DNA of 64,000 bases from the NCBI GenBank assembly GCA_035543015.1, contig DATKKG010000063.1, positions 4,798-68,797 of the forward strand. The letters run 5' to 3'. Origin of the DNA: Conexivisphaerales archaeon. GTDB lineage: Archaea; Thermoproteota; Nitrososphaeria; Conexivisphaerales; DTJL01. Shown piece after piece: positions 1-64,000 of the stretch (position 1 is its first letter; every line of letters begins with the position of its first letter). The position numbers were made by a program, and so were the translations under genes. The notes beneath the pieces were generated by a model. It saw only the letters and a list, made by a program, of their open reading frames with translations, was not told the DNA's origin and made no database searches.

Positions 1-263
1 AAAGCATCGACGACATCGGCCTCGTGCAGCGCGGAGACATACTGGTCACCTCGAACACGGACCCCGGCTGGACTCCCGTCTTCCTCAAGCTGGGAGGCCT
101 CATCACGGAGACCGGAGGGATCCTTTCGCATGGGGCGGTGGTGTCGAGGGAATACGGCCTGCCGGCGGTCACCGCCGTCAAGAACGCCCGGAAGATCTTC
201 CGGAACGGACAGAAGGTCCTAGTCGACGGAAACGAGGGGACCGTGACCCTGCTCAAGGAGTGA
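1..263 (+). CDS. C-terminal fragment of a PEP-utilising-enzyme family protein (swivelling phospho-His mobile domain). The 5' end lies outside the window.
   Basis: The frame is open from the window edge. The sequence ..GDILVTSNTDPGWTPVF..GGILSHGAVVSREYGLPAV.. matches the mobile His domain of PEP-utilising enzymes. The protein stops right after this domain, with no C-terminal TIM barrel. That is a PpsA-like or rifampicin-phosphotransferase-like layout. Confidence 0.7.
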   Translation, partial: SIDDIGLVQRGDILVTSNTDPGWTPVFLKLGGLITETGGILSHGAVVSREYGLPAVTAVKNARKIFRNGQKVLVDGNEGTVTLLKE

Positions 264-1177
264 GCTGGTTGGACACTGACGTCCTGCACGCGTTCGGAAA
301 CCAGCCCGACTGGAACGAGAGCTTCTACTTCAACTTCTACGACAGGAAGGCCGACGTCTGCGCCTTCATGAGGATCGGGCTGAAGCCCAACAGGGACGAG
401 AAGGCCATGTTCTTCTACGTGCTCCTCCCTGACGGCTCGAAGATGGGCCTCATGGATCAGGGGCCCTACGGGTCCCCCGAGCTCGAAGTGAAGGGGCTCA
501 AGTTCGAAAGGCTTGTGCCCGAGAGGAAGTGGAGGGTCTCCTTCGCAGGCCCGCTGAACCGCGTACAGGAGGGCCGCGTCAGGCCAGTTGAAGTCACCTT
601 CGCGGCGGACTTCGAGTGCCTGAACGAAGTCTTCGACTACAGGGAGTGCGTCAAAGGGGAGAAGGAGGCGATGTCCAGGAAGGTCGCTTCGGAGCACCTC
701 GAGCAGTTCGGGAGGGCGAGGGGGAGCCTCGTCGTGGGGGACAAGGAGTACGTCCTTGACGGCCTGGGGGAAAGGGACCATTCTTGGGGCGTCAGGGAGT
801 GGACGGCTCCCAGGATGTGGATCTGGCTGACCTGCGAGTTCTCGGAGAAGCTCGCCCTCAACATCACCAAGCTCGTCATGGACCAAGGGGAGGTCGACGC
901 CGGCTTCCTCCACCTGGATGGCCGGAACCTGCCCGTGGGTCGCGCTTCGATAGACACCAAGCTTGACGAGGACGGGGACCCCGTTTCGATGGAGATCGAT
1001 CTGGAGGCTCTCGGCGGGGAGTCGCGCCACATACATGGCGAGGTTGTCAGAGCCGCCGTGCTTCCCTTCGCAGAGAAGCAGAGCCTTTCCATGATGCATG
1101 AGACGCTCACCAGATATGAGATGGACGGAGAGCTGGGCTACGGGATCGCCGAGTACCTGGTCAGGGAGGAGCCCTAA
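260..1177 (+). CDS. Hypothetical protein (305 aa), translationally coupled to the upstream gene
   Basis: Long ORF with a GTG start overlapping the upstream stop (GTGA at 260-263). Composition is protein-like, with motifs WNESFYFNFYD and ERDHSWGVREW. I could not assign a family by eye. Confidence 0.5.
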   Translation: MSWLDTDVLHAFGNQPDWNESFYFNFYDRKADVCAFMRIGLKPNRDEKAMFFYVLLPDGSKMGLMDQGPYGSPELEVKGLKFERLVPERKWRVSFAGPLNRVQEGRVRPVEVTFAADFECLNEVFDYRECVKGEKEAMSRKVASEHLEQFGRARGSLVVGDKEYVLDGLGERDHSWGVREWTAPRMWIWLTCEFSEKLALNITKLVMDQGEVDAGFLHLDGRNLPVGRASIDTKLDEDGDPVSMEIDLEALGGESRHIHGEVVRAAVLPFAEKQSLSMMHETLTRYEMDGELGYGIAEYLVREEP

Positions 1178-1416
1178 GGCGGGCCGGCCGATTCAACGAC
1201 CTTCCGGACCCCGGCGCACGATGTACATCATGGGCGCCATGGCGCACCAGGCGAGCTGGGGCATCCGGTAGCCGCCTACACTCGCAGCCAAGAGGATCCC
1301 CGCTACGACACGACTTCGAGGGACCCGTCAGCCGTTTTCCGCATCGGCTCAATCGCAAGGCTAGGTGGCTTGGAGTTGCTGGGGACCAGGAGACGCTGCG
1401 TGTCCCAACCCGTGGT

Positions 1417-2568
1417 ATGGATAAATATGCGAGTCGATCACTTCACCAATCGTGCATGTCCATGACGCTGCAAGACTTTGAGAAGAGGATTGCAGATTTC
1501 TTCGGTACTCGATATGCGATAGTCACTGGTTCTGGACGGATGGCTCTCAAGATCGCCTTGCAGTCCCTCGATGTTCCCGAGGGAGAGGTTGTGGTCCCTA
1601 ACCTAACCTGTCCTATTGTCCCTCAAACCGTAATCTCAACGGGATTGACTCCCCTATTGGTCGATGTAAACAGAGATCTGTCATTGAATCAAGACATCTT
1701 GGAGAGAAGGGTCAACTCGAGCACAAAAGCACTTCTCACAAGCTGTCTGTATGGTTGTCCTACCGACGATATGGACAGCCTGGTCGACATCTCAAGAGAC
1801 AAGGACCTGTGGATTATCGAAGACGCGGCTCAGGCATTTGGGGCGAGGATCATGGGAAAATACACCGGATCTAGCGGCGACATCGGGGTCCTGAGTTTCG
1901 CGAAGGTATTCTTTCCGCTCTACAGGGGAGGAGCCCTGATAACCAGCAACGAGGAACTCGCCAATAGAGCATACATCATTCGAAGAGACACTCAAACGGA
2001 GTCAGACACACTCAATACCTTGAGATACTTCTTCAAGAGGTTGAGGGGGTCCATTCCCAAAGATCTGAAGAAAAGGCGCCTGAGGTCTCTCAACGCGGAC
2101 GAGCTTGAACAGGGTTCCAGTGGTCTGTATGAAGCCTACGAACCGTCGTCTCCCTATCATTTCCAAGGCCTGACTGATGTCGAGGTGACGGTTGGGATTC
2201 GCACGCTTGACAACCTTGAACACTTGATTGCAAAAAGAAGGGAAATCACCAAGAGCATATACAGCGCAATTTCAAGCAGAGATGACCTGCATCTGCAACC
2301 ACTCCACCCTTACAGAGATGAATACGTCTACAGCAGAATACCGGTACTGGTCGAGAGTTCGAGTCTTCATGAATGGATGGTCTCCTTCCTTGAGCAGGGC
2401 GAATTCATTGGTATGGCATATCCCCCTTTGTCGAACAACGAACTGATTCGTCACAAATGCACCTTGCTAGACGACTACTCGGTCTCTGAAGACTTGTCTT
2501 CGATCCTGCTGCCACTGCCAGTCAACCGTAACGTAGTGGAGATACTGAAGCGGAAGGCGCGCGTGTGA
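1417..2568 (+). CDS. DegT/DnrJ/EryC1/StrS-like PLP-dependent (sugar) aminotransferase, divergent
   Basis: Layout resembles this family: TGSGRMALKIAL, IIEDAAQAFGA, then SFAK..GGAL. G+C is clearly lower (sampled lines 47-52%) than in the flanks. Confidence 0.6.
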   Translation: MDKYASRSLHQSCMSMTLQDFEKRIADFFGTRYAIVTGSGRMALKIALQSLDVPEGEVVVPNLTCPIVPQTVISTGLTPLLVDVNRDLSLNQDILERRVNSSTKALLTSCLYGCPTDDMDSLVDISRDKDLWIIEDAAQAFGARIMGKYTGSSGDIGVLSFAKVFFPLYRGGALITSNEELANRAYIIRRDTQTESDTLNTLRYFFKRLRGSIPKDLKKRRLRSLNADELEQGSSGLYEAYEPSSPYHFQGLTDVEVTVGIRTLDNLEHLIAKRREITKSIYSAISSRDDLHLQPLHPYRDEYVYSRIPVLVESSSLHEWMVSFLEQGEFIGMAYPPLSNNELIRHKCTLLDDYSVSEDLSSILLPLPVNRNVVEILKRKARV

Positions 2569-2934
2569 CTAGATATCCGAGCGAGAAGCCCGCATGCCTC
2601 GAGGACAGGCTGACTACCTGCCCGCACTCATTTGGGTCATCAAGTGGAACTCCAGAATAGAGCGAAGCGCACAACGAGTTCATCGAGGTGGAGCATGGAA
2701 GGCGATGCCAGATGCCAGCGAATCCTCGGGCAACTGCCAGCGAACCCATGAGGACTTGGCAGAGGCCACGTTGCCCTATCTGCGAGTTGGCCTGCCCCCC
2801 TGGGATGCTCCTATCTGCGTACTTGCTTCGCGCTGCCGGGAGTCATCGCGTCCAGGGACTCCGCCAAGGGGTCTGCGATGATCGCTTGCATGCCCCGTGG
2901 CACATAGGCGATCCTGTTTGGAGCACCTATATGA

Positions 2935-3013
2935 TGGCGGGCCCGGTGGGATTCGAACCCACGACATCCGCCTTAGAGGGGCGGCGCTCTAATCCAAGCT
3001 GAGCCACGGGTCC
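2935..3013 (-). tRNA. tRNA-Arg(UCU)-like, CCA encoded, with C33 and an A3:C70 mismatch
   Basis: Cloverleaf read on the minus strand: GGACCCG UG GCUC AGCUUGGAUUA GAGC G CCGCC CCUCUAA GGCGG AUGUC GUGGG UUCGAAU CCCAC CGGGCCC G CCA. An A/T box lies 29 nt upstream. Confidence 0.75.
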
Positions 3014-3036
3014 TTGATGAAGGGGAGATTTCCCTG

Positions 3037-3048
3037 GTATAATAAAGC
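3037..3048 (-). promoter_or_regulatory. TATA-like box for tRNA-Arg(UCU)
   Basis: The minus strand reads CTTTATTATACC, centred about 29 nt upstream of the tRNA 5' end at 3013. The surrounding DNA is GC-rich. Confidence 0.5.
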
Positions 3049-3119
3049 CTTCCGACTTGGCTGGGGGAAGTTGACGCTGATGCTATCTTTATGAATGGTG
3101 GAAGCGTAGCACAGCCGAC

Positions 3120-4484
3120 GTGGGAAAGCTCTTCGGAACCAATGGGATCAGAGGCATTCCCGGGAAGGACTTGACCGACGATCTTGTGGTCAAGGTGGGC
3201 AGGGCTGTCGGCATCAAGCTCGGAAAGGAGATAGTGGTGGGGTGCGACGGCCGGACCAGCAGCCCGAGGTTGTCTCACCTCATCGCGACGGCGATCAACT
3301 CGGTGGGTTCCAACGTCCATTACGTGGGGCTGGCCCCGACGCCCGCCATCCAGCTGTACGCGGGCAGCGGCAAGTTCGACGGAGCGGTCATCATCACGGC
3401 TTCTCACAACCCCCCAGAGTTCAACGGGATCAAGGTGATGGGCCCCAACGGCGTGGAGATCCCCAGGGGAGTCGAGACCGAAATCGAGGCCATCGTGGAC
3501 TCAGGCTCGAAGCCCGTCGAGGGAGGCATCGGCTCCTTCAAGGAAGAAGGCGGGGTCATGGACCTGTACGTGAGGAAGATCATTGCGAAGGTCGACGCGG
3601 CAGCGATAAGGAAGCGAGCCTTCACGATAGTCGTGGACGCAGGGAACGGAGCTCAGAGCGTTTCCGCGCCCAAGCTCTTTGGAGAGCTGGGGTGCAAGGT
3701 CATCCCCGTCTTCTGCGAAGTGGACGGCCGGTTCCCCGGCAGGGGATCAGAGCCCGTCGCCGAGAAGCTCACCAAACTCGTGGAGACGGTAAGGAAGGAG
3801 AAGGCCGACCTGGGTGTGGCGTTCGACGGCGACGGTGACCGCGTGGTGTTCTGCGACGAGAACGGGAAGCTGTACACGGGAGACAGGTCCGGAGCGCTCC
3901 TCCTGGACTTCATCCTCTCCAAGAAGAGGGGACAGAAGGTGGTCACAACCGTAGCCACCTCCAACATCGTGGAGCATGTGGTCACGGAACATGGCTCCAA
4001 GCTCATCAAGATCAGGGTGGGCAGCGTGGACGTCACGGAAAGGATGCTGAAGGAGGGGGCCATCGCCGGGCTCGAAGAGAACGGGGGCTTCTTCTACCTC
4101 CCGCATCAGCCCGTGAGAGACGGGGGGATGACGTCCTCCCTGATGCTGGACGCCCTGGCGCACTGGGGAGTGTCGATGTCGGAGGCCATGCGGCGGCTGC
4201 CGCTCTACCACCAGCGCAAGAGCAAGCTCGAATGCCCCAACCCTCTGAAGAAGGCCGTCCTGGAAGAGGTCAAGAGGGCCGCGGACGGGGAACTGGACCT
4301 TACGGACGGTGTCAGGATCGACTTCGACGATGGCTCCTGGGTCATAGTGCGGCCCAGCGGAACGGAGCCGCTCGTCAGGGTCTTCTCGGAGTCCACCGAC
4401 GAAGAGAAGGCGGAGGAGCTCTTCGAAAGATACTTCACGTTGGTCGAAGGCAGCATAAAAAAACTGCAGAAAAGCGCGACTTAA
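3120..4484 (+). CDS. Phosphohexomutase (phosphoglucosamine mutase / phosphomannomutase family)
   Basis: Has the N-terminal GTNGIRG, the active-site TASHNPPEFNGIK, and the GVAFDGDGDR metal loop. GTG start. Confidence 0.85.
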   Translation: MGKLFGTNGIRGIPGKDLTDDLVVKVGRAVGIKLGKEIVVGCDGRTSSPRLSHLIATAINSVGSNVHYVGLAPTPAIQLYAGSGKFDGAVIITASHNPPEFNGIKVMGPNGVEIPRGVETEIEAIVDSGSKPVEGGIGSFKEEGGVMDLYVRKIIAKVDAAAIRKRAFTIVVDAGNGAQSVSAPKLFGELGCKVIPVFCEVDGRFPGRGSEPVAEKLTKLVETVRKEKADLGVAFDGDGDRVVFCDENGKLYTGDRSGALLLDFILSKKRGQKVVTTVATSNIVEHVVTEHGSKLIKIRVGSVDVTERMLKEGAIAGLEENGGFFYLPHQPVRDGGMTSSLMLDALAHWGVSMSEAMRRLPLYHQRKSKLECPNPLKKAVLEEVKRAADGELDLTDGVRIDFDDGSWVIVRPSGTEPLVRVFSESTDEEKAEELFERYFTLVEGSIKKLQKSAT

Positions 4485-4657
4485 GTTAGCCCCAGTTCGG
4501 GGAACTTGGCCTGCGGAACGCCCAACTCGCTCTGAAGGGTCCTTATCCTTCCGGCGTACTCCTTCATCTTCTCCTTGTCGTTCTGGACCTTAGCGATCTT
4601 GTATGCTTTCCAGGCCTTCTTCAAAGCTCCCCAAGTCTGTCCTTTCGTGTAAGGCAT
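4481..4657 (-). CDS. Small hypothetical protein (58 aa, lysine-rich)
   Basis: I prefer the internal ATG at 4657 (MPYTKGQTWGALKK..) over the 83-aa ORF start. GAGG lies a few nt upstream. No family recognised. Confidence 0.4.
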   Translation of the reverse strand: MPYTKGQTWGALKKAWKAYKIAKVQNDKEKMKEYAGRIRTLQSELGVPQAKFPELGLT

Positions 4658-4803
4658 GAGAGATTCCTCGAGACGTACATCTCTCATGTCCGAAATATAA
4701 CCGTTTCGCGTCTCGCATCGCGACAAGGGCAAGAGACGAACGCCCCAACGACTAGCCGTGTAGGATTGCCGTGCATGCGACGGGCATTATCGGCATCAGG
4801 AGG

Positions 4804-5766
4804 CTACCTTAGGTGAACCCAGCCTTCGGCGGCGATGACCTTGTGGCGGCGAGTTCCGGGGGACGCGTATTCCACCCCCGCACCGCCGTCCGCGGCATGG
4901 CCGAAGGGATAGAGCTCCGAGACCATGGTCTCGGCGATGACGGACGCCCGCCTCAGCTTGGCGGGGGGGACGCAGAGGACGGCTTCGTACTCCTCCCCTC
5001 CGTGAAGGACGAGGTCTAGCGGATCGAGGCCAGCCGCGGAGACGGCCTTAACGAACGCCCGGTCAGCGGGGAGCCGTTCCATGACGAAGCGTTTCCGGCT
5101 CTGCCTGGAGAGCTCGTTCAGTGTAACTGCCAGGCCGTCGCTCGAGTCCATTGAGGCGTGAACGCACCCTCCGTCGATGAGGGAACGACATAGACCATTC
5201 TTCGGGGAGGGCTCGTAGACGCTGGCGAGGGACGATGAGAGCAGGGACCTTGGAAGGGGCGTCCCCTCCAGCAGGTGCCTGAGCCCCAGGGCTGTCCTGC
5301 CGAACGGCCCGGTGGCTACGAGGACGTCGCCGACCTGGGCGCCGCTCCGCCGCACCATCCTGTCAGATTGGCCCACCATCGCGACGTCGACGACGAAGTC
5401 GAGGGATTCGTTGACGTCACCTCCGACGATTGGGACGCCGTATTCCACGCTGGCGTCGCGGAGGCCGGAGGCGATCTGCTTCATCTCGGTCTCCAGGGCC
5501 ATCTTTCGAGGGACGCCCAGCGAGACCATGAAACCCAGGGCCTCGGCGCCCTTGCAGAGCAGGTCCGAGAGGCACGCCACGACTGCCTTTCTGGAGGCCT
5601 GCCTGAGCGTCATCCCCGGGGGAAGATCCGTCGAGCCGACGAACATGTCGGTCTTCAGGACAAGGTAGCCCTTCCCTCGTTTAATGAAGGAGACGTCATC
5701 GAGGAGGTCGGTTTTCTGGAAGCTGAAAGTCTCGCGGATGAGCTCTATTATGTCCAGCTCGTTCAG
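4804..5766 (-). CDS. thiL: Thiamine-monophosphate kinase (AIR synthase-related fold). The 5' end uses a non-canonical start.
   Basis: Motifs GGDVNES and VATGPFGRTALGL. The reading frame stays open upstream of the track ATG (5646) and encodes the conserved N-terminus NELDIIELIRETF..LLDDVSFI..LVLKTDMFV. That stretch contains no ATG, GTG or TTG. Confidence 0.7.
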   Translation of the reverse strand: MNELDIIELIRETFSFQKTDLLDDVSFIKRGKGYLVLKTDMFVGSTDLPPGMTLRQASRKAVVACLSDLLCKGAEALGFMVSLGVPRKMALETEMKQIASGLRDASVEYGVPIVGGDVNESLDFVVDVAMVGQSDRMVRRSGAQVGDVLVATGPFGRTALGLRHLLEGTPLPRSLLSSSLASVYEPSPKNGLCRSLIDGGCVHASMDSSDGLAVTLNELSRQSRKRFVMERLPADRAFVKAVSAAGLDPLDLVLHGGEEYEAVLCVPPAKLRRASVIAETMVSELYPFGHAADGGAGVEYASPGTRRHKVIAAEGWVHLR

Positions 5767-7070
5767 GCCGAGTCGCCCTCCGGCTTCATCGCGTTGGTGA
5801 GGATCAGCTTCGCTTCATCGACCGCGGCGTCCAGGTCTTCCGGGTTCCGGACCTCCACTGATATCCTCACCACGTCCTCGGTCCTCGAAGGCCTGTACAG
5901 GATCCAGCCGTGCCTGCCGTCGATCCTGACGCCGTCCAGCGCAATGGAGCCCGGATGGCTCGCCCTGATGGCGTCGATGGCCTTGGAGAAGGCTGACCGG
6001 TCGGCTCCGAACTTGATCCTCCGGAGGGCGTACTTGGGGATCTCCTGCATGACGTCGTTGAGAGACGTCCCTCTCAGGGTCCTCACGAGGAAGGCCGCCG
6101 CCAGGAGGCCATCCCTGCAGTAGCTGAACTCTGGGAAGATCACCCCTCCGCTGCTTCCCTCCCCTCCCAGCGAGGAACCGGTCTCGAGCATGGTCTTAAC
6201 CACGTTCGCCTCTCCCACCGGGGCCAGGATGACCTTGCCGCCCTTCCTGTGGACGATGTCGAAGACGGAGCTGGACGTGTCGACGCTCATGGTCACCGTG
6301 TCTCCCTCCTTCACGTTCTGCAGCGCCATAAGAGAGAACGTGTCGTCGGGTTGCAGCTTCGCGCCCCCGGCGTCCATGATGACGAGCCTGTCGCCGTCGC
6401 CGTCGAAAGCGAAGCCGACGTCGCAGCCTTGGCTCATCACTTCGTCAGAAAGCTCACCAAGTGGGTCTTCGGTAGGATCGATCGCCCGGTTGAACGCCCC
6501 AGCTCTCATGTTGATGGCGTGTACTTCGGCGCCCATCAGCTCGAAGAGCTGGGTCGCCGACTTGGTTGCGCTGCCGCCGCCCAGGTCCAGGGCGACCTTC
6601 ACCCCGGTGCCCGAGTCTGGGCCCACCTTCCTGAGGATGTCGTCGTAGTAGGGGGAGGATGCGGGCTGGACCCTGCCGGGCGCAAGCGACGGATGGGAGT
6701 GCCGTATGGCGGCGAGTTCCTCCTCCCCCGTGCCCGTCCCGGCCTTGGTGATGAACTTCAGTCCGTTCCATTCAGGGGGGTTATGGGAAGCGGTGACCAT
6801 TATGGCGCCGTCGACGCCGGAGACCCTGACGTACCTGAATATCTCCGGAGTCGTCACCAGGCCCAGACGGTGAACCACGCACCCGGAGCCGACCAGGGCG
6901 TCAACGACGGCTTTCAGGAGATGTTCGGACGACGGCCGCGTATCGCAGCCCACGGCGATGTCTCCCCCGTCGGAATAGGCTGCGAACCTCGAGGCCCAGC
7001 TCTTGACGTACGGGATGGTCAGGTCCGAGCCATATATGCCCCGAAGCCCAGAAATGGATTCTATGACCAA
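5763..7070 (-). CDS. Phosphohexomutase paralogue (phosphoglucosamine/phosphomanno/phosphoglucomutase family)
   Basis: Motifs GLRGIYG, TASHNPPEWNGLK and GFAFDGDGDR. Confidence 0.85.
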   Translation of the reverse strand: MVIESISGLRGIYGSDLTIPYVKSWASRFAAYSDGGDIAVGCDTRPSSEHLLKAVVDALVGSGCVVHRLGLVTTPEIFRYVRVSGVDGAIMVTASHNPPEWNGLKFITKAGTGTGEEELAAIRHSHPSLAPGRVQPASSPYYDDILRKVGPDSGTGVKVALDLGGGSATKSATQLFELMGAEVHAINMRAGAFNRAIDPTEDPLGELSDEVMSQGCDVGFAFDGDGDRLVIMDAGGAKLQPDDTFSLMALQNVKEGDTVTMSVDTSSSVFDIVHRKGGKVILAPVGEANVVKTMLETGSSLGGEGSSGGVIFPEFSYCRDGLLAAAFLVRTLRGTSLNDVMQEIPKYALRRIKFGADRSAFSKAIDAIRASHPGSIALDGVRIDGRHGWILYRPSRTEDVVRISVEVRNPEDLDAAVDEAKLILTNAMKPEGDSA

Positions 7071-7159
7071 GGAGCTCTCCTTTGGACAGGCTAGGACCCG
7101 AGACCTTTTAAGAGTAGGGTAGCAGGCGGTCCCGTTCGAACGCTCAACGAAACAACAAC

Positions 7160-7169
7160 AGTTATTATC
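7160..7169 (+). promoter_or_regulatory. TATA-like box for tRNA-Thr
   Basis: AGTTATTATC, centred about 28 nt upstream of position 7193. Confidence 0.5.
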
Positions 7170-7192
7170 CCGACCTTGAGATGCTCAACCGA

Positions 7193-7332
7193 GCCCCAGT
7201 AGCTCAGCGGTGGAGCAAACCATCCCGTGGAGCTCACTCGCCTCGTATCCCGACCGTCCGTGCAAGATCGAACGGGAGAGCGATAGGTCGGGGGTCCAAA
7301 GGAACACAGGTCTGGAATTCCCCCCTGGGGCT
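7193..7332 (+). tRNA. tRNA-Thr(CGU) interrupted by three introns (7219-7237, 7248-7278, 7301-7318)
   Basis: The acceptor halves GCCCCAG and CTGGGGC are 139 nt apart. Each insert is bounded by a bulge-helix-bulge motif. The spliced product folds into a 72-nt cloverleaf with anticodon loop CUCGUAA. Confidence 0.75.
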
Positions 7333-7396
7333 CTCAAAGAATCGCCTGCCTAGCCCTTGCGACTGGAGGGGTGTTTCGGGACTCAGGGCGGCACAA

Positions 7397-7407
7397 AGCT
7401 TTAATCC
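7397..7407 (+). promoter_or_regulatory. TATA-like box for tRNA-Leu(GAG)
   Basis: AGCTTTAATCC, centred about 29 nt upstream of position 7431. Confidence 0.5.
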
Positions 7408-7430
7408 TCACGTATTGGGTTTTCGGCTGG

Positions 7431-7518
7431 GCGGGGGTCGCCCAGCCTGGTCAAAGGCGTAGGCCTGAGGCGCCTATCCAGTAGTGGTTCGTGGGTTCGA
7501 ATCCCACCCCCCGCACCA
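7431..7518 (+). tRNA. tRNA-Leu(GAG), long variable arm, CCA encoded
   Basis: GCGGGGG UC GCCC..GGC G UAGGC CUGAGGC GCCUA UCCAGUAGUGGUUC GUGGG UUCGAAU CCCAC CCCCCGC A CCA. Confidence 0.9.
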
Positions 7519-7687
7519 TCATTTCCTGCGTTGCAGCGCGAGCAATTCCTTGCGCTGGCGCAGCACACGCACAATTCGCGGGCTCCGGCCAGCCGCCTTC
7601 CTTCCGTCACGGCTCGGCGACGAAGGAGACTCGATGCAGATGGGCTCGAACTCGGCGCCTTGGCCATCTTCTGAATCGGACTCCTCC

Positions 7688-8353
7688 TTACGAGGGAGTC
7701 GTTGACGCTTCGCTGGTCTGCTTCCTCTTCGCCGACTTTCTCCTCAACGCCCCCAACCATATCACCGCCAGAGCTACCAGCCACAGGTCAGTCCGAAGGA
7801 ATGTCCTCCCGACGAATACCTTATCGAAGGCCGGAAGAGCCGAGATGATGAATATGCCCGCCGAGGCTAGAGCGGTTGTGGCCTCGCCCCGGAGATCGCT
7901 GATCATGGCCTTTGGGACGAGCCTCTTCTGTTCATCGGCGAGGGCCAGAGTAAAGACCCCAATCACCAGCAGGATGGCCCCCAGATCGAAGCCGTAGAGG
8001 GCGGATGCGGCGTCCTTGACATCGAGGGCGACCTCGGCGGCCGAGTTGCCCGACCTGAGGAGATTGAAGAGGAAGGGCTCGATGGAGACGGAGAACAGGA
8101 GGAGCGCGTTCAGGAAAAGCATCCGCCCGTTCTCGACCGGAAGGACGGACATCACGCGGGTGTAGCGAAGCCAGACAGAAATCAGGACGATGAAGTTGAA
8201 GCCAAAGGTGAGGATATCGCTGTAAAGGTTTGAGATGCTCGTTGGCGGGCTGCCGATGAGCGCGACGGCTCCGATTGACAGCGCTAGGCCGAACACGAGG
8301 TCCGAAAGAGACTCGATCCTAGGCCTGGGCATGTCGTGAGGCTCTCCGCTCAA
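7688..8353 (-). CDS. DUF1211 / TMEM175-like membrane protein (putative K+ channel family)
   Basis: The N-terminal RIESLSDLVFGLALSIGAV resembles the R..FSD.VFAI signature. There are about 6 hydrophobic segments. Start is TTG at 8353 or ATG at 8332. Confidence 0.5.
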   Translation of the reverse strand: MSGEPHDMPRPRIESLSDLVFGLALSIGAVALIGSPPTSISNLYSDILTFGFNFIVLISVWLRYTRVMSVLPVENGRMLFLNALLLFSVSIEPFLFNLLRSGNSAAEVALDVKDAASALYGFDLGAILLVIGVFTLALADEQKRLVPKAMISDLRGEATTALASAGIFIISALPAFDKVFVGRTFLRTDLWLVALAVIWLGALRRKSAKRKQTSEASTTPS

Positions 8354-8410
8354 ATGCTTCCACTGATGTAGCGAAAGAAGCCCATTATAAACAGCCCGTC
8401 GAGGCGGCTG

Positions 8411-9961
8411 CTAGCTGACGTTTACCGTCACGTAGTGCCAGCCGGTGGCGCCGGCCGGGAAAGGGTCCGCCACGGACTCGGTCTGGAGGTTGCCCTCCCC
8501 GTCCGTCGCCCTCACTATGACGTCGTAGGTGCCCTTCGCCGTCGGGGTCCAGTCCAGGGACCAGAGGACCCAGGAGTTCGTGGACAGCGGAGAGACGAGG
8601 TTCGCCGGCGTCCAGGTGTTGGCCTTGTCGGTGCTGACCTCCACCTTCGATATCCCCCTGTCTCCCGCGAAGGCCACCCCGGCGATGGTCACGGCGCTTC
8701 CAACCGTCACCTGGCTCGGGCTCTCCAGCCCGAACTTGTCCGCCAGAGGATCGCGTCCCAGGCTCACTATGGTCGAGCCGGTCTGGTACCTCGCTTCGTT
8801 TGCCCAGCCCGACCGCTGCCAGAAGCCCTGGTAGGTCTGGTCGGTCAAGGATATCTCGACGATCCACTTCGGATTCATCATCCCGTAGTATCCCGGGACG
8901 ATGGCGCGCAGGGGGTAGCCGTGGCTCTGTGGCAAGGGGGACCCGTTCATCTGGTACGCCAGGATGGCGCCGTCCTCGAGCCCCTTGCTCAGAGGGACGC
9001 CGACGTCGTACTGGTCGGAGCACTTGAAAACCACGTAGGTGGCCGAGCCCTGCACCCCTGCCCTGGAGAGGACGTCCTTCAGCTTCACGCCCTTCCACTT
9101 GGCCGTGCTCATGAGGTCCCCCCCGATGTTGTTGCTGACGCATTCCAGGGTGTTGTACTGCTCCACGGCCGGGAGCGCCGTCAGGTCGTCATATGTGAGG
9201 GTCAGGGGGTTGTCCACCAGCCCTCCCACCTTCAGGGTCCAACCAGAGCTCTGCACCGACGGGGGGAAGATGTTTATGTCCACGCGGTAGAAGCGGTCAT
9301 TCGAAGTCACCTCGCTCCCAAAGAAGGCCGAGATGTCGCTGGAGGCCATGTCCCCCTTCTGCAGAGAGCTGAGGCCCAGGTAGGCTAGGGCGGCTGCCAC
9401 GACCAGGGCGGCCCCGGAGGCGATGATCAGGCGTCTCCGCCTGTCGACCGGCCTGAAGTCCTCGGGAGTGATCTCTCTGCTGGCGGGGAGGTACCTCGCT
9501 TCAAGGAAGCCCAACGAGAGCCCGAAGAGGAGCTGCGGGAAGACCAGCTCGAACGCCAGAACCGGCGCGGACACTGGCTGAGAGTTGACCCTGGCGACCG
9601 AAAGGAAGAGGCCTGAGAGGGCCAGCAGCACGGCGTAGGAGAGGGCGAAGGCGACGAGTGCCCTGACCGGGGGCCGGTCACCGTAGACGGCGCCGAGCCT
9701 TGCCGAAAGGAGAGCCAGGAGCCCGTAGATCAAAAGGCTGACGGCGATGGCCACGGCATAGGTGGTGTACTTCGCCAGAGAGCCCAGGGCCTCCACTGCC
9801 CCGGACTCGAGTTGGCCTGGGACCGAGGAGAAGAAAGCCTGCGAGGCGATCTCGGGCAGGAACGAGCCTCCCGCATACATCCTCAACACGAACGATAGCC
9901 CAAGGGCCAGCGCTCCGGCTGCCACCCCCAGACCGAACACCTTCAATCTCGCGCTGACCAT
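8411..9961 (-). CDS. Membrane-anchored molybdopterin-dependent oxidoreductase (sulfite-oxidase/YedY-like fold)
   Basis: Multi-TM N-terminus followed by YNTLECVSNNIGGDLMSTAKWKGVKLKDVL and HGYPLRAIVPG. The C-terminus is Ig-like. Confidence 0.7.
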   Translation of the reverse strand: MVSARLKVFGLGVAAGALALGLSFVLRMYAGGSFLPEIASQAFFSSVPGQLESGAVEALGSLAKYTTYAVAIAVSLLIYGLLALLSARLGAVYGDRPPVRALVAFALSYAVLLALSGLFLSVARVNSQPVSAPVLAFELVFPQLLFGLSLGFLEARYLPASREITPEDFRPVDRRRRLIIASGAALVVAAALAYLGLSSLQKGDMASSDISAFFGSEVTSNDRFYRVDINIFPPSVQSSGWTLKVGGLVDNPLTLTYDDLTALPAVEQYNTLECVSNNIGGDLMSTAKWKGVKLKDVLSRAGVQGSATYVVFKCSDQYDVGVPLSKGLEDGAILAYQMNGSPLPQSHGYPLRAIVPGYYGMMNPKWIVEISLTDQTYQGFWQRSGWANEARYQTGSTIVSLGRDPLADKFGLESPSQVTVGSAVTIAGVAFAGDRGISKVEVSTDKANTWTPANLVSPLSTNSWVLWSLDWTPTAKGTYDVIVRATDGEGNLQTESVADPFPAGATGWHYVTVNVS

Positions 9962-10099
9962 GTCGACGCACCCGGCCCAGGTGGGCCGTGCTGACTACGA
10001 CCGCCATCTTGAGTCTAATTAGGGTTGTCGAGCTTCTCGCGCTTCGGGGTTGCGCGAGCCCGGGTACGGGGGCAAAGCATTTCTCCTTCCAGAGCCCGA

Positions 10100-10118
10100 G
10101 GTCTGGCTGAGTCAGACC
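10100..10118 (+). promoter_or_regulatory. Perfect 6-bp inverted repeat (GGTCTG n7 CAGACC) abutting the DUF488 start codon
   Basis: Read directly from the sequence. The 3' arm ends 1 nt before the ATG at 10119. It could be an operator or an mRNA hairpin. Confidence 0.3.
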
Positions 10119-10481
10119 ATGGTGATCAGGCTAAAGCGCGTATACGACCCGAGCTCCGAGGAGGACGGAGAACGGTTCCTTGTGGACAGGTTATGGCCAA
10201 GGGGGGTTTCCAGGGAGAGGCTGGGGATCGTCGCATGGGCTAGGGAGGCGGCCCCTAGCTCGGGGCTCCGAATATGGTATGGGCACGACCCGTCAAAGTG
10301 GGCCGAGTTCAGGGAGAGGTACTTCCGGGAGCTCGAAGGCAGGCCGGAGGCCTGGAAGCCTTTGCTTGAGGCCGCCGAGAAGGGCACGATAACGCTACTC
10401 TTCTCCAGCAGGGAGCCGCGAATCAACAACGCCGTCGCCCTGAAGGAATACCTCGAAGCCAGGCTGCCCGTACGCCGCTAA
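10119..10481 (+). CDS. DUF488 family protein
   Basis: MVIRLKRVYDP...RFLVDRLWPRGVS is typical of DUF488. I prefer the internal ATG at 10119 over the TTG at 10050. Confidence 0.6.
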   Translation: MVIRLKRVYDPSSEEDGERFLVDRLWPRGVSRERLGIVAWAREAAPSSGLRIWYGHDPSKWAEFRERYFRELEGRPEAWKPLLEAAEKGTITLLFSSREPRINNAVALKEYLEARLPVRR

Positions 10482-10526
10482 GCATTTAGCGGAGCCATAC
10501 GTGGCTTGAAGTGAGGAGAACGTACC

Positions 10527-10922
10527 ATGGCGACAGACACTGAGATGCTAGAAGAGCTGAAGAAGATCACAGCACTGCTTACTCCAAAACCCGCCCCGCC
10601 ACCGCCTCCGCCGCCCAAGGGATTCGCCAACGAATTCATAGCGTTCATGAAGACGGGCAACCTGCTGGCCGTGGCCGTCGCCTTCGTGATGGGCGGACTC
10701 ATTAGCAACATCGTGGGCGCCCTTGTCAGCGACCTGATAATGCCAGTCGCGGGGGCTTTCCTGCCCAAGGGGGGCTGGCAGACCTACACTCTCACGGTCC
10801 CGATAGGCAACGGAATGGCCTTCACCCTGGGGCACTTCCTGAGTGCAGTCATAAACTTCATCATCGTCGCCTTCGTGATCTTCATGATAGCGCGCTGGGC
10901 CAAGAAGGCTGGCGTCGAGTAG
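10527..10922 (+). CDS. mscL: Large-conductance mechanosensitive channel with an N-terminal proline-rich extension
   Basis: GFANEFIAFMKTGNLLAVAVAFVMGGLISNIVGALVSDLIMPV matches the MscL core. It is preceded by about 30 aa containing the run PAPPPPPPP. Confidence 0.8.
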   Translation: MATDTEMLEELKKITALLTPKPAPPPPPPPKGFANEFIAFMKTGNLLAVAVAFVMGGLISNIVGALVSDLIMPVAGAFLPKGGWQTYTLTVPIGNGMAFTLGHFLSAVINFIIVAFVIFMIARWAKKAGVE

Positions 10923-10978
10923 ACGGCCGGCACCCGCTTTTTCTGAATCTTCGTATGGCCAGCGGAAGCTCCAGAAGC

Positions 10979-11311
10979 CTATGGGCGCTTGATGTTGGTG
11001 ACCAGAAGCCTGAACTGGAGGGTCTTCCCCGCCATGGGGTGCCTCCCGGACCTGCCGTAGGCCTTCTCGGGCGGCAACGTGACCTCCTTGGCATCGTTGA
11101 TCTTCATCCCGACCAGCGCCTCTTCGAAGCCGGAGATGACCTGGTGGGCCCCGATGGTGACCTGCAGGGGGACATAGTCCCTTGCCGGGTTGAAGATTCC
11201 GGCCTTGACGGCCTCCGCCTTCATGCTGGTGTCGAAGACCTTCCCGCCGGGGAACTTGCCAACGTAGTGCACCGAAACCATGTCGCCGTTCTGGGCTGTG
11301 AGCGCGCTCAT
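10979..11311 (-). CDS. FKBP-type peptidyl-prolyl cis-trans isomerase
   Basis: Motifs GDMVSVHYVGKF.GGKVFDTS and VISGFEEALVGMK. Confidence 0.8.
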   Translation of the reverse strand: MSALTAQNGDMVSVHYVGKFPGGKVFDTSMKAEAVKAGIFNPARDYVPLQVTIGAHQVISGFEEALVGMKINDAKEVTLPPEKAYGRSGRHPMAGKTLQFRLLVTNIKRP

Positions 11312-11382
11312 GACGATGCATCCGATGAGGGGGGCATATTTAGGGTTTGGGAAAAGCCCGGGCCGGTGCGGACGGGGAAGAA

Positions 11383-11394
11383 GGGTTAAATAAC
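11383..11394 (+). promoter_or_regulatory. TATA-like box about 100 nt upstream of the DEAD-box helicase start
   Basis: GGGTTAAATAAC is the only A/T box in the 181-bp intergenic region on this side. It implies a 5' UTR of about 75 nt. Confidence 0.35.
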
Positions 11395-11492
11395 TGTCTC
11401 GTGAGCCTCAGTCCAACGCATAAGACGTTGCAGAGTCTTCAGGTCGAACTGACGCTCGAACGACGCTTTTGCTGCGTGTGTGAAGAATAGAT

Positions 11493-12743
11493 TTGACGGG
11501 ATTCGACGGCTTGGGTCTGGACCCAAGGCTCCTAAGAAGCCTGAAGGATATGGGGTTCACCGAACCCTTTCCGATTCAGGAGAGGGCCATAGGCCCCATC
11601 CTGGAGGGCATAGACGTGATAGGTCAGGCGAAGACCGGGTCGGGGAAGACCGCGGCCTTCGGATTGCCCCTGCTGCAGATGGTGGACCCGAGGGCGAACC
11701 GTGTGCAGGCGCTGATCCTGGCCCCTACGAGGGAGCTCGCGGTCCAGATAACGGAGGAGCTCAGGCGCCTGGGCAAGTACATGGGTGTGAGGATGGTCAC
11801 AGTCTACGGCGGCCAGTCAATCAACGTCCAGCTGGAGGAGCTGGCGGACGGGGCCGACATCGTGGTGGGGACCCCGGGGAGGATCATCGACTTCATCGAC
11901 CACAACGAGCTCAACCTGGGGTCCGTGAAGTACGTGGTGCTGGATGAGGCGGACAGGATGCTGGACATGGGCTTCATCGACGACATCGAGTACATCCTCG
12001 AGGCGGCTCCCGGGCGCAGGCAGATGAGCCTGTTCTCGGCGACGATGCCTGAGGAGATAATCAAGCTGTCGTCGAAGTACATGAGCCAGCCGGAGAAGAT
12101 CCTCGTCAGCGCCGACGAGCCGTCCGTGGATGAGCTCGACCAGTACTATACGCTGGTCGAGGACGGCGAGAAGCTGCCGAAGCTCGTGGCCCTCCTGAAG
12201 AAGGAGAACCCGGCCAGCGCGATGATCTTCTGCAGGACCAAGGCGGGGGCCCACAGGCTGGCCAGGGAGCTCGAGAAGAGGTTCTTCAACGTCACTCCGC
12301 TGCACGGGGACCTGTCACAGTATCAGAGGGACAGATCCATGGAGGCATTCAGGAAGGGAAAGGTGGACATCCTCGTGGCGACCGACGTCGCGGCGAGGGG
12401 GATAGACGTCCCTGGAGTTCAGCTCGTGGTCAACTACGACTTCCCGGAGGACCCGCTCATCTACTTCCACAGGGTTGGCAGGACGGCCAGGGCTGGCAGC
12501 CTGGGCAAGTCGGTGGCGCTCATCTCGCCGGATGACTTCACCACCTTCAGGCTCGTCCAGGACCTGACCAAGGTGCCGATCAAGCCCCTGAGCCCGTCCG
12601 ACGAGAATCCGTCCTTCATCGGTCGACCCAGGAGGCAGGGATACCGGGGAGGGGGCGGGCGCCGCGACAAGGACAGAAGGGGAGGCTACCGCCAGGCCCG
12701 CGGCGGAGGGCACCAGGGCTACCGAAGGCGAATCCGCGAGTAG
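11493..12743 (+). CDS. DEAD-box ATP-dependent RNA helicase with an RGG-rich tail
   Basis: Motifs AKTGSGKTAAF, PTRELA, DEAD, SAT and HRVGRTARAG. TTG start. Confidence 0.9.
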   Translation: MTGFDGLGLDPRLLRSLKDMGFTEPFPIQERAIGPILEGIDVIGQAKTGSGKTAAFGLPLLQMVDPRANRVQALILAPTRELAVQITEELRRLGKYMGVRMVTVYGGQSINVQLEELADGADIVVGTPGRIIDFIDHNELNLGSVKYVVLDEADRMLDMGFIDDIEYILEAAPGRRQMSLFSATMPEEIIKLSSKYMSQPEKILVSADEPSVDELDQYYTLVEDGEKLPKLVALLKKENPASAMIFCRTKAGAHRLARELEKRFFNVTPLHGDLSQYQRDRSMEAFRKGKVDILVATDVAARGIDVPGVQLVVNYDFPEDPLIYFHRVGRTARAGSLGKSVALISPDDFTTFRLVQDLTKVPIKPLSPSDENPSFIGRPRRQGYRGGGGRRDKDRRGGYRQARGGGHQGYRRRIRE

Positions 12744-12815
12744 CCTGCTTTCGAAGACGATTCCATCGGCTGAAAGCGGAAGCATGCCGAGCGTCCGCTG
12801 ATTTGGAGAATTGAC

Positions 12816-12839
12816 GGCGGAACAAAAAACCTCTCCGCC
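12816..12839 (-). terminator. Putative terminator for the TRAM gene (T6 run inside a GGCGG/CCGCC inverted repeat)
   Basis: The minus strand reads GGCGGAGAGGTTTTTTGTTCCGCC. This is the first oligo-T tract downstream of the stop at 12916. Confidence 0.35.
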
Positions 12840-12915
12840 AGATTCGTGGCGATTCACGTCCGTCTAGACCCGAGGAGAGGAGCTCTGCCCCCTCCCGCAT
12901 CTACGTTAACGTGAT

Positions 12916-13257
12916 CTACTGATCTTGCCCAGCTGGCTCGGCATCGGATGATGCGGGAGCCTCCGCCGGTTGCGAAGGTGCGTTTTCTGTAGAGGTTACG
13001 ATCTCCGCTGTCGCGTACCTGTTCGATACGTTCGTGATCCTGATCTTCAGCTTCTGGCCGGTCTTCGCGTTGGTCACAAAGATGATGAATCCCTGTACCT
13101 TCGCGATGCCGTCGCCGCGCCTCGAGATCTCGGTGATCTCTACGTCGTATTCCTCGCCAGCCTTCACTGGCTTGGGAGCGAAGTTTCTTGGGCCACCGAA
13201 GCCTCCACCGAAGCTCCTTCTGGCACCGTATCCTCCACTGCGTTGTCCGTAACTCAT
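12916..13257 (-). CDS. TRAM-domain RNA-binding protein with an N-terminal RGG region
   Basis: EYDVEITEISRRGDGIAKVQGFIIFVTNAKTGQKLKIRITNV matches the stand-alone archaeal TRAM fold. Confidence 0.7.
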   Translation of the reverse strand: MSYGQRSGGYGARRSFGGGFGGPRNFAPKPVKAGEEYDVEITEISRRGDGIAKVQGFIIFVTNAKTGQKLKIRITNVSNRYATAEIVTSTENAPSQPAEAPASSDAEPAGQDQ

Positions 13258-13322
13258 GCCTTATGCACTCGTGAGCTAGCGGCTTTTCCGCCCGCTATAT
13301 TAACGTATTGCCTGGCTCTCGG

Positions 13323-14330
13323 CTACGAGTAGCCCTTCGCCATCTCTCGTATCATCAATCGGACGTCGTCGCCGAGGGGGTAGAGGATGGGGCAGGTCGC
13401 GCCGGTCTCCATGTACTGCCTGACCTTTCGTCGGCAGTCCTCGGGCGTCCCGGAGGCAGTCAGCATGTCGACCATCTTGTCGTCGACGAGGCGCTTGGCC
13501 TTCTCCAGGCCGCCCGGCTTCGCCGGCCATCCCCCGAGGGCGTCGCTGATCTCCTTGACCAGGCTCTCCTTGATCCCGTTCGCCTTGGCTATGTGCGGCT
13601 GCTGGCCCACGTACATCGTGACCAGGCTTCGGGAGCTGTCGAGGGCCCTGTCGGCGTCCTCGTCCATCGAACAGACCACCAGCTGAGGCCTGTCGATCTC
13701 CTTCAGGCTTCGGTGGGCCTTGCGCGCCCCGACCTCGAGGTGCTCCATGGCCTCCTTGTTGTACTTGGGGGAGACGAGGTAGTTGAGCACCACGCCATCG
13801 GCGATCGAGCCCGTCAGCTCCATCATCTGCATCCCGGTGGCACCGATGTAGACGGGGATCTTCCGAACGCTCTTGTCGCCGTAGACGATGTCGAGCTGGA
13901 TGTCCTGGACCTTGACGTATTCGCCCTGGAAGGTGACGTTCTTCATCTTGAAGAGCTCCTTCAGGACGGTGACGTACTCCCTCATGGCCACGAGGGGCCT
14001 CTCCCTGTGGATGCCCACCTTCGAGGCGAGGGGGTCCCACCAGGCTCCTATGCCCAGGATGACCCTGCGGGGAGCCAGGTCGTAGAGGGTGGAGTAGGTG
14101 GAGGCCATGATGCCCACGTTACGGGTCCAGTTGTTGACGACGCCGCTCGCGACTTTGATCTTCGCCGTGACGGCAGCCACAGCGGCCATGGGGACGATCG
14201 CGTCCCTGACCAGCCTGGACTCGGCGAACCAGACGGCTTCGAATCCGTGCCTTTCGGCGTAGCGACCGAACTCCATCTCCTCCCTGACGGAGTGCTTGTC
14301 CTGCATGTACAGCGCCAGCCTGTCTCCCAA
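13323..14330 (-). CDS. LLM-class (luciferase-like) F420-dependent oxidoreductase, Mer-like
   Basis: Motifs [16 protein letters not shown] and VILGIGAWW. The layout is that of a TIM-barrel LLM protein. Confidence 0.7.
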
Positions 14331-14459
14331 GTCTCTTCTAGACAGGGTAATGGTGGCCGAGGTATAATAGCGTCAGCGCGGGTTTGCGTATTTTGCACGT
14401 TCCTCCGGAAATCTTTTAAGAGCCCGCACAGCCGAATAGCTCTCGATTCATGGCGGTAA

Positions 14460-15239
14460 GTGATGCCCAGCGTTCTTGAGATTGACAAGGTAGGCGTGCA
14501 GGTGGGCGACAAGAGGGTGGTCCAGGAGGTCTCCATGACCATCAGACAGGGAGAGATACATGCCCTCATGGGGCCGAACGGCTCGGGGAAGAGCTCGCTT
14601 TCGTACGCCCTGATGGGGCACCCCAAGTACAAAGTGGTGTCCGGAGACATTCGCCTCGATGGTGTTTCGCTGTTGCCCATGACCCCGACGGAGAGGGCCA
14701 GGCACGGCGTCTTCCTTGCCCTCCAGTACCCGGTCGAAGTCTCCGGCGTGACCCTTTTCAACTTCCTGAGGACGGCGTACAGCGCCATGAAGCAGGGTGG
14801 GAGGGACGACGTGAAGGCCTTGGCGCCGATCATCCCCTTCAGGAAGCTGCTGCAGCAGAAGCTGGACCTGCTCAAGCTTGACAGCTCGTTCACGGCCCGT
14901 TATCTTAACGAAGGGCTGTCGGGCGGGGAGAAGAAGAGGTCTGAGATACTTCAGATGGCCATCATGGAGCCGAGTGTCGCCGTCCTGGACGAGATCGACT
15001 CGGGGCTCGACATAGACGCCGTGAAGATCGTCGCCGAGACCCTGAACCGCCTCATGGGCCCCCAGCTGGGGCTCCTCCTGATCACGCACTACATACGGAT
15101 CCTCCAGTTCGTGAAACCCGAGTTCGTGCACGTCATGGCGGACGGACGGATAGTGGCCGAAGGGGGTCCCGAGCTTGCGAAGAAGCTCGAAGAGAAGGGC
15201 TACGGATGGCTCACGGAAAAGCCCGAAGCTGGGCTTTGA
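14460..15239 (+). CDS. sufC: Fe-S cluster assembly ATPase SufC
   Basis: Motifs GPNGSGKSSL, LSGGEKKRSEILQM and AVLDEIDSGLD. Confidence 0.9.
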   Translation: MMPSVLEIDKVGVQVGDKRVVQEVSMTIRQGEIHALMGPNGSGKSSLSYALMGHPKYKVVSGDIRLDGVSLLPMTPTERARHGVFLALQYPVEVSGVTLFNFLRTAYSAMKQGGRDDVKALAPIIPFRKLLQQKLDLLKLDSSFTARYLNEGLSGGEKKRSEILQMAIMEPSVAVLDEIDSGLDIDAVKIVAETLNRLMGPQLGLLLITHYIRILQFVKPEFVHVMADGRIVAEGGPELAKKLEEKGYGWLTEKPEAGL

Positions 15240-15429
15240 GAGCTGCCACACCAGATGGCGTCAAGGGCGGTAGAACATCTCCAAGTCGTATGGCATTCGA
15301 GCCGGTGACAGGCAGATGAACGCCAGGAACCCGTAGAGCGCAAGACGCGGGTGAGATCGCCCTGTGAGGGAGAGGGCGGCGGTTTCAGGAAGTTGACCCA
15401 GACGACGAAAGCATGAAAGGAAACGGGGC

Positions 15430-16887
15430 ATGGAATCAGGAGCAACGTATATCTATCATCAGCGGTCTCAAGCGTTGGTGTTCGATTTGTCCGTAAGAGA
15501 CACAGTCAATGTCGACTATAGCAAGTACGACTTCAAAGACCCCGAAACCTCGGTGTTCACGACGGACCGGGGACTGGACAAGGACAAGGTCATCAAGATT
15601 TCGAAATACAAGAACGAACCCGAGTGGATGACCGAGTTCCGGGTGCGTGCCTTCGAGACCTTCAAGAAGAAGCCGATTCCCACCTGGGGCGCGAACCTTT
15701 CCAACATAGACTTCGACAACATCAGATACTACATCAAGCCCACCGAAAAGAACGTCGACAGCTGGGAGGCGCTCCCTGAGGCAATAAAGAGCACCTTCGA
15801 AAGGCTGGGCGTGCCGGAGGCGGAGAGGAAGTTCCTGGCTGGTGTGGGTGCGCAATACGAATCCGAGGTCGTCTACCACAACATGCGAAAAGACTTGGCT
15901 AAGCAGGGAGTTGTCTTCTCGGACATGGACACGGCCTTGAAGGAGTACCCGGAGATCGTGAAGAAGTACTTCGGTACCGTCGTGCCCATCAACGACAACA
16001 CCTTCTCGGCTCTGAACAGCGCCGTCTGGAGCGGAGGCTCGTTCATCTACGTCCCGGAAGGGGTCAAGGTCGAGCAGCCTCTGCATGCCTACTTCAGGAT
16101 CAACGCTGCCAACATGGGACAGTTCGAAAGGACTCTCATCATAGCGGAGCCCTACAGCGACATCCACTACATTGAGGGATGCACTGCTCCGGTCTACACT
16201 TCCGACTCACTTCACGCCGCCGTGGTCGAGCTAATCGCGAAGAAGGGCGCCCACATAAGGTACACCACGATACAGAACTGGTCGAAGGACGTCTACAACC
16301 TGGTGACCAAGAGGGCGTTCGCCTACGAGGACGCCAGGGTCGAGTGGATCGACGGAAACCTGGGCAGCAAAGTCACCATGAAGTATCCCTCCATCTACCT
16401 CCTCGGGAGGGGCGCAAGGGCGGAAGTCCTCTCCGTCGCCATGGCTGGGAGCGGACAGCACATCGATGCGGGGTCGAAGATCCTCCACCTGGCGCCTGAC
16501 ACGAGCTCGAGGATAACCTCGAAGTCGGTCTCCAAGGACGGAGGTAGGACCACCTATCGCGGCCAGCTCCTTGTAGCCAAGGGGGCCACAGGAGTCAAGA
16601 GCAGCGTCAGATGCGACGCCCTGATCCTTGACGACAAGTCGATGTCTGACACTTATCCATACAACATGGTGAGCGAAAGCGACACCGTGCTTACGCATGA
16701 GGCGACGGTCGGCAAGATCGGCGAGGACCAGCTCTTCTACCTGATGAGCAGGGGGCTGACGGAGAACGAAGCGCTGAACGCCGTGGTCATGGGGTTCATG
16801 GAGCCGTTCACGAAGGAGCTGCCCATGGTCTACGCGATCGAGCTCAACCGGCTCATCAGCCTCGAAATGATCAACTCTGTGGGATAG
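15430..16887 (+). CDS. sufB: Fe-S cluster assembly protein SufB
   Basis: Motifs [40 protein letters not shown]. Confidence 0.9.
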
Positions 16888-16906
16888 AAGCCGCCCCGTC
16901 TGGCAT

Positions 16907-18172
16907 TTGTCCGACAATTCTCATATAGAAGCGGGGATCGCTGAGAATCCTATGTCGGAGATGCTCCTTAGCCGGGTCAGGCGGCTTTCGAAGGACCTGG
17001 GAGAGCCGGAAGCCCTGGCTTCGGCAAGGGCGGAGAGCCTCGCGCTCTACGACAGCCTCCCCTACGAAAGGAACGTCCTCTTCTCGAAGAACTTCGAGAA
17101 GCTGCCGGGGGACCCCAACGAGTTCGCCCCCAGGGAAGGAGGGAAGCTTCCAGCCGACGTCCCCTACTCCGTCGCCGTCCTTGGGTCGAAGAGCCTCGTG
17201 GGGTCGCTCCCGAAGGGTGTGAGCTTCCACGACGGAACCAAAGAGGGCATGCCCCTGCTTTCCACACCCATCTCCGGAGACGAAGACAAGATGTTCTACC
17301 TCAACGCGGCCTTCAGGGACCATTCGAACAAGTTCATCGTGGCCCCGGGTGAAGCGGTCAGGGAGCCGATAGTCCGTCTTGGCGTGTCCCCGCCGGGAAG
17401 GAACGGAACGTTCCGCTCGACCGAAATAGACGTAGGCGAAGCGTCCAGCTCCATCTTCATCGACAGGATAGCCGACTCGCAGGACAACGGAACGGAGCCT
17501 GCGCTCCTGAGCGACCTCGTGGAGGTCCGCCTGAGGCCCAACGCGACGTTGACTTTCGTCACGCTGTCGACGGGGACCAGGGAGAGGATCATCCACAACA
17601 CCAGGTTCGTGCTCGAAGACGGCGCCAGGCTCACCTACGTCACCTGGTACGCGGCGTCGCCGTACGTGCGGGCGCACTCCTACGTTGTGCTCAGGGGCGA
17701 GGGAGGGGAGGCGAACCTGTACTGGGGCGGCTTCCCGAAGGAGTCATCCCGCTACGATTACATGGCGTTGGTGGAACACCTGGGGCGCTCGACGAAGGGT
17801 TTCGTCCTGCAGAGGGGACTGGTGAAAGGACAGTCGAGGATGCTGCTGAAGGGCCTCATGACCATCAGGCATTCCGCTGTCAACGCGGACAGCCACCTTA
17901 GCCAGCACGCCCTCCTGCTCACCAGAGACTCGTTCGCCAACGCCATCCCCGGACTGGAGATAGAGACGAACGAGCTCAAGGCAAAGCACGCGGCGTCCGT
18001 GTCCCAGCCCGATGAGGACCAGCTCTTCTACCTTATGAGCCGCGGCCTGACGAAGGAGGAGTCCCTGATGGAGATCGCGGGCGGCTACCTCAACCCGCTG
18101 GCGGTGAACATACCGGATCAGGCGGCCAGGGAGGCCTTCGAGCTCGAGATCGGAAAAGCCCTCAAGGGCTAG
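16907..18172 (+). CDS. sufD: Fe-S cluster assembly protein SufD
   Basis: SufB/D-family C-terminus ([24 protein letters not shown]), positioned after sufB. Confidence 0.8.
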   Translation: MSDNSHIEAGIAENPMSEMLLSRVRRLSKDLGEPEALASARAESLALYDSLPYERNVLFSKNFEKLPGDPNEFAPREGGKLPADVPYSVAVLGSKSLVGSLPKGVSFHDGTKEGMPLLSTPISGDEDKMFYLNAAFRDHSNKFIVAPGEAVREPIVRLGVSPPGRNGTFRSTEIDVGEASSSIFIDRIADSQDNGTEPALLSDLVEVRLRPNATLTFVTLSTGTRERIIHNTRFVLEDGARLTYVTWYAASPYVRAHSYVVLRGEGGEANLYWGGFPKESSRYDYMALVEHLGRSTKGFVLQRGLVKGQSRMLLKGLMTIRHSAVNADSHLSQHALLLTRDSFANAIPGLEIETNELKAKHAASVSQPDEDQLFYLMSRGLTKEESLMEIAGGYLNPLAVNIPDQAAREAFELEIGKALKG

Positions 18173-18213
18173 GGGCGACTCCCCCCTTTAGCGCGTCCCC
18201 GACGGGCTCCAAA

Positions 18214-18244
18214 CTGCACAGCATTAAAATAATCCGTCGTGCAG
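18214..18244 (+). promoter_or_regulatory. Internal promoter for sufS-sufU: an A/T box flanked by a 6-bp inverted repeat
   Basis: CTGCAC agCATTAAAATAATccgtc GTGCAG. The box centre is about 50 nt upstream of the TTG at 18277. Confidence 0.4.
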
Positions 18245-18276
18245 TAAAGCCCGATTACCTTCGGAAAAGATGCGAA

Positions 18277-19512
18277 TTGGAGACTCAGACACTCGACGTC
18301 GACAGGATCATACGGGACTTCCCCATCCTCGACCGCGCCATCGAGGGCAAGAAGCTGATCTACCTTGACAACGCCGCCACTTCCCAGAAGCCCCGCGCGG
18401 TCATCAGGGCCCTGGACGAGTTCTATTCGACCTACAACTCGAACATACACAGGGGGGTCTACCGCATCGCCGAGAAGGCGACGGCGGAGTACGAGAACTC
18501 CCGAGAGAAGGTGGCTAAGTTCATCTCGGCGCCGTCGGCCGAGGAGATAGTGTTCACGCGGAACACTACGGAGTCGCTGAACCTCGTCGCGCAGTCCTGG
18601 GGCAGGAAGTTCGTGTCTAAGGGCGACAGGATCGTCCTTACCCTGCTCGAGCATCACAGCAACATCGTTCCGTGGCAGCAGCTGGCCCTGGAGAAGAAGG
18701 CGAGGGTCGAATATGCGGTGGTCGACGAGGACGGCAACCTCGACCTCGAGGACTTCAAGGAGAAGGCCGTGGGTGCCAGGGTCGTGGCTTTCACCCACGT
18801 CTCCAACGTCTTCGGAACGATCAACCCGGCCAAGGAGATGGCCAGGATCGCAAGGAAGGAGGGAGCCCTGGTCGTCGTGGACGGCGCCCAGGCCGTCCCC
18901 CACATGCCCGTGGACGTATCCGAGATAGGCTGCGACTTCTACGCGTTCTCGGCGCACAAGATGCTTGGGCCCACAGGGGTGGGGGTGCTCTACGGGAAGA
19001 AGGAGCGCCTGGAGGAGACGCCGCCGTTCCTGACTGGCGGGGACATGATCAGCCAGGTGCACCTCTCCGGCGCCTCCTGGAACGAGCTGCCGTGGAAGTT
19101 CGAGGCGGGGACGCCAAACATAGCCGACGTCATCGCGTACGGCCCGGCCTTGGACTACCTGTCCTCCATAGGGATGGAGGCTGTCAGGCGGCACGAGATG
19201 CGCCTGACCGCGCGAGCCCTGGACGCGCTCAGGGGAGTCGAAGGAGTGAAGGTCTATGGGCCGAAGGGCGCAGACGGGCGCGGAGGCGTAATACCTTTCA
19301 ACGTCAAGGAGATCCATCCGCATGACGTCGCGGCCGTCCTGGACGGGATGGGGGTGGCGGTGCGCTCAGGCTACCACTGCGCCGAGCCCCTCCATGAATG
19401 GTTCGGGATACCGAGCTCGGTCAGGGCGAGCTTCTACATCTACAACAGGGAGAGCGACATAGACGCGCTGGTGGCTGGCGTTAGAAAGGCTAGCGAGGTG
19501 TTCGGAAGTTGA
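18277..19512 (+). CDS. sufS: Cysteine desulfurase SufS (class V aminotransferase)
   Basis: Motifs YLDNAATSQKP, AFSAHKMLGPTGVGVLYG and RSGYHCAEP. Confidence 0.85.
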   Translation: METQTLDVDRIIRDFPILDRAIEGKKLIYLDNAATSQKPRAVIRALDEFYSTYNSNIHRGVYRIAEKATAEYENSREKVAKFISAPSAEEIVFTRNTTESLNLVAQSWGRKFVSKGDRIVLTLLEHHSNIVPWQQLALEKKARVEYAVVDEDGNLDLEDFKEKAVGARVVAFTHVSNVFGTINPAKEMARIARKEGALVVVDGAQAVPHMPVDVSEIGCDFYAFSAHKMLGPTGVGVLYGKKERLEETPPFLTGGDMISQVHLSGASWNELPWKFEAGTPNIADVIAYGPALDYLSSIGMEAVRRHEMRLTARALDALRGVEGVKVYGPKGADGRGGVIPFNVKEIHPHDVAAVLDGMGVAVRSGYHCAEPLHEWFGIPSSVRASFYIYNRESDIDALVAGVRKASEVFGS

Positions 19513-19910
19513 GCGACGAGATATACAAGGAGATCATAATGGACCACTACAAGAACCCCCGCAACTTCGGGAAGATCGAGAAGCCCGACTTTTCGGCCGA
19601 GGACAGCAACCCCCTCTGCGGCGACCATGTGGAGATGGCCGTCAAGATCGAGGACGGGAAGGTGGCCGACGTCAAGTTCATCGGCCGGGGCTGCGCCATC
19701 AGCATGTCGGCCGCCTCCATAATCACCGAACTCATTCAGGGGATGTCGATAGAGGACCTCCGCAAGTTCGACAAGGAGCAGCTCCTCGAGGCAATGGGCA
19801 ACCCCGACCTGGGCCCCGTGAGGGTGAAGTGCGCACTCCTGCCGCTCAAGACCCTGAAGTTGGGCCTCTACACCTACCTGTCGAAGACTGACGATTCCGC
19901 CGGGAAGTAG
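19509..19910 (+). CDS. sufU: SUF-system NifU/IscU-like scaffold SufU
   Basis: Motifs DHYKNPRNFG, NPLCGD, GRGCAIS and RVKCALL. It overlaps sufS by 4 nt. Confidence 0.8.
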   Translation: MSDEIYKEIIMDHYKNPRNFGKIEKPDFSAEDSNPLCGDHVEMAVKIEDGKVADVKFIGRGCAISMSAASIITELIQGMSIEDLRKFDKEQLLEAMGNPDLGPVRVKCALLPLKTLKLGLYTYLSKTDDSAGK

Positions 19911-19916
19911 CCGCGT

Positions 19917-20192
19917 CTATTCCCGGATTCCTTCCAGGACCGACACCGCGTTCCACAGCGTCACGCGGGCGAACGAAGGAACGTTCGGGTCCTGAGACAC
20001 CTCCTCAAGGACGCTCATGGCATTGGCCGCCCTGACGCCGACCGACGTCCGGGGGTCCTTAAGGCCGTCCACGACCTCCTTCGTGACCTTCCGGATGTTG
20101 CGCGGAATGTTCGTGTTGTTCACGACGAGGTTGATGGTGTTTATCGCCTGGTTCAGCTTCTCCTCGTTCTCGGCTGCCTTCTTGGAACTCAA
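19917..20192 (-). CDS. UPF0147 family small archaeal protein
   Basis: 91 aa. The patterns NTNIPRNIRKVTKE and DPNVPSFARVTLWNAVSVLE are typical of UPF0147. Confidence 0.5.
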   Translation of the reverse strand: MSSKKAAENEEKLNQAINTINLVVNNTNIPRNIRKVTKEVVDGLKDPRTSVGVRAANAMSVLEEVSQDPNVPSFARVTLWNAVSVLEGIRE

Positions 20193-20308
20193 TCTGTGTC
20201 AACAGCTCCCCTGCTTAGCCGCACGACATTACAAATGCGACCGGTTTTAAGCTTATCTCAGGACAACCGTTATGAGCCTCTTCAGGCTGCGGGTAGGTCG
20301 GGAGAGCC

Positions 20309-20662
20309 TTGTCCGAGACGAAGAACAGGCAGAAGCTCATGGCTGAGATGATGCGCAGGGGCGCGACCCTGCTCCAGGAGCCATGCCCCGAGTGCGGCGG
20401 GATCCTCCTCAGGTTCAAAGGGAAGGACATCTGCCCGTCCTGCTCGGGCCTGACCAGCGTAGAAGAGCTGGACGAACTGGAGGCTTCCGCGCCCGCGCCG
20501 GCGCCCGTCACAGCACAGCCGAAGTTCAAGGCGGACGCCGTGTCCAAGGTGCTTGAAGAGTCGCTGGCTCACCTGGCGAAGGAGAAGGACCCCGCAAAGA
20601 GGCTGAAGCTCCTCCAGGTCATCAAGCTCTGCGCCGAGGTCCTGAAGCTGCTGAAGGAATGA
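20309..20662 (+). CDS. UPF0148 / Sjogren-scleroderma autoantigen p27-like zinc-ribbon protein
   Basis: CPECGGILLRFKGKDICPSC zinc ribbon in a protein of about 117 aa. Confidence 0.5.
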   Translation: MSETKNRQKLMAEMMRRGATLLQEPCPECGGILLRFKGKDICPSCSGLTSVEELDELEASAPAPAPVTAQPKFKADAVSKVLEESLAHLAKEKDPAKRLKLLQVIKLCAEVLKLLKE

Positions 20663-20665
20663 GCC

Positions 20666-22192
20666 CTACCCGATGAAGGAGTCCAGCCCCTTCTTCTTCG
20701 CGGGGGGCCTGGAGCCTGTCGTGGGCTCGGCGGACGCGAGCTGGCGGACGTAGGTGCTAAGCGACTTGAGCTTCCTCTGGACGACCCGGTAGTAAGCTTC
20801 GTCGACTGTGTCCTTGACGATCAGCATTATCATCCTCCCCTCCTTGCGCCTGCCCGTCCTGCCCCTCCTCTGGACGTACCTGATGGCGCTGGCCACGTTG
20901 TCGTAGAAGACCACGAGGTTGCATTCCGCGATGTCCAGGCCCTCCTCCCCGATCTGGGTGGCGATCAGCACCCTGTACTTGCCCTTCCTGAACATGTCGA
21001 CAGCCTTGACCTGCTCCTCCTGCCTCTGGCCCGTCGCCCCCTGCTTCCCGATCAGTATCCAGGCGCTTATCCCTCGGTCGGAGAGGGTCCTGTAGATGTA
21101 GTCAACGGTCTCCCTGTAGCCGGCGAAGATGAGGGCCCTGTCCTGGGGGGTGAGCTCCGCTATGAGCCCCTTCAGGGCCTCGAATTTCGGCTGCTCCAAG
21201 CCCGCGACGACGGCGCCGTTGATGAGCTCGTAGGCCTCCTTCAGGCGAGGCTCCTTGACTATCATGGAGTTGACCCGCCCCTTGGTGTCCCTCACCCTTT
21301 CGAAGTAGCTCAGGAAGGCCTTGTAGCTCTGGGTCTCGAGCATCTTCTCCAGGTTGAAGAGCTTGGCCGCGAAGAAGTAGGACAGCTTGGCGTTCCAGGA
21401 GCCCTTCGCCATGATGGAGTCCCTGTTCCGCATCATCTCCTTGAAGCTCAGCTTGTCCGCCGCGGCCCTTGGCATCAGGTTCTCGCGGGCTATGTTGGCG
21501 AGCTTCTCCTTCAGGACCTCGCGTATGAGGAGCGACGCCCTCTTCATGTAGTCCGGGCTTTCGAGGAGCCTGACGTCCACCTTGACATCGTGAACGTAGG
21601 GCTTGATGTCGTCGCTTTCGTAGTCCCTGAAGAGTATCCTCTCGGCTGAGAGGTGGCCCTTGATCTCCTCGATCTTCTGCCTTTCGCTGGGCAGGGTGGC
21701 CGTCAGGCCGATCCTCTGCACATCCCCGGACCGGAACAGCTCGGAGATCTGGACGTAGCTGTGGTCGCCGATCGCCCTGTGAACCTCGTCGAGGATCAGG
21801 AGGTCGAACAGGGAGACGTCCAGGAGGGACCGCTTGACGTCCTGGACCGCTATCTGGGGGGTGGCGCAGACTATCTTCGCGGACCAGGCATCCCCCCTGG
21901 TGTGGATATCGTCCTCCCCGGTCACGGCGGCCACCGAGCCGGCGGGCAGGTCGAGGACCTTCTCAAGGAACTCCTTGTGCTGCTGGACCAGTATCCTCGT
22001 GGGGGCGAGGAACAGGGTCCTTCCCCCGGTGGAGGCGAGCCTGTTCGCAATTATGAGCGCCGCCACGGCCGTCTTCCCCATCCCGGTCGGGAGGACGATG
22101 ATGGCGTTCGAGGCCCCGGCGTCCCGGGCCAGCTCCTGCTGGTAGAGCCTCTCCTCCAGCGCGCCCTTCCTGATGAAACCCTCGGCGGACAT
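20666..22192 (-). CDS. Hef/FANCM-like (ERCC4-related) SF2 helicase without a nuclease domain
   Basis: Motifs LPTGMGKTAVA, DEVH, TATL and QRRGRTGR. The protein ends about 60 aa after motif VI. I prefer the ATG at 22192 (MSAEGFIRKG). Confidence 0.7.
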   Translation of the reverse strand: MSAEGFIRKGALEERLYQQELARDAGASNAIIVLPTGMGKTAVAALIIANRLASTGGRTLFLAPTRILVQQHKEFLEKVLDLPAGSVAAVTGEDDIHTRGDAWSAKIVCATPQIAVQDVKRSLLDVSLFDLLILDEVHRAIGDHSYVQISELFRSGDVQRIGLTATLPSERQKIEEIKGHLSAERILFRDYESDDIKPYVHDVKVDVRLLESPDYMKRASLLIREVLKEKLANIARENLMPRAAADKLSFKEMMRNRDSIMAKGSWNAKLSYFFAAKLFNLEKMLETQSYKAFLSYFERVRDTKGRVNSMIVKEPRLKEAYELINGAVVAGLEQPKFEALKGLIAELTPQDRALIFAGYRETVDYIYRTLSDRGISAWILIGKQGATGQRQEEQVKAVDMFRKGKYRVLIATQIGEEGLDIAECNLVVFYDNVASAIRYVQRRGRTGRRKEGRMIMLIVKDTVDEAYYRVVQRKLKSLSTYVRQLASAEPTTGSRPPAKKKGLDSFIG

Positions 22193-22398
22193 TGGCTTCC
22201 CCCGATGCTCTCCGCAACCCAACACTTTTATCATTTGGTGCATTCGACACCGAGTCTGGGCGCCTTTCCTTGCGAATCGAGGCTGCGGAACTCCAGAGGG
22301 CACTGGCCGACGTGGAGAAGTCGGTGACGACGTCGGACCTAGGCATGCTGGAGTCCAAGGCCGGGAGCTGGAGGATTCCGTCGGTGGTGACGGAGGAG

Positions 22399-23100
22399 AT
22401 GGTCGGGGTGGCCGAGTCTCTGATCCCGTTCAAGCCCAGCCCCAGGGTCGGGAAGTTCCTCGTCCTTAGCGGCGTCGACAAGTCGGGGAAGGAGACTCAC
22501 TGCTTCAACCAGAGCAGGCTCACCAAGATAACCTCGGTCTACGACCACCTGCGGTCCAAGGGATTTGACGTCCTGCCGATCAACCTGCCGTCATACAACA
22601 CCCTTCTCGGGGCCCTGGTGGGGGCGTACCTCGGCAGGCGGACCAAGGACATGGTGCTCAGCGGCGACCTGAGCGCCTCCTACGCCTGGCTTCTTTGGAG
22701 CCTCGACAGGGCCCAGTTCAACGACAGCGTAGACAGATGGCTCGCCGACGGGCCAAGGAAAGTCGTCCTGTCCAAGAGGTGGACGGAGAGCCACGCCGTC
22801 TACCAGCCGGAGGTGGGAGTGAGATACGAAAGGGTGATGCGGTTCGAGGAGAAGGTCGTCAAGCAGGACTCCACGATAGTGTTGGACATACCTCCTGTCC
22901 AGGCGCTCTTGAGGTTGAGGACGAGGCCTGACAGGGACAACTACGAGAAGGCCTCCATAATCGAGGGGGTCCGCCGCAGGTACCTCGCCCTTTCCGAGAT
23001 CTACCCCTACGGCGACATCTACCTCGTGGACGCGTCGAGGAGCCTGGAAGAGGTCAACAGGGACATCCTCTCCCTGGTGGACAGGATAATGCAGGGATGA
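22399..23100 (+). CDS. Thymidylate-kinase-like protein with a degenerate P-loop (start uncertain, 22192-22399)
   Basis: The P-loop region reads LVLSGVDKSGKETH. KRWTESHAVYQ replaces DRY..S..AYQ. The C-terminus R.RTRPDRDNYE..VRRRYL..YLVDASRSLEEV is TMK-like. Confidence 0.5.
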   Translation: MVGVAESLIPFKPSPRVGKFLVLSGVDKSGKETHCFNQSRLTKITSVYDHLRSKGFDVLPINLPSYNTLLGALVGAYLGRRTKDMVLSGDLSASYAWLLWSLDRAQFNDSVDRWLADGPRKVVLSKRWTESHAVYQPEVGVRYERVMRFEEKVVKQDSTIVLDIPPVQALLRLRTRPDRDNYEKASIIEGVRRRYLALSEIYPYGDIYLVDASRSLEEVNRDILSLVDRIMQG

Positions 23101-23147
23101 GCAAGGGATAAAGCACCGTATCTCTGCAAGTCTCATCGCGGCCGCAC

Positions 23148-24452
23148 TTGAAATCAGCGCACTATGCCGGAAGGCCGGTGGAGATCAGGGACCCGATCCA
23201 TGGCTTCGTCAAGGTGCACGGCGGAGAGCTCAAGGTCGTTGACACCCCATACTTCCAGCGCCTGAGGAGGATAAGGCAGCTCTCCTGCGCGTTCATGGCG
23301 TACCCGGGAGCCAACCACACGAGGTTCGAGCACTCCCTGGGCGCGATGCATGTAGCCGGACTCACCTCGGCGATCCTTGTCGACAAGGGCTACATCGACG
23401 ACGACGCGGCGTCGGAGCTCAGGCTGGCGGGCCTCCTCCACGACGTGGGCCATGGCCCGTTCTCGCACCTGTACGAGGAGCTCCTTCATTCGAAGACCGG
23501 GGTGACTCACGAGGACATGAGCTCCAGGATCGTGGCGGAGACCGAGATCGGGGAGGTTCTGGACAAGGAGGGGTTCGACCCGAAGAGGCTTTCGTCTCTG
23601 GCCGTCGGGAAGGCGCCGGGGAGGAGGCGCTTCATGAACGAGGTGGTTGCCGGGACCCTCAGCGCCGACCTCATGGACTACCTCCTGAGGGACTCCTACT
23701 ACACGGGCGCGGGCTTCGGCCGTGTCGACATCACGAGGGTGATCGACTCGTTCGAGGTCGTCGGGGACCACCTGGCCATAGAGAGCGACGCCGTCCATTC
23801 CTTCGAAGCCCTGACCGTTGCCCGATATGAGATGTTCAAGGCAGTCTACTTCCACAAGACGTGCAGGGCCGCCGAAGCCATGGTCCTCAGGGCGATGGAA
23901 CTGGCTGACGCCGAGCTGGGGCTAACCCAGGTCGACGACCTCTCTCGCTACGGCAAATGGGACGACGAAGGTGTGGTCAACGCGATCCTTAACCTGAAGG
24001 GGGGAAGGGACGCGAAGAAGGCGCAGCAGCTGGTGTCGGACTACAGGGCACGGCGGCTCCTGAAGTGCGTGTACGAGAAGATGGTGATAAGGAAGGAGGG
24101 TTTCGCAGAGAGGCTCCTCGACAAGGCCGCGGTGAGGGCGGAGGTCGTGGCCGAGATAGCGAACCTGGCGGGGGTCGACCCCGAAGGCATCTACATTGAC
24201 GTGCCCACGACCCCTTCCGTGCCTTTCACGTCGGACAGGGAGATGTTCACGGAGCTGACCATCGTTTCGAGGGGCGCAGCCGGAGCCAAGAAGACGAGGA
24301 TCTCCCTGTCGGACATCCCCGCCGTGGCAGCGATCAGCGGCTCCCTGGACGTGTTGAGGGTCTACACGACCGCGAAGGACAGGGCCAGGGTCGAGGGGGC
24401 CGTCTCGAAGGTCCTGGGGGACTCGGGCTTCTCCACCAAGATATCAGTCTAG
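23148..24452 (+). CDS. HD-domain phosphohydrolase (SAMHD1 / dNTP triphosphohydrolase-like, COG1078 type)
   Basis: Motifs HTRFEHSLGAMHVAG, LLHDVGHGPFSH and DYLLRDSYYTG. TTG start. Confidence 0.8.
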   Translation: MKSAHYAGRPVEIRDPIHGFVKVHGGELKVVDTPYFQRLRRIRQLSCAFMAYPGANHTRFEHSLGAMHVAGLTSAILVDKGYIDDDAASELRLAGLLHDVGHGPFSHLYEELLHSKTGVTHEDMSSRIVAETEIGEVLDKEGFDPKRLSSLAVGKAPGRRRFMNEVVAGTLSADLMDYLLRDSYYTGAGFGRVDITRVIDSFEVVGDHLAIESDAVHSFEALTVARYEMFKAVYFHKTCRAAEAMVLRAMELADAELGLTQVDDLSRYGKWDDEGVVNAILNLKGGRDAKKAQQLVSDYRARRLLKCVYEKMVIRKEGFAERLLDKAAVRAEVVAEIANLAGVDPEGIYIDVPTTPSVPFTSDREMFTELTIVSRGAAGAKKTRISLSDIPAVAAISGSLDVLRVYTTAKDRARVEGAVSKVLGDSGFSTKISV

Positions 24453-24839
24453 GAGGAGCTCGCCGCTCTTCCCGTCAAGGGAGGCCTTGTGCCCGCCGAA
24501 CTTTTTCAGCTCGTCCAGCTCGAATCCGTCGGCCAGTGGCACCCCGGCCAGGGCGCAGCCGGACACCAGTGTGATGTCGCCCTTGGCGGCGACTATGGCG
24601 GCCGGTCCCAGCGACTTCATGGTCAGGTTGTAGATCACATATGCGCCGACGCTGCTTCCCACCGTGTACGGAAGGGCGAGGACGACCCCGCCCAGCTTCT
24701 GACCGTAGAGCTCGTGGTTCCTATCCACCACGGTCCCGCTGTCCGAGTCCACGCCACCCAGAAACGAGAGCTGCTGGCCCGTGACCAACAGCCTTCCTGA
24801 GCCCCTTCCCTCCACCAATCCGCGACCTGATACCTTCAA
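24444..24839 (-). CDS. Aconitase-X swivel domain protein (DUF126). Likely the phosphomevalonate dehydratase small subunit.
   Basis: G.G.G..LV....LSFLGGVD...G.V and KGDITLVSGCALAGVP are typical of DUF126. Confidence 0.65.
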   Translation of the reverse strand: MKVSGRGLVEGRGSGRLLVTGQQLSFLGGVDSDSGTVVDRNHELYGQKLGGVVLALPYTVGSSVGAYVIYNLTMKSLGPAAIVAAKGDITLVSGCALAGVPLADGFELDELKKFGGHKASLDGKSGELLLD

Positions 24840-26179
24840 CGGGCCTCTCCCAGCAGGCGCTTGACCGTGGAGTGGTAGTTGGGGATTTCGGCTATTTCGA
24901 ACTTCTCCTTCGGCTTCTTCAGGGTCCTGGTGGCGTCCACGCCCAGCTTGTCCGTCAGGAGCATCTCCTGGTCGGCCGAAGGGTCCAGGCTTGAGCCCTT
25001 TGCGCCCGTGATGACCATGAGGCCCCTCGAGGCCTGGAAGCGGGTGGCCACCGCGTACTCGACCATCCTAGGATCGTCCGGGTCGATGTCGTCGTCCACC
25101 ACGGTGGCCATCTTGAGCGAAGGATGGGCGGCGAACGCGGCCAAGAGCGCGTTCTTCGGCTCGCCTTCGAGGTGCTTTGAAATCTGGATGACCGCGTGGA
25201 GCCAGTTCCTTCCTCCGTCGGTGAGGACCACCCGTCTCGTGGACGGGACGACGTCTCGGACCGCCTTGTTCATCTTGATTTCGATGGGGTACGACATCAG
25301 CATCCGGTGCTCCAGGCCGCCCGGAAGGATGTCCCTGTATATGGCCCCCCTCCTGTGGTAGAGCTTCTGGACCTGGATCACGGGCTGCGCGCGGACCGCG
25401 TCGTAGTTCCCCAGCATCTCCACCATGGCCTCCTTGGCGGTCTCGGAGCCGATGACGCCCGTCATCACGAACTCGGCCTCCGCGGGGACGATCAGCCCGT
25501 TGTCCACCTCGCAGGTGGTGAGCCTTCCTCCCAGGAGGGAGTTCGCGAGCATGAGCTCGTCATAGCCGTAGGGGGCCTGGAAGGCTGCGGCCATTTCGAC
25601 GGCAGGATGGACGCCCACGACGATGGAGACGGGTAGATCCTTCCCGGACTCCCTGGCGAGGGTGTAGGCCCTGTGCAGGTGCCTGCCTTCCACCATTCGT
25701 ATCGCGAAGCGCCCGTCGTCCAGCCTTAGGAGGCGGTGGACCGACACGTTCTGCGTTCCCGTCTCCATGTTCTTCGCGATCACAAGGGAGCTGGTGACGT
25801 AGGGCCCGCTGTCCTTGGCGAAGTGGGTGACTATCGGAAGGTCCAGGAGGTGAGCGGCCTTCTCCGTGCCGTGGAAGGGGCCTTCGTCGACCAATGCGGG
25901 CCTAGAACCGGCCTCGACCGAGGAAAGGAAGAACCTTTCGAACGAGGACACGTCGGTCTTGAGCGCCTCCGCGAACTTCCTGCGAGACGTCAGCAGGTCG
26001 GCGACTATGGGGAACTTGCCCGTGGAGGGCCTGCTGATCATGACCGCGCTCCTGCCGTCGAGGGCCTTCTCCAGAGCCGCCGCTTCGAACAGGGTCGAAA
26101 CCGGGCTCGCGATGCGGGTGAGCTCCTTCGCGCCCAGCTGGCTCAGGTAGGAGGGAAGGCTCGGCGCCTCTCTTTTCAT
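24836..26179 (-). CDS. UbiD-family decarboxylase. Likely anhydromevalonate-phosphate decarboxylase.
   Basis: UbiD-like length and layout (GPYVTSSLVIAKN.ETGTQNVSVHR, GGLEHRML). It overlaps the AcnX-small gene by 4 nt. Confidence 0.7.
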   Translation of the reverse strand: MKREAPSLPSYLSQLGAKELTRIASPVSTLFEAAALEKALDGRSAVMISRPSTGKFPIVADLLTSRRKFAEALKTDVSSFERFFLSSVEAGSRPALVDEGPFHGTEKAAHLLDLPIVTHFAKDSGPYVTSSLVIAKNMETGTQNVSVHRLLRLDDGRFAIRMVEGRHLHRAYTLARESGKDLPVSIVVGVHPAVEMAAAFQAPYGYDELMLANSLLGGRLTTCEVDNGLIVPAEAEFVMTGVIGSETAKEAMVEMLGNYDAVRAQPVIQVQKLYHRRGAIYRDILPGGLEHRMLMSYPIEIKMNKAVRDVVPSTRRVVLTDGGRNWLHAVIQISKHLEGEPKNALLAAFAAHPSLKMATVVDDDIDPDDPRMVEYAVATRFQASRGLMVITGAKGSSLDPSADQEMLLTDKLGVDATRTLKKPKEKFEIAEIPNYHSTVKRLLGEAR

Positions 26180-26266
26180 GCCGAGTATTAGCGGATTGAG
26201 TCATGCTAATAATCGCTTCGCCCCGCGTAGCGGTGCTAATATGCTGCTGACGAATCTCCTGTAGCC

Positions 26267-28099
26267 TTGACGGACCTTCGGTTCCCCTACGAGTCCCCCC
26301 GGCCCGGTCAGAAGGAAGTCTCAGAGGCCATCGAAGGCGCCGCCCTGAGGCGGCAGGACCTGGTCGTCGAGGCCCCCAATGGCTTCGGCAAGACCGCGGC
26401 GGCGCTCGCGGCGGTGGCCCGGCTCACCGGCAGCGAAGGATTCTCATGCGTCTACGCCGTGAGGACGAAGAGGGAGATGGAAAGGGTGCTCGCGGAGCTG
26501 ACGCGGTTCGCCGGAAGCCTTCGGGCCGCCCCCCTGATTTCGATGGCGGACGGCTGCCTTCTGAAGGACCTGGAAAGGTCTCCCATACCTCCTGAGGTCC
26601 TCCCCAACTACTGCAGGGGAAGCGTCCTGTCGGGGAGGTGCCACTACTACGATTCGACCCCCCGCCTCGGGAGGTTCGTTCCCCCGGCGACGGGCGGTGT
26701 CGAAGAGTTCCTTCGCCGCTGCTCTTCCCTGAGGGTCTGCCCCTACTTCCTCAGCAGGGACAAGGTCGCCGATGCGGACGTGGTCGTCACGACGTTCCCT
26801 CACCTGATCCACGAAGCCCTGAGGAGCCAGCTCCTAGGATCCGGGAAGGGCTGGAGGAAGGAGGTCGTGATATTCGACGAGGCCCACAACCTCCCGGAGA
26901 CCGTCTACACGTCGTCCGGGGGTGGCATCGGGCTGAAGGAGGCGGAGGCGTTGGCCGCACTGTCTGCAAGGGGAGGGAGGCGGGACGAACTGGGCTTCTG
27001 CGAGAAGCTCCTCCTCTGGATGAGATCTCTCGCAGTCGGAGAGGACGAACAGGTCGTCATGACCGCGGAGCAGATGATCGGCTCCTCAAGACTGGGAGTG
27101 GAGGTGGAGACCATGCTCGTGTCGGAGCAGAGGAGGTCCTCCCTGATGTTCGTTGCGGAGCCGTTGGACGCCGCGTTCATCCTCCGCCTGCGCCTCGTGG
27201 AACTGGCGTCCTCCCTGGCAAGGGCGATGGGGAGGAAGGACTCCATGGTCGTGGTCGGGGCGCATGGCGGAGACGTCCGAATGACCGTGCGGTTCCTCGA
27301 CGTCGGAGCCGAGTTCTCCGCCGTGACGAAGCCCTTCTGGAGTTCGATCTTCCTCTCCGCCACCTTCTTCGACTTCAGGAGCTTCGCCGCCTCCCTCGGC
27401 CTAAGGGGGGCCGGCTTCATGAGGATGGAGATGGATCCCCTGGAGAGGAGGTGCGTCACCGCGGTGGACCTCGGAGTGACCACCGAGTACAGGAAACGCG
27501 GAAGGGAGCAGTCCGCCGCCATAGCCGTGCGCCTCGCCAACCTGGGCATGGAGTCGAAGGGAAGCGTCGCGTGCTTCTTCCCCTCCTACCGGATGATGGA
27601 GGCGGTGGCCGCCGAGCTCCCCCAGGCTTGGAGGTCGGAGCTCATCCTCGAGTCGAAGTCGATGGAGCAGGAGGAGCAGGCCAGAGCGGTCGAGCGCCTG
27701 GCCGAGTCGAAGGGGGCGATGCTGCTGGGGGTCATGGGCGGCAAGTTCTCCGAGGGGGAGGACTTCGCTTCGGGCAGGCTGGCCTCGGTGGCCGTGGTGG
27801 GGCTACCTCTCCCCCCTCCGTCCGAGGAGCTCTCGGCAAGGATGGCGTTCGAAAGGCCCGCCGGCGGACCCTGGATCTACGACTCGCTGGTCATCGTCCC
27901 GGCCGTGGCCAAGGTGGTCCAGGCCGCGGGAAGGCTGTTCAGGAGGAAGGGGCAGGCGGGGCTTGTGGTCCTCATGGACCGGCGCTTTGGGAGGAGGCAT
28001 GTGGTCGAACTGTTCCCCACGTGGATGAAGGAGAGGCTCGTCCCAATCGACGCGGCGGACCGTTCCTCCTTGGCTGCCCTCCTGGCGGAGCTGGGATGA
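26267..28099 (+). CDS. xpd: XPD/Rad3-family 5'-3' DNA helicase with an Fe-S domain
   Basis: Motifs EAPNGFGKTAA and FDEAHNL. Cys cluster (ADGC, NYCRGS..GRCHYY, CPYF). C-terminal motif VQAAGRLFR. Confidence 0.85.
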   Translation: MTDLRFPYESPRPGQKEVSEAIEGAALRRQDLVVEAPNGFGKTAAALAAVARLTGSEGFSCVYAVRTKREMERVLAELTRFAGSLRAAPLISMADGCLLKDLERSPIPPEVLPNYCRGSVLSGRCHYYDSTPRLGRFVPPATGGVEEFLRRCSSLRVCPYFLSRDKVADADVVVTTFPHLIHEALRSQLLGSGKGWRKEVVIFDEAHNLPETVYTSSGGGIGLKEAEALAALSARGGRRDELGFCEKLLLWMRSLAVGEDEQVVMTAEQMIGSSRLGVEVETMLVSEQRRSSLMFVAEPLDAAFILRLRLVELASSLARAMGRKDSMVVVGAHGGDVRMTVRFLDVGAEFSAVTKPFWSSIFLSATFFDFRSFAASLGLRGAGFMRMEMDPLERRCVTAVDLGVTTEYRKRGREQSAAIAVRLANLGMESKGSVACFFPSYRMMEAVAAELPQAWRSELILESKSMEQEEQARAVERLAESKGAMLLGVMGGKFSEGEDFASGRLASVAVVGLPLPPPSEELSARMAFERPAGGPWIYDSLVIVPAVAKVVQAAGRLFRRKGQAGLVVLMDRRFGRRHVVELFPTWMKERLVPIDAADRSSLAALLAELG

Positions 28100-28160
28100 C
28101 GAAGGCGGCGCTAGCGACATCTCACTTTTAATATGGCGCCGGACGCCAACGAAGACGAAG

Positions 28161-28661
28161 TTGGGGGAGCTTAAACCCGCGGGGGCTCACCTCGTGATCG
28201 TCCCTCTTTCGGAGAGGCCCTACCTTCTTCGCCGCTGGGCCTCGGCCGTGGGCGAGTTCACCGCGCTGGACCTGGACTGCAGCCTGCCTCCCCTGTTCTC
28301 GTCCGATGACCTTGGGGAGTCCGAGATCTTCCTTGAGCCCGGCGACGTCCTCACTGCGGTCGAAGACGTCTTCGCCCTGCCGAAGCTGGCTGGGCCCCTT
28401 GTGGTGAATTCGCTCGGAACGCTCCAGGCGATTGCCAGGGCCTCGGGGGGCGAGCGCGACTGGAGCCGAAGGTTCTTCAAGTACCTGGTCTACCTCACCG
28501 TTGCCTGCAAGGCCAGGGCAGGCTCGTCACTGTTCCTGGTGAACGCCGCCAGGGAAGGGGGAGTGAAGGCTCTTCTCGGCGCGGGCTGGGTCAGACTGTG
28601 TTCAGGGTCCCTCGATGGGACGTGGATGCTCTCGGAAGACGGCCTTACCCGTGTACCTTGA
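28161..28661 (+). CDS. Hypothetical protein (166 aa)
   Basis: ORF 61 nt downstream of xpd, with a TTG start. No motif recognised and no P-loop. Confidence 0.4.
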   Translation: MGELKPAGAHLVIVPLSERPYLLRRWASAVGEFTALDLDCSLPPLFSSDDLGESEIFLEPGDVLTAVEDVFALPKLAGPLVVNSLGTLQAIARASGGERDWSRRFFKYLVYLTVACKARAGSSLFLVNAAREGGVKALLGAGWVRLCSGSLDGTWMLSEDGLTRVP

Positions 28662-29019
28662 AGTTGTACAGCGAGAAGAAGAGGAAGTAGCCCACCATAA
28701 GAAGGAGGATGCCCGTGATGAAAACCATGAAGGACTCGCGCCCAGCCTTCGAAGGCTGGCTGGACCTCATGAGCAAGAGCACGCCGCCCACGCCCATGGC
28801 GGAAGCGATGATGTAGGTCACCGTCTCGAGGATGCTCTGGGTCTGCAGCGACCGGGTGATCACCACCGACGCCGGGACGTTTGAGCCTTCGAGGAGGTAG
28901 TTGACGAGCCCTCCCGTCAAGAGGATCGCCGTGGCCACGACGACGTTCTCGAGGGTGAAGATCCGTTCGAGGATCCTCACGTACCGGTTCCTGCGGAGGC
29001 TGTCCAAGTCCAGGTTCAT
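28645..29019 (-). CDS. Hypothetical small membrane protein (about 3 TM segments)
   Basis: Three hydrophobic stretches, ATG start, positioned just downstream of the PCNA gene. Confidence 0.4.
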   Translation of the reverse strand: MNLDLDSLRRNRYVRILERIFTLENVVVATAILLTGGLVNYLLEGSNVPASVVITRSLQTQSILETVTYIIASAMGVGGVLLLMRSSQPSKAGRESFMVFITGILLLMVGYFLFFSLYNFKVHG

Positions 29020-29039
29020 GGGGCTAGACCTCGATCGCT

Positions 29040-29786
29040 TCAGTCGACCCTGGGTGCGAGATAAAACTGTATCGTAGCTCCTTGCTCGCTCAGGGGGAAC
29101 TCCATCTTGATGGGCATCTTGGCCGAGAAGCTGACGTTGACGGACTCCGCGTTGGAGACCGACTTCGCGAAGTTGCTGAGATACTCGATGCTGTAGGTCG
29201 ACTCCCCGCCCTCCTTGACTTCGAGCTGGAGGACGTCGGGGTTGTCCTTCTTCAGGGTGACCGACGCCTTGCCGACTTCGCTCTTCCCCATGAAGACGAG
29301 CTTGCCCTCCTCCGCCTTCAGCGTCATGTGGTCGGAGATGCTCTGGACGTCGGAGAGGACCTTCCTGAGTATCCTGGTCGTCAGCTTGCTCTGGATGTTG
29401 AAGTTGACCTTGGGCAGGGGGGTCTGGCTGTAGGTGGTCTCCACCAGGTGGACTTCAAACTCCCTTTCGTATCCGTTGAAAAGCTTGAACTCGAGCATAT
29501 TCTCCTCGCCGAGCCTGAGCTCGACCTTGTCCTTGCCCTCGGCCCTCCTCATCACCCTAAGCAGGTCTTCGACCCTCACCGTCAGGGTGTGGTTCTGGTC
29601 GCAGGCGTACTTCTCGAAGGAGGCGGCGGGCCACTTCAGGTCCACCAGGGCGATGTGGGATGGGTCCATCGCCCTGAGGTTGAGGCCCTCGGGCGTGGCT
29701 TCGAACGAAGCCTCTTCGATGAGGGTGGAGATGGCCTGAGACACTGACTTCCATTCCTCGGCCGATTGGCTGACGGCCTGTAGCAT
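29040..29786 (-). CDS. pcn: DNA polymerase sliding clamp PCNA
   Basis: 248 aa with the two-domain PCNA pattern (EASFEATPEGLNLRAMDPSHIALVDL..., YLAPRVD C-terminus). Confidence 0.85.
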   Translation of the reverse strand: MLQAVSQSAEEWKSVSQAISTLIEEASFEATPEGLNLRAMDPSHIALVDLKWPAASFEKYACDQNHTLTVRVEDLLRVMRRAEGKDKVELRLGEENMLEFKLFNGYEREFEVHLVETTYSQTPLPKVNFNIQSKLTTRILRKVLSDVQSISDHMTLKAEEGKLVFMGKSEVGKASVTLKKDNPDVLQLEVKEGGESTYSIEYLSNFAKSVSNAESVNVSFSAKMPIKMEFPLSEQGATIQFYLAPRVD

Positions 29787-30042
29787 ATCACTCCACCCTC
29801 CGCATTTCCAAACTAATTAACGTTCCCGACAACGAAAGAATGAGCCGCCCAGGCTTCTTAACGGCATCTGCCTGTGCCCTTCCGCAGAGGAACCCTTGGC
29901 GAAGGGCTTAAGGGCGTACCTCTTTGCGACAACCCCCATTTTGAAGGTGCTGAAGAGCGACGTCAGGTGCGCGACAGCGTAGAGCCGCCCGGTCGAATGC
30001 TATTTAAGCTGTGGCAGCGCCAATCCTCCGCAGAGCGAAGAC

Positions 30043-31239
30043 ATGTCTGCGCAGGGCGGTGAGGAGGGGAGAGGGGGAAACGGCAGGAACGAGGCCCACG
30101 ATCCCGCCCTGGAGTTCCTATCAAAGGCTTTCAGGTCGTACTACTTCCGCCATGTGGAGTCCGTCGAGATCCCCGAAGACATGAGGAGACGGGAGTTCGG
30201 ATACCTCAACTTCGAAGGTGCCATGGTGAGGCACCTGACGTTTCCGAACGAGGGTGAATTCAAGGCGATGATGGTGAGGGAGGCGCCACGGTCGGCCTAC
30301 TGCTCGGTGGCCTATTACGACTCTCCGGGGTTGGCCATGGAGGAAAAGGGGTACAGGAAGGCCGACCTTGCCTTCGACATAGATTCGGGCGACCTCAATC
30401 TCCCCTGCACCGAAAAGCACGACTTCTACATCTGCGGCTCGTGCGGGGAGCCCTTCAGGATCAAGGCCGACAAGTGTCCTCGCTGCGGCTCGTCCGACGT
30501 CGCGGCCGTCCACTTTGCCTGCGACAGATGCCTGGGGGCGGCCAAGGAGGAGGCCGTCAAGCTGGTGGACTTCCTCGAGCTGGACTTCGGGGTGGGGCCG
30601 GGGCAGACGGCGGTCTACTTCTCCGGGAACAGGGGTTTCCACGTCTCCGTGGTGGGGTCGAAGTATGAGACCGTCGACCAGCGCGGCCGCGCCGAAATGG
30701 TCGAATATGTGGAGGGAAAGGGCTTCGGGCTGAAACAGGTGGGCCTCCTCCCCAGGAGGACGGCCGAGGAGCTCGCTCCGAAGCTGCCCCTCGTCGGCGA
30801 GCGCGGTTGGAGAGGGAGGGTGGCCTCCGTCGTCTACGGTGTGGAGGGCTTGGGGTCGCAGGAGGCCCTCGCCCGGGCCTTCGTCGAACAGCCAGACAGG
30901 ATAGGCTCGCTCGTGACGAAGGCGATCGAGGAGGCGGGCGTCAAGTTGGACGAAGGCGTCACCATAGATACCCACAGGGTCTTCAGGATGGGCGGCACCC
31001 TTCACGACAAGTCGGGCCTTCTGAAGAAGAGGTACGCCAGCCTGGACGGCGCGAACCCCCTTGACGACGCCGTCGCCTTCGGCGGGGAGCCGGTGCGTGT
31101 GAACGTCAAGTATTCGCCGGAGTTCCGGCTCCTCGGGACCTCCTTCGGCCCGTATGAGAAGGAGAGCCTGGAGCTCCCCATGTACGCCGCCGTCTACCTG
31201 GCTGCGAAGGGCCTGGCCGTTCCGGGCCGGGGAAAGTGA
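30043..31239 (+). CDS. priS: DNA primase small (catalytic) subunit PriS with a zinc-knuckle insert
   Basis: Motifs LAFDIDSGD, CGSC..CPRCG and SGNRGFHVSV. Confidence 0.85.
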   Translation: MSAQGGEEGRGGNGRNEAHDPALEFLSKAFRSYYFRHVESVEIPEDMRRREFGYLNFEGAMVRHLTFPNEGEFKAMMVREAPRSAYCSVAYYDSPGLAMEEKGYRKADLAFDIDSGDLNLPCTEKHDFYICGSCGEPFRIKADKCPRCGSSDVAAVHFACDRCLGAAKEEAVKLVDFLELDFGVGPGQTAVYFSGNRGFHVSVVGSKYETVDQRGRAEMVEYVEGKGFGLKQVGLLPRRTAEELAPKLPLVGERGWRGRVASVVYGVEGLGSQEALARAFVEQPDRIGSLVTKAIEEAGVKLDEGVTIDTHRVFRMGGTLHDKSGLLKKRYASLDGANPLDDAVAFGGEPVRVNVKYSPEFRLLGTSFGPYEKESLELPMYAAVYLAAKGLAVPGRGK

Positions 31240-31273
31240 CCTGAACCAATGCTTTAATACGCTGCACCTGTAG

Positions 31274-31852
31274 ATGCCGGCGGCAATGAGCGAAGAACTG
31301 CTCTCGACGCTGCAGCAGAGCCTCGATATGGAGTTGACAAGCGAGGACCTATCGCGCGTCGACCCGGGCCTGTACAAGGCCGTCGCCATGAGGGTGAAGC
31401 AGATACGCGGTTTCATGGGCAACGGCGACTCTGATATGGTCAACGCCCTGCTCTCCCGGGAGATAGAGATGTTCTGCGGGATGTCCGACCAGCTCATGAC
31501 GATAAGGCTTCACAAGTTCCTGGACAAGGCGCTCCAGGGATCGAACGAGGTGTCGCTTACCGCCGAGGAGAGGTACCTTGTCGAACCCCTCTACACCAGC
31601 GTCAAGAGGCTGGGGAGGATCCGAGACGCGGTGGACAGGGGGCGGCTCTCCGTGCTGGAAGAGTCGTCGGACAGCTACCTAGTAAGGTATATAGTCGTGC
31701 GATTTCTACAGCCTGCGTCAAAGATGGCAGGTGTCGACTTGAAACAGTATGGACCCTACAAACCGGAAGACATCGCGGTCCTGCCGATGGAGAATGCGAA
31801 GCCCCTGCTCGAAAGGGGTGTGGTCGCTGAGACCTGGGTGAGCGAGCTTTGA
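31274..31852 (+). CDS. GINS subunit (Gins51/Gins15-type)
   Basis: Helical A-domain followed by a B-domain ending DIAVLPMENAKPLLERGVAE. It sits in the conserved position directly after priS. Confidence 0.6.
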   Translation: MPAAMSEELLSTLQQSLDMELTSEDLSRVDPGLYKAVAMRVKQIRGFMGNGDSDMVNALLSREIEMFCGMSDQLMTIRLHKFLDKALQGSNEVSLTAEERYLVEPLYTSVKRLGRIRDAVDRGRLSVLEESSDSYLVRYIVVRFLQPASKMAGVDLKQYGPYKPEDIAVLPMENAKPLLERGVVAETWVSEL

Positions 31853-32127
31853 AGTACCCGAAGACGGTCAACACGTTCTGTCCCAAGTGCAAGAAGCACA
31901 CCGACCACGCCGTATCGCTCTACAAGAAGGGGAAGGAGAGGGCGATGTCCAGGGGTGCGCGCAAGCACGCCGAGGAGAAGAAGGGATACGGCGGCCAGAA
32001 GTACCCCGAGCTGATCAGGACGGCCAAGACCACCAAGAAGGCGACGTTGAGGCTTAAGTGCAAGGAGTGCGGCTACACCGTCATGAAGAAGGGGATGCGG
32101 CTGAGAAAGCTGGAGATAATGGAGTGA
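31849..32127 (+). CDS. rpl44e: 50S ribosomal protein L44e (eL42)
   Basis: KYPKTVNTFCPKCKKHTDH...CKECG. TTG start overlapping the GINS stop. Confidence 0.9.
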   Translation: MKYPKTVNTFCPKCKKHTDHAVSLYKKGKERAMSRGARKHAEEKKGYGGQKYPELIRTAKTTKKATLRLKCKECGYTVMKKGMRLRKLEIME

Positions 32128-32134
32128 GAGGACG

Positions 32135-32335
32135 TTGGTCAGGAAAGAGAGGCAGCTGTTCGTAAGGCCCGGGAGCGCGTTCCTGCAGGTCAAGTGCGAG
32201 AAGTGCGGCACGGAGAAGGTCATCTTCTCCAACGCCACGGTCCCGATAAAGTGCGAAGTGTGCGGCGAGGTGTTGGCCGAGCCGTCAGGCGGAAGGACGA
32301 TCATCCACGGCGTGGTAACCCGCAGGCTGGACTGA
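32135..32335 (+). CDS. rps27e: 30S ribosomal protein S27e
   Basis: FLQVKCEKCG...KCEVCGEVLAEPSGG zinc ribbon. TTG start. Confidence 0.9.
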   Translation: MVRKERQLFVRPGSAFLQVKCEKCGTEKVIFSNATVPIKCEVCGEVLAEPSGGRTIIHGVVTRRLD

Positions 32336-32342
32336 GGGGCCT

Positions 32343-33119
32343 TTGCCCGGTCCGTACCTCCCCGACGTCGGCGAAGTCGTCATCGCATCGGTCGTGCAGC
32401 TGACCCCCTACGGCGCCTACGTCACTTTGGACGAATACAGCGCCCAGAGGGGGTTCCTCCACAATTCGGAGGTCACGACGGGCTGGGTCAGACATATCGA
32501 GCGGTTCGTTAAGGAGGACACCAAGATCGTGCTCAAGGTCATCAGGATCGACAGGCAGCGGAACGAAGTGGACCTCTCCCTTCGCCAGGTGACCAGCGAG
32601 GAGCACAAGGAGAAGCTCATCCAGGTCAAGAGGGAGGCGAAGGCCCGCGGGGTACTCGACATCGTCAAGAAGGAGCTCGGGCTCGCCAACGACGCGGAGA
32701 TAAGGTGGAAGCTTTCCGATGAGTTCGGCTCCCTCTACGATGCCTTGGAGGCGTGCGTGAAGAAGGGGCCGCCCGTGTTGGCCAGGCTGAACCTCGACCA
32801 GAAGTACGTAGAGGCGCTGATGCGCGTCGCCACCGAGAGGTTCAAGGTCCCCAGCGTCGAGATCAAGGGGATGTTCGAACTGAACTCGCTCAAGCCGGAT
32901 GGAGTATCCATCATCAAGGGGGCGTTCGCCAAGGCCGCCGCGGGGGTCCCCGGCGACGTCAAGGTTGAGGTCCTCTACGCGGGGGCGCCGCGGTACAACC
33001 TGAGGCTCTACGCCGAGAACTTCAAGGTGGGGGAGCGTGCCCTCACAGGCTTCGTCGAAGAAGTCAAGTCCGAAGTGGGCAACAGGGGAAGCGTCAACTT
33101 CATTCGCGAGAAGAGCTGA
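32343..33119 (+). CDS. eif2a: Translation initiation factor aIF2 alpha subunit
   Basis: N-terminal S1 domain (GEVVIASVVQLTPYGAYVTLDEY...GFLHNSEV), then the helical and alpha-beta domains. Confidence 0.9.
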   Translation: MPGPYLPDVGEVVIASVVQLTPYGAYVTLDEYSAQRGFLHNSEVTTGWVRHIERFVKEDTKIVLKVIRIDRQRNEVDLSLRQVTSEEHKEKLIQVKREAKARGVLDIVKKELGLANDAEIRWKLSDEFGSLYDALEACVKKGPPVLARLNLDQKYVEALMRVATERFKVPSVEIKGMFELNSLKPDGVSIIKGAFAKAAAGVPGDVKVEVLYAGAPRYNLRLYAENFKVGERALTGFVEEVKSEVGNRGSVNFIREKS

Positions 33120-33301
33120 TGCGCCGGATGAAAGGGATGATGCGGCGCTGCGAGAAGTGCGACTCCTATACGTTCAAGGAGATCTGCCCCAAGTGCGGCG
33201 GCAGGACGGTGCTCGCGCAGCCTCCGAAGTTCTCCCCTCAGGACAAGTACCTTAGGCTGAGGATGCAGGGATCGGCCAAGCAGGAAGCCGAGGAAAGCTA
33301 G
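33119..33301 (+). CDS. nop10: H/ACA RNP protein Nop10
   Basis: RRCEKCDSYTFKEICPKCGG....PPKFSPQDKY. The true start may be one of the ATGs at 33119-33140. Confidence 0.8.
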   Translation: MRRMKGMMRRCEKCDSYTFKEICPKCGGRTVLAQPPKFSPQDKYLRLRMQGSAKQEAEES

Positions 33302-33311
33302 GTCGCAGCCG

Positions 33312-35480
33312 TCACGGGTTTATCTTGTAGATCAGTACCTGGGCGAAGTAGCCGTTCGTATCTGGGCTGCCGGCCGATTTGAACACCAGCTCGAACGGGT
33401 GTGCGCCCGTCGGGAAGGTTATCTGGTACGTGTAGAAGGGCAGCTGCAGGATGGTCGAAGGCGCCGTTGTGTCGTAAGTCGGCGATATGGTGCTGATCTG
33501 CCCGGTCGAGCTGTCGATCTGGGCGTAGCCGGTGAAGTTGAATGGAAGGAGCTCACCCATCAGGGTCGAGTTCCAGAAGGTGTAGGTGGGCATGAGGGTG
33601 TTGGGGTCGAGCAGGGAATTCAGGTCGACGTTCCCGTAGGACTCGTTGGCGATCCTGGCCATCTGGTCGAACTTGCCGTCGTCGCCGCCCAGGGAGTACA
33701 CCCTGCCGAGTATGTAGTAGCCGTTGTTGAGGTTGCGACCCGTGGCGAAGACCACGACGTAGTCCCCTCCTATGTCTTCGGCTATCTTCAGGGCGTTCGT
33801 GCTGTTCGACATGTACATGTCCGCGACCTGGGCGATCCTTGTGGTGTTGAGGGTGCCGTTGTCCGTGAAGGTCGTGCGGTTGCCCATGACCGTGATCCAG
33901 TAACCGTAGTCCCACCACGAGATGATCTTCGCGTCGGGCGGGGTGTTGGTGTTGATCCAGGTCAGCGCCTGCTGCCAGTCGGGCACGTCCTCGGGCAGGA
34001 TCGTGGCCGATGAAGATATCTGCATGGGCCTGTTGGTGAACGGGTACCAGACCTCCACCGCAGGGAAGAATATCAGGAAGATCAGGGAGAAGGCGATTAT
34101 CGCCTTCCTCGCGTTTATGGTCGTGTCGGGCGACTTCCTCTTGGGGTCCGACTTCATCGCGATGTACCGGGAGGTCAGCTCGCTGAACATGTAACCTCCG
34201 GCCAGTGCGGCTGTGATGGAGAGGTACACGCCCAGCCTGGCGAACGAGGAAGCCACGTACAACGAGGAAAGGAACGCCAGGACGGCGAGGATGCCTCCTG
34301 CGGTCCTCTTCTTGATCATGTAGTAGCTGCCCGCTATGGCGAGCACCATTACTATCGAGTAGTAGTCGAGCAGCTCGATGCCGCTCACCGACTGGTGCTC
34401 GGCTACAGACTGGACGATGGCCGAGTTGGTGCCGACCGTCCTGTAGAACGGGTCGATGACCGAAAGGTACCTTGCCGAGATGTTGGGCGGGAGAAGGACG
34501 AAGACGGCGATGGCGAGGACCCCCATGCCCACAAGCGTCCCCCATTTGCCTATCACCTTGTCCTTGTCAGGGAGCCTCTTCCCAGCGTAGGTGATGAGAA
34601 GGCCGCCGAGGACGCCAAGGAGGAACACCACGTTGGCGGCGCTCCTGAACCAGTCTATGCCGGGGTTGGGGAAGATGCTGCCGACCACGATGTTGAAGAA
34701 GAGGATTATGAAGCCGGCATACGACTTCCTGAAGTCCACGGTCGTCAGAAGGGGGATCGCAATGAACATCAGGCCCAGGAGGCCGTTGAAGTACTGACCG
34801 CCTCCCCAGCTCACGTTGGCGTAGCCGAGCGTCAGGCCGGACAGGATGGACCACATCCACATCTTCCGGTTGGAAGTGGCCTCGTAGGCCTCGAGAGCGA
34901 AATAAAGCGCAAACACGCCGAGGAACAGGGCGAGAGGCTCGTGTTTGTACCAGCCCACGCTGGACCTGAGGAGGAAGCCCGGCGTCAGGATCGTAAAGAG
35001 CGCAGCGGCCACTCCGGCCCCTGTCCCCTTGATCTTGCGCCCGAGGAGGAACACGGGGATGATGATCAGGGTACCGAAGTAGGCCGGCTGGATGATCGTG
35101 TAGTCGAAAAGTGAGATGCTGATTCCTAGGACCCTCGTCAGGAACTCGTACAGCGTGGCAGTCGTATAGTAGAATCCGGCGAAGGTCTCCGTGGCCATGT
35201 TGTATCCGACGGGATACCAGAAGTGTTTGTCAACCACGCCGAAGAAGTTCAGGAACCCGGCGAGCCCCTTGGTGTTGACGTCGGTCACTATGATGTTCGT
35301 CGCGTAGTAGTGGAAGTAGGAGTCGAACTCGTCCAGGGTGTATCCGAACTGCGCAGGCTGCAGCCGGTAGATCATGGCTATTGCGAAGGTCAGGGCCATG
35401 GCCAGAAACGCAGCCATCTTAGTCGCTTTGATTGTAGGCCTGTGAATCAGGGTTCGCAGCCTGTCCACTGGGTTGTCCAA
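33312..35480 (-). CDS. aglB: Archaeal oligosaccharyltransferase AglB (STT3 family)
   Basis: Multi-TM N-terminal half and the WWDYGYWI motif. Confidence 0.85.
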   Translation of the reverse strand: MDNPVDRLRTLIHRPTIKATKMAAFLAMALTFAIAMIYRLQPAQFGYTLDEFDSYFHYYATNIIVTDVNTKGLAGFLNFFGVVDKHFWYPVGYNMATETFAGFYYTTATLYEFLTRVLGISISLFDYTIIQPAYFGTLIIIPVFLLGRKIKGTGAGVAAALFTILTPGFLLRSSVGWYKHEPLALFLGVFALYFALEAYEATSNRKMWMWSILSGLTLGYANVSWGGGQYFNGLLGLMFIAIPLLTTVDFRKSYAGFIILFFNIVVGSIFPNPGIDWFRSAANVVFLLGVLGGLLITYAGKRLPDKDKVIGKWGTLVGMGVLAIAVFVLLPPNISARYLSVIDPFYRTVGTNSAIVQSVAEHQSVSGIELLDYYSIVMVLAIAGSYYMIKKRTAGGILAVLAFLSSLYVASSFARLGVYLSITAALAGGYMFSELTSRYIAMKSDPKRKSPDTTINARKAIIAFSLIFLIFFPAVEVWYPFTNRPMQISSSATILPEDVPDWQQALTWINTNTPPDAKIISWWDYGYWITVMGNRTTFTDNGTLNTTRIAQVADMYMSNSTNALKIAEDIGGDYVVVFATGRNLNNGYYILGRVYSLGGDDGKFDQMARIANESYGNVDLNSLLDPNTLMPTYTFWNSTLMGELLPFNFTGYAQIDSSTGQISTISPTYDTTAPSTILQLPFYTYQITFPTGAHPFELVFKSAGSPDTNGYFAQVLIYKINP

Positions 35481-35516
35481 ACTGGCTTCTCCTCACCTAG
35501 CCATGATAAGGGGATA

Positions 35517-35936
35517 TTAACCTTCTTGAGCTGCCAGCCTCTCGACAAGCGCGGCATACGCCGAGGGGGAGAGGAGGTCTTTCTTCGCAGAGTCGAAGGA
35601 GGCCACCTCCATCTTGAAGAACCAGCCCTTCCCGTAGGGGTCCTGGTTGATCATCTCAGGATGCTGGACCAATTCCTCGTTCACGGAGGTCACCCTGCCG
35701 CCGACGGGGGCCATCACGTCTGAAACCGACTTGACGGATTCCACGGTGGAGGCGGGCTTGCCAGCCTCCAGAGAAGAGCCGGCCTGGGGGAGGGTCACGA
35801 AGACGATGTCGTGGAGCATGTCCGCGGCATAGTGCGTGATGCCCACTTCGGCCTCCTGCGATCCAACGGCCCTTAGCCATTCGTGCTCCTTCGTGTAGAA
35901 AAGGTCCTCCGGGATGACGTATTTCCCTGCTTTCAA
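35517..35936 (-). CDS. gcvH: Glycine cleavage system H protein
   Basis: YTKEHEWL and the lipoyl-lysine region VESVKSVSDVMAPV. Confidence 0.85.
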   Translation of the reverse strand: MKAGKYVIPEDLFYTKEHEWLRAVGSQEAEVGITHYAADMLHDIVFVTLPQAGSSLEAGKPASTVESVKSVSDVMAPVGGRVTSVNEELVQHPEMINQDPYGKGWFFKMEVASFDSAKKDLLSPSAYAALVERLAAQEG

Positions 35937-37060
35937 GCCAGCTTCCTCCTCCAGCCGTACAGCTCCGGGTCGTAAAACGGAGGGGGGTGTATTTCAGCTT
36001 TGCATTTCGTCCCCCGAACGTCTATGAAGAGCTCGGAGCCGGGCGCGACCGAGCTGGAGATGTAGCCAAGGGCGATGCCCCTTCTCACCAGGGGCGAAAA
36101 CGTGCCGCTGGTGACGAAGCCGACGTCGTCGCTGCCGAGGAGGACCCTCTGGTGGCTCCGCGGGATGGCGTTGTCGATGCAGGCGAGCCCCCTGAGGGTC
36201 TTCGCGGTTCCGCCGCTGAGCTGGCGGGCGTGGACCTCCTTGCCCAGGTAGCTCTCCTTGTTGACGTCGACGAACCTCGTAAGGCCCGCCTCTACGGGAG
36301 TGGTCTCCGCCGTAAGGTCGTTGCCGTACAGCGGGAGTCCCGCCTCGAGACGGAGAGTGTCCCGAGCCCCCAATCCGCAGGGCTTGGCCCCGAAGCCTGG
36401 GGCCTTCTCCATCAGTCTACTCCACATCAGGGCCGCGGCATGGGGGCTCTCCACCGTCACCCCCCGGAGCATCAGTTCGAAGCCGTCTTCGCCTGTATAG
36501 CCGGTCCGGGACGCCACAAGGTCGAGCCCTTCAAAACCGAAGTGGGCGAACCTGAACCTCTTGACCGAGGACAGGTCCAGGGAGAGAGCCTCCTTGATGA
36601 GCTCCGCGGAGCGCGGCCCCTGAACCGAGATCAGGCTAGACTCCGCGGTGAAGTCGACCAGCCTCACGTCGAAGCCCTTTGACCAGGTGACGAGCCATTC
36701 GTAGTCCTTGAGGTGGTTCGCCGCGTTGACGACCATGAGGAACTTCCCTGGAGACTCCTTGTAGGTGATCAGGTCGTCGATGACGCCGCCGTTCTCGTAG
36801 CAGATGAAGGTGTACTGAGCGCGGCCCGGCTCCGCCTTGGCCACGTCCACCGTCACCATCTTGTTGAGGAAGGCCTCCGCCTGCTTCCCCTCGATCAGGA
36901 AGCGAGCCATGTGCGAGACATCGAAGAACCCCGCGGAGTTCCTGACCGCAAGGTGCTCCGATATGATCGAGTCGAAGAGGAGTGGAAGGTCGTAGCCTGC
37001 GAACTCGGTGATCTTCGAATAGGATCTGTATTCTTCATAGAGCTGGGTCTTGGCTGCCAA
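35933..37060 (-). CDS. gcvT: Glycine cleavage system T protein (aminomethyltransferase)
   Basis: Motifs GFFDVSHMARF, GYTGEDGFEL and LGARDTLRLEAG. It overlaps gcvH by 4 nt. Confidence 0.85.
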   Translation of the reverse strand: MAAKTQLYEEYRSYSKITEFAGYDLPLLFDSIISEHLAVRNSAGFFDVSHMARFLIEGKQAEAFLNKMVTVDVAKAEPGRAQYTFICYENGGVIDDLITYKESPGKFLMVVNAANHLKDYEWLVTWSKGFDVRLVDFTAESSLISVQGPRSAELIKEALSLDLSSVKRFRFAHFGFEGLDLVASRTGYTGEDGFELMLRGVTVESPHAAALMWSRLMEKAPGFGAKPCGLGARDTLRLEAGLPLYGNDLTAETTPVEAGLTRFVDVNKESYLGKEVHARQLSGGTAKTLRGLACIDNAIPRSHQRVLLGSDDVGFVTSGTFSPLVRRGIALGYISSSVAPGSELFIDVRGTKCKAEIHPPPFYDPELYGWRRKLA

Positions 37061-37165
37061 AGGGCTCGGAGCGAGCTAGCTCAGCAGATGTTATAAGGAT
37101 AGCTCGATGAGAGTGGTTCGGAAGTGGGCCGGCGAGTGCTGTTCATCCCTCTGAAGTGCAGGAGG

Positions 37166-37906
37166 ATGACGGGACCGTTCCGGTTCCTGGTGGAGCTGAC
37201 CAGGAGCCTGGAGGAGAACGGCCAGCGGCTTCTGGACGGGGACATCCTGGTCCTCTCCGGCAAGTACCTCGCCATGGCCGAAGGAAGGTACGTCGACCTC
37301 GGCCGCGTCGTCCCGCTTGGCGACGCGAGGGAGTGCGCTTCGAGGTACGGCATGAGCCCGGCGCTGGCGGAGACGGTGCTCCGGGAGTCCGACATGGTGC
37401 TGAAGGGACTTCGTGGTTTCCTGCTCACCGTCAAGGACGGCTTCTTCGCTCCGAACGCCGGGGTGGACAAGTCGAACGTGTGGAAGGGCTGGGCGATCCT
37501 TCATCCCAGCGACGGGTCGGCCCTTTCGGCGAGGATCAGGAGGGAGATGCTTGTGGCCTTCGGGAAGCGAGTGGGGGTCGTGGTCACGGACAGCCGGCTT
37601 CAGCCCCTGAGGAGGGGCACGGTGGGGACATCGATAGGCTTCTCGGGCTTCGACGGCGTGGCCGACGACAGGGGAAGGAAGGACCTGTTCGGCAACAGGC
37701 TCAAGGTCACGAGGAGGGCCGTGGCTGACGACCTCTCCAGCGCGGCGGAGCTGCTCATGGGGGAGTCCGACGAAAGCGTCCCGGTCGTGATAGCCCGGGA
37801 CACGGGGATAGCGCTCTCAGACGAGGACAGCTTCGATGTCTCCGTCCCGGCCGACGAATGCATCTTCGTCAGAGGGCTTTCGGGCTTCGTGCCCGAGAAG
37901 CCCTAG
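37166..37906 (+). CDS. cofE: Coenzyme F420:L-glutamate ligase
   Basis: Motifs DGDILVLSGKYLAMAEGR, NAGVDKSN and VVVTDS. I prefer the ATG at 37166, preceded by AGGAGG. Confidence 0.7.
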   Translation: MTGPFRFLVELTRSLEENGQRLLDGDILVLSGKYLAMAEGRYVDLGRVVPLGDARECASRYGMSPALAETVLRESDMVLKGLRGFLLTVKDGFFAPNAGVDKSNVWKGWAILHPSDGSALSARIRREMLVAFGKRVGVVVTDSRLQPLRRGTVGTSIGFSGFDGVADDRGRKDLFGNRLKVTRRAVADDLSSAAELLMGESDESVPVVIARDTGIALSDEDSFDVSVPADECIFVRGLSGFVPEKP

Positions 37907-38598
37907 GTCTGAGCCTGCTTGGCGCCGATGTGCTGCTTGAACTTCAAGGCGTCGGCGTACATCGCTACCGAGTGGAACGCGAAATAGGCCTTCTTGGAGC
38001 CGGAGGAGGCAGCCCTCTCCTCAACCCTATCAAGGTCTTCCGCCGCGAAGTGATACATGTTGTGTTTCCCCAGCCCGAAGAGGCGGGTGTAGAGCACGTC
38101 GTCCCCGGCGAGGGGAGATGACCGGCTGAGGTCGGTCACCTGGATGATGCCGACGGAGCGCAGAAGCGAAGGTGCCGAGGGGGCATCCATGTGGCGCATC
38201 TCCCATGCGAGCCGGACGGATGCCTCCCTCGTCCTGTCGACCAGGCGCCCCAGCAGACTCTCCGAGACCTCTCCGGGATCGAACGTCGAAGGGGTCTGGA
38301 GGACGAGAATCATGGAGTCCAGGGTGTCGCAGACCCCCGTCATGTAATCGATCAGATGGTCGAGCCTTTCCCTGTCTCCGCGACGGAGGGCTTCGTTGAC
38401 CTCCCTGCTGCACTTCACCGAGAACTCGAAGCCGGGAGGGACGACCTCCCGCCACCTGGCGACCGTGCCAAGGGGGACGTGACTATAGTATGTGGAGTTG
38501 ACCTCCACGAAGTCGAAGAGCCTGGAATACGCCTTCAGCTTGTCGGCCGTTACGATCGGGAAATACTGCCACCCGCCGGTGCCGATGCGGAACTCCAC
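37903..38598 (-). CDS. DUF72 (UPF0759) family protein
   Basis: IGTGGWQYFP start motif. TIM-barrel-sized protein (231 aa). Confidence 0.65.
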   Translation of the reverse strand: MEFRIGTGGWQYFPIVTADKLKAYSRLFDFVEVNSTYYSHVPLGTVARWREVVPPGFEFSVKCSREVNEALRRGDRERLDHLIDYMTGVCDTLDSMILVLQTPSTFDPGEVSESLLGRLVDRTREASVRLAWEMRHMDAPSAPSLLRSVGIIQVTDLSRSSPLAGDDVLYTRLFGLGKHNMYHFAAEDLDRVEERAASSGSKKAYFAFHSVAMYADALKFKQHIGAKQAQT

Positions 38599-38635
38599 GA
38601 TATGTTAAGAAGCCTCTAACGGTATTTAACGGGCG

Positions 38636-39454
38636 ATGCCTCTCCGAATGGGCACCTGCGGCTGGAGCTATGACGAATGGCTGGGAGTCTTCTATCCCAG
38701 CAAGGACACCCCCAAGCTCTCCTACTATTCGAAGGTGTTCAAGACCGCCGAAGTCGACAGCACCTTCTACGACTACCCCAACGAAAAGGTGGTCTTCGGG
38801 TGGTCCAAGTACAGCCCCCTCGACTTTCAGTTCAGCCTGAAGGTTCCCCAGCTCATCACGCACAAGAAGCGTCTCAGCCTACGATTGGGAGTGGAGTCCG
38901 ACCTGGATAGGTTCCTCAACCTGCTGAAGCCGCTCTCCTCGCTCAACAAGATCGGGGTCCTGCTCGTCCAGCTCCCTCCGAGCCTTTCCTCCGACCTGGA
39001 GCTCCTCGAGTCGTTCCTGAGGGTGCTCCCCGCCGACGTCTTCAACTTCGCCATCGAGTTCAGGCATGAATCGTGGTGGAACGAGGAGACGTGGAAGCTG
39101 CTCAGGAAGTACAGGGTCGCCAACACCACGGTGGACGAGCCGCTGCTGCCGCCCGAAATCGTCAGGACGGCGGACTTCACGTACGTGAGGTGGCACGGCC
39201 TGGGAAAGCGGGTCTGGTACGACTACCGTTACTCCAAGGAGCAGATATCGGAGTGGGTGCCGAAGCTGAAGGAGGCCTTGGCCAGCTCGAAGGAGGTGTA
39301 CGGGTACTGGAACAACCACTTCCACGGCTACGCCGTGCTGAACGGCCTCGAGGCGATCGAGCTGATGGGGATGATGACGCCGGAACAGAAGGAGGCGCTC
39401 GCTTCGGTCACGGCGAGGGTGGACGGCAGGCAGAAGGGCATCCTGGATTACTAG
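38636..39454 (+). CDS. DUF72 (UPF0759) family protein, paralogue
   Basis: Motifs MGTCGWSYDEWLGVFYP, FEFRHESW and VYGYWNNH. Confidence 0.7.
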   Translation: MPLRMGTCGWSYDEWLGVFYPSKDTPKLSYYSKVFKTAEVDSTFYDYPNEKVVFGWSKYSPLDFQFSLKVPQLITHKKRLSLRLGVESDLDRFLNLLKPLSSLNKIGVLLVQLPPSLSSDLELLESFLRVLPADVFNFAIEFRHESWWNEETWKLLRKYRVANTTVDEPLLPPEIVRTADFTYVRWHGLGKRVWYDYRYSKEQISEWVPKLKEALASSKEVYGYWNNHFHGYAVLNGLEAIELMGMMTPEQKEALASVTARVDGRQKGILDY

Positions 39455-39542
39455 CCTTCTGCAGAGGCGGCTCTCGACCGGTTCAGAACCCAAAGGGATA
39501 AATATCATTTCACGGCGTTCCAGATTCGAGCCTGGTGTTTCA

Positions 39543-41189
39543 TTGAGCAGGTGGATCGTCGGCTCCGCGTGGCCGTACATCAACGGGACCCCCCACCTAG
39601 GCACTTTCATGCACCTGCTGTCGGCCGACGTCTATGCTCGATATCTCAGGATGAAGGGGGAAGAGGTCGTGTCGGTGTCGGGCTCCGACGAGCACGGCAC
39701 GCCCATCGAAGTGGAAGCCACGAAGCTGGGGATAAGCCCCCGGGCGCTGACCGATAGGAACCACGCGGGCGTCGTGGCCCTCCTGAAGCAGTACATGGTC
39801 GAGCTGGACAACTACACCAGGACCGAGTCGCCCACTCACACCGAGTTCGCACGAGATTTCTACATGGAGGTCTACCGGAACGGCTACGTTTCGACGGAGT
39901 CGGTCCCGCTTCCGTACTGCCCGAGGGACGAAAGGTTCCTTCCGGACAGGTTCGTGGAGGGGGTCTGCCCCTTCTGCGGCTACGACGGCGCCAGAGGCGA
40001 CCAATGCGACAACTGCGGGCGCCTGCTGGAGCCCGTAGAGCTGAAGAGCCCGAGGTGCGCCATCTGCGGCGCCACGCCCGTCATCAAGGAGTCCCGCCAC
40101 TGGATCTTCGAGCTTCCGAAGTTCAGCGGAAGGCTGAAGACGTACATCGACTCGTGTACCCAGTTCCCTGAGAACGCGAGGAACTTCTCCTACAAGTGGC
40201 TGGAGGAGGGGCTGAGGCCCAGGCCCCTCACCAGGGACAACAAGTGGGGCATCCCCGCGCCCTTCCCCGGGGCGGAGGGGAAGACCATCTACGTCTGGAT
40301 GGAGGCCGTCCTGGGGTACCTGTCTGCAACGAAGGAGTGGGCCGAAAGGAAGGGGGACCCCGCAGCCTTCGACAGGTTCTGGAAGGGGGCCGACACCAGG
40401 ACTGTCATCTTCATGGGGAAAGACAACATCCCGTTCCACACGATCATCCTTCCGGCGCTGCTGATGGCCTCGGACCAGGGCTACGTTCTCCCCTGGCAGG
40501 TCTCATCGACGGAGTTCATACTGTTCGAGGGCCAGAAGTTCTCAAAGAGCAAGAACATCGGCATATGGATGGACCAGGCGGCCAAGATCGCCGATCCCGA
40601 GTACTGGAGGTTCGTCCTGATGTCCATCAGGCCCCAGAGCAAGGACGCCAACTTCGGTTGGGCGGAGCTGGACAGGATAGTCAACAGCGACCTGAACGAC
40701 GTGGTGGGCAACTACGTGCACAGGACGCTGACCTTCCTGAAGAACAACTTCAGCTCAGCGGTGCCTGAGCCGGGACCCCTCGGCGACGAGGAGAGGGCGC
40801 TCCTTGCGTCGGCGAACGAACACGGAGACAGGTATCTCAGGCTCATGGACTGCTTTGACATCAAGGAGGCGCTGAAGCAGGTCGTCGAGCTGGCGAGGAA
40901 GGGGAACGAGTTCATAAGCGTGAAGGAGCCATGGGCTCAGGTCAAGAGGGACCGCATGGCAGCCGCGGCGACGCTCTACTGCGCCTGCGAAGTCGTCTAC
41001 AGCGTCGCCCTGATGCTGTACCCGTTCATGCCGAAGTCCTCGTCTCTCCTCTGCGGGATGCTGGGGCTGCCCTCGGACCCGGTCAAGGAGGGATTCGGGA
41101 GGCTGGGGACGGCCGCCCTGGAGCCGGGCCACAGGCTGGGCAGCCCGTCTCCCCTGTTCGCCAAGATCAAGGTCCCTGAGGGCGACTGA
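39543..41189 (+). CDS. metG: Methionine--tRNA ligase
   Basis: Motifs PYINGTPHLGT (HIGH) and KFSKSKN (KMSKS), plus a CPFCG..CDNCG zinc knuckle. TTG start. Confidence 0.9.
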   Translation: MSRWIVGSAWPYINGTPHLGTFMHLLSADVYARYLRMKGEEVVSVSGSDEHGTPIEVEATKLGISPRALTDRNHAGVVALLKQYMVELDNYTRTESPTHTEFARDFYMEVYRNGYVSTESVPLPYCPRDERFLPDRFVEGVCPFCGYDGARGDQCDNCGRLLEPVELKSPRCAICGATPVIKESRHWIFELPKFSGRLKTYIDSCTQFPENARNFSYKWLEEGLRPRPLTRDNKWGIPAPFPGAEGKTIYVWMEAVLGYLSATKEWAERKGDPAAFDRFWKGADTRTVIFMGKDNIPFHTIILPALLMASDQGYVLPWQVSSTEFILFEGQKFSKSKNIGIWMDQAAKIADPEYWRFVLMSIRPQSKDANFGWAELDRIVNSDLNDVVGNYVHRTLTFLKNNFSSAVPEPGPLGDEERALLASANEHGDRYLRLMDCFDIKEALKQVVELARKGNEFISVKEPWAQVKRDRMAAAATLYCACEVVYSVALMLYPFMPKSSSLLCGMLGLPSDPVKEGFGRLGTAALEPGHRLGSPSPLFAKIKVPEGD

Positions 41190-41235
41190 CAACCGAGATA
41201 CCTTTTTTAGAAGCTTTGGCACGATTCGACCTCAC

Positions 41236-42174
41236 ATGTCAGAGAAATTGCATGTTCCCATCCTAGTGATTGGGAGCGGCCCCGCCGGCCTCACGGCGGC
41301 CGTCTATGCGGCCCGGGCCGGGTACTTGCCATACGTCATCGGCGGCTACGAGTTCGGGGGACAGCTCATGCTGACGACGGCCGTGGAGAACTACACCGGC
41401 TTCCCCGACGGCGTGCTGGGGCCCGACCTCATGGCCAACATGAGGAAGCAGGCCGAGAACAACGGCGCGAAGATGGTGGACCGCAACGTCACCAGGGTGG
41501 ACTTCTCCACGAAGCCCTTCAGGGTCTGGGTGGAAGACACGGAGTACACCGCAGATGCGGTGATCGTGGCGACGGGCGCGTCGGCGAAGTGGCTGGGCTT
41601 CGAGTCCGAGAATAGGTTCAAGGGCAGGGGGGTGTCAAGCTGCGCGGTCTGCGACGGCGCCTTCTTCAAGGGACAGGACCTAGTGGTGGTGGGAGGGGGC
41701 GACGTGGCGATGGAGGACTCCCTGTACCTCTCCAAGCTCGCCAGGTCGGTGACAGTGATCCACAGGAGGGACAAGCTCAGGGCCTCCCACGTAATGCAGC
41801 GGAGGGCCATGGCCGCCCCCAACATACGTTTCGTCTGGGATTCGGTCGTCGAAGAGGTGTTGGGTGACAGGAAGGTGGAAGGGGTTAAGGTGAGGAACCT
41901 GAAGACCGGGGAGGCGAGCACGATCAGATGCGGAGGCCTCTTCGTCTCCATCGGGCATTCGCCCAACACGTCCATCTTCAAGGACCAGATAGAACTGGAC
42001 AAGGCGGGATACGCGGTGGCTAAGGAGAGGACCATGTCCAGCAGGGAGGGAGTCTTCCTTGCCGGAGACGTCGCTGACCACATCTACAGGCAGGCCATCA
42101 CCGCGGCCGGCTCGGGTTGCCAGGCGGCGCTCGACGCCGTCAGGTACCTAGAGGCTGAGAAGGACCGTCAGTAG
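41236..42174 (+). CDS. trxB: Thioredoxin-disulfide reductase
   Basis: Motifs IGSGPAG, CAVCDG and GGGDVAMED. Confidence 0.9.
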   Translation: MSEKLHVPILVIGSGPAGLTAAVYAARAGYLPYVIGGYEFGGQLMLTTAVENYTGFPDGVLGPDLMANMRKQAENNGAKMVDRNVTRVDFSTKPFRVWVEDTEYTADAVIVATGASAKWLGFESENRFKGRGVSSCAVCDGAFFKGQDLVVVGGGDVAMEDSLYLSKLARSVTVIHRRDKLRASHVMQRRAMAAPNIRFVWDSVVEEVLGDRKVEGVKVRNLKTGEASTIRCGGLFVSIGHSPNTSIFKDQIELDKAGYAVAKERTMSSREGVFLAGDVADHIYRQAITAAGSGCQAALDAVRYLEAEKDRQ

Positions 42175-43283
42175 AAGCTGGACAGTTCCGTCTGCCCGGC
42201 CGTGCTCCTCAGAGAGGAGACCCTGACGCTCAGCCTCCTGGCAACAAGGTCGGGCTCCTCTTCGAATAGCTCCGCCAGGAGCTCGCGTGCAACCTTCACA
42301 ATCGCATCGACCCCCCTCTCCTCGCTCTTCAGGGAGCGGCTCCTGCTGTGGGCCTTGAGGATGGCGTTGTCTATCACGACCACGCCGACGCTCTTGTAGG
42401 ACAGCCTGGCCTCTGCCAGCTCATCCGCGATCTCCGTCGCCATCGCCGCAAGAGGTCCTACGATGGCCGCTACGTCCCTGGTGTCCTCCTTGAGGGTCAC
42501 CATCCGGCCCACCTGCTCCCTCTTCCAGTCGGAAAGGGGCTGGTCGTCGGTGCCCTTCGAGGCCAGGAAGAAGTAGAGCCCGAGCTTCCTGCCGAACTCC
42601 TTCTGCAGCTCCTCCAGCGGCAGCCTGGAGAGGTCCGCGATGGTCTTCGCGCCGAGCTTCTCCAGCCTGTCGGCGGTCTTCTTGCCCACGCCGTACAGCT
42701 TGTCGACGGGCATGGAGCCGAACTGATCCAGGAATTCCCCCTCCCTGACCACGAGGAGGCCGTTGGGCTTCGACTTGTCGCTGGCCATCTTGGCGACGAG
42801 CTTGTTCGGACCCACTCCGACGCTGCACGTGAGCCCCACGTCCTTAAGGACGGCCTCCTTCATCTTCAGCGCAAGCTTGGCGGCGGCATCGTAGTCGCCT
42901 CCCGTCTTCGAGCTGACATCCAGGTACGCCTCATCGATGCTTTCAGGCGACATCCTGTCCGACACATCTTCCAGGACCTCCATGACCCTGCCGGAGACCT
43001 CGTCGTAGTACTTGAAGTCGGGAGGGAGGAAGAAGGCTTCCACGTCCTTCAGGAGCTCCTTGGCGCGGAATATCGGGATGCCGGAGCGAACGCCGTATCC
43101 CCTGGCGACGTAGTTACAGGTCGCGACGGCTCCGCTGTCCTCGGTCCTGCCGGAGAACATGCAGATTACGACGGGCTTGGACCTGAGTGAAGGGTTCCTG
43201 AGCTCCTCGCACTGGGCGTAGAAGTAATCCATGTCCACGGCCGCTATCACCCGCGCCGGCTTCGGGGGAGGCCCGCCAGACAA
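42168..43283 (-). CDS. Y-family DNA polymerase IV (Dpo4/Dbh type)
   Basis: Motifs IAAVDMDYFYAQCEE, SIDEAYLDV and VGVGPNKLVAKMAS. TTG start. Confidence 0.85.
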   Translation of the reverse strand: MSGGPPPKPARVIAAVDMDYFYAQCEELRNPSLRSKPVVICMFSGRTEDSGAVATCNYVARGYGVRSGIPIFRAKELLKDVEAFFLPPDFKYYDEVSGRVMEVLEDVSDRMSPESIDEAYLDVSSKTGGDYDAAAKLALKMKEAVLKDVGLTCSVGVGPNKLVAKMASDKSKPNGLLVVREGEFLDQFGSMPVDKLYGVGKKTADRLEKLGAKTIADLSRLPLEELQKEFGRKLGLYFFLASKGTDDQPLSDWKREQVGRMVTLKEDTRDVAAIVGPLAAMATEIADELAEARLSYKSVGVVVIDNAILKAHSRSRSLKSEERGVDAIVKVARELLAELFEEEPDLVARRLSVRVSSLRSTAGQTELSSFY

Positions 43284-43336
43284 CCCGTTGCGCTTCTACA
43301 GGACCTTGGTATTATAACCTTAGGCGGCCGCTCAAT

Positions 43337-43348
43337 AAGCTAAATAAC
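43337..43348 (+). promoter_or_regulatory. TATA-like box for tRNA-Leu(UAG)
   Basis: AAGCTAAATAAC, centred about 28 nt upstream of position 43372. Confidence 0.5.
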
Positions 43349-43371
43349 TTCGCAGGTGAAGCTCACTCGTC

Positions 43372-43456
43372 GCGGGGGTCGCCCAGCCTGGCCAAAGGCG
43401 TCGGGCTTAGGACCCGATCTCGTAGGAGTTCGTGGGTTCGAATCCCACCCCCCGCA
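43372..43456 (+). tRNA. tRNA-Leu(UAG), long variable arm
   Basis: GCGGGGG UC GCCC..GGC G UCGGG CUUAGGA CCCGA UCUCGUAGGAGUUC GUGGG UUCGAAU CCCAC CCCCCGC A. The following sequence is CCT, so CCA is not fully encoded. Confidence 0.9.
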
Positions 43457-43510
43457 CCTTCAATCTGGCGGACTTGCGCATCACGACTCCCTGCCGGCAC
43501 GAGGACGCCC

Positions 43511-44500
43511 CTAGCTGATACGCCCGGAGGCTTTCAGCACCCTCAAGGCGTTCAGGGTTATCATTTCGTTCGGTCCGCCCCTCCCCCAGTCGACGATATC
43601 CACGTTCGCAGCCATCCTTCTTTGGTCGCCCGACTCCTTGAACGGCGTCCAGTAGTAGCCCTCCGCGTGCCAGACCCCGTCGGCACGTCGCTTTCCTTCC
43701 ACGATGTCCAGCGCCTCCTTGGTTCTCGGGTCTCCCAGCTTCCCCGCCATCGAGATGATCCTGAGCGCCTGAAGGATGTCGTAGTGCCAGTATAGCGGAT
43801 AGTGCAGGGCAAGGAGCTCTTCCTTGATCACCTTCCCCGTCCTGTGCGAACGGAAGAGCCTGTGAGAAAGGAAGAACTCAGCTGCCCTCTCTTTCGCCCT
43901 TGCCGCTTCACGATCACCTGTGGCCATCACGTACAGGGAAACCCCCCACAGGGTGGAGAGGCTCTCCGCGAACGAAGAATGGTGGGCTTCGGGCTTCTTG
44001 TCGCAGTTCCAGCCTCCGTCAGGCCACTGCCATTTCGCGAGCGACTCGGCCAACAGCTTGACCCTCGGGTCTTCGGCGAGCCCGAGATAGCTGCAGACCC
44101 CAAGAGCGTTTCCTTCCTGCGACGCGCATCTCCTTGTAAGGCCGTTGATGACCTTGATGCCGGCCCTATGCCCGTCCCCTGTCAACCAGTCGAGAACCAG
44201 ATCGGTAGCCTCAACCGCGGGCCCGTAGCCCCGAGGAATCGCCAGCTCGACTAGGGAGACGAGCCTCCAATGCGCACCAGTCCACTTCTGGTAGGGGTGG
44301 ACACCAAAGCCGCCGTCAGACCTCTGCCCGGACAGGAGCAACCGGACTTTGGGGCCCTTCGGAATCAGCTTGCAAGCGGCAAGGGCCTCCCGCGAATCCC
44401 TTGGGTAGCCGAGCACGTCGACCAACGTCAAGTAGCGAACAGAAGGGTCTGGCGATCTCTCTAGCCATTTCACAGCGGGGTCGTCGGCGATCTTTCCCAT
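43511..44500 (-). CDS. Hypothetical protein, possibly an alpha/alpha-toroid (prenyltransferase/squalene-oxidase-repeat-like) fold
   Basis: 329-aa ORF with repeated ..DGG[FW]G/N.. segments (QRSDGGFGVHPY, WPDGGWNCD, RADGVWHAE). The assignment is tentative. Confidence 0.35.
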   Translation of the reverse strand: MGKIADDPAVKWLERSPDPSVRYLTLVDVLGYPRDSREALAACKLIPKGPKVRLLLSGQRSDGGFGVHPYQKWTGAHWRLVSLVELAIPRGYGPAVEATDLVLDWLTGDGHRAGIKVINGLTRRCASQEGNALGVCSYLGLAEDPRVKLLAESLAKWQWPDGGWNCDKKPEAHHSSFAESLSTLWGVSLYVMATGDREAARAKERAAEFFLSHRLFRSHRTGKVIKEELLALHYPLYWHYDILQALRIISMAGKLGDPRTKEALDIVEGKRRADGVWHAEGYYWTPFKESGDQRRMAANVDIVDWGRGGPNEMITLNALRVLKASGRIS

Positions 44501-44603
44501 GGGGGCCGATCACTCCTGAGCCCTCTGACCCTTAAATCCGTAGTGTATCTCTGGCGCAGTGGTCAACGTGGCTAGACGGGCTTGCGGTCGTGGAGGCTGG
44601 CCT

Positions 44604-45767
44604 CTATTCCGCCCTGGAGCGGAGAGACGCCCCTCCGGCCAGCAGGAGCAGGACCAATGGGATCAGCGGCAAGGTTCCGACGAGCCCCCATCCGAAGCTC
44701 CAGGAGATGGTCGAGGCGAGGGACAGCATCGGTGCCACCCACATGCCGATGAGCATGTGGAAGGTGTTGACGAGGGCAAGGGAGGCAGTGGGGTCGCTGT
44801 CCCGCAGGTCCACAAGGAAGGCGTACATCATGGAGATGCCGAAGTCGTTGAAGAACCCCACGGTCACAAGCGCGAGGACGATGGCGTCCACCCTGCCGGT
44901 CCCGATCAGGACGGCCGGGAGTATGGCGGGGACCGCGCACGCGGCGAGGAGGAGCCGCTTCCTCCTGAACCTGCCATAGAAGACGCTCATGAAGCTCCCC
45001 AGGATGCTCGGGAAGAGCAGGATGGAGGAGGTCAACCCCGAGATCGAGACCGAGGCTCCGAGGGCCAGCTGCTCGTACGACGGAAGGAGCTGACCGATGG
45101 CGAAGTAGGAGCCCCAGACGCCCGTGTACGCGAGCCCGGTGGCCACCACGACCCTGTTCCGCAGGGTCGGGCCGATGCCGGTGAGCCTAGGTGCGGGGAG
45201 GTACCTTTCGTTCCACACCGCGAGCATGTTCAGTCCGGCCATCGCGACGGCCGTCAATCCGCCGAGCTCCGTGGCGAGCTGCCATCCCAGGAGCTGGTCG
45301 AAGACGCCCCAGACGAGGCCCAGCCCCCCGCCCATCGCGAAGAAGGCGTTGTAGAGGCCCATCACCGTGCCCGGCTTGGCAGGGTAGAGGCTGGAGAGGG
45401 CGCCCCCCGCGGAGGCGAAGAACAGGGCGGCGCCGACCCCGGAGATCACCCGTGTGAAGAACAGCCAGAACGTGGAGACGTACAGGGGCAGGAGCATGTT
45501 GCCCAGGGCCAGCAGGAACAGGCCTATGATGTAGGTACGCGTGGGGCCGAACCGCTGGGCCACGTACACCGAGGGTATCTGGGCGATGCCTGCGGCCCCG
45601 AAGAAGGCCACGGGTATCAAGCCGAGGAGGCTGGTCGGAACGTGCCCTTGGGAGGCGATCTGGGGAAGGGCGGGCGAGATGAGGAACCACTGGAGGCTGT
45701 AAGTGAGCCTACCCGCAAGTATGAGGGCCGCCTTGAAGCCCCTGTCTCCGGTGGTAGCCTGCATCAT
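44604..45767 (-). CDS. MFS transporter
   Basis: About 12 hydrophobic segments and a central RFRRKR loop. Confidence 0.7.
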   Translation of the reverse strand: MMQATTGDRGFKAALILAGRLTYSLQWFLISPALPQIASQGHVPTSLLGLIPVAFFGAAGIAQIPSVYVAQRFGPTRTYIIGLFLLALGNMLLPLYVSTFWLFFTRVISGVGAALFFASAGGALSSLYPAKPGTVMGLYNAFFAMGGGLGLVWGVFDQLLGWQLATELGGLTAVAMAGLNMLAVWNERYLPAPRLTGIGPTLRNRVVVATGLAYTGVWGSYFAIGQLLPSYEQLALGASVSISGLTSSILLFPSILGSFMSVFYGRFRRKRLLLAACAVPAILPAVLIGTGRVDAIVLALVTVGFFNDFGISMMYAFLVDLRDSDPTASLALVNTFHMLIGMWVAPMLSLASTISWSFGWGLVGTLPLIPLVLLLLAGGASLRSRAE

Positions 45768-45850
45768 CGGGCTGACGTTTCCTCACGGCTCGCGGGGGCA
45801 TATATAAGCGCTAAAAGCCTTTTATCGCAAAGGGGGAGGAACGAACTTGT

Positions 45851-47284
45851 TTGACAAGAGCCAGGGTCGTCGTAGTGGGAGCCGGACCCGCGGGCCTCGG
45901 CGCCGCCTATTCCCTTGCGACCAAGGGCGTGAAGGGAGTGGTCCTTCTGGAGAAGGGGAGGAGGATCGAAGAGCGACAGAGGGAGCGCGTCTCAGGGACC
46001 GAGGACAAGATGAACATCACCTGCGGGCAGGGAGGTTCGGGGGCCTTCTCCGACGGCAAGCTGAACTTCGACCTGACGATAGGATGGAACACCAAGACCC
46101 TGAGCAGGGCTGACAAGGAAGAGGGCCTGGCGGCGGCCGAGAAGCTCTTCACCGCCCACGGAATAGATTGCACTGGGAACCAAGGAGACCAGGCCGTAGA
46201 CACGATGAGGGCCTCGGAGGGAGGGATACTCCTGGCGCCCGCGAGGAAGCTGGTGCACGCGGGCACGGACCTCCTTCCGGGGTTCGTTGAGTCCATGACG
46301 AAGGAGCTGACGGACGGCGGGGTCTCCGCCTTCTATCAATCCGAAGTGTCCTCGGTGACGGCCACCAACGGCCTCTTCAGGACCGAGCTGGCGGACGGCA
46401 GCGTCTTCGACAGCGACTACGTCGTCTTCGCGGTGGGAAGGACGGGCTCGCGATGGCTCAAGACCACCGCGGATCGCCTTGGGATGAAGAACGAGTTCGG
46501 CTACATCGACATCGGCGTGCGTGTCGAGACCCCTTCTGCGGTCATGCGGCGGATGACCGACCTGTACTACGAGCCCAAGATCTACATCACCACCGACACC
46601 TACCAGGACGAAGCCCGGACGTTCTGCGTCTGCCCCGACGGGTTCGTAGTCTCCGAGCCTCAGGAGTTCAACGGGTCGTTCCTGACCGGGGTGAACGGCC
46701 ACAGCTTCGCCCGGGGACCGAAGTCCGAGAACACCAACTTCGCGCTCCTGGCGAGGGTGAACCTAACGCAGCCTGTGGCTGACACCGGCAAGTACGGCAA
46801 GGTGATGTCGCTACTGGCGACGGTCATAGGCGACGACAAACCGATCGTCCAACGTTGGACCGACTTCATCTCAGGAAGGAGGAGCACGTTCCAGAGGATC
46901 GAAGAATGCCCCACTAAGCCCACGCTCTATCGCAGGTGCATCGGCGGGGTCGAGGACTACGAGGTCACGCCGGGAGACGTCAGCCTGGCTGCCCCGTACA
47001 GGATCGCCATGGACCTCAAGGAGTCCCTCTTCAAGCTGGAGAAGTTCTTTCCGGGCGTGGCGGGCACGGAAGATGAGCCCAGCCCGAGGACCCTCCTCTA
47101 CTTCCCGGAGCCCAAGTTCTACGCCACCAAGATAGCGGTGGGGCGGAACTTCGAGACGAGCGTCCCGCGCTCCTATGCGGTCGGGGACGGAGCGGGGCAG
47201 ACCAGGGGGTTGGTCCCAGCGCTGATAACGGGGCTCTTCGCCGGGCGCGACATAGCGGAGAAGCTGGCTCAGGCCCGGGCGTAG
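45851..47284 (+). CDS. FAD-dependent oxidoreductase (COG2509-like)
   Basis: VVVGAGPAGLGAAYSL dinucleotide fold, C-terminal YAVGDGAGQTRG. TTG start. Confidence 0.65.
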   Translation: MTRARVVVVGAGPAGLGAAYSLATKGVKGVVLLEKGRRIEERQRERVSGTEDKMNITCGQGGSGAFSDGKLNFDLTIGWNTKTLSRADKEEGLAAAEKLFTAHGIDCTGNQGDQAVDTMRASEGGILLAPARKLVHAGTDLLPGFVESMTKELTDGGVSAFYQSEVSSVTATNGLFRTELADGSVFDSDYVVFAVGRTGSRWLKTTADRLGMKNEFGYIDIGVRVETPSAVMRRMTDLYYEPKIYITTDTYQDEARTFCVCPDGFVVSEPQEFNGSFLTGVNGHSFARGPKSENTNFALLARVNLTQPVADTGKYGKVMSLLATVIGDDKPIVQRWTDFISGRRSTFQRIEECPTKPTLYRRCIGGVEDYEVTPGDVSLAAPYRIAMDLKESLFKLEKFFPGVAGTEDEPSPRTLLYFPEPKFYATKIAVGRNFETSVPRSYAVGDGAGQTRGLVPALITGLFAGRDIAEKLAQARA

Positions 47285-47391
47285 GCCCTCAGGCTCCAGC
47301 CGGCCTCCCACGGACCCGCTGCGCGTTCTCACAAAGAATCCTTTATGTGTTGGCGATTCGGATGATATACCGCGGCGAAGGTCACGGCCTA

Positions 47392-48594
47392 ATGCAGCGA
47401 TTCATCAGGAACGAATCCCTAAACCGGAATGTCGCTGTCCTAGGCTTTACGTCCGCAGTTTCCACGTTCTCCATCAGCCTCTGGCAGGGATACCTGTCGG
47501 TCTTCCTCCAGGGAAGGTTCCCCAGCGTGCTCGTAATCGGCGGTTCGTTCTCGATGTATGGGTTCGTCACCGCCGTGGCTTACCTCGTCGCCGGCCCCCT
47601 CGGCGACAGCTACGGCAGGAAGAAGGTCATCGTCCTTAGCACCTACCTGTTGGCCCTGTGTCCCCTCCTGCTCCTGTTCCCCAACAACGCGGTCCTCATG
47701 GCCGCCCCCGTCCTGCTCTACTGGGCCCAGACCTCGCTTCAGCCCAACTTCAGGGCCATCATAACGGACAGCACGCAGCCGGCCTTCCGAGGAGCCGCGA
47801 TCGGCATCTTCAACTCCCTGGCCGTCAGCATCTCCGCGGTCGCCCTGCTCATCTCGGGATTCGCCCTTTCCGCCAACGGCGACGGTTTCTCCCCGGCTTC
47901 CTTCGCCCCGATCTTCCTTTTCAGCGGCATCATGATACTTGGGGTCGCCGTCGCCAGGCACATCCTGCTGAAGGAGACCTTTTCGCCCAAGACGGCTGGG
48001 AGGGAGAGGTTCGTAGCGAACGTCAAGAAGAACATCGAGCCGCTGCGGAGGAGGGACCTTAGGATACCGACTGCGGCGTACATGCTCCACGACGCGGCGC
48101 TCAGCTTGGTGCTGTTCCTCGTTCCGATCTACGCGTACAAGGAGGTCTCCATGACGCCGTGGATGATCGGCAGCATGCTGGCCGCCCAGACGATACTCTA
48201 CTTCGTGCTCCAGGTGCCGTTCGGGCGCTTCGCCGACCTCAAGGGCAGGACGTGGGTGATCGCCCTGAGCTTCGGCCTGGAGGCCTTCTTCGCGGCCGCC
48301 TTCGTGCTCTACAGGAACCCGCTGTACGTTGGCCTGACGTACGTGGCCTGGATGGGTTTGGGCCAGATGGACGCTCCGGCCCAGGTCGCCCTTCTGGCCG
48401 ACCTCTCGACCATAGAGGAAAGGGCGACCGTGATGGGCAGCTTCGGCGGCCTCACGACCCTGGCGGCCATCCCTGCGCCCCTGCTGGGGGGCTTCCTGTA
48501 CGGCCTCGAGATCCCCAGCCCATTCTATCTGTGCTCGGCGCTTCTCTTCGTGTCCACCCTGTTGGTCCTGCTCTACAGGCTCAGGGCCCGCTAG
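47392..48594 (+). CDS. MFS transporter
   Basis: About 12 TM segments and a GDSYGRKKV loop. I prefer the ATG at 47392, downstream of the CCTTTATG box at about 47339. Confidence 0.7.
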   Translation: MQRFIRNESLNRNVAVLGFTSAVSTFSISLWQGYLSVFLQGRFPSVLVIGGSFSMYGFVTAVAYLVAGPLGDSYGRKKVIVLSTYLLALCPLLLLFPNNAVLMAAPVLLYWAQTSLQPNFRAIITDSTQPAFRGAAIGIFNSLAVSISAVALLISGFALSANGDGFSPASFAPIFLFSGIMILGVAVARHILLKETFSPKTAGRERFVANVKKNIEPLRRRDLRIPTAAYMLHDAALSLVLFLVPIYAYKEVSMTPWMIGSMLAAQTILYFVLQVPFGRFADLKGRTWVIALSFGLEAFFAAAFVLYRNPLYVGLTYVAWMGLGQMDAPAQVALLADLSTIEERATVMGSFGGLTTLAAIPAPLLGGFLYGLEIPSPFYLCSALLFVSTLLVLLYRLRAR

Positions 48595-49147
48595 GCCTGG
48601 CCGATGCCGCCTTGGCGGCGGCGCGCAGGTCGGCCACGAGGGAGTCCAGGAGCTCCGGCCTGCCGTGGAGGGCGACGGCGGGGTGGTAGGTGGCGTAGAG
48701 GGAGGCGCCACGATAGAAGCCCAGGTCCCCCCTCCTGAGGCCGCCCTTGCTCCCCGTCAACGCCGACTCGGCCACCCGTCCGAGAAGAACCACCACCCTT
48801 GGCCGGAGGGCGTCCACCTGCCTCTCCAGGTAGCGCCTGCAGGCCTCCACCTCATCCGGCTTCGGCTCCCGGTTGTCTGGGGGCCTGCACTTGACGACGC
48901 TGGTTATGAAGACCTCCTCCCTCTTCAGGCCGGCCTTGGCCAGGGCTCCGTCGAGGATCCGCCCCGCCTGGCCCACGAAGGGCCGCCCCGTGGCGTCCTC
49001 CTTCCTGCCCGGCGCCTCGCCTATCAGCATGAGCTTGGGGCGAGAGGGGCCTTCCCCGGGGACGGCGTTGGTCCTCGAGCCGCACAGGCGGCAGAGCTCA
49101 CAGACGGTGACCTCGCGGGCCACCTCTGCAATTTCACTCTTCGTCAT
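48581..49147 (-). CDS. udg: Family 4 uracil-DNA glycosylase (Fe-S)
   Basis: Motifs CELCRLC, GEGP..KLMLIGEAPG and GRPFVGQAG. Confidence 0.85.
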   Translation of the reverse strand: MTKSEIAEVAREVTVCELCRLCGSRTNAVPGEGPSRPKLMLIGEAPGRKEDATGRPFVGQAGRILDGALAKAGLKREEVFITSVVKCRPPDNREPKPDEVEACRRYLERQVDALRPRVVVLLGRVAESALTGSKGGLRRGDLGFYRGASLYATYHPAVALHGRPELLDSLVADLRAAAKAASARPSGP

Positions 49148-49523
49148 CGACCAGGTCCCACACCACGGGGTTCCCCCGGTAGTCGTACACCGCGATGCAT
49201 TCCGGGCCGACGAAGGGATACGAGACTATCATCATCACAGAGCCGTAGACGTGAAGGAGGTCCTGAAGGGACGGCCTGTTGGAGCCCGACGGGTGAGAGT
49301 GAGCCGTGCCCACTATCGAGGCGTCGACGGGCACCTGGTACGGGTTGAAGATGGATGCCGAGCGGGCGCCCTGCATGAACGGGGCGAAGACCACCTGGTG
49401 GATCAGCATCACGTCCTCCTTCCTCTTGGCCCGGAGCAGGACCAGCATTTCGTTGGGGTACTGGTCTTTGGAGAAGGCCAGAAGGGAGTCGGCCAGGGTC
49501 CTGGTGAGCTGTACGCGAGTCAC
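49134..49523 (-). CDS. JAB1/MPN/Mov34 (JAMM) metalloprotease
   Basis: An E residue in the EMLVLL context and the AHSHPSGSNRPSLQD JAMM motif. Confidence 0.8.
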   Translation of the reverse strand: MTRVQLTRTLADSLLAFSKDQYPNEMLVLLRAKRKEDVMLIHQVVFAPFMQGARSASIFNPYQVPVDASIVGTAHSHPSGSNRPSLQDLLHVYGSVMMIVSYPFVGPECIAVYDYRGNPVVWDLVDDEE

Positions 49524-50125
49524 TACGGCGTTATCCCCATCATCCTGTAGGCGTTTGCCAGGTTGGCCTTGGCCCTGGACCGGACTTCGTCGTAGTAGTT
49601 GTGACCCTCCGAGTCTATGATCACCGTCAGCGGCCCAAAGTCCTCCACCTCCAGTATCCAGAGCGCCTCAGGGGACCCCAGGTCCAGCCATTCGACGCCC
49701 TTGACCTTCTTTATCGACTTGGCGGCCAGGGCTCCCGCGCCCCCGGTGTAGATCGTGTAGGCGGTCCCAAGCTTCCTGCAGGCTTCGGCCGTCTTCGCCC
49801 CCATTCCGCCCTTGCCGATCACCAGCTTGGCGCCGGTCTTCTCGAGGAAGTCGGCCTCGTACATCTCGATCCTGGCGGACGTCGTCGGGCCCGCCGAGAT
49901 CACCTCCCAGCCGTCTCCCTTCTTCCTGACCACCGGGCCCATGTGATAGACCGCGAGCCCGTGGAAGTCGACGGGGAGGCTCTCGCCCTTGGCGAGCACC
50001 TCGAGCGCGCGCCTGTGGGCGGCGTCCCTTGCGGTGATCACCGTGCCCGTCAGGTAGACGATGTCGCCCGTGCGGAGCTGCCTCGGCTCGTCGTTCAGCG
50101 GCGTGGTGAACCTGTACTCTACCAT
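49523..50125 (-). CDS. Class I (Fe-S) fumarate/tartrate hydro-lyase, beta subunit
   Basis: Motifs LTGTVITARDAAH and GKGGMG. Confidence 0.8.
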   Translation of the reverse strand: MVEYRFTTPLNDEPRQLRTGDIVYLTGTVITARDAAHRRALEVLAKGESLPVDFHGLAVYHMGPVVRKKGDGWEVISAGPTTSARIEMYEADFLEKTGAKLVIGKGGMGAKTAEACRKLGTAYTIYTGGAGALAAKSIKKVKGVEWLDLGSPEALWILEVEDFGPLTVIIDSEGHNYYDEVRSRAKANLANAYRMMGITP

Positions 50126-50126
50126 C

Positions 50127-51035
50127 TCAGGCTCCCCCCTTGTTCAGGAACTGGTGGGTGAGGAACTCGACGCGGCCTCCGGGGTACACCCTCATCGTGC
50201 TCCTCCTGTCCTCCCAGCAGGCCGTCGCCACGCCCACCGCGAAGGAAGCTGGGTGGCGGTTGACGGCGTCGATGTGGACGTCCAGCGCCGTCGCCAGGCC
50301 CCCCACTCCGTGCGGGCCCCATCCCAGCATGTTGATCGCCTCGAGGAGCGACGTCTCAATCTTGGAGAGCTCGGGGTCGGCGTTGCGCTGGCCGATCTCG
50401 CGCTGGAGGGACTTCTTGGCCAGCTTCATGGCGATGTCGGCCGTCGGCCCAAGGCCGATGCCGACGATGACCGGTGGGCAGGGCTTGGGACCCTGCTCGA
50501 AGATGTCGTCGAGGACGATCTTGTAGACGCCTTTCATCCCTTCCGCGGGCGGTATGACCTTGGCCATGCTGGGCGACTCGCTGCCCCCGCCCTTGAGGAC
50601 CACCGTCACGTCGGCTACCTCGGAGCCAGGGACGATCTCCCACTCTATCCAGGGTATCCTGTCCGCGGTGTTGTTCCCGGAGTTCTTCCCGGTTATGATG
50701 TTGACCGAGTTCGGCCTTAGCGGGGCTTCGGCGGTGGCCTTGACGGTGGCGTTTCTCAGCGACCTCTCCAGCAGCCCGAGATAGGGGAATCGGTCCCCGG
50801 CCTTCACGTAGAATATCACAGTGCCGGTGTCCTGGCAGGAGGGCCTTCCCTCCGCCTCGGCTATCTCGAGGTTCTTCAGCATGGAGCCGATGACCTTCTT
50901 CGGAAGCTCAGTGGGTTCCCTGTCCTGGGCCTTTTTGAGGGCCTCCTTGACGTCGGCTGGGAGATAGATGGCTGCCGTCGTTATCAATTTGACGGCTGCC
51001 GCGGAGATCTGCTCCTCGACGCTCTGCGTGCTCAT
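50127..51035 (-). CDS. Class I (Fe-S) fumarate/tartrate hydro-lyase, alpha subunit
   Basis: Motifs PSCQDTGTVIFYV and GIGLGPTAD. Confidence 0.8.
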   Translation of the reverse strand: MSTQSVEEQISAAAVKLITTAAIYLPADVKEALKKAQDREPTELPKKVIGSMLKNLEIAEAEGRPSCQDTGTVIFYVKAGDRFPYLGLLERSLRNATVKATAEAPLRPNSVNIITGKNSGNNTADRIPWIEWEIVPGSEVADVTVVLKGGGSESPSMAKVIPPAEGMKGVYKIVLDDIFEQGPKPCPPVIVGIGLGPTADIAMKLAKKSLQREIGQRNADPELSKIETSLLEAINMLGWGPHGVGGLATALDVHIDAVNRHPASFAVGVATACWEDRRSTMRVYPGGRVEFLTHQFLNKGGA

Positions 51036-51118
51036 TACGGGCTTAGGATGCGAGAGTGGGATATATCAGTTGCTCAAGGCGGCCGGAGGTGCCCTCGCGC
51101 CCCCGGGCTCGAAGGGAC

Positions 51119-51134
51119 AGAAAAATTAAATACA
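51119..51134 (+). promoter_or_regulatory. TATA-like box for the thermosome gene
   Basis: AGAAAAATTAAATACA, about 50 nt upstream of the ATG at 51181. GGTGA lies just before the start. Confidence 0.5.
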
Positions 51135-51180
51135 GGCCTCCTTAACACATTTCCGCAAAATTCCGTTTCCAAAGGTGAGA

Positions 51181-52803
51181 ATGTTGACATACCCATCTGG
51201 TTCGCAACCCGTCATAGTTCTGAAGGAAGGAGCTTCCGAGACCAAGGGGAAGGAGGCCCTAAGGAACAACATCAACGCGGCGAAGCTGATCTCCGAGATC
51301 GTCAAGTCCTCTCTGGGACCGAGGGGCATGGACAAGATGCTCGTGGACTCTCTCGGAGACGTGACCATCACCAACGACGGGGCCACGATGCTCAAGCAGC
51401 TCGACGTTCAGCATCCGGGCGCCAAGATGATGGTGGAGATAAGCAAAGCCACGGACAGCGAGGTGGGCGACGGCACCACGAGCGCGGTCATCCTGGCGGG
51501 GGCCCTTCTTGAGAAGGCCGAGGAGCTCCTCGACAAGGACGTCCATCCGACCATCATCGTGGACGGCTATACCGTAGCTTCCGAAAAGGCCCTGGATGTG
51601 CTCTCGAAGATCGCCATCAAGGTGGACCCGACCAACAAGGAGTGGCTCTTCAAGATCTCGAAGACAAGCCTGGCCTCGAAGCTGGTGTCCCAGGAGAGCG
51701 ACGAGCTCTCAAGGATCGTCGTCGACGCCGTCCTGCACGTCGTCGACAAGTCAGGCGAGAACCTCAAGGTGGACATCGACAACGTCAAGGTCGAGAAGAA
51801 GCCTGGCAGGTCCCTCAGCGACACGACCCTCGTCAACGGGATCATAATCGACAAGGAAGTGGTGCACGCGGGGATGCCCAAGAGGGTGGAGCACGCCAAG
51901 ATCGTGCTTCTCAACTCTCCTCTCGAGATAGAGAAGACCGAGATGAGCGCCGAGATCAGGATCTCCGACCCGACGCAGATGAAGTCGTTCCTCGACGAAG
52001 AGGCGAAGATGCTCAAGGCGATGGTGGATATGCTCGCCGGCGTAGGGGCGAACGTCGTCTTCGTCCAGAAGGGGATCGACGACATCGCACAGCACTACCT
52101 GGCCAAGGCCGGGATAGTGGCCGTCCGCAGGGTGAAGGAGAGCGACATGACGCGCCTGGCCAAGGCGACGGGCGGAAGGATCGTAACCAACCTCGAGGAC
52201 ATGACCAAGGCCGACCTGGGGGAGGCCGCCCTCGTCGAAGAGAGGAAGATCGAGCAGGACAAGTGGGTCTTCGTGGAAGGCTGCAAGAACCCGAAGGCCG
52301 TAAGCATACTGCTCAGGGGCGGTTCCCAGAGGGTCGTCGACGAAGGGGAAAGGGCCGTCCACGACGCGATCATGGTGGTCAAGGACGTGATGGAGAAGCC
52401 CAGCGTGGTCTGCGGTGGAGGGGCGCCCGAAGCGGAGATCGCTCACCGCATTCGCGAATGGGCTCACACGCTGTCAGGAAGGGAGCAGCTGGCCGCTCAG
52501 GCGTTCGCCGACGCCCTGGAGGTCATACCTCTGACGCTGGCGTCGAACGCGGGCATGGACCCCATAGACACCCAGGTGGACCTTCGGGCGGCACACTCCA
52601 AGAACAAGACCTGGGCCGGGATCTCGGTCTCCGACGGCAAGGTCGGGGACATGGAGAAGGAGCAGGTCTTCGAGCCGACCGTCGTCAAGTCGCAGATCAT
52701 CAAGTCGGCCACCGAGGCTTCCGTGATGATCCTGAGGATAGACGACGTCATCGCGTCAAAGGGGATGGGCAGGGAGGGCGGAGCACCGCCCCCCGGCGCC
52801 TAG
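51181..52803 (+). CDS. ths: Thermosome subunit (group II chaperonin)
   Basis: Motifs [38 protein letters not shown] and VCGGGAPE. Confidence 0.9.
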
Positions 52804-52864
52804 AGCAACGCCGTTCTTTCCATTTCGTCAGGCCAGCGGCAGCTGCGTCCCGCGGCATCCAGCT

Positions 52865-53200
52865 TCATGAGAGGATTCCGTCTATCTTTGCCTTCAGCGG
52901 TGCCTTCGGCATGGCCCCGACTATCCTGTCCTTGAGCGCGCCGTCCTTGAAGACGAGGAGGGTGGGTATGGCCATCACGTCGTACGCTTCCGGCGTCCGC
53001 GGGTTCTCGTCAACGTTGAGCTTCGCGAAGACGACCCTTCCCTCGTACTCGGCCGCCAGCTCGGACAGAATCGGGGACAGCATCTTGCAGGGGTAGCACC
53101 ACTCGGCCCAGAGGTCCACCACCACCTCGCGGTTGGCCTGGACTTCCCTCTTGAAGTCGGCATCGCTCAGGACAAGGAGGCCTTCGGAAGGCTGACCCAA
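52865..53200 (-). CDS. trxA: Thioredoxin
   Basis: The WCYPCK active site sits in a 111-aa thioredoxin-fold pattern. TTG start. Confidence 0.85.
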   Translation of the reverse strand: MGQPSEGLLVLSDADFKREVQANREVVVDLWAEWCYPCKMLSPILSELAAEYEGRVVFAKLNVDENPRTPEAYDVMAIPTLLVFKDGALKDRIVGAMPKAPLKAKIDGILS

Positions 53201-53282
53201 ACCGATCCACCGGACGACTGCTCTGGAGCCGCGGCCCCCTTTTTAGGGCTTCCTCAGGAGCAGGACGTCGTAGATCGGTGGC

Positions 53283-54260
53283 TCAGCGGGCCGCCAGCTT
53301 CATGGCCTGCAGGATCCTTATCCTTTTGACGATGTTCGGGTGAGTGGAGAAGACCTCGAAGATCTTCTCGGACTCGGAGATCCTCCTGTTGGCAACCTGT
53401 TCGATCAGGTCCCGGTCGCTGTACGCGTACTGGACCGCGCTCCTGCCGGCGGTGTCCGGGTCCACTATGAGGAGGCTGTGGAAGCCCATCGCCTGGCCCG
53501 AGGGCGCGGTGCGCGACGATCCCCTCCTTCCGTACATGTCCAGCTTGGCCAGGGCGGACGACAGCTTGTCGGCGCCGTCGTCGACGACTTCGGCTCCATG
53601 CCTGTCGGCGTAGAGCTCCCTTTCGCGGCTGAGGCCGAGGACGAGCAGGTTGAGGATGAAGTATGCGGCCAGGGCAAGGGCCCCGACGGCGGCTGCCGAG
53701 CCGCCGTTGTTGCTGCGCGAGTTGCCGTAGGACCCGCCCCACATCATGGACCAGCCGATATAGTAGAATATCGTCGGAAGCACCGAGACGAACATCATTA
53801 TCTGGACGTCCCTGTGCTTGAGGTGACCGAGCTCGTGGCCCAGCACCGCTTCCACTTCGCCGGGCTCGAGGGTGTTCAGGAGCCCCTGGGTCACGCAGAC
53901 CCTGCTGCCCGTCAGCGGTGAGCCGTAGGCGAAGGCGTTGGGCGCCGGCGTCGGGGACAGCATCAGCTTCGGCACCTTGAGGCCGGCCTTCATGCAGATG
54001 CTTTGGAGCATCCCATGCACGTCCGTCAGCTGGTTGTCCGGGACTTCTCTCACCCTGTACATGGCGCTGATCATGTAGGGTCCCACGAGCCACTGCACCA
54101 GGCTGAAGGCCACCACAAGCACCAGCATCGTGACAATGTCGAATCCGCCGAGGTACGTGAGGACCACGGCAAGGAAAAGCGTCGAGGCTCCGATGACCAG
54201 GGCAAGCGTTCCCAGCATCGTCAGCCTGAGTCTCCAAAGACTATAATCCAATCCTGACAC
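53283..54260 (-). CDS. htpX: M48-family zinc metalloprotease HtpX
   Basis: HELGHLKHRD motif and 4 TM segments. Confidence 0.85.
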   Translation of the reverse strand: MSGLDYSLWRLRLTMLGTLALVIGASTLFLAVVLTYLGGFDIVTMLVLVVAFSLVQWLVGPYMISAMYRVREVPDNQLTDVHGMLQSICMKAGLKVPKLMLSPTPAPNAFAYGSPLTGSRVCVTQGLLNTLEPGEVEAVLGHELGHLKHRDVQIMMFVSVLPTIFYYIGWSMMWGGSYGNSRSNNGGSAAAVGALALAAYFILNLLVLGLSRERELYADRHGAEVVDDGADKLSSALAKLDMYGRRGSSRTAPSGQAMGFHSLLIVDPDTAGRSAVQYAYSDRDLIEQVANRRISESEKIFEVFSTHPNIVKRIRILQAMKLAAR

Positions 54261-54390
54261 CTCTCTACGCGACCCCAGTCGTGGGGGATTTAAATATAGC
54301 GCTCGGGTCTGGGGGTTATCGTTTCAGCGACGGAATCTGCGGAGCATCGGGCGTCTAGTTTAAGAGAAGCACGCAGGCAGAGAGCTGAGA

Positions 54391-55806
54391 GTGAAACGGA
54401 GAGTGACAGCCCCCTTCAGGGTTGAGAAGGACTACCTCGGTCCGGTGAACGTGCCTTCCGACGCCTACTACGGGGTCCAGACGGCGAGGGCGGTCGAGAA
54501 CTTCAAGATCAGCGGAATCCGGCCCCACCCTCTGTACGTCCGCACCTCGGCCTTGGTGAAGTGGGCCGCGGCCGTGGGCAACATGAAGGCCGGGACGCTG
54601 GACAGACGGAAGGGAGAAGCCATCTGTCGGGCGGCTGAGGAGGTCTACTCCGGGAGACTGCTGGACCAGTTCGTCGTCGACGTGTTCCAGGCCGGGGCGG
54701 GGACGTCCCACAACATGAACGTCAACGAAGTCATAGCCAACCGGGCCATCGAGCTCCTCGGAGGCGAGAAGGGCCAATACTCCGTAGTCCATCCCAACGA
54801 CGACGTGAACATGGGGCAGTCCACCAACGACTTCGTGCCCACCGTCATCAGGGTCACGTTGCTCCTCATGATGAGGGAGCTCCAGGCAGAGCTGGAGTCG
54901 CTCGAGTCCTCCCTCGGTGACCTTGCGACCAAGTACGGCCCGGTGGTCAAGCCCGGACGCACACACCTCATGGATGCGGCGCCAATCAGGTACGGCCAGG
55001 TCTTCGACGGATGGAGGAGGACCATTTCGAAGGACGGCGACAGGCTGAAGGAGGCGGGCGAGATGCTGACGGAGCTCAACCTCGGCGCCTCGGCCGTCGG
55101 CACCGGGGTCAATGCGGAGCCGGCGTACGTCGACGAGGCCATCCGATTCCTTTCCGAGAAGACCGGGTTCAGGTTCAGGAGCCCGGCCTCGTTCGTGGAC
55201 GTGACGCACTCCATGGCCGACATGCAGTGGGCGATGTCCTCCCTGAAGGCCCTGGCGCTGGACGTTTCGAAGATCTGCAACGACCTCCGTCTGATGAATT
55301 CGGGCCCGGTCACCGGCTTCGGAGACATCACCCTCCCCGCGGTCCAGCCCGGGTCCTCGATCATGCCTGGGAAGGTGAACCCGGTGATAGCCGAATGCAT
55401 GAACATGATCTGCTTCCACGTGATGGGGAGCGAGAGGGCCGTGGAGGAGGCCGCGCACATGGGCCAGATGGAGCTCAACGTCATGATGCCCCTCATCGCC
55501 TATGAGTCGACGATGTCCCTCGAGATCATGAGGAACGGGCTCAGGATGCTCAGAGAGAGGCTTCTCTCCGGCATCGTGATCGACGTGGAGAGGGAGAGGC
55601 GCCTCGTGGAAGCGAGCTCCGGCATCGCCCTTGCCCTCAACCCGTATCTCGGATTCGACAGGACCGCGGAGATCGTCAAGGAGGCCATGAAGAGGGGGGT
55701 CACCGTCCGGCAGGTCATAAGCGAGAAGAAGCTGATGACCGACGAAGAGCTGGACAAGGTCCTGGACCCGTACAGGATCACGCAGCGCGGAATCGTCAAG
55801 GAATAG
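54391..55806 (+). CDS. aspA: Aspartate ammonia-lyase (class II fumarase/aspartase superfamily)
   Basis: The signature GSSIMPGKVNPV and the N-terminal DAYYGVQTARAVENFKISG favour aspartase over FumC. Confidence 0.75.
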   Translation: MKRRVTAPFRVEKDYLGPVNVPSDAYYGVQTARAVENFKISGIRPHPLYVRTSALVKWAAAVGNMKAGTLDRRKGEAICRAAEEVYSGRLLDQFVVDVFQAGAGTSHNMNVNEVIANRAIELLGGEKGQYSVVHPNDDVNMGQSTNDFVPTVIRVTLLLMMRELQAELESLESSLGDLATKYGPVVKPGRTHLMDAAPIRYGQVFDGWRRTISKDGDRLKEAGEMLTELNLGASAVGTGVNAEPAYVDEAIRFLSEKTGFRFRSPASFVDVTHSMADMQWAMSSLKALALDVSKICNDLRLMNSGPVTGFGDITLPAVQPGSSIMPGKVNPVIAECMNMICFHVMGSERAVEEAAHMGQMELNVMMPLIAYESTMSLEIMRNGLRMLRERLLSGIVIDVERERRLVEASSGIALALNPYLGFDRTAEIVKEAMKRGVTVRQVISEKKLMTDEELDKVLDPYRITQRGIVKE

Positions 55807-55807
55807 G

Positions 55808-56944
55808 CTATATCTTCCAGTCGATGTCGACGGTCTCCTTGCGCACGAAGACCGTAATCAGTCCCCAGACCATGGCGACGAACCAGACCGGTGAGTAGAC
55901 GATGTAGTAGAGGAGGAAGTAGACCGGATTGAAATGGTACCCGAGCCTACGCGTGAAGTAGAGGTAGACAAAGGAGTACCCCATGAGGCCCACCAGAAGA
56001 GAGAGCCCGATGCTGAAGAGGTTCGGCAGGGCGCCGTAGGGAATGAAGGCGGGTATGAAGATCGGGAATGACCTCGAAGAAAGGGTCAACATGAGCAGGG
56101 CGAACAGGTCGATGGCCGCCACGTTCTTGAAGGTGAGACCGAAGAGGGCGCTCAGGACGGCGGGGAAGATCATGATCAGCGCGGTGCCGAGAATACCCGG
56201 GTGCCTCTTGAGAGCCGAGAAGAGCGGCCGGTAGTTGTCGTGGAACCAGACCGAGGTCCCGTAGGCCCACCTCTTCCGTTGGGCCCACCATCTCTTCAGG
56301 GTCGGGGGGGCGAAGGTGTCCACCTGGATGTCGTCGGCGTACTTGAAGCTGAGGTCGTGAAGGTAGGCCCTGAGACCCAGGTCGAGGTCTTCGGATATGA
56401 CCGCCTTGAAACCGCCTATCCTGGCATAGGCTTCCCTCGTGATGGCGAAGCCGGCGCCGTTGACGCCCAAGGTCTTCTTCATCCTCCGAGCCATCATCCA
56501 GTTCGCCGCGTTGAACCCCACGTACTCATAGTAGATGATGTTGGAGAGGAGGCCCTCTATCACCACGCCCTTCTTCATCTCGAGCATGTCGAAGCCCCTG
56601 ATCTGCGAGGCTGTCCTAGATATGAGATCGGGGGTCTTGATCACGATGTCCGAATCGAGGAAGATCAGGACGTCGCCGCTCGAAGAGGAGTAGCAGTCGT
56701 CTATGGCCCTGACCTTGCCCCTTCTGCGGTCGCTGAGCTTGAAGCGGACGTCCCGTCCGAACCTCTCAACGAGCTCCATCGACTTCTCCGTGGGCTCGTC
56801 TATGGCTACTATGATCTCCTTCGCCGGATGCGGGTCCGCGACGAGCTTGCCGAGGGTGTCTTCGAGGGTCTTAGACCAGCCTAGCACAGGCACAATGACT
56901 GACACCCTCTCGGACGGAGAGGGCGATACCTCGGACACGCGCAT
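55808..56944 (-). CDS. Membrane-bound family 2 glycosyltransferase (processive type)
   Basis: VSVIVPV start, DSD motif, and the Q..RW-type motif QRKRWAYG. The C-terminus has multiple TM segments. Confidence 0.75.
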   Translation of the reverse strand: MRVSEVSPSPSERVSVIVPVLGWSKTLEDTLGKLVADPHPAKEIIVAIDEPTEKSMELVERFGRDVRFKLSDRRRGKVRAIDDCYSSSSGDVLIFLDSDIVIKTPDLISRTASQIRGFDMLEMKKGVVIEGLLSNIIYYEYVGFNAANWMMARRMKKTLGVNGAGFAITREAYARIGGFKAVISEDLDLGLRAYLHDLSFKYADDIQVDTFAPPTLKRWWAQRKRWAYGTSVWFHDNYRPLFSALKRHPGILGTALIMIFPAVLSALFGLTFKNVAAIDLFALLMLTLSSRSFPIFIPAFIPYGALPNLFSIGLSLLVGLMGYSFVYLYFTRRLGYHFNPVYFLLYYIVYSPVWFVAMVWGLITVFVRKETVDIDWKI

Positions 56945-57051
56945 GACCCTTGGTAGCGCTTGTCCAAACGCGACTTTAAAAGCATACCTCCGCGAACCCC
57001 CCGAATCGCGCTGAAGCCTTAAATCGCCTGGTCCGAAGTGAGGTTCGAGCT

Positions 57052-58074
57052 ATGAGCGGCGTGCAGGGAAGGAAGCCGAAGGCCATGGTGCTGCTCTCGG
57101 GCGGCCTGGACAGCACCCTTGCCCTCGCCATGATGAAAGAGATGGGCGTCGACGTCATAGCCGTAAGCTTCAAGACGCCATTCTGCAACTTCGACTGCGG
57201 AAGCGGAGCCTGCGGAGGCAAGATCGGCGACACCACGCTGAAGTATGGCGTCGAATGGAAGCCGGTGAGCTTGGGCACGGAGTATCTCGATATCGTGAGG
57301 AAGCCGCGCCACGGGCACGGCAGCGCCTTGAACCCCTGCGTCGACTGCCGGGTCATGATGTACGGCAGGGCGAAGGCGATGATGAAGGAGCTCGGCGCGG
57401 ACTTCATAGTCACGGGGGAGGTCGTCGGCCAGAGGCCCATGAGCCAGAACCGCCAGGCACTGGACATCATCGAAAGGGAGTCGGGGCTGCAGGGGCTCAT
57501 CCTGCGACCCCTTTGCGCCCAGCTGATGGAGCCCACCATCCCCGAGAAGGAGGGGTGGGTGGACAGGTCCAGGCTGCTATCGGTCGAAGGGAGGAGCAGG
57601 AGGGTGCAGATCCAGATGGCGAAGTCGATCGGCTGGAAGGAGTACCCCAACCCTTCAGGGGGATGCCTCCTCACGGAGAAGGGCTTCGCACGCCGGCTCA
57701 AGGACCTCTTTGAGCATGAGCAACACCCTGACCAGAACGACATAGACCTGCTGAAGGTGGGGAGACACCTGAGGCTGGAGCAGGGGGCTAAGCTCGTCGT
57801 GGGCAGGGACGTCCTCGAGAACAGCGAGATATCGGCGCTCGCCAGGGAGGACGACGTCCTCATGGAAGTCGAGAAGATACCGGGCCCCATGGGCCTCCTG
57901 AGGGGAAGGTTTGGCGAGCCGCAGGTGGTCGTCGCCGCCTCCGTCGTGGCGCGGTACAGCGACGCCCCCAGGGACGTGGAGGCGAAGGTCTCCTGCAGGC
58001 TGAAGTCTGCGGCCGCCAGCTCGGTCTCCGTCATGCCCATGGCCGCGGCTGAAGTCGCCAAGTTGATCCTCTAG
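57052..58074 (+). CDS. PP-loop ATP-pyrophosphatase family protein (ThiI/MnmA-like, putative tRNA thiolation enzyme)
   Basis: LLSGGLDSTLA PP-loop, Cys motifs CNFDCGSGAC and NPCVDC, and TGEVVGQRPMSQ. Confidence 0.55.
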   Translation: MSGVQGRKPKAMVLLSGGLDSTLALAMMKEMGVDVIAVSFKTPFCNFDCGSGACGGKIGDTTLKYGVEWKPVSLGTEYLDIVRKPRHGHGSALNPCVDCRVMMYGRAKAMMKELGADFIVTGEVVGQRPMSQNRQALDIIERESGLQGLILRPLCAQLMEPTIPEKEGWVDRSRLLSVEGRSRRVQIQMAKSIGWKEYPNPSGGCLLTEKGFARRLKDLFEHEQHPDQNDIDLLKVGRHLRLEQGAKLVVGRDVLENSEISALAREDDVLMEVEKIPGPMGLLRGRFGEPQVVVAASVVARYSDAPRDVEAKVSCRLKSAAASSVSVMPMAAAEVAKLIL

Positions 58075-58123
58075 GGAGCTAGCCATGCGCGGCATTTACT
58101 CTCACAAATCTTATATTGCACCA

Positions 58124-58145
58124 ATGCCGAATCTGTGTTCGGCAT
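58124..58145 (+). promoter_or_regulatory. Perfect 8-bp inverted repeat (ATGCCGAA n6 TTCGGCAT) covering the start codon of the RAM-domain gene
   Basis: Read directly from the sequence. It lies between the CTTATATT box (about 58109) and the ATG at 58144, which sits inside the 3' arm. Confidence 0.4.
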
Positions 58146-58374
58146 GCCAATTGCATTCGTGTTACTGAACGTAGAGCCAGGGGGAGAGGACGAGGTTTTG
58201 CAGTCCCTCAAGACTATCCCTGAGGTCAGGGAAGCCTATCGCGTCTACGGGGTCTACGACACCGTGGTCAAGATTGAGGCCGGCACGGCGGAGAAGCTGA
58301 AGGAGCTGATCACCTGGAAGGTCAGGCGCCTGAACAAGGTGCGCTCCACGCTGACGATGCTGGCCGTCGAATAG
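58144..58374 (+). CDS. Stand-alone Lrp/AsnC ligand-binding (RAM) domain protein, no HTH
   Basis: AFVLLNVEPG.EDEVLQSLKTIPEVREAYRVYGVYDTVVKIE is typical of the AsnC_trans_reg domain. The protein is only 76 aa. Confidence 0.7.
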   Translation: MPIAFVLLNVEPGGEDEVLQSLKTIPEVREAYRVYGVYDTVVKIEAGTAEKLKELITWKVRRLNKVRSTLTMLAVE

Positions 58375-58455
58375 GGCGGCCCTTCGAGAAGCAAGCCCAC
58401 ATAGCCGCCGAAATCTTTAAGCCCACTAGCCGGACCCAACCACAGGGTGTAGTCA

Positions 58456-61128
58456 ATGACAGTGGGCCTTCAGGTCTATACGTTCAGTGAAGCCACGGCG
58501 CTCGGTCTCTCGAAGTTTGAGTTGGGAGGCAAGGGCTTCGGCCTCGTCGAGATGACGAAGCTGGGCCTCCCGGTGCCGCCGGGGATCGTGATAACCACCG
58601 GGATGTGCAAGGAGTACTTCAAAGCCGGCAGGAAGTTCCCGGAGGGCTTCGAAGCGAAGGTCAAGGAGAAGGTGAAGGTGCTGGAGGCGACCAGCGGCAA
58701 GAGGTTCGGGGACCCAAAGTACCCGCTTCTGGTGTCGATCAGGTCTGGTGCTCCGTTCTCCATGCCAGGCATGATGGACACCATCCTCAACCTGGGGATA
58801 AACGACAAGACGGTCGAGGACGTCGCTAGGGTGTTCGACGACCCCAGGTTCGCCTATGACACCTACAGGCGTTTCCTCCAGCTCTTCGGCAAGATAGTGA
58901 TGAAGGTCCCCGGCGAAGAGTTCGAGAAGATAATCGACGAGGAGAAGGCGAAGGCGGGGGTCGGGAGCGACGTCGAGATGTCCGCCGGCTCCTGGAAGGA
59001 GGTGGCCCGGCGCTTCAAGGCGCTGATCAAGGAGAGGACGGGCAAGGAGGTCCCCCAGGACCCCATGGAGCAGCTGTTCATGGCGGTGGCCGCAGTCTTC
59101 GACTCATGGTACAACCCGAGGGCCGCCGAGTACAGGAAGATTTACAAGATCTCCGAGGAGCTGGGGACCGCCGTCAACATCGTCGTAATGGTCTTCGGGA
59201 ACATGGACGACCAGTCGGCGACCGGCGTCGCATTCACGCGCAACCCCTCGACGGGCGAGAACAAGTTCTACGGGGAGTACCTGGTGAAGGCCCAGGGCGA
59301 AGACGTGGTGGCCGGGATAAGGACCCCGCAGCCCATCGACACCCTCCAGCAGTACCTGCCGCAGGCCTTCGCGGAGTTCCTGGAGATCTCCAGCAAGCTG
59401 GAGGGCTACTTCAAGGACATGCAGGACATCGAGTTCACGATCGAAAGGGGGAAGCTCTACATGCTGCAGACGCGGACGGGGAAGAGGACCGCCCAGGCGG
59501 CGGTGCAGATCGCCACGGATATGGTGGAGGAGGGCCTGATCTCAAAGGAGGAGGCGATAGGTCGCATCGACCCGGCCCAGTTCGAGCAGCTCCTGCACAA
59601 GCAGATCGACCCCAGCTACAAGGGCGTGCCGATAGCCCAGGGCCTAGCGGCCTCGCCGGGCGCGGCATCGGGCAGGGCGGTGTTCACCGTGGAGGAGGCC
59701 GTGAAGGCCAGGGAGAGGGGCGAGGCGGTGATTCTGGTGCGTCCGGAGACTGCCCCCGAGGACATCTCGGGCATGGTGGCGTCCGAAGGCGTGCTGACGA
59801 GCAGGGGAGGGAAGACGAGCCACGCGGCGGTCGTTTCAAGGGGGATGGGCAAGCCCTGCATCGCGGGGGCTGAGGAGGTCAAGATAGACCTCGAGAAGGA
59901 GACGTTCACTTCGAGAGGGCAGAAGGTCAGGAAGGGAGACATAATCACCATCGACGGCGGGACGGGCCTGGTCTTCGTCGGCAGCGTACCCGTGGTCGAG
60001 CCCGAGCTGACGCCCTCGGTCAACAGCCTTCTCTCCTGGGCCGACGCGATCAGGCGGCTGAAGATACGAGCCAACGCCGACACCCCCGCAATGGCCTTGG
60101 CGGCGAGGAAGAACGGGGCGCAGGGGATCGGCCTCTGCAGGACCGAAAGGATGTTCAACGCGCCTGCCAGGCTGCCCATCGTGCAGGCCATGATAGTGGC
60201 CGACACCAAGGAGGAGAGGCAGGTCCAGCTGGACAAGCTTGAGCCGCTTCAGAAGAGCGACTTCGAGGAGATCCTCAGGGCGATGGAGGGCCTCCCCGTG
60301 ACCATCAGGCTGATGGACCTCCCGCTGCACGAGTTCCTGCCCAAGTTCGAGGAGCTCCTCCCCGAAGTCCTGCAGATGCGCATGACGAACCCCGGATCGC
60401 CCGAGCTTCCCGCCAAGGAGAGGCTCCTGAAGCGCGTGACGCAGCTGCAGGAGCACAACCCGATGCTGGGCCACAGGGGCGTTAGGGTGGCGATGTCGTA
60501 CCCGGAGATATACCGGATGCAGGTCCGCGCCATATTCGAAGCGGCGGCCGAACTGGTCAAGAAGAAGGTCCAGGTGGAGCCGGAGATCATGATTCCGCAG
60601 GTGGCGGAGGCAGAGGAGTTCCGCATCGCCAGGCAGATAGTGGACGAAGTCGCCGCCGAGGTGACGGCGAAGGAGGGAGTCGAAGTGGAGTACCGCGTGG
60701 GGACCATGGTGGAGACGCCGAGGGCCGCGCTGACGGCAGACAAGATAGCCAAGTACGCCCAGTTCTTCTCCTTCGGCACGAACGACCTGACCCAGGCGAC
60801 GTTCGCCTTCAGCAGGGACGACGTCGAAGGGAAGTTCATGCCGCTCTACCTCAGCCTGAAGATACTGCCGTTCAACCCGTTCGAGTCGCTGGACCCCGAC
60901 GGCGTGGCGCGCCTCATGGGCATAGCGGTGAAGGACGGCAGGAAGGCGAACCCCGAGCTGACCATTGGCATATGCGGGGAACACGGCGGGGACCCCAAGT
61001 CGATAGCCATCGCCGACTCCCTCGGGCTGGACTATGTGAGCTGCTCGCCCTACAGGGTCCCTGTGGCGAGGCTGGCAGCGGCCCAGGCGACGATCCAGGA
61101 GAAGCTGCAGACTAGGTCCTCCGTCTAG
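58456..61128 (+). CDS. ppdK: Pyruvate, phosphate dikinase
   Basis: 890 aa. Has GGKGFGL, the phospho-His site GGKTSHAAVVSRGMGKPC, and a C-terminal FFSFGTNDLTQ. Confidence 0.95.
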   Translation: MTVGLQVYTFSEATALGLSKFELGGKGFGLVEMTKLGLPVPPGIVITTGMCKEYFKAGRKFPEGFEAKVKEKVKVLEATSGKRFGDPKYPLLVSIRSGAPFSMPGMMDTILNLGINDKTVEDVARVFDDPRFAYDTYRRFLQLFGKIVMKVPGEEFEKIIDEEKAKAGVGSDVEMSAGSWKEVARRFKALIKERTGKEVPQDPMEQLFMAVAAVFDSWYNPRAAEYRKIYKISEELGTAVNIVVMVFGNMDDQSATGVAFTRNPSTGENKFYGEYLVKAQGEDVVAGIRTPQPIDTLQQYLPQAFAEFLEISSKLEGYFKDMQDIEFTIERGKLYMLQTRTGKRTAQAAVQIATDMVEEGLISKEEAIGRIDPAQFEQLLHKQIDPSYKGVPIAQGLAASPGAASGRAVFTVEEAVKARERGEAVILVRPETAPEDISGMVASEGVLTSRGGKTSHAAVVSRGMGKPCIAGAEEVKIDLEKETFTSRGQKVRKGDIITIDGGTGLVFVGSVPVVEPELTPSVNSLLSWADAIRRLKIRANADTPAMALAARKNGAQGIGLCRTERMFNAPARLPIVQAMIVADTKEERQVQLDKLEPLQKSDFEEILRAMEGLPVTIRLMDLPLHEFLPKFEELLPEVLQMRMTNPGSPELPAKERLLKRVTQLQEHNPMLGHRGVRVAMSYPEIYRMQVRAIFEAAAELVKKKVQVEPEIMIPQVAEAEEFRIARQIVDEVAAEVTAKEGVEVEYRVGTMVETPRAALTADKIAKYAQFFSFGTNDLTQATFAFSRDDVEGKFMPLYLSLKILPFNPFESLDPDGVARLMGIAVKDGRKANPELTIGICGEHGGDPKSIAIADSLGLDYVSCSPYRVPVARLAAAQATIQEKLQTRSSV

Positions 61129-61147
61129 GGCCCGGGGCGTCCCCTAT

Positions 61148-61158
61148 CATTTAATAAA
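61148..61158 (+). promoter_or_regulatory. TATA-like box for tRNA-Arg(CCU)
   Basis: CATTTAATAAA, centred about 30 nt upstream of position 61184. Confidence 0.5.
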
Positions 61159-61183
61159 CCGGCTCCGCCGACTCGTCCGATGC

Positions 61184-61294
61184 GGGCCCGTAGCGCAGTC
61201 CCGCCGCGAGGCGGGGCGAACTATGGATAGCGCGAACGCCTCCTATCCCATGGGGGAGAGCGTTAGGCCGTGGGTCCAAATCCCACCGGGCCCG
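61184..61294 (+). tRNA. tRNA-Arg(CCU) with two introns (D-loop about 61199-61220; canonical 37/38 at 61246-61258)
   Basis: The spliced product is GGGCCCG UA GCGC AGCUAUGGAUA GCGC G AACGC CUCCUAA GCGUU AGGCC GUGGG UCCAAAU CCCAC CGGGCCC G. A BHB bounds the 13-nt intron. The D-loop insert is a 6-bp GNRA hairpin. Confidence 0.75.
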
Positions 61295-61428
61295 CTCTCA
61301 TCCTCCGTCCCAAACCCAGGTTCCAGGAGCCACGCGTCTCACAGGCTCCCCGAACAATCTTTTTCAATGCGCATGCGGAAGGGACACCGTCGATAGGCCA
61401 TGGAAGCCCTCTCCGGAGTCGTGTCGCC

Positions 61429-62574
61429 TTGAGCAAGGTCGACTACATCAACCGTATCTTCGAAAACCTGAATGATGTGGACGTCGCGGAGGTCGAGCCG
61501 TTCTACCATGACCTCACGAGCGCCGGAGTGATCATACCAAGCGGCGAAGGAAGGTCGAAGGGGGCCATCTCGGTCGCCTGCAGCGAGCTCGCCAAGATGA
61601 GCTACGGGAAGAGGGTGCTCGACAGGGGGGACATCGGCTTCCCGGCCACCGACATAGCCTTGGCAGCCCCCATCCTGAGAAGGAAGTACGGCCAGGTATG
61701 CCTCCTCATCAATTCCAGCAGCGGCAAGTCGCTCACCCCGCTGCTCGACGCCCAGAAGCTGGGGATCTACCTGGAGAACACGGGGCAGGCCAGGGACTTC
61801 AGGATCGACCTCATCACGTCCGACCCCGAGTCTCCGATGGCGAAGCTGTCCGCAAAGTACGGCAACATGATAGTCCTGAAGAGCAGGGAGGAGGCGGACG
61901 CCCTGGTGGAAGCCAAGGAGTTCAAGAGCTTCGGGATACTCGAGGATATGTTCTCGCTGGCCAGCGGGCTGCTGGCCCACGGCATGGTCGAAGCCATGTG
62001 GGAGGAGGCGCCCGCCACGAAGGTGCTCCCCATCGTGAAGGGGATGTCGGAGGAGATATCGACGCTGATGGACGATTTCGTCGGGTCGGAGTACTTCGAG
62101 CACCTCATCGATTCCCTGGAGAAGAGGAACACCTGCTTCTTCGCCGGCCTCGGAAGCAGCAAGGAGGTCGTAAGGATGGCCGCAGTCAGGGTCGGGCATG
62201 TCAAGAGGGCCCTGGGAGACCTCGTCTACGTCTCGGGCGACTCGAACATCCCTCCGCCCAGGGCCGGGGATACCATCATAGTCGTGTCGATGAGCGGCGA
62301 GACGGAGATAGTGGCCGGCTGGTGCAGGAACTTCAAGAAGATGGGAGGGGAGATCGCCTCCATCGTGGGCACCCCGGACAGCACAATCGGGTCCCTCTCC
62401 GACCGCACCTACGTGTTGAAGGGGGACTGGAAACCGGGGACCCCGAGCAGCTTCTACATGAAGGCGGCCTATCTGCTCAGCCCGCTGCCCATCTACCTGG
62501 TGGAGCGCGTCGAGCGACGAGGGCTCAAGCTGCCGGAGAACATACTAAGGTGGCACAGGTCGGTAATATCCTAG
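61429..62574 (+). CDS. Double SIS-domain sugar-phosphate isomerase/binding protein
   Basis: Two SIS-like units (IIPSGEGRSKG...LLINSSSGKS and FFAGLGSS...IIVVSMSGET). The TTG at 61429 is the first in-frame start clear of the tRNA gene. Confidence 0.5.
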   Translation: MSKVDYINRIFENLNDVDVAEVEPFYHDLTSAGVIIPSGEGRSKGAISVACSELAKMSYGKRVLDRGDIGFPATDIALAAPILRRKYGQVCLLINSSSGKSLTPLLDAQKLGIYLENTGQARDFRIDLITSDPESPMAKLSAKYGNMIVLKSREEADALVEAKEFKSFGILEDMFSLASGLLAHGMVEAMWEEAPATKVLPIVKGMSEEISTLMDDFVGSEYFEHLIDSLEKRNTCFFAGLGSSKEVVRMAAVRVGHVKRALGDLVYVSGDSNIPPPRAGDTIIVVSMSGETEIVAGWCRNFKKMGGEIASIVGTPDSTIGSLSDRTYVLKGDWKPGTPSSFYMKAAYLLSPLPIYLVERVERRGLKLPENILRWHRSVIS

Positions 62575-62575
62575 C

Positions 62576-63628
62576 CTAGTCGACCGAAGTCCTCAGAGGG
62601 AGGGTCATCTTCTCGACGTCGGTGAGGCTGTCGTAGTACTCCTTCATCCAGGGGAGTATGTCCCTGCCCACGAGGTGGAGGAAGCGGTGCTCGTTGGGGG
62701 ACGCGCTGTGGATGTAGACGCGGTTGAAGCCCATCTTCAGGAACTCGCCCAGCCTCTTGATGATGTCGTCCGAGTTGTCCGTAATGAGCCAGGTCTTCTT
62801 GATCCCCTCCAGCGCCTCGGGCCCAACGTTGGCCTCCAGCTCCCTGGGGTCTGAGATGTTCTCGCGGATATCCTTCGGGATGGCAGTGGGGGCCCAGTAT
62901 GACGCGGACTTGAAGGCCCTGTCGTAGTCCACATCGTAGGAGACCTTGAACTCGAGGCAGGTGCCCAGCTTCGAGGGGTCCTTACCTGCCGCCACGGCAG
63001 CCTCCTGCATGGACTTCAGTATGGAGATGTGGTTCTCGAGCCCCCTCGGGTTGGTCAGGATGCCGTCCCCCAGGCGGCCGGCGAGGGCCGCCACCTTCTC
63101 GTTGGCGGTGGCGAGGTAGATCGGTATCTTCTTCTTGGGAGGGGTGTAGAGTTTCGCGTTCGAGAGCTTGTAGTACTTCCCGTCGAAGTTCACGAAGTCA
63201 CCCTTCCAGAGGAGTTGGATTATCTCGACGGCTTCCTCAAGCATCGCTATCCTTTCGCTCGCCTTGGGCCAGCTGAACCCCAGAGGGACTTCATTCATCT
63301 TGTGGCCCGTGCCCAGCGTGATGAAGATCCTGCCTGGGAACAGGTAGTCGAGGGTGGCGAAGGCTTGGGCGACTATGGCGGGGTGATAGCGCTCTGTGGG
63401 CGTCGTGACGGCCGTTCCCACTTCGGTGCTCCTCGTCTGGCTGGCAGCCGCCGCCATCCAGACCCACGGAAAGACGGCCTGGCCATCCTTGTCCCTCCAG
63501 GGGAGGAAGTGATCGCTCACCGCGATCATGTCGAATCCGACGACCTCTGCCTCCTTGGCGTACTGGATTAGAAGATCGGGATTGTGCTGCTCCGCGGCAG
63601 CCCAGTACCCCACCCTCAGCTTAGGCAC
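62576..63628 (-). CDS. LLM-class F420-dependent oxidoreductase (glucose-6-phosphate dehydrogenase-like subfamily)
   Basis: Motifs VGYWAAAEQH.P..L...A..AE..GFD...VSDHF.PW and ITLGTGH. Confidence 0.7.
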   Translation of the reverse strand: MPKLRVGYWAAAEQHNPDLLIQYAKEAEVVGFDMIAVSDHFLPWRDKDGQAVFPWVWMAAAASQTRSTEVGTAVTTPTERYHPAIVAQAFATLDYLFPGRIFITLGTGHKMNEVPLGFSWPKASERIAMLEEAVEIIQLLWKGDFVNFDGKYYKLSNAKLYTPPKKKIPIYLATANEKVAALAGRLGDGILTNPRGLENHISILKSMQEAAVAAGKDPSKLGTCLEFKVSYDVDYDRAFKSASYWAPTAIPKDIRENISDPRELEANVGPEALEGIKKTWLITDNSDDIIKRLGEFLKMGFNRVYIHSASPNEHRFLHLVGRDILPWMKEYYDSLTDVEKMTLPLRTSVD

Positions 63629-63750
63629 GAGCTTTCCACGCGGGCGCTAGGTAGATATGCTTTTGGTCGGGGCTGGTCCCCGCGAGAGGTCAAAGCCGGC
63701 GGCGTCGAAAAAGGATATTCGTCGGAGGGACGACGCTAGACGCAAGCGCC

Positions 63751-64000
63751 ATGAATGAAGGCCCTGAATACGGCAATTGGGTCTCGCTGAGGCTCGTCTA
63801 CCTCCCGGCGGCGGCCGCCGTTGCTTCGCTCGCGGCCTCGTTTGCGAGCCCGCTGTTCCTGGCCCCGGCGGCCATCTTCCTTGTGGCGGCAGCCTACTTC
63901 GCCTATGCCCGCCGCCTTTTCTCGGCGCGGGGTGGGGATGTCCAGAGGACCGTCCGTGCCCTCGTTCTTGAGAATCTCGACTGGGAGGGGGAAGGGCGGG
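63751..64000 (+). CDS. 5' fragment of a probable membrane-anchored class I SAM-dependent methyltransferase (runs off the window)
   Basis: The ATG at 63751 opens a stop-free frame to the window end: MNEGPEYGNWVSLRLVY..(2 TM)..YFAYARRLFSARGGDVQRTV..LDWEGEGR. This ORF is absent from the ORF track because no stop lies within the window. Confidence 0.4.
   Translation, partial: MNEGPEYGNWVSLRLVYLPAAAAVASLAASFASPLFLAPAAIFLVAAAYFAYARRLFSARGGDVQRTVRALVLENLDWEGEGR

Follow-up and report, generated by a model that had tools for sequence, protein, structure and literature searches.

The DNA analysed here, referred to as the window, is a stretch of 64 kb with a G+C content of 62%. Its gene content is archaeal, with PCNA, aIF2-alpha, a thermosome, AglB/STT3, XPD, MetRS, an F420 ligase, the SUF system and glycine cleavage proteins. 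At 7193-7332 on the forward strand, the two halves of a tRNA acceptor stem, GCCCCAG (7193-7199) and CTGGGGC (7325-7331), enclose a region that can be divided into four exons and three introns. Exon 1 (7193-7218, +) covers tRNA positions 1-27, namely the acceptor 5' strand, the D arm, A26 and A27. It is followed by intron 1 (7219-7237, +; 19 nt) at the non-canonical position 27/28. Exon 2 (7238-7247, +) has only 10 nt, corresponds to positions 28-37 and carries the anticodon CGU at 7244-7246, and intron 2 (7248-7278, +; 31 nt) interrupts the gene at the canonical position 37/38. Exon 3 (7279-7300, +) gives positions 38-59, which include the anticodon stem 3' strand, the variable loop AGGUC, the T stem 5' strand and UCCAAA. 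The non-canonical intron 3 (7301-7318, +; 18 nt) lies in the T-loop at position 59/60, and exon 4 (7319-7332, +) supplies positions 60-73, that is, U60, the T stem and acceptor 3' strands and the discriminator U73. A TATA-like box, AGTTATTATCC (7160-7170, +), is centred about 28 nt upstream of G1, with a purine-rich, BRE-like stretch before it. The four exons follow one another in order at a single locus, on one strand inside 140 nt, which rules out a split or permuted tRNA gene. If a multiple-intron tRNA gene is taken as one with at least two bulge-helix-bulge (BHB) introns of which at least one is non-canonical, the introns at 27/28, 37/38 and 59/60 place this locus in that class.

Excision of the three introns yields the 72-mer GCCCCAGUAGCUCAGCGGUGGAGCAAUCGCCUCGUAAGCGAUAGGUCGGGGGUCCAAAUCCCCCCUGGGGCU. 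Its MFE structure is a perfect cloverleaf at -33.5 kcal/mol, in which 21/21 stem pairs are Watson-Crick. Acceptor, D, anticodon and T stems of 7, 4, 5 and 5 bp are obtained with the spliced product only, and the anticodon loop has 7 nt with U33. The coordinates and sequences given for this gene in a first-pass annotation all proved correct when the locus was read again. Its call of an interrupted tRNA-Thr(CGU) gene agrees with ARAGORN, which reports the spliced product as tRNA-Thr(cgt), and with the comparative evidence described below. G1-C72, C2-G71 and U73 are common to the product and to all the uninterrupted Thr(CGU) homologues recovered. C3-G70 is common to the product and the homologues L072, L073, L076 and L079, while L070 and L074 have G3-C70. 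Judged by the anticodon CGU and an acceptor end common to archaeal tRNA-Thr, the product is a tRNA-Thr isoacceptor.

In archaeal precursors, the splice sites are located in two 3-nt bulges (PMC7714728). Each of the three introns has such a motif, in which a central helix of 4 bp separates the two bulges and the cuts are symmetric. The first motif, BHB1, has its outer helix at 7209-7212/7239-7242, its central helix at 7213-7216/7232-7235 and its bulges at 7217-7219 and 7236-7238. For BHB2 the outer helix is the anticodon stem itself (7238-7241/7280-7283), to which A27-U43 is added once intron 1 is gone; the central helix lies at 7242-7245/7273-7276 and the bulges at 7246-7248 and 7277-7279. For BHB3 the outer helix is the T stem (7290-7294/7320-7324), the central helix lies at 7295-7298/7313-7316 and the bulges at 7299-7301 and 7317-7319. 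Cleavage of a BHB takes place after the second nucleotide of the bulge. The rule is self-consistent here, because its application at all three motifs yields a tRNA.

Is the gene visible to commonly used tRNA finders? On the unspliced locus, nothing was found by ARAGORN with or without its option for anticodon-loop introns, nor by the Rfam tRNA model (RF00005) at the gathering threshold or at E<=10. Neither finder models non-canonical introns, and therefore the gene is missed. As both are blind to it, tRNA-Thr(CGU) would appear to be absent from genomes of this lineage unless a BHB-aware tool is used.

Note that three freely chosen excisions allow many degrees of freedom, so that a cloverleaf might be assembled by chance, and that an open reading frame of 93 aa (7181-7462) does span the locus, so that the region might instead be protein-coding. 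We therefore enumerated all combinations of up to three excisions in the 140-nt precursor that give products of 70-77 nt, where a 4-bp helix had to adjoin each 3-nt bulge on its 5' side, the outer helix had to measure at least 2 bp and the cut had to fall after bulge nucleotide 2. This gave 20 candidate introns and 29 products, and only one of the 29 was called a tRNA by ARAGORN, the very solution proposed in the first-pass annotation. For decoys, the real acceptor halves were kept and the interior was replaced by 1000 random window segments or by 1000 shuffles. None of the 2000 decoys was positive (0/14,539 products called tRNA). The three-excision cloverleaf is not a chance product. The open reading frame has no Pfam match, and intron 2 is 31, 34, 34, 38, 47 and 48 nt long in the orthologs described next. 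These differences are not multiples of three and break the frame, which excludes the overlapping reading frame. Chance assembly or a coding region, to which we assign a vanishingly small probability, is thus already refuted by the enumeration, the decoys and the intron 2 lengths.

To find orthologs, genomes and metagenomes were searched with the exons. Among the GTDB species genomes, only three contain the 24-nt 5' exon, and all of them are Nitrososphaerota or Nitrososphaerales MAGs. A genome scan with the 3' exons added one Conexivisphaerales MAG. In metagenomes the pattern GGTGGAGCAA-N(0-30)-TCGCCTCGTA gave 65 matches, among which only L013, L031, L034, L041 and L062 are orthologs. Most of the matches, among them a family whose gap is 11 nt, are unrelated coding sequence and were rejected. 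The metagenome scan added a divergent form, L041 (identical to L031); when genomes were scanned for its type of 3' exon, there was no match. Six distinct versions were compared, those of the window, L001, L002, L003, L034 and L041.

The introns lie at identical three sites in all six versions. Exon identity per pair is 69-72 of 72-73 positions (95-100%), whereas intron identity is only 42-71%, a difference with Fisher p values from 1e-7 to 1e-14. The intron lengths vary as well, with 12-20 nt for intron 1, 31-48 nt for intron 2 and 16-18 nt for intron 3. With such short lengths and an unconserved sequence in the orthologs, a C/D-box sRNA in intron 2 was rejected. Exon 1 is invariant in the window, L001, L002 and L003; L034 has C13U, by which a G-U pair is kept, and L041 has one additional U in the D-loop. 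Exon 2 is invariant in all six versions. Exon 3 is invariant in five genomes, with UUCGAA in L041 instead of UCCAAA. Exon 4 is again invariant in 6/6, and the sequences diverge directly after U73. Does the high exon identity simply reflect recent ancestry? The syntenic neighbour proteins (PGM/PMM, a TMEM175-like protein, a molybdopterin oxidoreductase and an AIRS-domain protein) are 63-81% identical and the flanking DNA is about 69-74% identical across the orthologs. Because proteins and DNA around the gene are far more diverged, the exon identity is explained not by recent ancestry but by purifying selection that acts on precisely the four exons proposed.

The BHB motifs are also kept. Over the six genomes, all 12 central-helix pairs are standard, in agreement with the motif structure and the cleavage rule that the first-pass annotation had proposed. 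There are one-sided changes, G-C to G-U in the intron 1 helix of L001 and L003, and U-G to U-A in the intron 2 helix of L001. In intron 3, two pairs differ on both their exon and their intron side in a compensatory way, C55-G and A57-U in the window clade vs U55-A and G57-C in L041, so that the central helix is UCCA/UGGA in the former and UUCG/CGAA in the latter. The helix does covary, although with n=6 sequences the statistical weight is modest. The inner helix of intron 3 varies in sequence while its stem is kept in four of the six orthologs (L001, L003, L034 and L041).

Folding gives a more differentiated picture of the three motifs. BHB1 is the unconstrained MFE structure of the isolated arm in 6/6 orthologs, with a BHL form in L041, where the intron has 12 nt. 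BHB3 appears in the isolated-arm MFE structure in 5/6 orthologs and, for the window, in that of the whole precursor too. BHB2 is feasible in all orthologs, at 1.6-8 kcal/mol above the isolated-arm MFE. The window has the value of 8 kcal/mol, and the motif is suboptimal there because a competing hairpin, UCCCG/CGGGA, forms. In the full precursor, the conformer with both BHB1 and BHB3 is 4.9 kcal/mol above the MFE, and conformers containing BHB2 are 10-16 kcal/mol above it while intron 1 is present. BHB1 and BHB2 share 7239-7242 and cannot coexist. A direct repeat of 7 nt, GTGGAGC, was also noticed, with one copy in exon 1 (7210-7216) and the other in intron 1 (7227-7233). It arises because the central helix GAGC/GCUC of BHB1 is palindromic (GAGCUC). 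In the precursor MFE structure the intron copy pairs with the D-stem 5' strand and so competes with BHB1.

Uninterrupted homologues give an independent view of the junctions. In 8 genomes from Thermoplasmata, Aenigmatarchaeota and unclassified archaea, no intron interrupts the 37/38 junction TCGCCTCGTA|AGCGATAGGTCGGGGG. Five of the eight genes are fully uninterrupted and called Thr(cgt) by ARAGORN; they are identical to the product at 62-66 of 72 positions and score 69-72 bits with the Rfam tRNA model, whose cut-off is 29. At none of the three junctions are these genes interrupted; they have GAGC-G-A-UCGCC, GUA-AGCGAU and T-loops of the UUCAAAU type there, and genes without intron 1 show no break at the 27/28 junction, GAGC-R-A|UCGCC. 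Two other homologues carry a single intron. In L079, a Hadarchaeota MAG whose acceptor stem is the same as in the window gene, the sole intron is a canonical one of 12 nt, and nothing is inserted at 27/28 or 59/60. In L077, an Aenigmatarchaeota MAG, Thr(CGU) has a single 39-nt BHB intron at 59/60, and thus the 59/60 site recurs. Two further Thr(CGU) genes, L071 and L075, have apparent interruptions in the D-loop and/or the T-loop, for which the strict BHB-rule enumerator gave no solution. Taken together, the enumeration, the orthologs and the uninterrupted homologues uphold the three intron positions that had been proposed at first.

Might the gene be real with at least one boundary placed differently, for example by a shifted cut that gives the T-loop UCCAAUU, or with an RNA that is corrected later, for example from C55 to U? 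Worked by hand, removal of 18 nt at other offsets in 7295-7319 also leaves a 7-nt T-loop. C-to-U editing of tRNA exists in Archaea, where CDAT8 acts on position 8 in Methanopyrus, and this makes editing of position 55 conceivable. As to the boundaries, however, only the proposed ones both fit the BHB rule and are ARAGORN-positive. The homologue T-loops UUCAAAU, UUCGAAU and UCCGAAU are in register with UCCAAAU, and the 27/28 junction alone restores the A27-U43 and U28-A42 pairs. We consider a shifted boundary or a corrected RNA very improbable.

Another possibility is that the locus is a decaying or silent pseudogene, with ACG codons read by an uninterrupted Thr(CGU) elsewhere or by wobble of Thr(UGU). 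Position 55 of the product is C where U is near-universal (PMC7912444), the computed BHB2 is suboptimal, and since the locus is known from 64 kb of sequence alone, a second Thr(CGU) gene could lie elsewhere in the genome. However, no uninterrupted copy of the product sequence was found in the metagenome scan with zero gap allowed at junction 1 or in the genome scan with zero gap allowed at junction 3, and the zero-gap scan of junction 2 revealed none in any Nitrososphaerota genome. Decay is also at odds with exons that stay 95-100% identical in six genomes while the neighbour proteins are at 63-81% and the introns have diverged, indels included. Moreover, the promoter is conserved and compensatory changes keep the BHB helix. 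A pseudogene is therefore very unlikely. With a probability of roughly 93%, we read 7193-7332 (+) as a functional Nitrososphaerota tRNA-Thr(CGU) gene with three protein-spliced BHB introns at 27/28, 37/38 and 59/60, whose product would be spliced, ligated and aminoacylated as tRNA-Thr(CGU).

A point of concern, absent from the first-pass annotation, is the C at position 55 of the product. The predicted T-loop is UCCAAAU (7295-7300 and 7319). Among the elbow nucleotides G18, G19, U54, U55, C56, A58 and C61, all are present but U55. Of the modified sites in tRNA, U55/Psi55 has been described as the one with the most universal conservation (PMC7912444), and C55 might impair the tRNA elbow. It lowers the certainty on full function, not on membership in the tRNA family. 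C55 is found in the window, L001, L002, L003 and L034, while L041 has U55 in the T-loop UUCGAAU, with matching changes in the intron strand. The uninterrupted Thr(CGU) of L073, an unclassified archaeal MAG, also has C55 and still reaches 70 bits with the Rfam tRNA model. Then why would C55 be retained? Position 55 pairs and covaries with a nucleotide of the intron in BHB3, and one may therefore speculate that the splicing motif has shaped the mature T-loop. In that scenario, which we regard as rather unlikely, C55 would be a derived state kept in five diverged genomes and fixed together with the intron, the splicing motif overriding the constraint on U55/Psi55. If it is true, there would be a working elongator tRNA without Psi55, or a tRNA that needs C-to-U correction. 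Exon-intron covariation that reaches the T-loop offers a natural case for how far splicing motifs constrain the mature tRNA.

How would such a precursor be processed? The TATA/BRE promoter of the gene itself, some 28 nt upstream, would drive transcription of a precursor of about 140 nt, and a splicing endonuclease would cut at six sites, in every 3-nt bulge after nucleotide 2. In Thaumarchaeota, the other name of Nitrososphaerota, the endonuclease is an (alpha-beta)2 EndA with a Crenarchaea-specific loop that gives it broad specificity (PMC4090602, PMC5829648). Judging from this literature on the phylum, the enzyme here is probably of the same type and would accept non-canonical positions and relaxed motifs. 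The order of the cuts may not be free. BHB1 would borrow the D-stem 3' strand (7213-7216) together with nucleotides 29-32, and because BHB2 needs 29-32 as well, the precursor would have to refold between cuts. A single conformer could serve for the excision of introns 1 and 3, with intron 2 to follow after formation of the anticodon stem. Order-dependent splicing has been described for closely spaced introns (tRNAscan-SE 2.0 paper, PMC8450103). An RtcB-type ligase would then join the four exons into the 72-nt tRNA. After ligation CCA would presumably be added, since it is not encoded after U73. In a Pfam survey of the window, neither EndA nor RtcB was found among its 58 ORFs.

The layout with three introns is already known in Nitrososphaerota, and the present gene is another well-conserved example. 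Non-canonical introns, up to three per gene, are recorded in Thaumarchaeota (PMC8450103), and tRNAscan-SE 2.0 includes a Thaumarchaeota-specific BHB model and counts 107 non-canonical introns there (PMC8450103, PMC4033280). Three multi-intron tRNAs are known from the aigarchaeon Caldiarchaeum subterraneum (PMC3082918). The present gene resembles the Thaumarchaeota cases in its phylum-level lineage, in the combination of canonical, D-arm and T-arm BHB introns in one gene, in having the documented maximum of three introns and in the (alpha-beta)2 EndA presumed here. It differs from them in coming from uncultured Nitrososphaerota, Nitrososphaerales and Conexivisphaerales MAGs and in the C55 of its T-loop. 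In the literature, no description was found of a Thr(CGU) gene with introns at 27/28, 37/38 and 59/60 together. With this gene, the range of the three-intron layout comes to include uncultured lineages of Nitrososphaerota, some of whose MAGs are labelled Conexivisphaerales, and the current understanding of archaeal tRNA splicing stays as it is.

Multi-intron tRNA genes are most abundant in Thermoproteales, where Sugahara et al. (2007/2008) described them (PMC8450103, PMC4033280); Pyrobaculum calidifontis, for example, has 71 introns in 46 tRNA genes (PMC4033280, PMC8450103). The first-pass annotation had placed multi-intron tRNAs mainly in Thermoproteales and in a few other lineages. It is the latter part that fits here, as the named orthologs are all Nitrososphaerota; these orthologs and the archaeal gene content also point to Nitrososphaerota as the lineage of the window. 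Thermoproteales genes also have up to three BHB, HBh' or BHL introns each, and where introns are crowded one is removed before the next BHB forms (PMC8450103), a likeness to introns 1 and 2 of the present gene. However, they belong to another phylum, and similar introns recur there across many tRNA species, which has been taken to indicate recent transposition (PMC4033280). In contrast to this transposition-like spread, the present gene has three orthologous introns, which have been inherited stably in genomes that are deeply diverged, with proteins about 63-81% identical.

An experimental case concerns the crenarchaeon Aeropyrum pernix, in which pre-tRNA-Thr(CGU) and pre-tRNA-Thr(UGU) are spliced by the (alpha-beta)2 APE-EndA (PMC3241643). 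This enzyme alone cuts canonical and non-canonical D-loop BHB introns, and mini-helices suffice as substrates (PMC3241643). Both systems concern Thr tRNAs, one of those in A. pernix with a canonical and the other with a D-loop BHB intron. There, however, each gene has one intron, while the present gene has three, including one in the T-loop, and its splicing is inferred. The layout of one intron per arm is also seen in one eukaryotic nuclear tRNA gene, but that resemblance is convergent and implies no relatedness.

The surroundings of the gene are conserved too. The block AACAGTTATTATCC around the TATA-like box is invariant in four genomes, and an A/T-rich box also precedes each of the three uncontested tRNA genes in the window, at -33..-24. 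The Thr gene has an inverted repeat, TTGAG-ATG-CTCAA (7176-7188), between its TATA-like box and +1. L002 and L003 retain this repeat, L001 and L034 retain it in part, and it could simply be sequence close to the promoter. About 100 nt downstream lies tRNA-Leu(GAG) (7431-7518, +) with its own TATA-like box. The Thr-Leu tandem recurs in L001 (Leu at 2332-2416), L002 (350-434) and L003 (4224-4308), where the flanking order of PGM/PMM, tRNAs, TMEM175-like protein and molybdopterin oxidoreductase is conserved as well. Upstream of the tRNA pair, two phosphoglucomutase/phosphomannomutase paralogs (3120-4484, +; 5763-7070, -) flank an AIRS-domain gene, and they are about 31% identical to each other's orthologs. 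A search of the window for further hidden tRNAs, using sub-threshold Rfam matches and D-arm/T-arm motifs, gave candidates at 1132, 22551, 31581 and 37077, of which the last three appear to be coding sequence. Elsewhere in the window, genes for SufB, SufD, a SufS-like aminotransferase and a NifU-like scaffold form a SUF gene cluster for iron-sulfur assembly (15430-19910), two DUF72 genes are adjacent (37903-39454), and fumarases of both classes are encoded, class I at 49523-51035 and class II at 54391-55806.
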